Below are positions 1 through 28,556 of a DNA stretch of 28,556 bases, piece by piece. The notes beneath the pieces are model-generated. The model was given only the letters and a program-made list of their open reading frames with translations. It made no database searches and was not told where the DNA came from. How positions within the stretch are numbered: the stretch's first letter is position 1; each line of letters opens with the position of its first letter. The stretch comes from Thermodesulfovibrionales bacterium (lineage in GTDB: Bacteria; Nitrospirota; Thermodesulfovibrionia; Thermodesulfovibrionales; UBA6898). Both the position numbers and the translations under genes were made by a program. The stretch covers positions 1-28,556 of the forward strand of contig JBIOIY010000041.1 in the NCBI GenBank assembly GCA_044450345.1. Direction: 5' to 3'.

Positions 1-6
1 CAACGG

Positions 7-1632
7 ATGTCTACTCTAACGCTCGCAACCAGCGTATTTGTTCTGTTTGGCGCTGTTCTCCTGCTCATTGCCATCTTGCGGAGTAGGAAGATCCGGAGTA
101 TTGTCCCTCCCGAACTGCAGCGCCGATGGCGCATGATGGTCGCTTTGATGCTCTTTTTTCTCGCCGGCTATATTTGCCTTATCATTATTCTTGTAAAACA
201 CTTAGCATTACCCATCGAACTGATCACGGGCCCCGTGTTTATTGGTGGCGCCTGCTTCGTTTTCATCGTGATTAACCTCACTCGCAGCACAATCGTCAGG
301 ATACGGTCGACTGAGGAAGAACTGCGATTAATGAATGAGTCTCTTGAGAAGCGCGTTATCGAGCGCACACGGGACCTGCAGCTATCCCATGAATTCCTGA
401 GGACCGCTCTCGACAGTCTCAATGACGAGGTTTTGATTATCGATACGAATACTTACAAAATTCAAGATGCGAACGAACCCTTTCTTGCGCAATATGGATT
501 GACCCTGGATAAAGTGATTGGTAAGACTTGTTACGAGGTCACGCATAACAGGACTGATATCTGCTCTCCTCCGCACGATCTTTGCCCTCTTTTGGAAACC
601 GTGAATACCACCGGCAGGTTCGCCATGACGGAGCATATACACTATGACAAAAACGGAAGAAAGATTTATGCCGAGGTATCCACCTCCCCCATCATGGACC
701 CCGACGGGAGCATCCGACAAGTCGTCCATGTTACACGCGACATAACCGAGAGGAAGCAAGCCGACGAGGCGCTTCGGAAAAGCGAAAAAAGATATAAGGA
801 CCTTTTTGATTCCACCCGGGATGGAATCTTTCAGGTAAATGCTGAAGGCTTTTTCACGATGATGAACCGTTCGGGGGCAGGAATCTTCGGCTATGAGACT
901 CCTGAAGAGATAATCGGAAGGAACGCCCTGGAGTTCTGGAGAGACCCTAAGGACCGGGACGTATATCGGAAGGAATTGACAGGGAGGAAATCCGTGAGTG
1001 CGTATCCTATGGGGGCCAGGAAGAAAAACGGAGAACCCATAGAGCTTGAGTCATCAACCCGGATAATAGAAGATGAGAGCGGCAATTTTCTCGGCATCGA
1101 AGGGATACTGCGGGATGTGACAGGACGCAAGCATATGGAAGAGGAGCTGCGTTCCATGTCGCTGAGAGACGAACTCACGGGCCTTTACAACCGGCGGGGA
1201 TTAATAACCCTGGCGGCACAGGAGTTGAAAATGGCCGATCGACTGAAAAGGGGAATATTTATACTTTATGCCGATTTAGACGGGCTAAAGGTAATCAACG
1301 ATACACTGGGTCATGAGGAAGGCGATAGGGCCATAAAAGAGACCGCCGTCATCCTGAAGAAAACTTTCCGAAATTCCGATATCATCGCACGCATCGGCGG
1401 AGATGAGTTCGTGATTATTCCTATTGGTACCGCCGGGGACAACCTGGATGCGATCACCTCACGGCTACAAAAGAATATCGATATACAAAACGAAAACATT
1501 GATCGCAAATACAAACTGTCTCTCAGTGTCGGCATAGCATATTACGACCCGGAACACCCTATCACTATCGATGAACTTTTAACTATGGCGGATGCATTGA
1601 TGTATGCTCAAAAAAATAAAAAGAGGTCTTAG
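7..1632 (+). CDS. Membrane-anchored PAS-PAS diguanylate cyclase (GGDEF)
   Basis: Three N-terminal hydrophobic helices and two PAS/PAC domains ending RDITERK and RDVTGRK. GGDEF domain has DELTGLYNRR, DLDGLKVINDTLGH, an intact RIGGDEF active site and an RxxD I-site (RNSD). Confidence 0.93.
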   Translation: MSTLTLATSVFVLFGAVLLLIAILRSRKIRSIVPPELQRRWRMMVALMLFFLAGYICLIIILVKHLALPIELITGPVFIGGACFVFIVINLTRSTIVRIRSTEEELRLMNESLEKRVIERTRDLQLSHEFLRTALDSLNDEVLIIDTNTYKIQDANEPFLAQYGLTLDKVIGKTCYEVTHNRTDICSPPHDLCPLLETVNTTGRFAMTEHIHYDKNGRKIYAEVSTSPIMDPDGSIRQVVHVTRDITERKQADEALRKSEKRYKDLFDSTRDGIFQVNAEGFFTMMNRSGAGIFGYETPEEIIGRNALEFWRDPKDRDVYRKELTGRKSVSAYPMGARKKNGEPIELESSTRIIEDESGNFLGIEGILRDVTGRKHMEEELRSMSLRDELTGLYNRRGLITLAAQELKMADRLKRGIFILYADLDGLKVINDTLGHEEGDRAIKETAVILKKTFRNSDIIARIGGDEFVIIPIGTAGDNLDAITSRLQKNIDIQNENIDRKYKLSLSVGIAYYDPEHPITIDELLTMADALMYAQKNKKRS

Positions 1633-1695
1633 CCCGAACTGTCCTTTCCGCCTCGGCTGATCAGACGTGGTTTACGCCTTGCAATAAAGAGAGTT

Positions 1696-1715
1696 TCGGC
1701 AACGCTCGGCAACGC
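1696..1715. repeat. Exact 10-bp tandem duplication (TCGGCAACGC)x2
   Basis: Read directly at 1696-1705 and 1706-1715. Confidence 0.85.
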
Positions 1716-1778
1716 CCCCAGCTTATCCCGTTAGAAATAAAGCTCCTCTGGAAGTGCTAACTTGTTAATGATTTAACG

Positions 1779-1806
1779 TTGACAGCGCCTTTAATTCTGA
1801 TACCCT
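1779..1806 (+). promoter_or_regulatory. Candidate sigma-70 promoter upstream of the hybrid kinase
   Basis: TTGACA (1779-1784), 16-bp spacer, extended -10 TGaTACCCT (1798-1806). A second candidate, TTGACT-16-TAACAT with TGn, lies at 1905-1932. Confidence 0.45.
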
Positions 1807-1840
1807 GTAAATTCCTGTAAATATATAGTAAATGTCTGTA

Positions 1841-1902
1841 TCTGGTGAGTGTCTGGTGAGTGTCTGGTGAGTGTCTGGTGAGTGTCTGGTGAGTGTCTGG
1901 TG
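1841..1902. repeat. 11-bp tandem repeat (TCTGGTGAGTG)x5 plus a partial copy
   Basis: Five perfect copies at 1841-1895, then TCTGGTG at 1896-1902. It is outside the kinase frame, which has an in-frame TGA at 1917. Confidence 0.97.
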
Positions 1903-1922
1903 GGTTGACTCTTTGCTGAGAG

Positions 1923-4900
1923 GTGGTAACATTGGATAAGAGAGATAAGGGATCAGAACTTTTGCGAAAATCAGAAGGGGAAGGGAATGCAGACGCGCAC
2001 CCAAAGAGGATGAAGGCTGTCCGAACTGGCGGTGGGACCCACAAGAACTCCCAACAAACATTCGAAGCACTCGTGAGTTGCTCGCCCCTTGCCATCATTG
2101 CTGTCGATCCGGCCGGGAATGTCACTATATGGAACCCGGCTGCCGAACGCATCTTCGGGTGGAGGGCGGAGGAGGTCCTGGGTGGCCTGAATCCCATTGT
2201 ATCCCCGGAAAGGCAGGAAGAATTCCACTCTCTACTTAAAAGCATACTGGAAGGCACAGCGTGCTCCGACGTCGAAACAACCAGGAGAAGGAAAGATGGT
2301 TCGGACCTCGACGTAAGAATATCGGCCTCTCCGGTCTTCCATGCCAAGGGCGGAATAAGCGGCGTCATGGCTGTGATCAACGACATCACCGAGCAAAAGC
2401 GCGCGGAACAGAAACTGCGGGAAAGTGAAAAGAAGTTTCGTGCCTTGTTTGAATCATCCCATGATGTCATCGTGTTTTTAGACAGAGCGGGCAACATTAT
2501 AAATATTAATCCCCGTGCGGAAACATTGACAGGCTACGCCAAGTCCGAATTGTGCAAGATGAATGTCTTTGACGACTTGATTATTGCGGAAGACCACCCC
2601 ATTATCCGCCAAGTCATCAAAGATGCATTTGAGGGGCGGACCCGGACCTATGAGGAACGCTGGAAAACAAGGGGGGGAGAGATTATTTGGTTTGAAGGTC
2701 TGACCCTCCCACGACGATCTCCACAGGGGGAAGTCTTATCGACTTTTTGCACCCTGCGCGACATAACGGACCGAAAACTAGCAGAGGAAAAGTTGCGCCA
2801 GAGTGAGCGCGACCTCGCAGAGGCGCAAAGGGTGGCAGGGCTGGGCAACTGGATATTGGATATCGTCACCAATACCGTGAGATGGTCGGAAGAGCTTTAT
2901 CATATTTTTGAGGTCGAAAAGACCGAGTTCGACGGCACGTATGAGTCTTTCATGAGCCGAGTCCATCCCGACGACAAGCCGCTAGTACTGGAGATTAACA
3001 AAAGAGCCAGAGAAAGTGGAGAACCCTTCGAAGTTGAATATCGCACCGTGACGCGAGCCGGCCGGTTGAAGCATATCAGGGAGATCGGATATGCCATGAA
3101 GGACGCCGAGGGTAGGGTAGTCGGCTTGTTCGGCACCGCCCAAGACATCACCTGGAGCAAGCGGATGGAAGTAGCGCTTAAACAATCCGAGGAGGTTCTC
3201 AGGGGCGTCATAGACAATCTAGCCATAGGCGTCTCCCTCATAAGTCCTGAGATGGAGATATTGATGCTTAACAAGCAGATGCTACAATGGTTCCCCGGTA
3301 TAGATGTATCAAAAAAGCCGATTTGCTACAGTGCATTCAATGTGCCGCCGGGGGAGGAAATCTGCAGCTATTGCCCTACCTGTAAGACCCTGATGGACGG
3401 GGATGTTCATGAGTCAATAACCGAATCACCTGCGGGAAATGAGATCCGAAATTACAGGATCCTCTCGTCTCCAATTCGGGACAAGGACGGCAAGATTACA
3501 GCAGCCATTGAGATGGTCGAAGATATCACCGAGCGCAAGAGAACTGAGGAGGCCCTCAGAGCGTCGGAGCGTCAATACCGGCAACTGGTGGACAACGCGC
3601 TTGTGGGCGTATACAAGACGACCCTCGAAGGGAAGTTCCTCTATGTAAACGATGCGATGGCCAGGATATTCGAATGCGAAAACGCGGATGAAATGCTGTT
3701 GCTGCCCGTCGGAATACGATACAAGAAGCCCGAGGACCGAGAGGCATTCCTGAATATCCTTAAGGACAGGGGAAAGGTCCCCTATTATGAGATCGAAGTT
3801 CCCACAAAGACCGGGAAACTGAAAACCATTGTCATAAGCGCCGTTCTTGATGACGGGTTCATCGCGGGAATGGTCACCGACATCACCGAGCGCAAAAAGG
3901 CTGAGGATGCGTTGCAGAAGATCGAAAAGAGATACAAAGACCTCTTTGGCGCTACCCTCGACGGGATCTATCAAATAGATGCCGACGGTGTCTTCATTCT
4001 GATAAATTCCGCGGGGGCAAAGATGTTAGGCTACGAAAGTCCCGATGAGATAATCGGCAAAAAGGGCCTGGAATACTGGAGAGACCCCAGGGACAGAGAT
4101 GCCTTCAGGGCCGAGCTGAATATTAAGAAATCTGTGAGCGGTTACCATATGAGGCTTAAGAAGAAAAACGGGGAACCCATAGAGCTTGAAACATCGAGCG
4201 CCATAAAAGAGGATGAAGAAGGCGCTTTTCTTGGTATGGAGGGAATTCTGCGGGACGTAACAGAACGCAAGAAACTTGAAGCCCAACTCCGTCATGCACA
4301 GAAGATGGAGGCGGTCGGCACGCTGGCAGGGGGCATTGCTCACGATTTCAATAATATCCTCAATGTGATAATAGGGTATGGCTCCATGGTGCTGGACAGG
4401 CTGGAAGACGATAGTATTTCGAAGGATCAGATGAATGAGGTGATCGCCGCTGCCGAGAGGGCTGCGAATCTCACCAAAAGACTTCTCACCTTCAGCAGAA
4501 AACAGATTACTGAAGTGAAGCCGATTGACGTCAATGGTACTGTCACCGGCATCCATAAAATGCTTGTCCGAATCATCGGCGAGGATATCGATTTTAATTT
4601 TGATCTTGCGGACAAAAGGTTGGTAGTGATGGCGGATGCCGGGCAGATAGAACAGGTACTTATGAACCTTGCTACAAATGCCAGGGACGCAATGCCCAAC
4701 GGCGGACGGCTGACGATCGGCACCGGCCTTGAGGAAATAGATTATGAATATATTGCTTTAAATGGATATGGAAGGCCCGGAATGTATGCGCTTATCACGG
4801 TTTCTGATACAGGGCACGGAATGGATGCGGAAACTCAGAAGAAGATATTCGAGCCTTTTTTTACAACGAAAGGTCTTGGAGAAGGAACAGGGCTCGGCCT

Positions 4901-5423
4901 TGCGATCTCCTATGGAATAATCAAGCAGCATAACGGATACATCAAGGTCTACAGCGAACCTGGACAAGGCACTGTATTTAAAATATATCTGCCTCTCATT
5001 GAAGAGTCGGCATCCCTGGAGAGGGAGACAGAGGCCCCTGACGCTATCAAGGGCGGAAATGAGACTGTCCTCGTCGCCGAGGACGACGCTTCCCTGAGGG
5101 ACCTGTCAAGGATAGTTCTGGAGTCCTTCGGCTACAGTGTTATCACCGCAGAGGACGGGGAAGATGCTATCGCAAAATTCATGGAAAACAGGGAAAGGAT
5201 CCACCTTGTCATGCTTGACATGATCATGCCGAAGAAAAACGGTAAAGAGGTCAGTGAGGTGCTCAGGAAAGCGAGCCCGGGGATAAAAATACTCTTTTTG
5301 AGCGGATATACGATGGACATTATCAAAAGCAAGGAACTGATGGAATCCGGCGTTGACTTAATCCATAAACCCATAAGGCCGCAAGACCTTTTGAGAAAGG
5401 TGAGGGAGGTCCTGGATAAATGA
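1923..5423 (+). CDS. Cytoplasmic multi-PAS hybrid sensor histidine kinase (about 6 PAS/PAC, HisKA, HATPase_c, REC)
   Basis: Repeated PAC ends (DITEQK, DITDRK, DITWSK, DITERK x2, DVTERK), H-box [10 protein letters not shown]-box [30 protein letters not shown] and a C-terminal receiver (LDMIMP). Start is uncertain: GTG 1923, TTG 1962 or ATG 2010. Confidence 0.93.
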
Positions 5424-6484
5424 GGGAAAAGATACTTATCGTCGACGATGAGGAAAGAAATCTCAAGCTGCTCACCAAGTGGCTCATTCCATTGGGCTAT
5501 GATATTGAGCTTGCCCTGACCGGAAAAGAGGCGGTGCAGAAGACCAAGGACTACAGACCCGACCTGGTAATCCTTGATATCATGATGCCGGTTATGGATG
5601 GCTACGAAGCGTGCAGTCTTATAAAAGCAGACCCGGAGACAAAAAACATACCGATAATTATGGTGACGGCGCTTCATGACAGGGAGTCAAAGTTAAAAGG
5701 TCTCTCCGTCTCCGCAAATGATTTTCTTTCCAAACCCATCGACCAGACCGAATTAACTATACGCGTCAAAAACCTTCTCAAGATCAAGGCATTCGAAGAC
5801 TTTATGCTCAGGAATAATCAGGTACTGGAAGAGGAGGTCCGAAAAAGGACACTGGAGCTTGACGATGCCTTTAGAGAGCTGGAAAACATGAGTAGTGAGA
5901 TGGTTGGGAAATTGACGGCCGCCGCTGAATTCAGGGACACGGACACAGGCGCTCATATATCGCGGGTAGGGTTTTATTCCCGCGAGATCGCCAGGGGGCT
6001 GAATTTGCCCCTGGATTTTATCGAAACTATAGCCTACGCAAGCCAGCTGCATGACATAGGCAAGATAGGAATTCCGGACAGCATACTGCTGAAACCGGGA
6101 CCCCTTACCAGGGACGAATTTGAGATCATGAAGACGCATACGTCCATCGGCGGGAAGATACTCTCAGGTTCAACCCATCAAAAGCTTCAAATGGCAGTTT
6201 CCGTTGCATTGAACCATCACGAACGGTGGGACGGCGGAGGATATCCGAGGGGGCTCAAAGGAGAGAAAATACCGCTTGAGGGAAGGATCGTCATGCTCGC
6301 CGACCAGTATGACGCTCTGCGGGGTCAAAGGGCCTACAAACCGGCGTTTGACCATCAAAAGACGTTCAAGATTATTGCAGAGGGCGATGGCAGGACATTG
6401 CCGGGACACTTCGATCCGGCAGTCCTCATGGCCTTTAAAGAAATCGCACCCTTGTTTGAAGAGATATTTGAACAGCACCAATAG
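5420..6484 (+). CDS. Response regulator with HD-GYP cyclic-dinucleotide phosphodiesterase domain (RpfG-like)
   Basis: REC domain (VDDE, LDIMMP, SKP) plus [17 protein letters not shown] and RAYK. ATGA overlap with the kinase stop. Confidence 0.94.
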
Positions 6485-6694
6485 GGCTTAGCACTGCAGG
6501 TGTGAGAAATTGCGCTCTTTTGAACCCGCCGGGCAAGGTTGAACCCCCGCTCCATACCATCAAAACCCGTCCTCTGCAGCCGCTGCAGAAAAGATTTTGC
6601 TCAAGTGCAGCCGCCTCTTTTCTGTCTATGTGCAAAGCAAAAACCCGGGTATTTTCGTTATAATAAGAAACCAATTTATTCACGAGGGGAATAT

Positions 6695-7351
6695 ATGAAA
6701 TTTTTTATCGACACGGCAAACGTTGAAGAGATCAGAAAGGCCTATGAACTCGGGCTGATCGACGGGGTCACGACCAACCCCTCTCTTATGGCGAAGGAAG
6801 GCAAAGACCCGGTCCAGGTCCTTAAAGCCATCTGCGGCATTGTCAAGGGCCCGGTAAGCGCCGAGGTGGTCGGTACGACCGCCGATGTCATGATTAAGGA
6901 GGCGAAAGAACTCGCCGCCATACATAAGAATATCGTCATAAAAATACCGATGATCGAAGAAGGACTGAAGGCGGTCAAAAAGCTGTCGGGCCTCAGAATT
7001 AAGACGAACGTCACCCTTGTCTTCTCCCCTGCCCAGGCGCTCCTTGCCGCCAAGGCCGGCGCGTCCTTTGTAAGCCCTTTTGTAGGCAGGCTCGACGACA
7101 TCAGCCATGACGGCATGGCGCTGGTTGGCGACATGATCGATATTTATGATAACTACATGTTTGGGACCGAGATAATCGTCGCCAGTATCCGCAACCCTCT
7201 CCACGTGGTCGAGGCCGCCAGGATGGGAGCCGATATCGCGACGATCCCCTATTCGGTATTAACGCAACTGATCAAGCACCCTCTCACTGACATAGGGCTT
7301 GAGAAATTCCTTAAGGACTGGGAGAAAGTGCCAAAGAAGGCCAAGAAGTAG
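6695..7351 (+). CDS. tal: Transaldolase (small TalC/Fsa-like family)
   Basis: [16 protein letters not shown], Schiff-base Lys in IVIKIP. Glu in VSAEV and Phe in SPFVGR indicate a transaldolase rather than F6P aldolase (Gln/Tyr). Start moved to ATG 6695, which follows the SD GAGGGG. Confidence 0.92.
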
Positions 7352-7384
7352 GGGCAGAGCGGATTACTAAGAGGACCTTTAAAG

Positions 7385-7597
7385 ATGCCTATTTACGAAT
7401 ATAGATGCAACGCATGCAGTGAAGAGTTTGAAAAGCTCGTCTTTGGGAACAAGGATGTCGATTGCCCGAAATGCTCATCACGGGACATAAAGAAGAAGAT
7501 GTCCACCTTCGGCATGAGCGGGGTTGAAAAACCATCTGCCGGGTCATCATCCGGCTGCGCCTCATGCAGTAAGGGGACGTGCAGTTCCTGCCACTAG
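7385..7597 (+). CDS. FmdB-family zinc-ribbon protein
   Basis: MPIYEYRCxxC...CPxC with a C-terminal CxxCxxxxCxxC tail. SD GAGGA. Confidence 0.88.
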   Translation: MPIYEYRCNACSEEFEKLVFGNKDVDCPKCSSRDIKKKMSTFGMSGVEKPSAGSSSGCASCSKGTCSSCH

Positions 7598-8040
7598 GGA
7601 CGCGGATACTGCTGTTCAGGAAAGATAAAGGGGTTAGCCCTTATTATCCCGGAGAGTTTCAGCGGTCTGCCCTCCATTACGAAGACTGCCATCCCCCGGT
7701 CTTCAGCCTTTTTCCCCCCAGCGGTCCATTTGCTTTTCCACGTAACATTCAGCATTACCTTGTTCTGTTCGATCTCCACCCACCTTGGAGTAAAGGCAAG
7801 CTCTATGCCGTCATACGATTTCTTGTTTGCGGTTATGTCCTTATAGCCGCTCTCCGTAGCGTTTTTCTGGATGGTTTCACGGTCATTCTTTATAAATGCG
7901 TCCCTGATCTTCTCAGTCAGCGCGAAGGCCTCTTCGGCCGTCTTTGATTCCTGGGAAACCGGCTTGACCTCCTTTTTCCCACAGGAAAAAAGAACCGTAG
8001 CGGCAATTAAAATCGTTAAAAGAAAAGCAATTTTTCTCAT
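7594..8040 (-). CDS. Hypothetical lipoprotein
   Basis: MRKIAFLLTILIAATVLFS-C lipobox signal from ATG 8040, with a purine-rich SD (AGGGAAGG). Its stop shares CTAG with the convergent FmdB gene. Confidence 0.8.
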   Translation of the reverse strand: MRKIAFLLTILIAATVLFSCGKKEVKPVSQESKTAEEAFALTEKIRDAFIKNDRETIQKNATESGYKDITANKKSYDGIELAFTPRWVEIEQNKVMLNVTWKSKWTAGGKKAEDRGMAVFVMEGRPLKLSGIIRANPFIFPEQQYPRP

Positions 8041-8211
8041 ACCTTCCCTTTCATTCAGTAACATAGCTTCGCTAATAATAAAACGGCACGGTTTATTTTT
8101 GCAATGGTACATGTCCAAAAAAGGCTTGCCCTCTCTAATAATTTAATGCTATCCTTTGTTGGGGATTATCAGCAGGAACCCCTTATCGTGTCGAGGCAAG
8201 AAAGGGACCTA

Positions 8212-9745
8212 ATGCTCTCTAAGGTATTGAGCGCGAGCGTCATAGGGATCGAAGCATACAAAGTCGAGGTTGAGGTAGACATCTCTTCCCGAGGACTTCC
8301 TCATTTCTCAATGGTCGGGCTGCCCGACGCAGCAGTGAAAGAAAGCCGTGACCGGGTAAGGGCGGCCCTGAAAAATATCGGCTTCAACTTCCCGCTAAAA
8401 CAGATCACCGTCAACCGTGCCCCGGCCGATCTCAAGAAAGAGGGCTCGGCATTCGACCTTCCGATTGCGGTCGGCATCATATGCTCCGAGGGACTGATAG
8501 AACAAGAAGCGATCAGCGGATATCTGTTCACAGGTGAACTTTCACTCGATGGGAGGATAAAGCCTGTCAGGGGCGCCTTGTCGATGGCGCTCAAGGTCAG
8601 AGGGGCGGGACTGAGAGGGATAATACTGCCTTCTGAAAATGCACCTGAGGCTGCAGTTGTCAACGGTGTAAACGTTTACGGCATCAGTAGCCTTCCGGAA
8701 GTCGTAGATTTCCTGCGAGGGGCAAAGGATTGTTCGCCTTACGCGATAGACATCCCCGAAAAAATGAAGGTTTTATCGGTCTATGAAGATGATTTCTCCG
8801 AGGTTAAGGGGCAGGAACATGCAAAGAGGGCTCTTGAGGTATCTGCTGCAGGCGGGCACAACGTGCTTATGGTCGGTCCTCCAAGGTTCAGGGAAGACAA
8901 TGCTTGCAAAACGCCTGGCGACCATCTTGCCGGGCATGACATTCGATGAGGCCTTGGAAACAACCCGTATCCATAGTGTCGCAGGCCTGCTCAGAGACGA
9001 CCAGCCTCTCCTTGCTACAAGACCGTTCCGCTCCCCCCATCATACAATTTCAGACGTCGCACTGATAGGGGGCGGACAGACACCGAAACCCGGTGAGGTA
9101 AGCCTTGCCCATAATGGATTGCTCTTCCTCGATGAAATTCCTGAGTTTAAGAGAAATGTCCTCGAGGTCCTGAGACAACCGATAGAAAACGGAGAAGTCA
9201 CTGTGTCACGCGCAGTCGCATCCGTTACATACCCCGCATCGTTTATGCTCGTAAGCGCTATGAACCCCTGTTTCTGTGGATTCTTCTCGGATCCACGACA
9301 CCAGTGCACATGTACGCCCGGTCAAATTTACCGATATCGCAGGAGAGTTTCAGGCCCGTTACTCGACAGGATTGACATCCATATTGAGGTCCCGGCAGTT
9401 CCCTATAAAGAATTGTCGACTGACTATGTGGGAGAGAAGTCGGAAGACATAAGAAAAAGGGTCGTCGCGGCGAGAGACATCCAGCTCGAAAGATTCAAGG
9501 GAGATAAGATCTACTGCAATGGCCAGATGAAGACCCGGCACATAAAGAAGTTTTGCAGGCTGAAGGAAGATGCCCAAAATCTTCTTGAAACGGCAATGCA
9601 TAAACTCGGGTTATCGGCGAGGGCGTATGCGAGGATTCTGAAACTTTCGCGCACCATAGCGGATTTGGAATCGTCGACTGACATCCAGTCGAATCATATC
9701 TCGGAGGCGATACAATACAGGACGCTGGATAGAGGGCAGTATTAG
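8212..9745 (+). pseudogene. comM: ComM/YifB Mg-chelatase-like AAA+ ATPase with a +1 frameshift in Walker A
   Basis: The N-terminal part ([34 protein letters not shown]) and the C-terminal part ([37 protein letters not shown]) are in different frames. An extra A at 8883/8884 splits GPP-GSGKT. Confidence 0.9.
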
Positions 9746-9939
9746 GAAATCGCAGGCGGAGGGCGGGACGAGAAGTATTCCATGAAATTAAAGTGCTGCT
9801 GCTTTCCCATGGCCGCGGATTCCCACTCTTCGAGTGATTGAAGGGTCATGATTTCCGAGTAATTAACTAAATTCGGCGCTTCTTTTTTGACTTCTCCTTC
9901 TTTTTGAGAATATTAATAAAATATCTTATTGCATAAACA

Positions 9940-9994
9940 TGCTACACTATAGATGCTGGTTGTTGTGCACGGACGTGCAGGACAGAGACCGGCA
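9940..9994 (+). promoter_or_regulatory. Extended -10 promoter and 5' leader hairpin of infC
   Basis: TGcTACACT at 9940-9948. Stems TGCTGGT/ACCGGCA, TGTT/GACA and TGCAC-GGAC-GTGCA span 9954-9994. Confidence 0.5.
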
Positions 9995-10023
9995 AAGATT
10001 ACTGTAATAAAGGAGGACACACC

Positions 10024-10569
10024 ATAGTTAATCAAAGGAGAGTATCACCCGGGCGGGTCGTCGACAAGACCCGCGTAAACAACCAGATAAGGCTTATTAA
10101 AGCGAAAGAGATACGGGTTGTCGACGATGAGGGGCAGGTCGGCATAATGGATATTGAAGCGGCATTGAAGCTCGCCGGAGAACGGGATTTGGATCTCGTA
10201 GAAATCAGCCCCCTGGCTGAGCCGCCGGTATGCAAGATCATGGATTATAGGAAGTTCAAGTTCGAGGAAGGCAAGAAAGAGCGAAAGGCCAAAAAAAATC
10301 AAACGACCCTCACACTCAAGGAAATCAGGATGCGCCCTTCGATCGATACCCATGATTATGAGTTCAAGAAGCGTAATGTGCGGAAGTTCATCGGTCACGG
10401 GGACAAGGTTAAGGTGACCATTCGCTTTAGAGGACGGGAATTTAGTCGCCAGGACCTGGGGACGAATGTCCTGAACAGGTTGGCGCTCGAACTGGAAGAT
10501 ATCGCGAAGGTAGAATCCCAGCCGAAGATGGACGGCCGCCAGATGGTAATGATCCTCAGGGCTTCGTGA
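10024..10569 (+). CDS. infC: Translation initiation factor IF-3 with non-canonical AUA start
   Basis: RVNNQI...EIRVVD, LDLVEI..PPVCKIMDY, KEIRMRP.ID.HD, GDKVKVTIRFRGRE. SD AGGAGG (10011-10016) lies 7 nt before the in-frame ATA at 10024. The ORF track starts at internal Met 10147. Confidence 0.93.
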   Translation: MVNQRRVSPGRVVDKTRVNNQIRLIKAKEIRVVDDEGQVGIMDIEAALKLAGERDLDLVEISPLAEPPVCKIMDYRKFKFEEGKKERKAKKNQTTLTLKEIRMRPSIDTHDYEFKKRNVRKFIGHGDKVKVTIRFRGREFSRQDLGTNVLNRLALELEDIAKVESQPKMDGRQMVMILRAS

Positions 10570-10582
10570 CATCATTTCTTCC

Positions 10583-10612
10583 TTGATTTAATAGGCAAGG
10601 CCATGTTATCCT
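10583..10612 (+). promoter_or_regulatory. Candidate sigma-70 promoter for the csp gene
   Basis: TTGATT (10583-10588), 18-bp spacer, extended -10 TGtTATCCT (10604-10612). Confidence 0.45.
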
Positions 10613-10646
10613 ATGAACAGGATTTTAGAAGTTTTTGCCGTTCATG

Positions 10647-10684
10647 AGGCCACAAAGACTTTTGACTTTGTGGCCTTTTTATTT
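10647..10684 (+). terminator. Intrinsic terminator between infC and csp (possibly inside the csp leader)
   Basis: Perfect 11-bp stem AGGCCACAAAG / CTTTGTGGCCT with loop ACTTTTGA, followed by TTTTATTT. Confidence 0.85.
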
Positions 10685-10732
10685 GCCGAGACCTTCTGAG
10701 ATTTGAGTCTAGAGATAAGGAGGTAATAGGAA

Positions 10733-10933
10733 ATGGAACAAGGAACTGTAAAATGGTTTAACGACAGCAAAGGCTTTGGATTCATCGCGAATAATGATGG
10801 AAGCGAAGCCTTTGTCCATCATACTTCCATCCAGGGTAATGGCTTCAAAAGCCTTGCTGAGGGTGACAAGGTCAGCTTTGATACCGAAAAAGGCCCGAAA
10901 GGCCCCAAGGCGATCAATGTCGTTAAGTTGTAA
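10733..10933 (+). CDS. csp: Cold-shock protein (CspA family)
   Basis: GTVKWFN, RNP-1 KGFGFI, RNP-2 AFVHH, GFKSL.EG. SD AAGGAGGT. Confidence 0.97.
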
Positions 10934-10944
10934 TTAACGGGAAT

Positions 10945-10975
10945 AAGGCCCCTTCCGGACGGAAGGGGCCTTCTC
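10945..10975 (+). terminator. GC-rich hairpin after csp (weak terminator or stabiliser)
   Basis: 12-bp perfect stem AAGGCCCCTTCC-GGAC-GGAAGGGGCCTT with a poor U tract. Confidence 0.6.
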
Positions 10976-10988
10976 ATCAGAGGGGAAT

Positions 10989-11360
10989 ATGAACTACAGC
11001 GTGAATAACAAAAAAAATACAGCAAGGATTGAAAGACAGCAACGGAAGCTCGAAGCAGGCTTCGTATCCGCGCAATTCCCAGAGGTTACGGGCATCGTCG
11101 TAAACATGATATATAATCAGAGGGGCATACAAAAATCATTATGCCGGGTTGTTAATTTCTTTCCCGGCAGTTATGCCTTGTTCAGGATAGAATGCTTGAA
11201 CAAGGAATGTTGCGATGGCGGGTTTGATCTCACTCAGGTTATCTCAGGGATGGTCAGAAACCGCAGAGAGGCCGCAAAAGGAAATATCAGCTGTGAAGGC
11301 AATTCCGCATCTGCCGACCACTCGACTATTACTTATGAAGTTTCCATACAATACACATAG
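10989..11360 (+). CDS. Hypothetical Cys-containing protein
   Basis: 123-aa ORF with SD GAGGGG. Motif FRIEC-LNKE-CCDGGFDL and a distal ISC. A small hairpin follows at 11357-11374. Confidence 0.8.
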   Translation: MNYSVNNKKNTARIERQQRKLEAGFVSAQFPEVTGIVVNMIYNQRGIQKSLCRVVNFFPGSYALFRIECLNKECCDGGFDLTQVISGMVRNRREAAKGNISCEGNSASADHSTITYEVSIQYT

Positions 11361-11676
11361 GGGAGCTTCCCTATATTCTCAGGCATAATCGCCAAATTGG
11401 AACCTGCAGAGAGTCTGCGGACCCTCTTCTCGGCAGGATCGACTTAAATATTGAAGCGTCGGCCACCCCCTACAAAGAATTGTCAAAAGAATATAGATCT
11501 TAGGCCTGGACGCGGAATAGAGTCTGAAACAAGCGACCCTCTAAATTTCTTAATGTTTGTCTAAGACGTATCATGCTGATTTCAAACAACATTTTCTCTA
11601 CTATACAAATTACTGAGTCGGTTTATATCTAAGTTCTATAACCTTGAGTAGACGACTCTCTATATAAACACTTATA

Positions 11677-11721
11677 AATCAGCTACTTTCTCACTTCCAA
11701 AATATTGGCACCACGCTTGCT
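11677..11721 (+). promoter_or_regulatory. Sigma-54 (-24/-12) promoter with an upstream IHF-like site
   Basis: TTGGCACCACGCTTGCT (11705-11721) matches TGGCAC-N5-TTGC with exact GG-N10-GC spacing. AATCAGCTACTTT (11677-11689) resembles WATCARNNNNTTR and sits within an AT-rich tract. Confidence 0.8.
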
Positions 11722-11731
11722 AATTATTGAG

Positions 11732-11925
11732 AGTGCAACGTACTTTTGATATCTCTTGGAGGAGATCGCTATCGCAGGAGGGTACGGGTGACGCGGGTCG
11801 GGCTGGCAAATCATTTATGATTAGTGCCAGGCATAGGGGCTTTGGCAGTGTGATTCGTTGTTCGATGCCTTCCATCGGGCAGCGAAAGCGGGGATCGGCA
11901 CACTGGCCAAGGCCCTACCTTTTTA
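11732..11925 (+). ncRNA. Putative sigma-54-dependent structured small RNA of unrecognised family
   Basis: Three consecutive hand-folded helices (11739-11786, 11803-11830, 11834-11917), H1 and H3 rich in G-U pairs, ending in a U tract at 11920-11924. No credible protein gene follows the promoter. Confidence 0.6.
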
Positions 11926-12078
11926 GACGGTCATTTTCCTTGTAATCACACCTGTCGGAGAAAACCTGTCACAAAGGGTACACCGATATTCACAGCACCC
12001 CAAAATTCCCTCGGAGTCTTGTAGGCCTACTATCTTGATCTTTTTCTTGCGAATACCCCGCATCAAAGTGTCTCTTTA

Positions 12079-13596
12079 TCAGGACTTGAGTATCATCTGG
12101 TTCGTTGAGGACCGTGTCTCTCCTATAGAGGTAACGCGCACTGCAGCTTGATCGCGGATAGGACACTTGTTTTCACAAATCCCGCAACCGATACAGAGAT
12201 TCGGGTCCACATAAGGGCGCTTCAGCATTTTTGTCGTTCCGTCGCGAAGCTCCACTTCAAATGTCCGAAACCAGATCGCCTTCGGTGATGTGGGGCAGAC
12301 CTCTTCGCAGACTATGCAGTCGATATTCATCGCCCAGGGCAGGCACCTTCCCCGGTCGTAAAAGGCAGTGCCGATCTTGAGAGGCTTCTGTCCGGCGCCC
12401 TTTCCAAGTTTTTTATCAACAGTGAGAGGGCCGATAGCGCCGGTAGGGCATACGCGACTGCAGAGCACACAGTTGTACTCGCAGTAGCCGATCCTGTTGA
12501 TCAGTATCGGCGTCCAGATCCCCTCGAATCCCGCCTCCAGTAAAGCAGGCTGGATCGCGTTGGTAGGGCAGACCTTCATGCATTCCCCGCACTTGATACA
12601 CCGTCGGAGGAAGTCCTCTTCGGAGAGGGAACCGGGAGGCCTGATTACGCGATACTGCGGTGAAGTTTTGGAGGCGATGGTGCTTCGCATCATGGGGAAT
12701 AGTACCGCCCCTGCGAGGGCGCTCTCGATCAGCCTGCGACGGCTTACGTCGAGAGGCATCTGGACAGAACTTGAGGGTTTTGACAGGCCGTAATGTATCG
12801 CGCCCTCAGGGCAGTCTTCGATGCAGTTCATGCAGAGGTGACATTCGGTGACGCGAAGGGCCGTATGGGGATCACATCCGCCATGACAGTGGCCGAGGCA
12901 TTTTTTGCAGTCGGTGCAAAGGTCGACGTCGCGCCATATCCTGAGAAGAGGCCTGAAAGAAACCAGCCCCAGAAGAGCACCAAGGGGACAGACTGCACGG
13001 CACCAGAATCGCGGCAGAAATCTGTTCGCAAAGATCACCGCAAGGAAGATGAGGCCCAGCAAAGTTCCGCCATTAAAAAGGGGCTGCTTCAGATAGAGCC
13101 AACCCCGGCTGTGATTAATCGCCGGAAATACCGAGATAGCGAAGGACCTCGTGATGAATGGAAGAGGATCGAGCAATCCAATCTGGAGCGAACCGAAAGC
13201 AGCTAGGGCTAGGAACAGGACAAGGAAATAGTATTTGAGACGGTAGAGGGTGCGATAGGAATTCAGTGCAACGGTATCTGCCGCCCTCAGCCTGGAGAAG
13301 ATGCTTCCTGCAATCTGGTTGATGATGCCCATCGGACAGACCCACGAACAGAAGAAACGGCCGAAGAAGAGTGTCCCTATAATGATAAGGAGCGAAAGGG
13401 CGAGCCCCTTATAGACTGTCCAACTGGTGAGAAAAGAGGCGATAGCAGCGAGAGGGTCGAGCTCCAGAAAGAGCGGAGTCTCGTAGCCCTTCATGCGCCT
13501 GAAACTCGTCAGCCAAAGAAGAATGATGAAAAGCACTATGAAAAAGGCCGCGTACATTCTCCTGATATTTCGCAGGGTCAGGACCTTTCGGATCAT
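12079..13596 (-). CDS. Membrane-bound polyferredoxin (NapH/MauN-like plus NapG/MauM-like fusion)
   Basis: TM helices, two CxxxCP motifs (GRFFCSWVCP, RFWCRAVCP), six 4Fe-4S-type Cys clusters and IRPPG. Start ATG 13596 overlaps the upstream stop (ATGA). Confidence 0.9.
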   Translation of the reverse strand: MIRKVLTLRNIRRMYAAFFIVLFIILLWLTSFRRMKGYETPLFLELDPLAAIASFLTSWTVYKGLALSLLIIIGTLFFGRFFCSWVCPMGIINQIAGSIFSRLRAADTVALNSYRTLYRLKYYFLVLFLALAAFGSLQIGLLDPLPFITRSFAISVFPAINHSRGWLYLKQPLFNGGTLLGLIFLAVIFANRFLPRFWCRAVCPLGALLGLVSFRPLLRIWRDVDLCTDCKKCLGHCHGGCDPHTALRVTECHLCMNCIEDCPEGAIHYGLSKPSSSVQMPLDVSRRRLIESALAGAVLFPMMRSTIASKTSPQYRVIRPPGSLSEEDFLRRCIKCGECMKVCPTNAIQPALLEAGFEGIWTPILINRIGYCEYNCVLCSRVCPTGAIGPLTVDKKLGKGAGQKPLKIGTAFYDRGRCLPWAMNIDCIVCEEVCPTSPKAIWFRTFEVELRDGTTKMLKRPYVDPNLCIGCGICENKCPIRDQAAVRVTSIGETRSSTNQMILKS

Positions 13597-14585
13597 ATGT
13601 TCATTTCGGCAACGTTGAGCGATTTCCAATCGGAAATCCCGATGCCCCTCTTTTCCGCCATTAGGATAAAAGGAATATCCTCAACCTTCAGATCAAGAAA
13701 CCTCAGTCCGTAAGACTCAATTGCGACCAGATCCACTCCGGCGATAACCGTGTTCTCTATGGATACGTCCGAGAGGTTGCCGCCGGTCGGACCGTTTCTC
13801 TTAAGTACCCTCGTGGCATCCATGACAGTGAGCGTCGGCCTGATCGCGCCGGCGAGGTCCGCGATCGCGGTATTGATGTCCTGATGCAGGCGGTTCCTCT
13901 GTCCGCCGAGGGAGCCGTAAAGGTTTTTCATCGCCATTGTGCACTTGCTGAGGGAGTGGTGTTTCACGACAGGCAGATTGATGAGCTTGTCAGCCTTGTG
14001 GTAGAATGCGCTTACGGGCCACACCTTGAGAGATTCGCCCTTCAGGTCGGTCAGGACAAAGTCGTTTTCGGTAGTCAATCTGATCTTTCCACCCGCCCTC
14101 TTCACTGCGGCCTCGATCCCGGAACGGGCGAAACACCTGTAGGGATCGTTCACCGAAACATCTGTTACCCAGACCTCTGATGCCCGCGCCTCAAGACAGA
14201 GCTTAACGACTGCGGCAACCACCTCGGGATTGGTGTTGGCCGCCTGCTCCGGCTGTCTGTCCCATGCCACGTTAGGCTTCAGCAGGACTTTATCGCCGGT
14301 GCTCACAAACCGGCCCATGCCGCCGATCTTTTCGATCGCGGCCCGGACCATCTTCTCCGCGTCCTGGCCGTGGACCACCGCAAGTTTGGGATAGACTGTT
14401 TTCTCTTCGGGGCGGAAGTCCTTGAAGGTGAGTATCTTGCTGTCACTCCTGCGGACCGGTTCTTTACTGTAAAAGACATATCCCCATACGCCCGCAGTTG
14501 CTGCGAGGCCGCAGGTAGCGGCGGTTCTCAGGAGAAATTGTCTCCTGTTAATGCCCGCCTCCCTTTTGTTGTTTTTCGATGGCAT
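13593..14585 (-). CDS. DUF362 domain protein with twin-arginine signal/anchor
   Basis: NRRQFLL plus a hydrophobic stretch; GDKVLLKPN, ANTNP, INLPVVKHH, MKNLYG, GPTGG. Confidence 0.88.
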   Translation of the reverse strand: MPSKNNKREAGINRRQFLLRTAATCGLAATAGVWGYVFYSKEPVRRSDSKILTFKDFRPEEKTVYPKLAVVHGQDAEKMVRAAIEKIGGMGRFVSTGDKVLLKPNVAWDRQPEQAANTNPEVVAAVVKLCLEARASEVWVTDVSVNDPYRCFARSGIEAAVKRAGGKIRLTTENDFVLTDLKGESLKVWPVSAFYHKADKLINLPVVKHHSLSKCTMAMKNLYGSLGGQRNRLHQDINTAIADLAGAIRPTLTVMDATRVLKRNGPTGGNLSDVSIENTVIAGVDLVAIESYGLRFLDLKVEDIPFILMAEKRGIGISDWKSLNVAEMNI

Positions 14586-14604
14586 AGGACTACCTCAGAG
14601 GTTT

Positions 14605-15573
14605 TTAGCCTTTCTCCTTCATAAAGAATTTCAAGATTTCTTCGTCATCCGTCCCGAACACACCGAAAACCGCATCATGCGACCGTATGAGAAACCAGTT
14701 GCCCTCATATTTGTCCATGACCTTGTACACATCTGGACCGCCCCTTTCGGTCTTTTCGTACCGCGTCCCGGATTTTCCAAAGTAGTCAAGAAAGGTGGTC
14801 AGCAGTGATCTAACTTCATGTTCACTGCCTGCCATAAGAGCCACCTTGATCTTTCCCCTGCCTGTGGAGTATTCGCGCTCTATCACATTATGGAGGAAAT
14901 CGAGACCGCGATAACCCTCCTTTGCAAACCTCGTATTCTCGACCTTTCCTATGTCGGGGAATTTCGCGAAGACCTGGAAGGAATCCTTTCCCCCCGAAAG
15001 GGTGTCGGCGAATGCCTTCGCAAATTTAATTACCGGCGTCTTCGGGCTGAAGGCCGATATCTTGACGTAATACCCGCCCTTTATATAGTTCACGCCGCCG
15101 GAGGTCTTGTATCCCATCGTTCCCACAGAAACCGCAGCAGGGTTTTCTCCGGACTCATCTACAAGTACCCCGAAGGCCTGGATGCTTTTACCCATGTCAA
15201 AGACCTCGGCCTGGACCTCCGCCTGTGTGGCCTTTGACCCCGCGGAAATGTACTCAGTCACCGTAAGCCCCTGAAACCCCGCACTAATAAAATATTCGGC
15301 ATGGCCGTCTACATGTTCATAGAGATTTTCCTTTGTGTAACGACGTGTCTCACCCAACTTCCGGAAGCCCGCGATATCCTGAGCTACGGAGAGGGGCTGT
15401 GATTCTTGTATCGCTTGGGGTGAGGCAACTGGACCCGGGACTTCCTGCCGCACTGTTGTCTTGAAGTCTATCAGGGCGGGATCAAACTTTTGGCCTCTTA
15501 TATACAGGACCCCGGCGATAAGCGGCAGCAGCCCGATCAGCAGAAGGCGGTATTTAAGCGGGACTGAGTTCAT
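14605..15573 (-). CDS. Membrane-anchored exported protein, DUF6599-like
   Basis: N-terminal TM helix; motifs ENLYEHVDGHAEYF, EVFDM and AFGV. Start placed at ATG 15573 (MNSVP). Confidence 0.72.
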   Translation of the reverse strand: MNSVPLKYRLLLIGLLPLIAGVLYIRGQKFDPALIDFKTTVRQEVPGPVASPQAIQESQPLSVAQDIAGFRKLGETRRYTKENLYEHVDGHAEYFISAGFQGLTVTEYISAGSKATQAEVQAEVFDMGKSIQAFGVLVDESGENPAAVSVGTMGYKTSGGVNYIKGGYYVKISAFSPKTPVIKFAKAFADTLSGGKDSFQVFAKFPDIGKVENTRFAKEGYRGLDFLHNVIEREYSTGRGKIKVALMAGSEHEVRSLLTTFLDYFGKSGTRYEKTERGGPDVYKVMDKYEGNWFLIRSHDAVFGVFGTDDEEILKFFMKEKG

Positions 15574-15583
15574 CAGACCCGCA

Positions 15584-16774
15584 TCAGACAATAAACGACA
15601 TCGATTCATGGGCATCGCAGAGCATGTCTTTCACAGAAAGACCATGGGGACAGCTGCCGACGCAAACCGGATCAGCACATCCGGTGCAGGATGATGCGTT
15701 CTTTTTCAGCAAGGAATAGGATTCCATCGCCCTCTTTTCCATGCCATAGTCCATGAAGTACATCCGGTATCTCATGATCGTGGCGATCTCCACTCCTGCG
15801 GCGCATGATCCCTCGCAGGCCCCGCAGCCTGTCCTGCAGTATTCTTGGCCGTACAGGCGGGCATATTGATCAAGGACCTTTTGGTCGGCGGCTGTGAATT
15901 TCGCACCCGAGGCCTTGAGATAGAGCTCGATATCAGAAGCTGTCTTCATTGTGACGATAAGTCCGCTCACCTCCGCATGCTTTAAGACCCACTTGAATGC
16001 CGCGTGGGAGAACTCCTCTCCTTTTCCCTCCACATTCATATCCTTTGCGCCGGCAAGGGTCTTCATGGCGATCACGCCTACCCCTCTTTTGTGGGCTTCC
16101 TTCATGACCTCGGGCAGCTTTGGAAACTTCATGAAGTTGAAGGACGGCTGGATCAGATCGAAGCGGCCCGACTTGACAGCAGTCATCAGGAGTTCCTCCA
16201 TATTGTTGGGTCCGTGAGAAGAGGTGCCGAGAAAACGGACCTTTCCCGCCTTTTTCAGTTCAGCCACGGCCTCGAACATCTCGTCGCTAAGGAGCCTTTT
16301 TTTCTCGGTTTCCAGGTCCTTGTTCATCTCGCCGATGGCGTGCACAAAGCAGAAATCGAGATAATCGGTCTTCATCCTCGACAGGCTTCCCTCGACCGAG
16401 GCTATGTAATCTTTCTTCTTCGTTCCCAGAGGGAGATGCCCGGGATAAGGCTGGGGGTTGCATAATTTTGACGTAATGATGACCTTGTCCCTCCGGATCT
16501 TGCCCATGGCTTCGCCGATCGTCTTTTCAGATTGGCCGTAATCCGGGGCGGTGTCAAAATAGTTGATGCCGCTGTCCACAGCCCTGAGGACCATCGAGGC
16601 AGTCGAAAGTTTTCCGGCGCCGAAGGAGATATCGCTCATCTTCAACCCGGTCTTTCCGATTTCACGATAATTTTTGACAGAGGGTGTGTCGGCAACTGTT
16701 TCCGCATGAAGCGGAGGGACCGTAGCAGCGGCTGCGGTGAAAACCGCCGCCTTGAGAAAATCGCGTCGTTTCAT
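15584..16774 (-). CDS. Tat-signal aldo/keto reductase with C-terminal 4Fe-4S dicluster
   Basis: MKRRDFLK signal; GKTGLKMS, GINYFDTAPDY, TSK, FVH, IAMK; CxxxCxxCxxxC and CxxCxxxxCxxxCP. SD GAGGAGG. Confidence 0.92.
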   Translation of the reverse strand: MKRRDFLKAAVFTAAAATVPPLHAETVADTPSVKNYREIGKTGLKMSDISFGAGKLSTASMVLRAVDSGINYFDTAPDYGQSEKTIGEAMGKIRRDKVIITSKLCNPQPYPGHLPLGTKKKDYIASVEGSLSRMKTDYLDFCFVHAIGEMNKDLETEKKRLLSDEMFEAVAELKKAGKVRFLGTSSHGPNNMEELLMTAVKSGRFDLIQPSFNFMKFPKLPEVMKEAHKRGVGVIAMKTLAGAKDMNVEGKGEEFSHAAFKWVLKHAEVSGLIVTMKTASDIELYLKASGAKFTAADQKVLDQYARLYGQEYCRTGCGACEGSCAAGVEIATIMRYRMYFMDYGMEKRAMESYSLLKKNASSCTGCADPVCVGSCPHGLSVKDMLCDAHESMSFIV

Positions 16775-17006
16775 GATAAAACCTCCTCATCCAGCTGATA
16801 AATAACATCATGCCGAAAAATTACTAACAAGCGACTGTTTATTATTAGCATACTAAATCGGCGCAGATTATTAAAAGGGATATCATTTCATATCGATTTC
16901 TACGTGAGGCAACAGGTCCCGAGGAAAACTGCGGTAAGGTTCAAGGTAATGGGATGAAGATATCATTCTATGATAAGCGGCGGATTTGGGGAGAACAGTA
17001 GAGTAG

Positions 17007-17408
17007 AGCGCTCTGCTCAGCTTTTCTGAACGCTTCTCCCAGGCCACCAATTTCATGCTGGTGTTTGCGCTCATTGGTCTGACTCTCGGCGTCGTTTGAC
17101 TTTTCCTCCGGGACGTAATCAATATTTTCTCCGGTGATATCGAGCAAAGCGTTATCTCTTCCCTCGGGTCCATGCTCCTCCTCTGGCTCATGATAGAACT
17201 CATGAATACCGAGATCTCGCATCTGAAGGGCGGCAAATTTCACATAAGCGTTTTCGTGGGTGTTGCACTTGTGACGATGATCCGGGAGACAATGATTGCC
17301 ACCCTCCGCCATGGAAAACCGGAGTAAGTCTATTACCTTATAGCCGCTATTCTCGTGATCGGCTTCGTATACTGGATCGTCACCAAGACCGAAGATCCCC
17401 ACAAATAA
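17007..17408 (+). pseudogene. PsiE-family (phosphate-starvation-inducible) four-TM protein remnant
   Basis: Manual translation: SALLSFSERFSQATNFMLVFALIGLTLGVV*LFLRDV...SSLGSMLLLWLMIELMNTEISHLKGGKFHISVFVGVALVTMIRETMI...KPE*VYYLIAAILVIGFVYWIV. In-frame stops at 17097 (TGA) and 17325 (TAA). The 5' end is missing. Confidence 0.8.
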
Positions 17409-17504
17409 ACCTTGGATGTCGGTAAGCCCTTCGGCTAACAGGGGCAACCTTTTTTGCTATATTTCTTGAAAGAGGGCTCAAATAGGAACTTCGTATAATA
17501 ATTT

Positions 17505-17540
17505 GAAAAAATCTGCCGGGCAGAATGTATTTCCCTGCCG
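17505..17540 (-). terminator. Possible intrinsic terminator after the CHASE2 kinase
   Basis: Minus strand reads GGCAGGG-AAATACA-TTCTGCC, then CGGCAGA and TTTTTT, directly after the stop codon. Confidence 0.45.
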
Positions 17541-17541
17541 C

Positions 17542-20478
17542 TTACGTAAAGATTGAGGAGGAAGTATTTGACGTTTTGTCCAGTTCGGTCCGGACGGCAA
17601 CTCCGATTTTTTCCATGGTGTAGGGCTTCTGGATATAGACGCCGGCGCCCAGCTTTTGCAGCTCTTTCACCCGGTCGGACTCTGAATATCCACTGGCAAT
17701 GATCGTCTTCTGGTCAGGGTAGAGGGAGACGATAGCCTGATAGGTCTCGAGACCGTCGATCCCGTTCGGCATGATCATATCGAGCACCACCAGATCGACG
17801 GGATTGTCTCGGATGAGTGCCAGGGCTACCTCTCCGCTTGTGGCCGAGAATACCTTGTACCCCAGTTTGCTGAGCATGTTGACCGCAATTTCCCGCTGCT
17901 CCTGGATATCGTCAACCACCAGGATCTTTTCGTTGCCAAGATAGTCTTGCAGGACAATTCTGCGATCTTTCTCCGCAATGGCCTCACGGGTGGCCGGCAG
18001 GTAGATATCTATCCTTGTCCCCTCGCCTTCGGTGCTTTGCAGATCAATATAACCGCCCTGATCCTTGACCGTGACCCAGATAACCGTCATCCCCAGCCCT
18101 GAACCGCTGCCTCCCATCTTCTTCTTAGTGTAAAACGGTTCGAAGACCCGTTGAAGATCTTCCGATGAGATGCCAATGCCGTTGTCTTCCACTCTCAAGC
18201 AGACATACTCGCCTTCGGGGATCTCCTCGTAAGCCCGTCTGGCCGTGTCCAGATAGCTGTTGGCACTGGAGATGACAACGCGTCCACCGGCCGGCAAGGC
18301 CTCGGCAGCGTTGGTGACAAGATTCATCAGCCCCTTGGACAAATGAAGAGGGGACCCTTTCACATTCAGGAGGTCTGGACTAAGAATGGAATCAAATTCT
18401 ATCTGCGGGTGCTTCTCCTTCAGCCCGGCGAATTCCGGCGATTCCAAATACTCCTGGATAATCCGGTTGGGGCAGAAGATCTCCCGGTTGGCCACACCTC
18501 TTCTGGCAAGGGTCAACATGTCCTGAACAATAGCGGCCGCTCTCTGGCCGGATTGTTTGATGGCCTTTATTGTTGTTCTCAAGGGGCTGCCTTCAGGGAT
18601 CTCCAGTAAAAGAAGATCCGGGTACCCGACCAGACCGCTGAGGATATTGTTCAAATCATGGGCAACTCCAGCGGCAAGGCTACCCACCGCTTCCATCTTC
18701 TGTGCCTGCAGGAGTCTCTCTTCCAGTTTCTTCTGTTCTGTAATATCCCTGATGATTCCCTGGGTGCCGATAAAAGTCTTGCTGGAGGGATCATACTGGT
18801 AAAGCCCCTGGGCGGAAACGCTGAAATAACGTTGTTCCTCGGCCGATCCTGTAGATTGTTCCTTGTTCAACAGCAGGCGAAGTTGGAGATCACGGGTCGC
18901 CCTTCCTCCGGTACGCCGTTCATTGACTCTGTAGGTTGCCTTCTGCCTGTCTTCAGGGAGGACAAGGTCAAAAATCGGCCGCCCAAGCAGTTCATCTGCA
19001 TTGCGTTTGTATTGAGTGATTGCCGGGCTGACAAAAGAGACATTGCCGGATGGATCCAGGCGGAAGATAATATCCGGGATCGACTGGATGATTGAATCCA
19101 GTTCGGTTTCGCTGTGTTTTAAGAGCATCAGGGCATTACCGGCTGTCTTTTCGGCGTGATTCTGGCCCTCTCTTGTCTTGACTATGGTCAACACCGCGTA
19201 TGCTGCGAAAATGATCATGGTGGGCAGGAGCGGCGACAGAATATAACCGGTTGCTTGAAAGATCCCGCTTGCTGTCAGCCACAGCGAGACGATGATTGTC
19301 CCCCCGGCCATGGCGCTTGAGATCACCCCGGTTCTGGTGATCAGAAGACTGAAGAGAAGGGCAAGCAGCAAAGAAACGCCCACTTCCCAGAAGAGGAACC
19401 TCTGATCGCGCTGCGGAAATTCTCCGGTCAGAAGGGCCTCCAGCAGGTGGGCATGAATGCCGACGTGTGAAAAAACAGGGTTGCCGGGTGTCTGGTAGGT
19501 TTGGTCCAAACCCGATGCTGACGAGCCGACCAGGGCGATTTTACCAGCAATGGCAACTTTGGGAATCTGACCCTCAAGAATATCTGCTGCGGAAAACCGC
19601 GGGATCGGCCCGGTGCTTGCCCTGAAATCGATGAGGACGTTTCCCTGATGGTCGATGGGAATGCTTCTGTCGCCGACCAGAACAACTCTGGAACCGGTCT
19701 TGGTCGTTTGCAGTTGAATGGCGGAGGTTGCCTTGAACCGCATATAGGCGGCAAGGGACAGTGAGGGGAACAATTCACCCTTATATCTGATAATGAGAGG
19801 TAAGCGCCGCAAGATCCCATCTCGATCGGGGGTTGCATTTAAAAAACCACTCAAGGAAACGGCCTTGGCAAAAGGTTCGAGATTACCGACAACGCCTGAG
19901 GCTTCAAAAAAATCTCCAGTTGCTGGTAACCCTTTTTGCTGCACCAGGACGACTTTTAGTGGGTGCAGTCGGATATCCCGCTTTTCTTCGCCACTCTTCT
20001 TGAAAAGGAACTCGTATCCGAGGACGAAAGGGCCTTGAGGTAGTGTCTTGGCCAGATAGTCGTCATAATCCTTGTAGTGGGCAGGCAGATTGCTTGTTTC
20101 TACCTTGTACCCCAGGTAACGCTCTGACTCCTCCTGTAATTTCACCGGCGAGGTTCGGTCAGGCTCGGCAAGAATCATGTCAAGGGCAATGCTTCTGGCT
20201 CCCAGTTCACGGACCTTTTGCAGAAGATGGGCGAGACGATAGCGGGGCCATGGCCATTGCCCGAATCTGGCAAGGCTCTTATCATCCAGGTCAATGATGA
20301 TAACAGTCCCGGAGGGCGGCCTTTGGCCTGAGCCCTGAGTAATAAGATCTGTAACTTGGTTATTCAGCGAGGTGAACGAGGGGACGACTAGAAAGAGCGC
20401 AGCCAACAAGAAACTGATGAGCAAGCCAGTTGCAACAATTTTTGGGGTAGGCTTGTTGAAGATATTCCGTGTTGGCAT
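17542..20478 (-). CDS. CHASE2-PAS hybrid sensor histidine kinase with receiver domain
   Basis: CHASE2 motifs (IDLDDKSL..FGQWPWPR, DMILAEPD, DRDGILRR, GKIALVG, GIHA), three TMs, PAS, GVAHDLNN, FEPFYT, GSGLGM and REC LDMIMP. Confidence 0.93.
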   Translation of the reverse strand: MPTRNIFNKPTPKIVATGLLISFLLAALFLVVPSFTSLNNQVTDLITQGSGQRPPSGTVIIIDLDDKSLARFGQWPWPRYRLAHLLQKVRELGARSIALDMILAEPDRTSPVKLQEESERYLGYKVETSNLPAHYKDYDDYLAKTLPQGPFVLGYEFLFKKSGEEKRDIRLHPLKVVLVQQKGLPATGDFFEASGVVGNLEPFAKAVSLSGFLNATPDRDGILRRLPLIIRYKGELFPSLSLAAYMRFKATSAIQLQTTKTGSRVVLVGDRSIPIDHQGNVLIDFRASTGPIPRFSAADILEGQIPKVAIAGKIALVGSSASGLDQTYQTPGNPVFSHVGIHAHLLEALLTGEFPQRDQRFLFWEVGVSLLLALLFSLLITRTGVISSAMAGGTIIVSLWLTASGIFQATGYILSPLLPTMIIFAAYAVLTIVKTREGQNHAEKTAGNALMLLKHSETELDSIIQSIPDIIFRLDPSGNVSFVSPAITQYKRNADELLGRPIFDLVLPEDRQKATYRVNERRTGGRATRDLQLRLLLNKEQSTGSAEEQRYFSVSAQGLYQYDPSSKTFIGTQGIIRDITEQKKLEERLLQAQKMEAVGSLAAGVAHDLNNILSGLVGYPDLLLLEIPEGSPLRTTIKAIKQSGQRAAAIVQDMLTLARRGVANREIFCPNRIIQEYLESPEFAGLKEKHPQIEFDSILSPDLLNVKGSPLHLSKGLMNLVTNAAEALPAGGRVVISSANSYLDTARRAYEEIPEGEYVCLRVEDNGIGISSEDLQRVFEPFYTKKKMGGSGSGLGMTVIWVTVKDQGGYIDLQSTEGEGTRIDIYLPATREAIAEKDRRIVLQDYLGNEKILVVDDIQEQREIAVNMLSKLGYKVFSATSGEVALALIRDNPVDLVVLDMIMPNGIDGLETYQAIVSLYPDQKTIIASGYSESDRVKELQKLGAGVYIQKPYTMEKIGVAVRTELDKTSNTSSSIFT

Positions 20479-20501
20479 AGATGGCCTTTCGGAGAAAATG
20501 C

Positions 20502-21122
20502 CTACCTGATAACAACCTCGACCCGGCGGTTTCTTGGTTCGCTGACATTATCTCCAGTTGGAATGAGCGGATTTCTTTTTCCGTGAGAGGAGACCCTGAT
20601 GTGCCCCTGCTCCACCCCATGGCCGACAAGATAGGCGGCAACCGCCTCTGCCCGCTCCTTGGAGAGTCTGTAGTTGTATTCATCGCTGCCGATGGTGTCG
20701 GTGTGGCCGATAACGCTGATATCAACAGAGTTTCGTTCTTCAATGGTTTGGAGAATGGCGGGCAGGCTTTCGAGGGAATCCGGCCGTAATTCCTTGGAAT
20801 CGCTGATGAAATAAAGGATGAAATGAACAGGCGGTTTTGGCTGAGCCGCAAGCGCCCGGGAGAAAACCGCATCAATCTCCTCTTTTGTCATAGGTGCCGG
20901 CTCGTTGGGTGCTGACTGCCGTCCGGAGATGGTTGTGGCCCGATTGGCAGTGTCAATGTCGACAGTACCGGCGTCATTTGAGACGATCACCGCACCTGTC
21001 TTGCCATCGGGGTCGGGCACCAGGACAACCATGGTCTTGCCGCCGCAACCGGAGGTCAGTATGACTGTGAACAGGAGGAAAAGCAACTCGATGGAGAAAT
21101 CGTAAGAGGAGCAGCGTCCCAC
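20502..21122 (-). CDS. OmpA-family peptidoglycan-binding lipoprotein
   Basis: Lipobox-like LTSG-C; OmpA C-terminal motifs GHTDTIGS..YN..LS..RA and NRRVEV. GTG start 8 nt after GGAGG. Confidence 0.9.
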   Translation of the reverse strand: MGRCSSYDFSIELLFLLFTVILTSGCGGKTMVVLVPDPDGKTGAVIVSNDAGTVDIDTANRATTISGRQSAPNEPAPMTKEEIDAVFSRALAAQPKPPVHFILYFISDSKELRPDSLESLPAILQTIEERNSVDISVIGHTDTIGSDEYNYRLSKERAEAVAAYLVGHGVEQGHIRVSSHGKRNPLIPTGDNVSEPRNRRVEVVIR

Positions 21123-21127
21123 AGCAT

Positions 21128-21580
21128 CTACCTCCCTTCAACCTTAACTAGGACATGGGTGCCCCGCATTCCGATAGTGGCGTCCGGGGTTTCCAGACGA
21201 ACAGCACCTGGAACTAACTTGGAAATCTGCCCTGAAAGATAGGAAAAAGTTCCCTTAAACATTCTAACCACAAAGGATAATTTCTTTTCAGAGGGATTGA
21301 AAAGAAAATCTTCGACCGCAAATTCACTGTCCGGCCCCATCGAGACAAGCGTATCATCATCAAAGATCAGGCCAATGCTGCCGGTTGGTCCGGTTTTGAC
21401 CACATCGCCAGTCATGATCTTCATATTGGTCTTCGCTGCTATCGACGTTTTATTGCGCAGGATATGTGCATCCATTGAGACCGAGCGGACGATGCCAACG
21501 GAGGCCGGTGCGGCTTGGGAGCCTAATGTGCTCCCAAGCATGATGAAGACGAAAAAGAAGATGGAGGTGACTTTTTTCAT
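21128..21580 (-). CDS. Secreted stand-alone FecR-domain protein
   Basis: Signal peptide; GDVVKTG, F.DDT.V.MGP.S and TPDATIGMRGT. SD GAGGAGG. Confidence 0.88.
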   Translation of the reverse strand: MKKVTSIFFFVFIMLGSTLGSQAAPASVGIVRSVSMDAHILRNKTSIAAKTNMKIMTGDVVKTGPTGSIGLIFDDDTLVSMGPDSEFAVEDFLFNPSEKKLSFVVRMFKGTFSYLSGQISKLVPGAVRLETPDATIGMRGTHVLVKVEGR

Positions 21581-21727
21581 GCGGTCCTCCTCGCGGCCGG
21601 CAGAATTGCAACAGCCCTTATGGGCACTGGTGCAACCAGGACTCGCCTAGAAAAGGCCTCGCGTGGCGGTGATGCATAATAATAATCCTGCAAGGCAGCA
21701 TACCTGGTAATCATAGTAATCAGTTAA

Positions 21728-21756
21728 AAAGTATCTCGGGGCGAGGCAAAAGTCAA
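21728..21756 (-). promoter_or_regulatory. Candidate sigma-70 promoter for the fecR-ompA-CHASE2 operon
   Basis: Minus strand TTGACT-17 bp-TACTTT. Confidence 0.4.
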
Positions 21757-21835
21757 GAGACAAGCACACTTATCTTAGACGCCCACATTCCTGCTGGCTT
21801 CTGTGAGATATAGCGGCGAATGAGCACCCCTGTTT

Positions 21836-22981
21836 TCATCGGTCGGAAGGACCGGCATAAACCAGGTCTATCACCGCGACCTCGGGCGGGGCGAGGACCC
21901 GGATCGGAGGTCCCCATGTACCTGCCCCTCTGCTTACGTACAAAAAAGAGTTGCTCCCCAACGTCTTAAAGCCCGATTGAACAGGGTAATAAAGCCATGT
22001 AAGGATGGAGAAAGGAAATATCTGACCCCGATGCACATGACCCGAGAGTTGAAGATCAAAGAGCCCGATCACGCTCGGATCTATAAGAGGACGATGTTTG
22101 AGAAGAAGCGTAAATTTTTCGTGCGGGAGGCCCTCAAGAAGGTCTTTTTCGCTCACGCCGCGCAAAAGCCCCAACCTCATGGCAGCAGGATCATCGACGC
22201 CGGCAATGTTTATGATGCCCGAGACACCCTCTCCTCTCAGAAGCGTAAAACCGGAGTCCCGGATAAATGACGCCGCCTGCTCTAACCCCGCATAAAACTC
22301 GTGGTTGCCCGTTATTGCGAATTTGCCGTATTTGGGACTGATCTCCTTGAGAAGGTCTGAGAGGCCGTTCAACCTGGCGATCTGGCCATCGACGAGGTCG
22401 CCCGTATCGACGAGGATATCGGGATTGGCTTCCTTTACCCTTTCAAGAATCCTTCTGAGACGCTCCTCCCTGATGATCAGCCCTAAGTGCACATCGGATA
22501 TCTGGACAATCCTCAGCCTTCCGATCTCCGCAGGGATCTTGCTGGTCTTTATCTCGATATGCTCGGTACGGATATCTCTCGCCTCGAAATACCCGTAGAA
22601 AGACGTGATCAGGGAAAGGGAGACCGGCAGAAAAAAGACATACGTGACCGGGAGCCGATAGGAAGACAGATCCTTTTGGATCACAAGTCCTGCCGCATAC
22701 ACCAAAAAGAGATAGACATCAAAAACCAACGAATAAGAGAAGTAGAGGAAGAGGACCCCTACCCACGTGTAGCCGACATAGGCCACGATCCTTGCAGAGG
22801 GTTCCATCCCTGAACGCTCGAAGTATCTGACGAGAACGGGCGCCGCGACCATCGCCAGCATAAAGATTGCGAGTAATATCCCGGTAACTGCACCGAATGA
22901 AAGGGCGGCCCTTGCCTTAAGAAATGCGTAAAGGTGTACGGCTGCATAGGCAAAGAAAAAGACGACCAGAAAGGGCGTCAC
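21836..22981 (-). CDS. Membrane-bound metallophosphoesterase (YkuE/YaeI-like, calcineurin-like superfamily)
   Basis: Four N-terminal TMs; SDVH, GDLVD, GNHE, LKH and SGHVHRGQ. GTGA overlap with the upstream gene. Confidence 0.92.
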   Translation of the reverse strand: MTPFLVVFFFAYAAVHLYAFLKARAALSFGAVTGILLAIFMLAMVAAPVLVRYFERSGMEPSARIVAYVGYTWVGVLFLYFSYSLVFDVYLFLVYAAGLVIQKDLSSYRLPVTYVFFLPVSLSLITSFYGYFEARDIRTEHIEIKTSKIPAEIGRLRIVQISDVHLGLIIREERLRRILERVKEANPDILVDTGDLVDGQIARLNGLSDLLKEISPKYGKFAITGNHEFYAGLEQAASFIRDSGFTLLRGEGVSGIINIAGVDDPAAMRLGLLRGVSEKDLLEGLPHEKFTLLLKHRPLIDPSVIGLFDLQLSGHVHRGQIFPFSILTWLYYPVQSGFKTLGSNSFLYVSRGAGTWGPPIRVLAPPEVAVIDLVYAGPSDR

Positions 22982-23565
22982 TTCCCTGTTTTCCCGCGGA
23001 AGTATTCGCTCCCGATGCCGGGGTAGACCTTCCGCTCTTTTTCAGGGGTAGGGTTTTCGACTTCAGGCCATTTGTCTAAACGCGGCTCCGGGCCTTCGCG
23101 TGCGACATCCGTAGGATGAGCGTCCGCCATCTTCGGGTTTTTCCTGATGTCCACGTCCTGTACGTTCCAGCTGAACTCTATCGGTATGCCGTTAGGGTCG
23201 AAGGAATAAACCGAGTAAATAAACCCATGGTCAATCACCTCCGACACCCAGAAGCCGGCTGAATCGATCCTGTCTTTTATCTCCCAGAGCGTGTCCTTAG
23301 TATCGACCCCGAAGGAAACATGATCGAATACAAAAGGGCCCGCGACCGTCCTGCCGTGTTCCTTTTCCTCAACAGGCTCCACCCCCGGCCACTCGAAAAA
23401 GGCGATCGAGTCCCGTTCGGATATCTCGAAGAAATAATGTCTGTACCCTGGCTTGCCGAGCCCGGCGATCAATCTCATGTCCAGAAGGTCTCTCCAGAAC
23501 CGGATAGTAGCGTCCATGTCCCCGGTCGCCATGGCCAGATGATTTATCCCATTATACCGGATCAT
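22978..23565 (-). CDS. VOC (glyoxalase/bleomycin-resistance/dioxygenase) family protein
   Basis: GINHLA...FW..LL, AFFE, DHVSF and SVYSFDPNGIPIEF. Confidence 0.88.
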   Translation of the reverse strand: MIRYNGINHLAMATGDMDATIRFWRDLLDMRLIAGLGKPGYRHYFFEISERDSIAFFEWPGVEPVEEKEHGRTVAGPFVFDHVSFGVDTKDTLWEIKDRIDSAGFWVSEVIDHGFIYSVYSFDPNGIPIEFSWNVQDVDIRKNPKMADAHPTDVAREGPEPRLDKWPEVENPTPEKERKVYPGIGSEYFRGKTGK

Positions 23566-23590
23566 CTACTTTCTCCTGATTCGCCTTGTT

Positions 23591-23989
23591 TTATCGAAAC
23601 CGGGGCAGCAGGCTCTTAAGTCTCCACGATTTGACTCCGCCCTCATCGATATAAACCCATTTCTGGTTATCCGTTACCTTGGCAACGAGGCCCGAGGTCA
23701 GGACATAATAGCTGAAGGTAACCACTGCTGAGGCCTCCAGGGCTTTTTCATCATACTTCACATCTATGACCTGATAATCGGTTATCCTGATATTTCCAGC
23801 AGCCTTGGCGCGCTCCCTAAACTCTTCGCTGATAGAGGCAGCAGAAAAGACGGCCGCACGGTCAAGGTCCCCCCATCGGACCAGTTGATTGTATTTTTCG
23901 AGGCTCATATCGAAGGCATCCCGTGACTGGGCAGTGGCACAGGAGAGGAGGCTTGTTGCAATGAGTAACAAAAAAAGCAGGTTCCGCAT
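23591..23989 (-). CDS. Hypothetical lipoprotein
   Basis: MRNLLFLLLIATSLLS-C lipobox. SD GGGAGG. Confidence 0.82.
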   Translation of the reverse strand: MRNLLFLLLIATSLLSCATAQSRDAFDMSLEKYNQLVRWGDLDRAAVFSAASISEEFRERAKAAGNIRITDYQVIDVKYDEKALEASAVVTFSYYVLTSGLVAKVTDNQKWVYIDEGGVKSWRLKSLLPRFR

Positions 23990-24137
23990 TATCTTCCTCC
24001 CGAAGTATCGTGTATAGCTACTTTGCCTATAGTATGAAAGAAAGGGGGAAATAGCAAGTGGGAACTTATTGCTTTTTTTCGATTTAGCAACTTACGTCCC
24101 GCCATTACATTTCCCAAAGGAGTATAATTAAGGGGAG

Positions 24138-24485
24138 GTGAACAGCGCTGTGAAATGTCCTCATTGCGGCAAAGGGACGAAGGACGGGAAGACATGTGAC
24201 AACTGCGGAAGGGACCTGGCGCCTTCACAGGGGATGGAAGTCCAATATAAGGATTTCAAGGTCTCGGAACTGCTTGATATAAAGGTAGGTCACCGGTTCC
24301 CAGCCGGGGAGGGCGTCGAAGAAGAGGAATCCGGACACGAGACAGAAAGAGAAATGAAGAAGAATCCCTCATCCGGAAAGCGAGCTGTCGGGAAGAAAAG
24401 ATTGAGATTGGTGATGACCGCTGTCACCTTTGTTCTCGTCGCAATCGCCGTATTCTTTCTTCTGAAATTTTTTACGAATTTCTAA
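24138..24485 (+). CDS. Hypothetical zinc-ribbon protein with C-terminal membrane anchor
   Basis: CPHC-x9-CDNC, an acidic/basic linker and a C-terminal hydrophobic helix. G-rich SD before the GTG. Confidence 0.75.
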   Translation: MNSAVKCPHCGKGTKDGKTCDNCGRDLAPSQGMEVQYKDFKVSELLDIKVGHRFPAGEGVEEEESGHETEREMKKNPSSGKRAVGKKRLRLVMTAVTFVLVAIAVFFLLKFFTNF

Positions 24486-24558
24486 AACGCTTATTTTGCA
24501 TCTTTCGCAACTAATACCTTACGATTCTCGATTACGCCTCGCTATATTATTTGCGCGA

Positions 24559-24588
24559 TTGATTCCCCTCGGGTTATTATGATATTCT
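24559..24588 (+). promoter_or_regulatory. Candidate sigma-70 promoter for thrC
   Basis: TTGATT-18 bp-TATTCT with extended TGn. Confidence 0.45.
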
Positions 24589-24701
24589 GAATTGGTGCGT
24601 GAGGAGTCTCGTTATTTCGAGGAATCTTCATGAAATTCCCTCATGTGCAGCCGACCGCAAGAGGTCGCGAAGAAGAATACAAAAAACCAAAGGTGAAGCC
24701 C

Positions 24702-26048
24702 ATGCCATATCGAGCCTGCTTCCAGTGCATCAACGAACAGTGTAAGGCGCAATATCCTCTGAACTCGATCATCTACCGTTGTAAGGCCTGTGGGTCTCTT
24801 CTGGAGGTTCAGCACGATCTCAAGGCGCTCTCCCGCCGCGACGCCAAGGCGTGGATGAAACTGTTTGAGGACCGATATAAGTCCACCCAGTGGCCATACG
24901 GCTCAGGTGTGTGGGGCAAAAAGGAATGGATCCTGCCCCAGATCAACAACGACAATATCGTTTCGCTGTATGAGGGCGGTACCAACCTGTTCTGGGCCGA
25001 AAGGTTCGGGAAAATGCTCGGGCTGGAAAATCTCTGGCTCAAGCTCTGCGGGAACTCTCACAGCGGTTCGTTCAAAGACCTCGGTATGACAGTGCTCGTA
25101 TCGCAAGTCAAACAGATGATCAGCGAGGGCGCGCCCATTCAGGCGGTGGCCTGCGCATCAACCGGCGACACCTCTGCTGCGCTGGCGGTTTACTGTGCCG
25201 CAGCCGGCATCCAGTCGATTGTGCTCCTGCCCAAGGGCAAGATCTCGATAGCACAGCTCGTTCAGCCCATTGCCAACGGCGCACTGGTATTGTCGCTGGA
25301 TACGGACTTCGACGGCTGCATGAGGGTCGTTCAGGAGATCACCAAGGACGAGACAATATACCTGGCCAATTCCATGAACTCCTTGCGCATCGAAGGACAG
25401 AAGACCGTCGGGATAGAGATCGCCCAGCAGTTCGACTGGGAGATCCCCGACGTGATCATCATCCCGGGCGGTAACCTCGGCAACGTTTCAGCACTTGGAA
25501 GCGGCCTGCTTATGATGCGCGATCTCGGCCTGATTGCTAACCTGCCGAGGATCGTTGTGGCCCAGGCAGAGAACGCCAACCCGCTTTACCGCTCCTATCT
25601 GAAGAACTTTGAGCGCTTTGAGCCGATCGAGGCGAAAAAGACACTGGCGAGCGCGATACAGATCGGAAATCCGGTCAGCGTTCAAAAGGCTATCCGTACG
25701 CTGAAGCAGTTCAATGGAATCGTCGCTGACGCCTCCGAGCAGGAATTAGCGGACGCGGCCGCCCTCGGTGACACTACAGGCATGTTCAACTGCCCGCATA
25801 CTGGGGTAGCGCTTGCGGCCCTGATAAAGCTGCTCAAGGCCGGCAAGATAGATAAGTCGGAGCACGTCGTGGTGATCTCCACGGCACACGGGCTAAAGTT
25901 CACCGATTTCAAGGTCAACTATCACGAGGAGAAGCTCGACTTCCCCTGCCGCTTCGCCAATAAACCGATCGAGTTGCCGCCGAGTGTCGATGCGGTCAAG
26001 GAAGCGCTCAAGCGCGCATTGCAAAAGAGGAGAGAACCGAATGTCTAA
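24702..26048 (+). CDS. thrC: Threonine synthase, plant-like subgroup
   Basis: PLP Lys in [48 protein letters not shown] and STAHGLKF. Start placed at ATG 24702 (SD AAGGTG). ATG 24630 is an alternative. Confidence 0.95.
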
Positions 26049-27249
26049 GACCCCGTCAGATCCTAAAAAATGGCATCCCGCCACCCTCGCGATCCACGGC
26101 CTCGGCCGGCTTCCAAAGGCCCATCACGCCGTGTCCACGCCGATCATGCATACTTCCAATTACTACTTCGACACCGCAGACGAGGTTGAAGATTTCATGC
26201 GTGCCAAGGGCGCGGGCCGGGTGACCCGTGAACATGAATATGCGCGCTATGGCAATCCGACCCAACAGGAGACCGAACGCAAGCTTGCCGCAATCGAAGG
26301 CTCTGAGCGTGCCGTACTCTATTCCTCGGGGATGGCGGCAGTACTGCTTGTGATTATGACCTTCATGAAGCGCGAGGGGCACATCATCTTCACGGGCGAC
26401 TGCTACCGCCAGACGCGCGATTTTGCCACCAACTTCCTCGGGAAGTTCGGCATCGAATACTCGATTGTAGACCCCACTGCCGAGGCTATCGAGAAGGCGG
26501 TCACGCCTCACACAAACATTATTTTCACCGAGTCGCCGACCAACCCGTACCTGCGCGTGCTCGACATCCCGGCCATCGTGAAGGTGGCAAAGAAGCGTAA
26601 TATCCTGACCATAATCGACGCCACATTGGCAACGCCCTATAACATCAAACCCATCGAACTTGGCGTAGACATCGTGCTCCACTCGGCCACCAAGTACTTT
26701 GGAGGCCATAACGACCTCATGGCAGGCGTTGCCCTCGGGTCGACGCCCCTGATGACCGACCTTTACAAGATGCAACGCATGATCGGCGCAACGCCGGGAC
26801 CTTTGACATGCTTCCTGCTCGAACGTGGACTCAAGACCTTTGGGATGCGCATGGAGCACCACAACAAGGCCGGACTCGAAATCGCCCGTATGTTGGAAGA
26901 TCACCCAAAGATAGAAAAGGTATGGTACCCGGCGCTTCCGTCGCATCCGGACTATACTATCGCCAAGGAACAGATGAAGGGCTTCGGCAGTGTCATCAGT
27001 TTCCTGATCAAGGGCGACAACGCGGCGACGCGGAAATTCATCGACGCCCTCGAACTCTTCCTGATCACGCCAAGTCTCGGAGGAAGCGAGAGCCTGGTCA
27101 CCCAGATGTGGGCTATGTCCTTCTTTGACTACCCGGAGGAATATCGCAGAAACATCGGCATGGTAGACAACCTGGTCAGGCTCGCACTCGGCCTGGAGGA
27201 CGTAGACGATCTCATAGCAGATCTGCAGCAGGCGCTGGACACGATATAG
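26041..27249 (+). CDS. metB: Cystathionine gamma-synthase-like PLP enzyme (Cys/Met metabolism family), plant-like
   Basis: [32 protein letters not shown] (PLP Lys), SLGGSESL and [11 protein letters not shown] 26041 follows SD GAGGAG and overlaps the thrC stop by 8 nt. Confidence 0.85.
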
Positions 27250-27410
27250 ACCGGAGTATGTCGATGCCCTTTTTGGGGAACTCTCCACTTCAGGCAGCCT
27301 CAAACAACCAATATCGTTAACCCTGCGGACCGCATCATTCCCCTGAAATTTTCGTATGGGACCTTAAACGGTCTTCTATGTAGGTAATGCCTCACGTCGT
27401 ACGTTTTAGA

Positions 27411-27438
27411 TTGACTTCATCCTGGTCAGAGCTAAAAT
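27411..27438 (+). promoter_or_regulatory. Candidate sigma-70 promoter
   Basis: TTGACT-16 bp-TAAAAT, 24 nt upstream of the ATG at 27463. Confidence 0.5.
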
Positions 27439-27462
27439 AAGAACAGACGGAGGAACATAGGT

Positions 27463-27702
27463 ATGCAGCAGATTTGGTTCTTAATTATCGGGCTGATAGC
27501 TGGATTACTGACAGGGTTGCTCATGAAAGGCAACAGGTCCGCTCTTGCAGGCAATATGATCGTGGGAGTACTCGGCGCCTTTATCGGGGGGATGATCTTC
27601 GGTGCACTCAGCCTTTCCCCAGGTATGTTGGGTTCATACATCGCTGCTGCGGTAGGGGCGGTGGTCTTCCTGGCCGTCATGGAAGTAATGAAGAAGATTT
27701 GA
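27463..27702 (+). CDS. GlsB/YeaQ/YmgE (transglycosylase-associated) stress membrane protein
   Basis: 79 aa with three Gly-rich TMs: IIGLIAG.L, NMIVGVLGAFIGG and AAVGAVV. SD GGAGG. Confidence 0.9.
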   Translation: MQQIWFLIIGLIAGLLTGLLMKGNRSALAGNMIVGVLGAFIGGMIFGALSLSPGMLGSYIAAAVGAVVFLAVMEVMKKI

Positions 27703-27788
27703 TGGTGCAGGGACCGTCTGTTTACGTCCGGCCCCTATTTCAATAAGATCCTTTCTGCCTTAGTAAGGAGCCTAGCAAGGAATATGTT

Positions 27789-28004
27789 TTATGCGGCCCT
27801 TCGTCTCTGCCGGGGCTTAGGCTTCGCACGTTCTTCTTTTTCGACAACTCTGACCCCAAGATCTTCAAGACGCATCAATAAATGCTCTAGTTCCTGGAGA
27901 GGGAAGTGGTCTTCGGGGAACGCATCGTCCAGTTCATTGAAAAAGAGAACGCCCCTTTTCCTCCCCAGTTCCAGCAGTGCATCCTCAATATCCTTTCCTT
28001 TCAT
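27789..28004 (-). CDS. Stand-alone sigma-70 region 1.1 domain protein
   Basis: LLELGRKRGVLFFNELDDAFPED..P.QELEHLLMRLEDLGVRVVE follows the region 1.1 pattern (L...GK.QG.LTY.EVND.LP.D.....IE.I...L.DMGI.V.E). SD GGAGG 5 nt before ATG 28004. Confidence 0.8.
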   Translation of the reverse strand: MKGKDIEDALLELGRKRGVLFFNELDDAFPEDHFPLQELEHLLMRLEDLGVRVVEKEERAKPKPRQRRRAA

Positions 28005-28179
28005 AACAACCTCCTCGGCATCCACCAAATCCACGCGCAAGGTTATTTTAATTTCATTCCCTCTTTGAGATAATTGTACCGCTTTTGCAAATTATCCACC
28101 ATAACAAAAATCATCAGGACGGTAGTAGCAAAAGACATACGTATGAGGTTCAGCCCAAGATTAACCCCTGTAAGTGTCG

Positions 28180-28401
28180 TCACCCTTCCTGATCTCTGAA
28201 CAACCCTGAAATCCTCTGCAAGATCACCGCGGGAAGCAGGTCCCTGTTTTCAGCGGTCACCTCATGAATCTCTATATCCCCCCTATTTTTTATCCCGAGG
28301 ATAAACTCGTCGCCGCCGAAAGCGATCGTGCCGACGACGATATTTCGGGAGTTGAGGGCCTCGTTCGCCGCCTGTTTGAAGACCTCGGAAAAGCACTCCA
28401 T
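28180..28401 (-). CDS. Small hypothetical protein or gene remnant
   Basis: 73-aa ORF with protein-like composition and a weak SD. The upstream frame is interrupted by stops. Confidence 0.45.
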   Translation of the reverse strand: MECFSEVFKQAANEALNSRNIVVGTIAFGGDEFILGIKNRGDIEIHEVTAENRDLLPAVILQRISGLFRDQEG

Positions 28402-28556
28402 CTTACCGATCTCATCGACTGATATGTATTAAACCTGTCAAGTGGGGTGTGATTTTTTTGTCTCCTACATGACCTCCTTTGAGAATGTGTACTTCGGACA
28501 GAACAGCAGTAATGAACGACGGTAGATCACTCTGATATGCGCGGGTTGGGTACCGC

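Follow-up and report, generated by a model that had tools for sequence, protein, structure and literature searches.

Results

Organization of the locus

The window is the whole 28,556-nt stretch of contig JBIOIY010000041.1 that was analyzed. A predicted sRNA gene of 194 nt lies on its + strand, counted from a predicted transcription start to a terminal U-run, and would yield an RNA of ~190 nt (Table 1). The next gene (12079-13629) encodes a protein with Fer4 domains, is convergent, and heads a cluster with DUF362, DUF6599 and aldo-keto-reductase genes. This arrangement agrees with the sequence-only reading of this DNA, which had found no credible + strand gene behind the promoter and a convergent next operon. 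The downstream gene is convergent in 7/7 genomes and belongs to three families, a Fer4 protein in 2, phosphofructokinase (PFK) in 2 and Metallophos in 3. A downstream gene that is always convergent and differs between genomes indicates that the RNA is not a leader, and the alternative of a leftover 5' UTR is refuted. The upstream neighbor also varies between genomes and is a 123-aa ORF, a divergent Yip1 gene or an isoamylase gene. The tract ahead of the promoter is AT-rich as described earlier, with 29.7% GC in 11540-11704 versus 54.1% in 11732-11925 and 51.2% in the window.

Table 1. Positions of the predicted elements of the sRNA locus within the window.
Feature	Positions	Strand	Observations
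Conserved AT-rich upstream blocks	11538..11650	no strand	alignment of 10 regions; candidate activator-binding region
IHF-like site AATCAGCTACTTT	11677..11689	+	ATCAR-N4-TT in 10/10 copies; 2 mismatches to the E. coli consensus
Putative sigma-54 -24/-12 promoter TTGGCACCACGCTTGCT	11705..11721	+	TGGCAY-N5-TTGCW in 10/10 copies; rpoN present
Predicted sRNA	11732..11925	+	fold z -3.99; covariance model matches in 7 genomes and 4 metagenome contigs; covariation
H1	11739..11786	+	CGUACUUUU/GAGGGUACG around hairpin 11751-11766; outer helix 95.9% paired
GGAGGGU, Shine-Dalgarno-like	11777..11783	+	motif or close variant in 10/10 full-length copies
G-rich linker GGGUGACGCGGGUCGG	11787..11802	+	predicted mostly unpaired; GGGUCGGGG-like sequence kept across subgroups
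H2 hairpin, CUGGCA/UGCCAG and AAUCA/UGAUU	11803..11830	+	two-sided changes in 5/11 pairs
H3 long terminator hairpin	11836..11916	+	outer stem conserved, inner stem variable; 3' internal loop GGGGAUCGG at 11890-11898
Terminator U-run	11920..11924	+	4-7 U after H3 in 9/11 copies

A conserved -24/-12 box and upstream DNA

The GG and GC of the -24/-12 box lie at 11707-08 and 11719-20, which places the predicted +1 near 11732. The near-consensus promoter proposed from the sequence was borne out, and its position agrees with the predicted start at ~11732. A single consensus promoter match is not above chance genome-wide. Strict TGGCAC-N5-TTGCW occurs 4 times in the 3.19-Mb genome versus 3.1 expected, and TGGCAY-N5-TTGC occurs 18 times versus 12.4 expected. 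The weight of the promoter therefore rests on its conservation in relatives. The end of TGGCAY-N5-TTGCW is 11-16 nt from the conserved 5' end of the RNA in all ten copies with upstream sequence, and the sequence between box and RNA varies among copies while the box stays. The correctly placed -24/-12 promoter that defines a sigma-54-dependent stand-alone sRNA is thus conserved together with the RNA, the co-conservation that the earlier reading had looked to in relatives. Nine of the 18 genomic TGGCAY-N5-TTGC matches fall outside ORFs of at least 120 aa, which suggests that the motif marks real promoters in this host. No sigma-70-like site was found in 10900-12200.

The IHF-like site spans -55 to -43 on the + strand, in keeping with its earlier placement ~45-55 bp upstream of the start. 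It differs at 2 positions from the E. coli IHF consensus WATCAANNNNTTR; WATCARNNNNTTR had 0 matches in the window. An alignment of 10 upstream regions shows ATCAR-N4-TT at a fixed distance from the promoter in every copy. The same alignment contains columns between -195 and -80 that are invariant across both subgroups of copies, and these blocks are a candidate activator-binding region judged by their conservation. They include the dyad TCTTA-N9-TAAGA at 11548-11566. A second copy of the blocks, or a repeated activator site, was not found in the genome.

Fold of the predicted RNA

Folding of 11732-11925 on the + strand gave a minimum free energy of -79.4 kcal/mol (z = -3.99), and 0/200 shuffles folded as well. 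The - strand gave -55.8 kcal/mol (z = -2.69). G-U pairs account for 11/72 pairs of the + strand structure, and the fold favors the strand of the promoter as had been claimed. Structure is confined to 11732-11925; the flanking segments 11560-11731 (z = -0.97) and 11926-12060 (z = +0.87) are unstructured.

The three-helix fold of the sequence-only reading held for the positions of H1, H2 and H3 and failed for the GAUA/UAUC sub-helix of H1. Relatives read GACA or GAAA at this place, and most have instead a 10-nt insertion that forms a GCUA...UAGC hairpin. The H1 outer stem pairs 11739-47 with 11778-86, shows two-sided changes in 4/8 pairs, and encloses the hairpin AUCUCU-UGGA-GGAGAU. H2 is missing from the metagenome variant L098 and is thus dispensable. 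The H3 outer stem has 17 bp and one bulged G, formed between 11836-52 and 11899-11916. It is the best-kept helix, 94.7-98% paired, in which A-U pairs are replaced by G-C and U-A pairs by C-G. The 14-bp inner stem of H3 pairs 11854-67 with 11873-86; two-sided changes occur in 7/12 pairs, and the sequences are wholly different between copies with pairing kept in each. The internal loop GGGGAUCGG is deleted in G002. The UUUUU reported to follow H3 is present at 11920-24. A clean run of 4-7 U directly behind the hairpin, the arrangement of an intrinsic terminator, is interrupted in G005 and preceded by a C in M100. A simple terminator scanner misses this terminator, the stem of which exceeds the scanner's limits.

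Distribution and covariation

BLASTN with the locus detected it in 3/40 related genomes, all of the same genus. A covariance model (R1; 204 positions, 59 pairs) was built from these three sequences and the window's copy. R1 found one copy each in 7/8 genomes of the genus, the window's own included; the genome without a match is 66% complete. With stricter filters, R1 had no match in 46 genomes from 15 other genera of the family or in 149 further genomes of the order (78 other genera). Metagenome contigs scanned with a pattern yielded 4 loci, all of which R1 confirmed. A core model (R2), built from 10 copies and shorter than full length, was used for a family search and matched the same genus plus one other locus, G019, at E = 0.084. 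The G019 match was rejected; it is without a promoter and looks coding-like by eye. With filters off, the core model returned nothing below E = 0.01 in 26 loci around paralogues of the 123-aa gene.

The copies form two groups. Over aligned positions, the close group (G000, G006, G001, G004 and the metagenome copies) has 74-96% identity to the window's copy, and the distant group (G005, G003, G002) has 57-59%. The AUCUCU-UGGA-GGAGAU hairpin is invariant in the seven close-group copies that carry it, gives way in G003 and G002 to a 5' hairpin unrelated to it, and is absent in G005.

Base-pair conservation was measured in the covariance-model alignment of 11 copies. Standard pairs make up 95.5% of cells, and two-sided changes occur in 20/59 pairs (34 cells). 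None of 500 column shuffles reached any of five measures, and sliding the 3' partners left 38-44% paired with 2-7 two-sided-change pairs. Such an alignment leans toward its model, and the count was repeated on a structure-blind MAFFT alignment with the fold of the window's own copy. In the blind alignment 83.6% of cells are paired versus 37-46% when slid, and two-sided changes occur in 27 cells, a value reached by 0/500 shuffles. The number of pairs with two-sided changes, 13, gives weaker support since 49/500 shuffles reach it. The conservation and covariation in relatives on which the sequence-only reading depended are thus present, at greater strength in the model-based alignment than in the blind one.

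Comparison with known RNA families

The proposal of an undescribed family, distinct from the known RNAs, is supported by Rfam 15, which gave 0 matches at gathering score in the window. Searches of six homologous loci gave no Rfam match at E<=1. The sole Rfam match that overlaps the RNA at E<=10 is mir-34 over H3 (E = 1.1), which is not meaningful. An sbrA-like match at 11978-12047 (26.6 bits versus a gathering score of 45) was dismissed, as it falls beyond the RNA in a stretch that is neither structured nor conserved. The genome has a canonical 6S RNA elsewhere (C61, 71.7 bits).

GGAGGGU motif and a possible counterpart in another genus

Judged from the aligned copies, GGAGGGU is the most widely conserved motif of the RNA. 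Its variants among the 10 full-length copies are GGGGGGU and GGAGGGGU, and it stands in tandem in the distant group. Behind it come, in turn, a GGGUCGGGG-like linker, the outer stem of H3 and the U-run. In the window's copy GGAGGGU is predicted to pair within H1 and would have to open to act as a seed.

The pattern TGGCAY-N5-TTGC-N25-100-GGAGGGT was searched in 54 genomes of the family and gave 16 matches in 14 genomes versus 0 for the reversed control. Eleven of these matches are outside the genus, and only the one in G016 is syntenic. Four of the 11 have a start codon 3-7 nt behind GGAGG and were set aside as leaders of ordinary mRNAs. G016 belongs to another genus and has a TGGCAT-N5-TTGCA box in the same synteny as G003, G002 and G005, the shared order being the 123-aa ORF, a divergent Yip1-sized ORF, the promoter and a convergent Metallophos gene. 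The spacing of its ATCAAG site, 28 nt, equals that in G003. The G016 promoter precedes a different RNA that carries CGGAGGGUG in a small hairpin loop before UUUU. A synteny scan located the promoter downstream of the Metallophos gene in 3/5 same-genus loci and in 1/24 other-genus loci (23 without), and BLASTN with the G016 locus found no further relatives among 54 genomes. Synteny and spacing make the G016 locus a lead to a possible diverged counterpart in another genus.

Host factors and public RNA libraries

The genome contains rpoN (212 bits) and 20 Sigma54_activat genes, none of them on this contig, and thus has both host components of the sigma-54 sRNA class, rpoN and enhancer-binding proteins. 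It also has 2 HU/IHF-family genes and hfq. A csrA gene was not found in this genome, which is 91% complete.

Part of 11400-12300 is present in 20 public runs from 9 studies, 18 of them soil or peat metagenomes and 2 metatranscriptomes. The sequence of the locus occurs in RNA libraries of two studies, as contigs 11567-11817 and 11802-12024 at a depth of 2-2.8 and as contig 11629-11833, which has a depth of 8.9 in a 77-Mb run and carries the relatives' 10-nt insertion. No RNA-library contig covers 11400-11566 or 12025-12156. Two of the contigs begin 100-165 nt ahead of the predicted start, and one runs ~100 nt past the terminator. This overrun argues against a clean 11732-11925 unit; contigs of this kind give neither strand, ends nor expression level, and DNA carry-over is possible.

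Discussion

Comparative sequence evidence identifies the locus as a real, conserved, structured non-coding RNA gene that has a co-conserved, putative sigma-54 promoter and lies outside all described families. The sequence features, the conservation of promoter and RNA, the compensatory pair changes, the independence from the flanks and the presence of rpoN, hfq and activator genes are observed directly. They are most simply read as an sRNA gene that depends on sigma-54 and an activator and encodes an RNA that would act in trans. We give a probability of roughly 0.6 to this explanation, the best overall, in which an independent single-copy sRNA gene is transcribed by sigma-54 polymerase with an activator and its RNA acts in trans via base pairing.

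The mechanism would start with an enhancer-binding protein on the conserved upstream blocks, which would activate sigma-54 RNA polymerase to initiate near 11732, and the conserved IHF-like site may assist by bending the DNA. The long H3 hairpin and its U-run would terminate transcription. Regulation of other RNAs in trans through base pairing is the most likely mode of action, probably together with Hfq. This model draws on the presence of hfq, the terminator with its U tail, and the occurrence of GGAGGGU in all copies and in the G016 locus. The G-rich, Shine-Dalgarno (SD)-like segment, formed by GGAGGGU and the GGGUCGGG linker, would pair with C/U-rich RNA; candidate partners are anti-SD-like elements in mRNA leaders or the C-rich seeds of other sRNAs. 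We infer from the features above the start and end of the transcript, its dependence on sigma-54 and an activator, its trans action, its targets and its physiological role. ViennaRNA duplexfold was used to scan 11772-11803 against 5,733 crude start regions for targets and gave no signal; the best value of -44.8 was passed by three shuffled queries (-46.0 to -47.4).

Sequestration of a protein by the invariant hairpin and the G-rich loops, as in a CsrB/RsmZ-like or 6S-like sponge, is an unlikely alternative to base pairing. Seven copies share UUGA.AUCUCUUGGAGGAGAUCGCUAUCG without change although the other helices vary, a difference that suggests sequence-specific recognition, and the hairpin loop contains one of the 4 GGA in the window's copy. 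This hairpin is nonetheless swapped for an unrelated one in the distant subgroup, and a manual count of GGA gives 2 in G003 and 1 in G002. CsrB/RsmZ-type sponges combine many loop GGA with a CsrA protein; the copies here have few GGA, and the CsrA gene was not found in the host. Pairing via the G-rich segment is more likely than CsrA-type sequestration, since hfq is present, csrA was not found and the distant group has only 1-2 GGA. A 6S-like role fares no better, because the canonical 6S RNA is encoded elsewhere and the RNA here is without the 6S rod-with-bubble shape.

A motif with the look of a ribosome-binding site (RBS) and without an ORF is compatible with anti-antisense activation, with a sponge for C-rich sRNAs or, on a bolder view, with SD mimicry. 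The RNA might accordingly be read as an RBS-mimic decoy whose GGAGG motifs titrate C/U-rich partners, either C-rich sRNA seeds or the 16S anti-SD tail, with no direct regulation of mRNAs, which we consider quite improbable. Each copy has at least two GGAGG-like motifs, none of which leads into a conserved start codon or ORF. In a genome of the same genus the 16S rRNA ends 3' with GGAUCACCUCCUUUCU, and by eye the hairpin sequence GGAGGAGAUC is complementary to GAUCACCUCC at 9/10 positions and GGGGAUC at 6/7. However, GGAGGAGAUC is mostly buried in a hairpin stem and is absent from G003, G002 and G005, the loop GGGGAUCGG is likewise not kept in G002, and the universal GGAGGGU offers no more pairing with the 16S tail than GGAGG does. 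The strongest form of the idea, a sigma-54-controlled RBS mimic that is induced by a signal, carries several GGAGG and no ORF, and soaks up the 16S tail or C-rich sRNA seeds, is a long shot. If true, it would reset translation broadly on an environmental signal and would give Nitrospirota its first described family of sigma-54-dependent sRNAs.

It is very unlikely that the region is part of a longer transcript, either by read-through or as a processed precursor, with a -24/-12 match that is not the promoter in use. The upstream sequence in the RNA-library contigs of two studies and the chance-level number of strict consensus matches in the genome would fit this reading, but the contigs cannot reveal ends or strand. 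The box keeps its distance in 10/10 copies while the intervening sequence varies, and the 172 nt upstream are unstructured and resemble regulatory DNA in being AT-rich. The genes upstream are divergent or vary from genome to genome, and the surrounding region yielded no sigma-70-like site.

A small protein, encoded by a 72-aa ORF (11727-11945) or by a shorter one behind the SD-like motifs, can be dismissed: every copy has one nearly full-length stop-free frame and the window's copy has a GUG 6 nt after GGAGG, but the open frames are non-homologous between copies and none is kept across relatives, the frame common to G000, M099 and M101 is shifted in G001 and interrupted by stops in G006 and G004, 9/10 pairwise comparisons contain 3-7 indel runs that are not multiples of 3, the 72-aa ORF begins upstream of the predicted start and is without a Pfam match, and the GUG frame is 10 aa in the window's copy and of unrelated lengths in the others.

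The kind of system proposed here, a sigma-54-dependent sRNA, is already known; the RNA family is new and narrow in range. Qrr1-5 of Vibrio are stand-alone RNAs of ~100 nt with several stem-loops, an intrinsic terminator and Hfq-dependent base pairing. Qrr transcription is described as LuxO/sigma-54-dependent. The RNA here resembles them as a stand-alone sRNA gene with stem-loops, a terminator and a -24/-12 promoter that would call for an enhancer-binding activator, Hfq pairing being proposed only. It differs in having no likeness of sequence or structure (no Rfam match at E<=10) and in its length of ~190 nt. It is also single-copy, is without an adjacent activator gene, occurs in a different phylum and has a G-rich motif in place of the Qrr seed.

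GlmY/GlmZ, CrcZ/CrcY, NrsZ and NfiS are sigma-54-dependent sRNAs of Proteobacteria, and some of them are decoys or sponges. GlmZ activates translation by an anti-antisense mechanism. The RNA here would share with this set activator-dependent transcription by sigma-54, and the decoy and anti-antisense modes fit its SD-like motif. It has no Rfam match to any of them. The repeated CA-rich or A-rich motifs of CrcZ are absent. RosA-type sponge RNAs of Bacillus offer G-rich sites to C-rich sRNAs. They share with the RNA here unpaired motifs that are G-rich and SD-like within a structured non-coding RNA, but have no homology to it and a different promoter type. 6S RNA (RF00013) has a similar length and a highly structured fold, but it is a rod with a central bubble in contrast to the three-helix design, and its model does not match the RNA. 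The sigma-54 sRNAs named in the sequence-only reading have gammaproteobacterial hosts, whereas the host here belongs to the Nitrospirota (Thermodesulfovibrionales). A transaldolase encoded in the window has its closest named relatives in MAGs of Nitrospirota and Thermodesulfovibrionales, Candidatus Sulfobium among them, with 80-87% identity for the best hits.

Thermodesulfovibrionia and Candidatus Sulfobium are described as uncultured bacteria of soil, peat and paddy, in a group linked to sulfate respiration. The listings and abstract openings returned by a full-text literature search included no publication on regulatory RNAs or sRNAs of Thermodesulfovibrionia, Thermodesulfovibrio or Candidatus Sulfobium. 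The impact of the finding is limited for now, as the RNA is confined to one genus, with perhaps one diverged counterpart outside it, and its role in the cell is a prediction. A conserved promoter for an alternative sigma factor, covarying helices and a clear terminator make the locus a well-supported candidate. The RNA could be entered into RNA family databases, and the locus could open the way to signal-dependent post-transcriptional control in uncultured Thermodesulfovibrionales.

Conserved gene adjoining the RNA locus

The gene directly upstream of the predicted small RNA encodes a conserved 123-aa protein that is 76–79% identical among four same-genus genomes and is present in 49 of the 54 family genomes. 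It is a multi-copy gene with up to six matches per genome. The protein matched no Pfam family, and an ESM Atlas search returned only 'hypothetical protein' clusters. The gene adjoins the RNA locus in the genome of the window (G000), in same-genus genomes G004, G003, and G002, and in G016, a genome of another genus of the family.

Locations of the genes and loci discussed
Feature	Location	Strand
c-di-GMP and two-component signalling gene cluster	window 1-6484	
ComM/YifB-like Mg-chelatase gene, two overlapping ORFs	window 8104-8949 and 8783-9745	
176-aa ORF	window 10045-10575	opposite infC
infC (IF-3)	window 10147-10569	+
Conserved 123-aa protein gene	window 10989-11360	
Weak sbrA-like match	window 11978-12047	+
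RNA variant, metagenome contig	L098 262-419	-
Sigma-54 box locus, another genus	L141 (G016:C46) 2070-2200	

Other genes of the window

The signalling cluster encodes a PAS-GGDEF protein, a 1166-aa multi-PAS hybrid histidine kinase, and a response regulator carrying an HD-GYP-type HD domain. The ComM/YifB-like gene is a single unbroken 538-aa ORF in G004; its split in the window probably reflects either a frameshift or an error in the assembly. infC probably appears shortened in the ORF list owing to a non-canonical start codon, and the 176-aa ORF is likely a shadow ORF.

RNA variant and the stretch 3' of the RNA

The L098 variant lacks H2 completely, having 2 nt instead of 32 at that position, and retains H1, the Shine-Dalgarno-like GGAGGGU motif, and H3. 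The sbrA-like match 3' of the window's RNA scores 26.6 bits versus a gathering score of 45 (E = 0.003). On the + strand this stretch has a GUAGGCCUAC hairpin as well as a U-rich run, and one RNA-library contig ends inside it at 12024. It is a possible second, weaker terminator for read-through.

Sigma-54 boxes in other genera

The spacing between the sigma-54 box and the ATCAAG site at L141 in G016 is 28 nt, identical to that in G003. Downstream of this box lies a structured RNA that differs from the window's RNA and presents CGGAGGGUG in a hairpin loop followed by UUUU. It overlaps the 3' end of a convergent Metallophos gene by ~20 nt. A pattern scan of the 54 family genomes (TGGCAY-N5-TTGC-N25-100-GGAGGGT) included among its matches in other genera four further loci (L147, L149, L155, and L158), none with an ORF start after the motif. 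L155 additionally has GGGGAU motifs and a U-run. These four loci may represent analogous sRNAs or may have matched by chance.

Follow-up and report, generated by a model that had tools for sequence, protein, structure and literature searches.

The genome of an anaerobic Nitrospirota bacterium from peat and soil (G000, 91% complete) carries two overlapping genes that, in the reading we favor with some reserve, belong to a self-contained branch point of O-phosphohomoserine (OPH) metabolism. HomK would provide OPH, a plant-type threonine synthase (ThrC) would convert it to threonine, and an enzyme resembling plant cystathionine gamma-synthase (CGS) would convert it to a methionine precursor. In plants, ThrC and CGS compete for OPH, and the sharing of OPH by the two pathways is taught as something peculiar to plants. 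Among bacteria, the MetM/MetO thiocarboxylate route of Streptomyces albulus (Hasebe et al. 2024, as given in GapMind 2026 and in PMC12172450) is the only published way from OPH to homocysteine that we came across. If our reading holds, the module described here would represent a second bacterial OPH route, one that does without a carrier and relies on the same two types of enzyme as in plants.

Two Overlapping Genes with a Conserved Junction

The window, i.e. the whole analyzed stretch of 28,556 nucleotides, contains on its forward strand the plant-type thrC gene (24702..26048; 448 aa, P0001), followed by the gene for the CGS-like Cys/Met PLP enzyme (26041..27249; 402 aa, P0002). The start of thrC was assigned to the ATG at position 24702 and not to a second in-frame ATG upstream at 24630, since the alignment with the orthologues begins at the first residue of the protein encoded from 24702 and a Shine-Dalgarno-like AAGGTGA (24690..24696) is located five nucleotides ahead of it. 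The ATG of the CGS-like gene at 26041 and the TAA stop codon of thrC (26046-26048) both lie in an overlap of 8 nt, ATGTCTAA (26041..26048), as described in the initial annotation. Moreover, the ribosome-binding site of the CGS-like gene, GAGGAG (26027..26032), is positioned within the 3′-end of thrC. The overlap was retained in 36 of 41 related loci, and at most of these 41 junctions a AGAGGAGA-type motif was present at the position of GAGGAG. Together, the overlap and the internal ribosome-binding site would couple the translation of both enzymes. Given the conservation of the overlap and the existence of fused forms, coupled expression at a 1:1 ratio is plausible, in line with the translational coupling proposed before.

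Searches against Rfam at the gathering score revealed no family in the window or at the C1 locus described below, and the region from 23950 to 24800 gave no family up to E=1; known riboswitches or leaders were not seen. The promoter scan yielded 3 sites with 3.0 expected, and the terminator scan 3 with 3.5 expected. In one soil metatranscriptome run, two contigs of 414 and 251 nt with an identity of approximately 96% fell inside the CGS-like gene; in the same run thrC was covered by pieces of 36-51 nt only, and none extended across the thrC/CGS junction. We regard these contigs as a weak hint of expression of the CGS-like gene in a relative; they provide no evidence for a joint transcript.

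The Threonine Synthase Is of the Plant Type

P0001 matched TIGR00260 with 219 bits (cut-off 167). The alignment with Arabidopsis thaliana threonine synthase 1 (PDB 1e5x) reached 564.6 bits across residues 16-440, whereas the best bacterial structure scored 202.3 bits, and the identity to the enzymes of Closterium, Musa, and Haematococcus amounted to 56-62%. In the ThrC tree, from which 5 of 24 rows were left out, P0001 was placed together with these three enzymes in a plant-type clade with a support of 86/98, and the branches of the short ThrC and of the MetM-like proteins stood outside. The plant-like character of ThrC, which had initially been deduced from Arabidopsis motifs, is thus confirmed, and the motifs are seen in the alignment.

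P0001 shares the SFKDLG sequence and the N-terminal region with the SAM-activated Arabidopsis enzyme (PDB 1e5x, 2c2b, 2c2g). Instead of a transit peptide, however, it starts with a zinc-ribbon-like motif of four cysteines (C9, C14, C27, C30), and these cysteines are invariant in 22 orthologues, as is the PLP lysine K125 in SFKDLG. Residues 41-130 correspond in the alignment to the N-terminal portion of the eukaryote proteins and are conserved like the core, with 60-67% identity (54-60 of 90 residues) to three of them; the WPYGSG stretch of this region (8 residues) has no counterpart in the aligned paralogue P0124 from the same genome. In the plant enzymes, the N-terminal domain carries the response to SAM. 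Control of the module by SAM, if there is any, may be envisaged.

The PLP Enzyme Groups with Plant CGS and Carries Gln at the Lys165 Position

P0002 is a member of PF01053 (433.7 bits), and its best solved relative was tobacco CGS (PDB 1i41) with 351.4 bits, the next structure reaching 303.5. It scored below all NCBIfam cut-offs; the top models were methionine gamma-lyase (346.9 bits, cut-off 549.7) and cystathionine gamma-lyase/homocysteine desulfhydrase (338.3 bits, cut-off 594). The identity to plant and green-algal CGS was 42-44%. In the CGS tree, P0002 was found with the CGS of the green lineage in a clade supported with 99/99 (26/34 rows), and both E. coli MetB and the paralogue of P0002 from its own genome were placed outside. 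When P0002 was grouped with E. coli MetB, lnL was 20.7 lower, which in the AU test is not formally rejected (p 0.070). The phylogeny suggested in the initial annotation thus assigns the enzyme to the plant CGS subfamily, but the data neither establish nor reject that it is the sister of the plant enzymes (p-AU 0.477).

With the OPH-dependent CGS of Nicotiana tabacum (PDB 1qgn, 1i41), P0002 has in common the PLP lysine, the carboxylate-binding arginine, the 99/99 subfamily, and the motifs EY.RYGNPT and DCYR.TR.F; TPI..TS.YYF and the C-terminal motif are partly matched. Residues Y122, D193, K218, and R380 are invariant in the orthologues. In tobacco CGS, the exposed Lys165 reportedly binds the phosphate of OPH, a finding ascribed to Steegborn et al. 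in 1999. With the tobacco numbering fixed by Y163 and K261 (PMC8428831), this position corresponds to Gln in 9/9 aligned Nitrospirota orthologues (Gln124 in P0002) and to Arg in P0360 and P0361, two distantly related fusion proteins; elsewhere it is occupied by Lys (plant), Arg (green algae), or Gly (E. coli MetB). The surrounding Arg-x-Thr-Arg is common to P0002 and plants and missing in E. coli MetB. Although the O-succinylhomoserine-dependent MetB and the MetY/MetZ sulfhydrylases share with P0002 the fold, PF01053, and the gamma-replacement chemistry, MetB belongs to another clade and the stacking tyrosine is followed by different residues (Y-R-Q-T-R in P0002, Y-G-G-S-Y in MetB). Unlike plant CGS, P0002 has no N-terminal regulatory extension, the alignment beginning at tobacco residue 59, and it is shorter (402 aa) than the long CGS representatives of 531-544 aa, among them P0139, which is named as a plant CGS. 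A further difference from the tobacco enzyme likely concerns the sulfur donor, which is expected to be sulfide. The earlier claim of a plant-like CGS stands with regard to the best solved relative and the clade.

Look-ups in the ESM Atlas returned generic family neighbours only. Names were obtained for 4 of 20 cluster representatives, namely a Micromonas cluster, a plant, Paenibacillus, and one ‘cystathionine gamma-synthase’.

A Second Candidate OPH Route in the Source Genome

The source genome encodes the OPH-forming HomK (565 bits); MetA and HcyBio were not found, and MetX appeared at 18 bits only. Obtained in a genome of 91% completeness, these results support the proposal of the initial annotation, methionine synthesis from OPH without an acyltransferase. 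The same genome holds a second candidate OPH route, however, so that the operon would not be its only path to homocysteine and the CGS-like gene is not required to account for homocysteine there. On contig C1 (58483-60301) we observed a candidate cluster comprising a ThrC-like protein (P0124), a ThiS/MoaD-like carrier (PF02597, 60.6 bits; GG at residues 89-90), a NIL domain protein (65.1 bits), and HomK, with the NIL protein located between the carrier and HomK. P0124 forms a long branch in the ThrC tree. The cluster looks like a MetM/MetO homocysteine synthase, and this ‘second ThrC’ is unlikely to act as a threonine synthase. We also considered P0124 as the housekeeping ThrC and set this aside, since relatives possess a separate short ThrC beside the counterpart of P0124: the gene order in G114, G013, and G094 is MetM-like, ThiS, short ThrC, HomK. 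In the operon carriers G000 and G057 the short ThrC is missing from that position of the cluster. Its loss in both genomes indicates that the plant-type enzyme is the working threonine synthase.

According to the account of the S. albulus system in GapMind, MetM/MetO likewise uses OPH in place of an acyl-homoserine in a bacterium, as we propose for the operon. However, it belongs to an unrelated enzyme family and comprises a ThrC paralogue and a ThiS-like carrier, whereas the operon would need no carrier. As the MetM/MetO-like route coexists with the operon in the source genome, the methionine arm of the latter may be redundant there.

A second PF01053 enzyme of this genome, P0123 (G000:C3:21895-23043), is unlinked to the operon and scored below all NCBIfam cut-offs. 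No match to MetH (PF02574) or MetE (PF01717) was obtained in the source genome, and both were missing in 6/7 genomes of the same order and in 5/7 sampled genomes of f13, the family from which the pair seems to originate. The prototroph Methanosarcina acetivorans also remained unmatched in both controls, and thus some methionine synthases escape the PF02574 and PF01717 models. A citramalate synthase-like gene, named from its sequence, is present and would be related to 2-oxobutanoate. We came across none of these enzymes in the Sulfobium paper or in two of its three supplementary files.

Mis-binning of the operon contig (C41) was considered and rejected. Its tetranucleotide distance ranked 53rd of 78 contigs, its GC content equals that of the genome, and its transaldolase is more similar to those of same-order genomes (70-73%) than to those of f13 (63-67%).

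Distribution, Fusion, and Transfer of the Pair

Of 43 related loci, 41 showed the two genes side by side, and the remaining 2 start inside the CGS gene. Among 121 sampled genomes, plant-type ThrC and the CGS-like enzyme were each present in 23 and occurred together in 22, in all of which (22/22) they were adjacent, so that the conservation of the pairing, raised as a check in the initial annotation, is borne out. G068 has the CGS-like gene without plant-type ThrC. The entire pair is also covered by independent contigs from peat and soil (4458 and 7423 nt), and the module is common in Nitrospirota of peat, soil, and sediment. ThrC-CGS fusions account for 62 of 78 longer homologues and correspond to 62 metagenomic protein clusters; in the single protein of 848 aa, ThrC residues 1-446 are joined to Met1 of CGS. 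A one-base frame change would have fused both enzymes into one polypeptide in some relatives.

The pair looks laterally transferred, with f13 as its seeming family of origin. Within f13, the plant-type gene was the sole ThrC-family match in 15/20 genomes, and a MetM-like protein was found in 4/20; here the operon would replace the MetM/MetO-like route rather than accompany it. In a sample of 31 f13 genomes we detected HomK in 28, MetX-like proteins in 3, and neither MetA nor HcyBio (0 each). In seven f13 genomes with a completeness of 96-100% (G087, G024, G111, G042, G015, G091, G033), HomK was present, the CGS-like enzyme was the only PF01053 match, and none of MetA, MetX, HcyBio, and a MetM-like protein was found. 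In this family, the module seems to be the only recognizable homocysteine route.

The Likely Reaction of the CGS-like Enzyme

In the proposed mechanism, the CGS-like enzyme would exchange the phosphate of OPH for sulfur and thereby start methionine synthesis. The donor would most likely be sulfide, yielding homocysteine directly, and less likely cysteine, yielding cystathionine. Direct sulfhydrylation, an aside of the initial annotation, has become the better-supported variant, because in the seven f13 genomes the enzyme is the sole Cys/Met PLP enzyme and no other homocysteine route was found. The use of OPH is supported by genome comparison but not proven; the Gln at the Lys165 position, the lyases as top NCBIfam models, the p value of 0.070 for the MetB grouping, the MetM/MetO-like cluster and the 91% completeness of the source genome, the missing MetH and MetE, and G068 count against our reading.

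Plant-style transsulfuration, in which OPH and cysteine would give cystathionine and a separate beta-lyase, possibly P0123, would release homocysteine, appears unlikely to us. It would agree with tobacco CGS as the best solved relative, with the second PF01053 enzyme of the source genome, and with a P0123-type second match in approximately one third of the sampled f13 genomes. However, nine f13 genomes checked by coordinates show no PF01053 match besides the CGS-like gene and hence no beta-lyase of this family, and neither the location of P0123 apart from the operon nor its scores speak for such a role. Still less probable is a non-biosynthetic enzyme, i.e. a cystathionine gamma-lyase, methionine gamma-lyase, or homocysteine desulfhydrase linked to thrC by, for example, the supply of 2-oxobutanoate. 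The two top NCBIfam models and the lack of a recognized methionine synthase point in this direction, but both scores are far below the cut-offs, a citramalate synthase-like gene would already serve 2-oxobutanoate, and the seven near-complete genomes would be devoid of a homocysteine route. Moreover, a lyase role leaves unexplained why the gene is strictly adjacent to, overlaps with, and is fused to that of an OPH-using enzyme.

We consider it very improbable that P0002 is an ordinary MetB/MetZ-type enzyme acting on an O-acyl-homoserine from an unrecognized acyltransferase. The missing phosphate-binding lysine and the MetB kinship left by the AU test would be compatible with such an activity, but MetA and MetX are rare or missing in f13 (0/31 and 3/31) and lacking in the source genome, the MetX genes of G050 and G122 adjoin their own MetY-like gene and not the CGS-like one, and the Arg-x-Thr-Arg is that of plants and not of E. 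coli MetB. Under the favored OPH reading, homocysteine synthesis would be explained in seven near-complete genomes that have no other recognizable route.

More speculatively, and with a modest chance at best, the pair could be a laterally mobile threonine/methionine device, encoded by one operon or one protein, that replaces the housekeeping ThrC and the carrier-dependent homocysteine synthase of its host. ThrC might then be switched on by SAM as in plants, whereby the coupled or fused enzymes would work as a valve for the flux of OPH, and the other half might be an OPH sulfhydrylase. This half may even accept methanethiol to form methionine, which is conceivable since MetH and MetE were not found in these lineages. 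A bacterial module of this type would be a plausible kind of ancestor for the plant branch point. The natural fused and unfused forms would offer material on whether a SAM-gated competition at this branch point predates plants. The module would also provide an annotation rule for the CGS-like gene, which is currently labelled variously as CGS, beta-lyase, or ‘PLP-dependent transferase’.

The overlapping thrC and CGS-like genes and their plant relatives

The plant-type thrC gene (24702–26048, plus strand), encoding the 448-aa threonine synthase (TS) P0001, overlaps by 8 nt (ATGTCTAA) with the gene for the 402-aa PLP enzyme P0002 (26041–27249, plus strand), which resembles cystathionine gamma-synthase (CGS) and whose ATG is preceded eight bases upstream by GAGGAG. 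The genes flanking the operon in the window encode signalling proteins, a transaldolase and a glyoxalase-family protein but none for amino-acid synthesis, and no known RNA element was found 5′ of the operon. The window is contig C41 of the genome G000, which comprises 3.19 Mb in 86 contigs and is 91% complete; the named close homologues reside in Candidatus Sulfobium, Thermodesulfovibrio and Thermodesulfovibrionales genome bins, all Nitrospirota.

P0001 clears the thrC model TIGR00260 (219 bits, cut-off 167), and scores 564.6 bits against Arabidopsis TS as compared to 202 for the top bacterial structure. Its identity to the TS of Closterium, Musa and Haematococcus amounts to 56–62%, and the N-terminal region matches eukaryote TS as closely as the core does. 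A tree was built from 19 of 24 rows, five having been excluded after faulty extraction. In it, the Nitrospirota plant-type proteins, three metagenomic proteins and eukaryote TS form one clade (86/98), outside of which lie the short bacterial ThrC and P0124, the other ThrC-like protein of G000. The N-terminus of P0001 (24702–24800) contains C9, C14, C27 and C30, none of which varies among 22 orthologues. Together they make up a zinc-ribbon-like motif that distinguishes the bacterial plant-type TS from the aligned eukaryote enzymes, which do not contain it.

P0002 belongs to PF01053 (433.7 bits), falls below every cut-off of the NCBIfam models and has tobacco CGS as its best solved relative (351.4 bits versus 303.5 for the next). 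Among 1.84 billion cluster representatives scanned, no full-length relative above 45% identity was found outside its own group. In a 34-row tree, P0002 shares a 26-row clade (99/99) with green-lineage CGS, represented by rows named as a Micromonas cluster and plant, while E. coli MetB and P0123, the second PF01053 enzyme of G000, remain outside. Within the clade, the AU test is compatible with the P0002 group as sister to the green lineage (p-AU 0.477). Grouping P0002 with MetB costs 20.7 log-likelihood units, yet is not formally rejected either (p 0.070).

In tobacco CGS, an exposed lysine reportedly fixes the phosphate of O-phosphohomoserine (OPH), with a glycine in bacterial CGS, as Steegborn and co-workers are said to have described in 1999. 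Lys165, which we take to be this residue, aligns with Gln124 of P0002. The numbering was anchored at tobacco Y163 and K261, as given in PMC8428831. Four green-lineage representatives have Arg at this position, the plant has Lys and E. coli MetB has Gly. All nine Nitrospirota orthologues aligned have Gln, so the lysine, a defining feature of plant CGS, is absent from P0002. The flanking Arg and Thr-Arg are common to P0002 orthologues and plants, and despite the missing lysine the phosphate pocket differs from that of MetB.

Conservation of the gene order and fusion of the two enzymes

Among 43 related loci drawn from species-representative genomes, thrC lies upstream of the CGS-like gene in 41, the other two starting inside the CGS gene. 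The 8-nt overlap is kept in 36 of these 41 loci; the remaining five show 11, 12, 7, 1 and −48 nt, the assemblies behind the values 7 and −48 being frame-broken. At no locus among the 41 are thrC and the CGS-like gene fused. Among longer proteins we obtained 78 homologues, 62 of which carry both Pfam domains (797–857 aa, 83–91% identical), and both signature motifs are present in 57. The fusion point is ThrC residue 446 followed by CGS Met1, a join that a one-base frame change would yield. Two more distant metagenomic fusions, P0360 and P0361, have ThrC parts that are 73% and 56% identical, respectively, and CGS halves with the green-algal-like DSYRRTRQF; thus, the pairing extends past the close Nitrospirota group.

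Across 121 sampled genomes of the phylum, plant-type ThrC is carried by G000, by all 20 genomes of family f13 (in one of them truncated at a contig end) and by two of eight of family f6. G000 and both of these f6 genomes also have the CGS-like orthologue, as do 19 of the 20 from f13; in G068 it occurs by itself. Wherever both are present (22/22), thrC immediately precedes the CGS-like gene in the same orientation, the two overlapping or separated by no more than 237 nt. At the G068 locus (L065, contig C70, 2107–3318), a same-order genome without plant-type thrC, the region upstream of the CGS-like gene holds some 700 nt in which no ORF of at least 90 aa is listed, and a small opposite-strand ORF.

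We found no published description of a bacterial plant-type TS-CGS operon at the level of titles and abstract openings, and a 2026 preprint still names plants and Streptomyces MetM as the OPH users.

OPH supply and the proposed sulfur step

In G000, neither MetA, MetX (best 18 bits), HcyBio nor classical ThrB (31 bits) was found. The genome encodes the OPH-forming HomK (TIGR02535, 565 bits); according to GapMind 2026, a HomK rescues an E. coli thrB mutant. Another sample, comprising 31 f13 genomes, shows HomK in 28 and a MetX-like protein in three, with MetA and HcyBio found in none.

Match coordinates were compared for nine f13 genomes, and in each of them PF01053 hits nothing but the CGS-like gene at E ≤ 1e-40. 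Seven of these (G087, G024, G111, G042, G015, G091 and G033; 96–100% complete) also lack the MetM-like gene, which occurs in 91 of the 121 genomes yet in only 4 of 20 of f13. In these seven, OPH appears to be the sole activated homoserine in sight and the CGS-like enzyme the only candidate for sulfur addition, and there is no second PF01053-family enzyme able to split cystathionine. Judged by this gene content, direct sulfhydrylation of OPH by the CGS-like enzyme is the favoured reaction.

G000 itself contains what looks like a second route. Outside the window, a cluster on contig C1 (54339–60301; loci L009 and L014) comprises the MetM-like P0124, a ThiS-family protein, a NIL-domain protein, HomK, aspartate kinase and a citramalate-synthase-like gene. 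Such a gene set agrees with the MetM/MetO thiocarboxylate route, which leads from OPH to homocysteine (Hasebe et al. 2024, as reported in citing papers), here with a NIL partner. The ThiS-family carrier has Gly-Gly at 89–90 followed by a 15-residue tail, implying a maturation protease. GapMind 2026 assigns a Mec enzyme of this route to the prototroph Dissulfurispira thermophila (Nitrospirota). In the same cluster of G114, G013 and G094, a short ThrC (~355–375 aa) lies between the carrier/NIL genes and HomK; it is gone from the cluster in G000 and G057, two genomes that carry the plant-type operon.

Neither MetH (PF02574) nor MetE (PF01717) was found in G000, and both are absent from six of seven same-order and five of seven f13 genomes sampled. 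This could reflect methionine auxotrophy; however, since the prototroph Methanosarcina acetivorans, used as a control, likewise lacks a match to both families, an unrecognised methionine synthase is more likely in these lineages.

Origin and occurrence of the operon

The plant-type ThrC of G000 is 83–90% identical to that of f13 and 76–79% to that of two same-order genomes carrying the operon, whereas the core gene P0124 (76–83% within the order, 64–69% to f13) and the transaldolase of the contig (70–73% and 63–67%) are nearer to their own order. The composition of the contig is typical of the genome, and the GC content of the operon is higher (0.565 versus 0.506). These values suggest lateral transfer of the operon between an f13-like lineage and that of G000. 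The signal is less clear for the CGS half, whose identity is 87% to G057 and 75–78% to the other f13 genomes.

The stretch is partly present in 20 runs of 11 studies from peat, soil and freshwater sediment, six of them with half or more of its words. When four runs were compared, two DNA runs yielded single contigs across the whole gene pair (36 and 45 differences), and one metatranscriptome gave two contigs confined to the CGS-like gene.

Elsewhere in the window, a ComM/Mg-chelatase-like gene (8104–9745) is split into overlapping frames (8104–8949 and 8783–9745), which may reflect a frameshift or an assembly error. An 83-aa ORF (27789–28040, minus strand), whose sole match is sigma-70 region 1.1 (41.9 bits), is either a stand-alone fragment or a piece of a broken rpoD.
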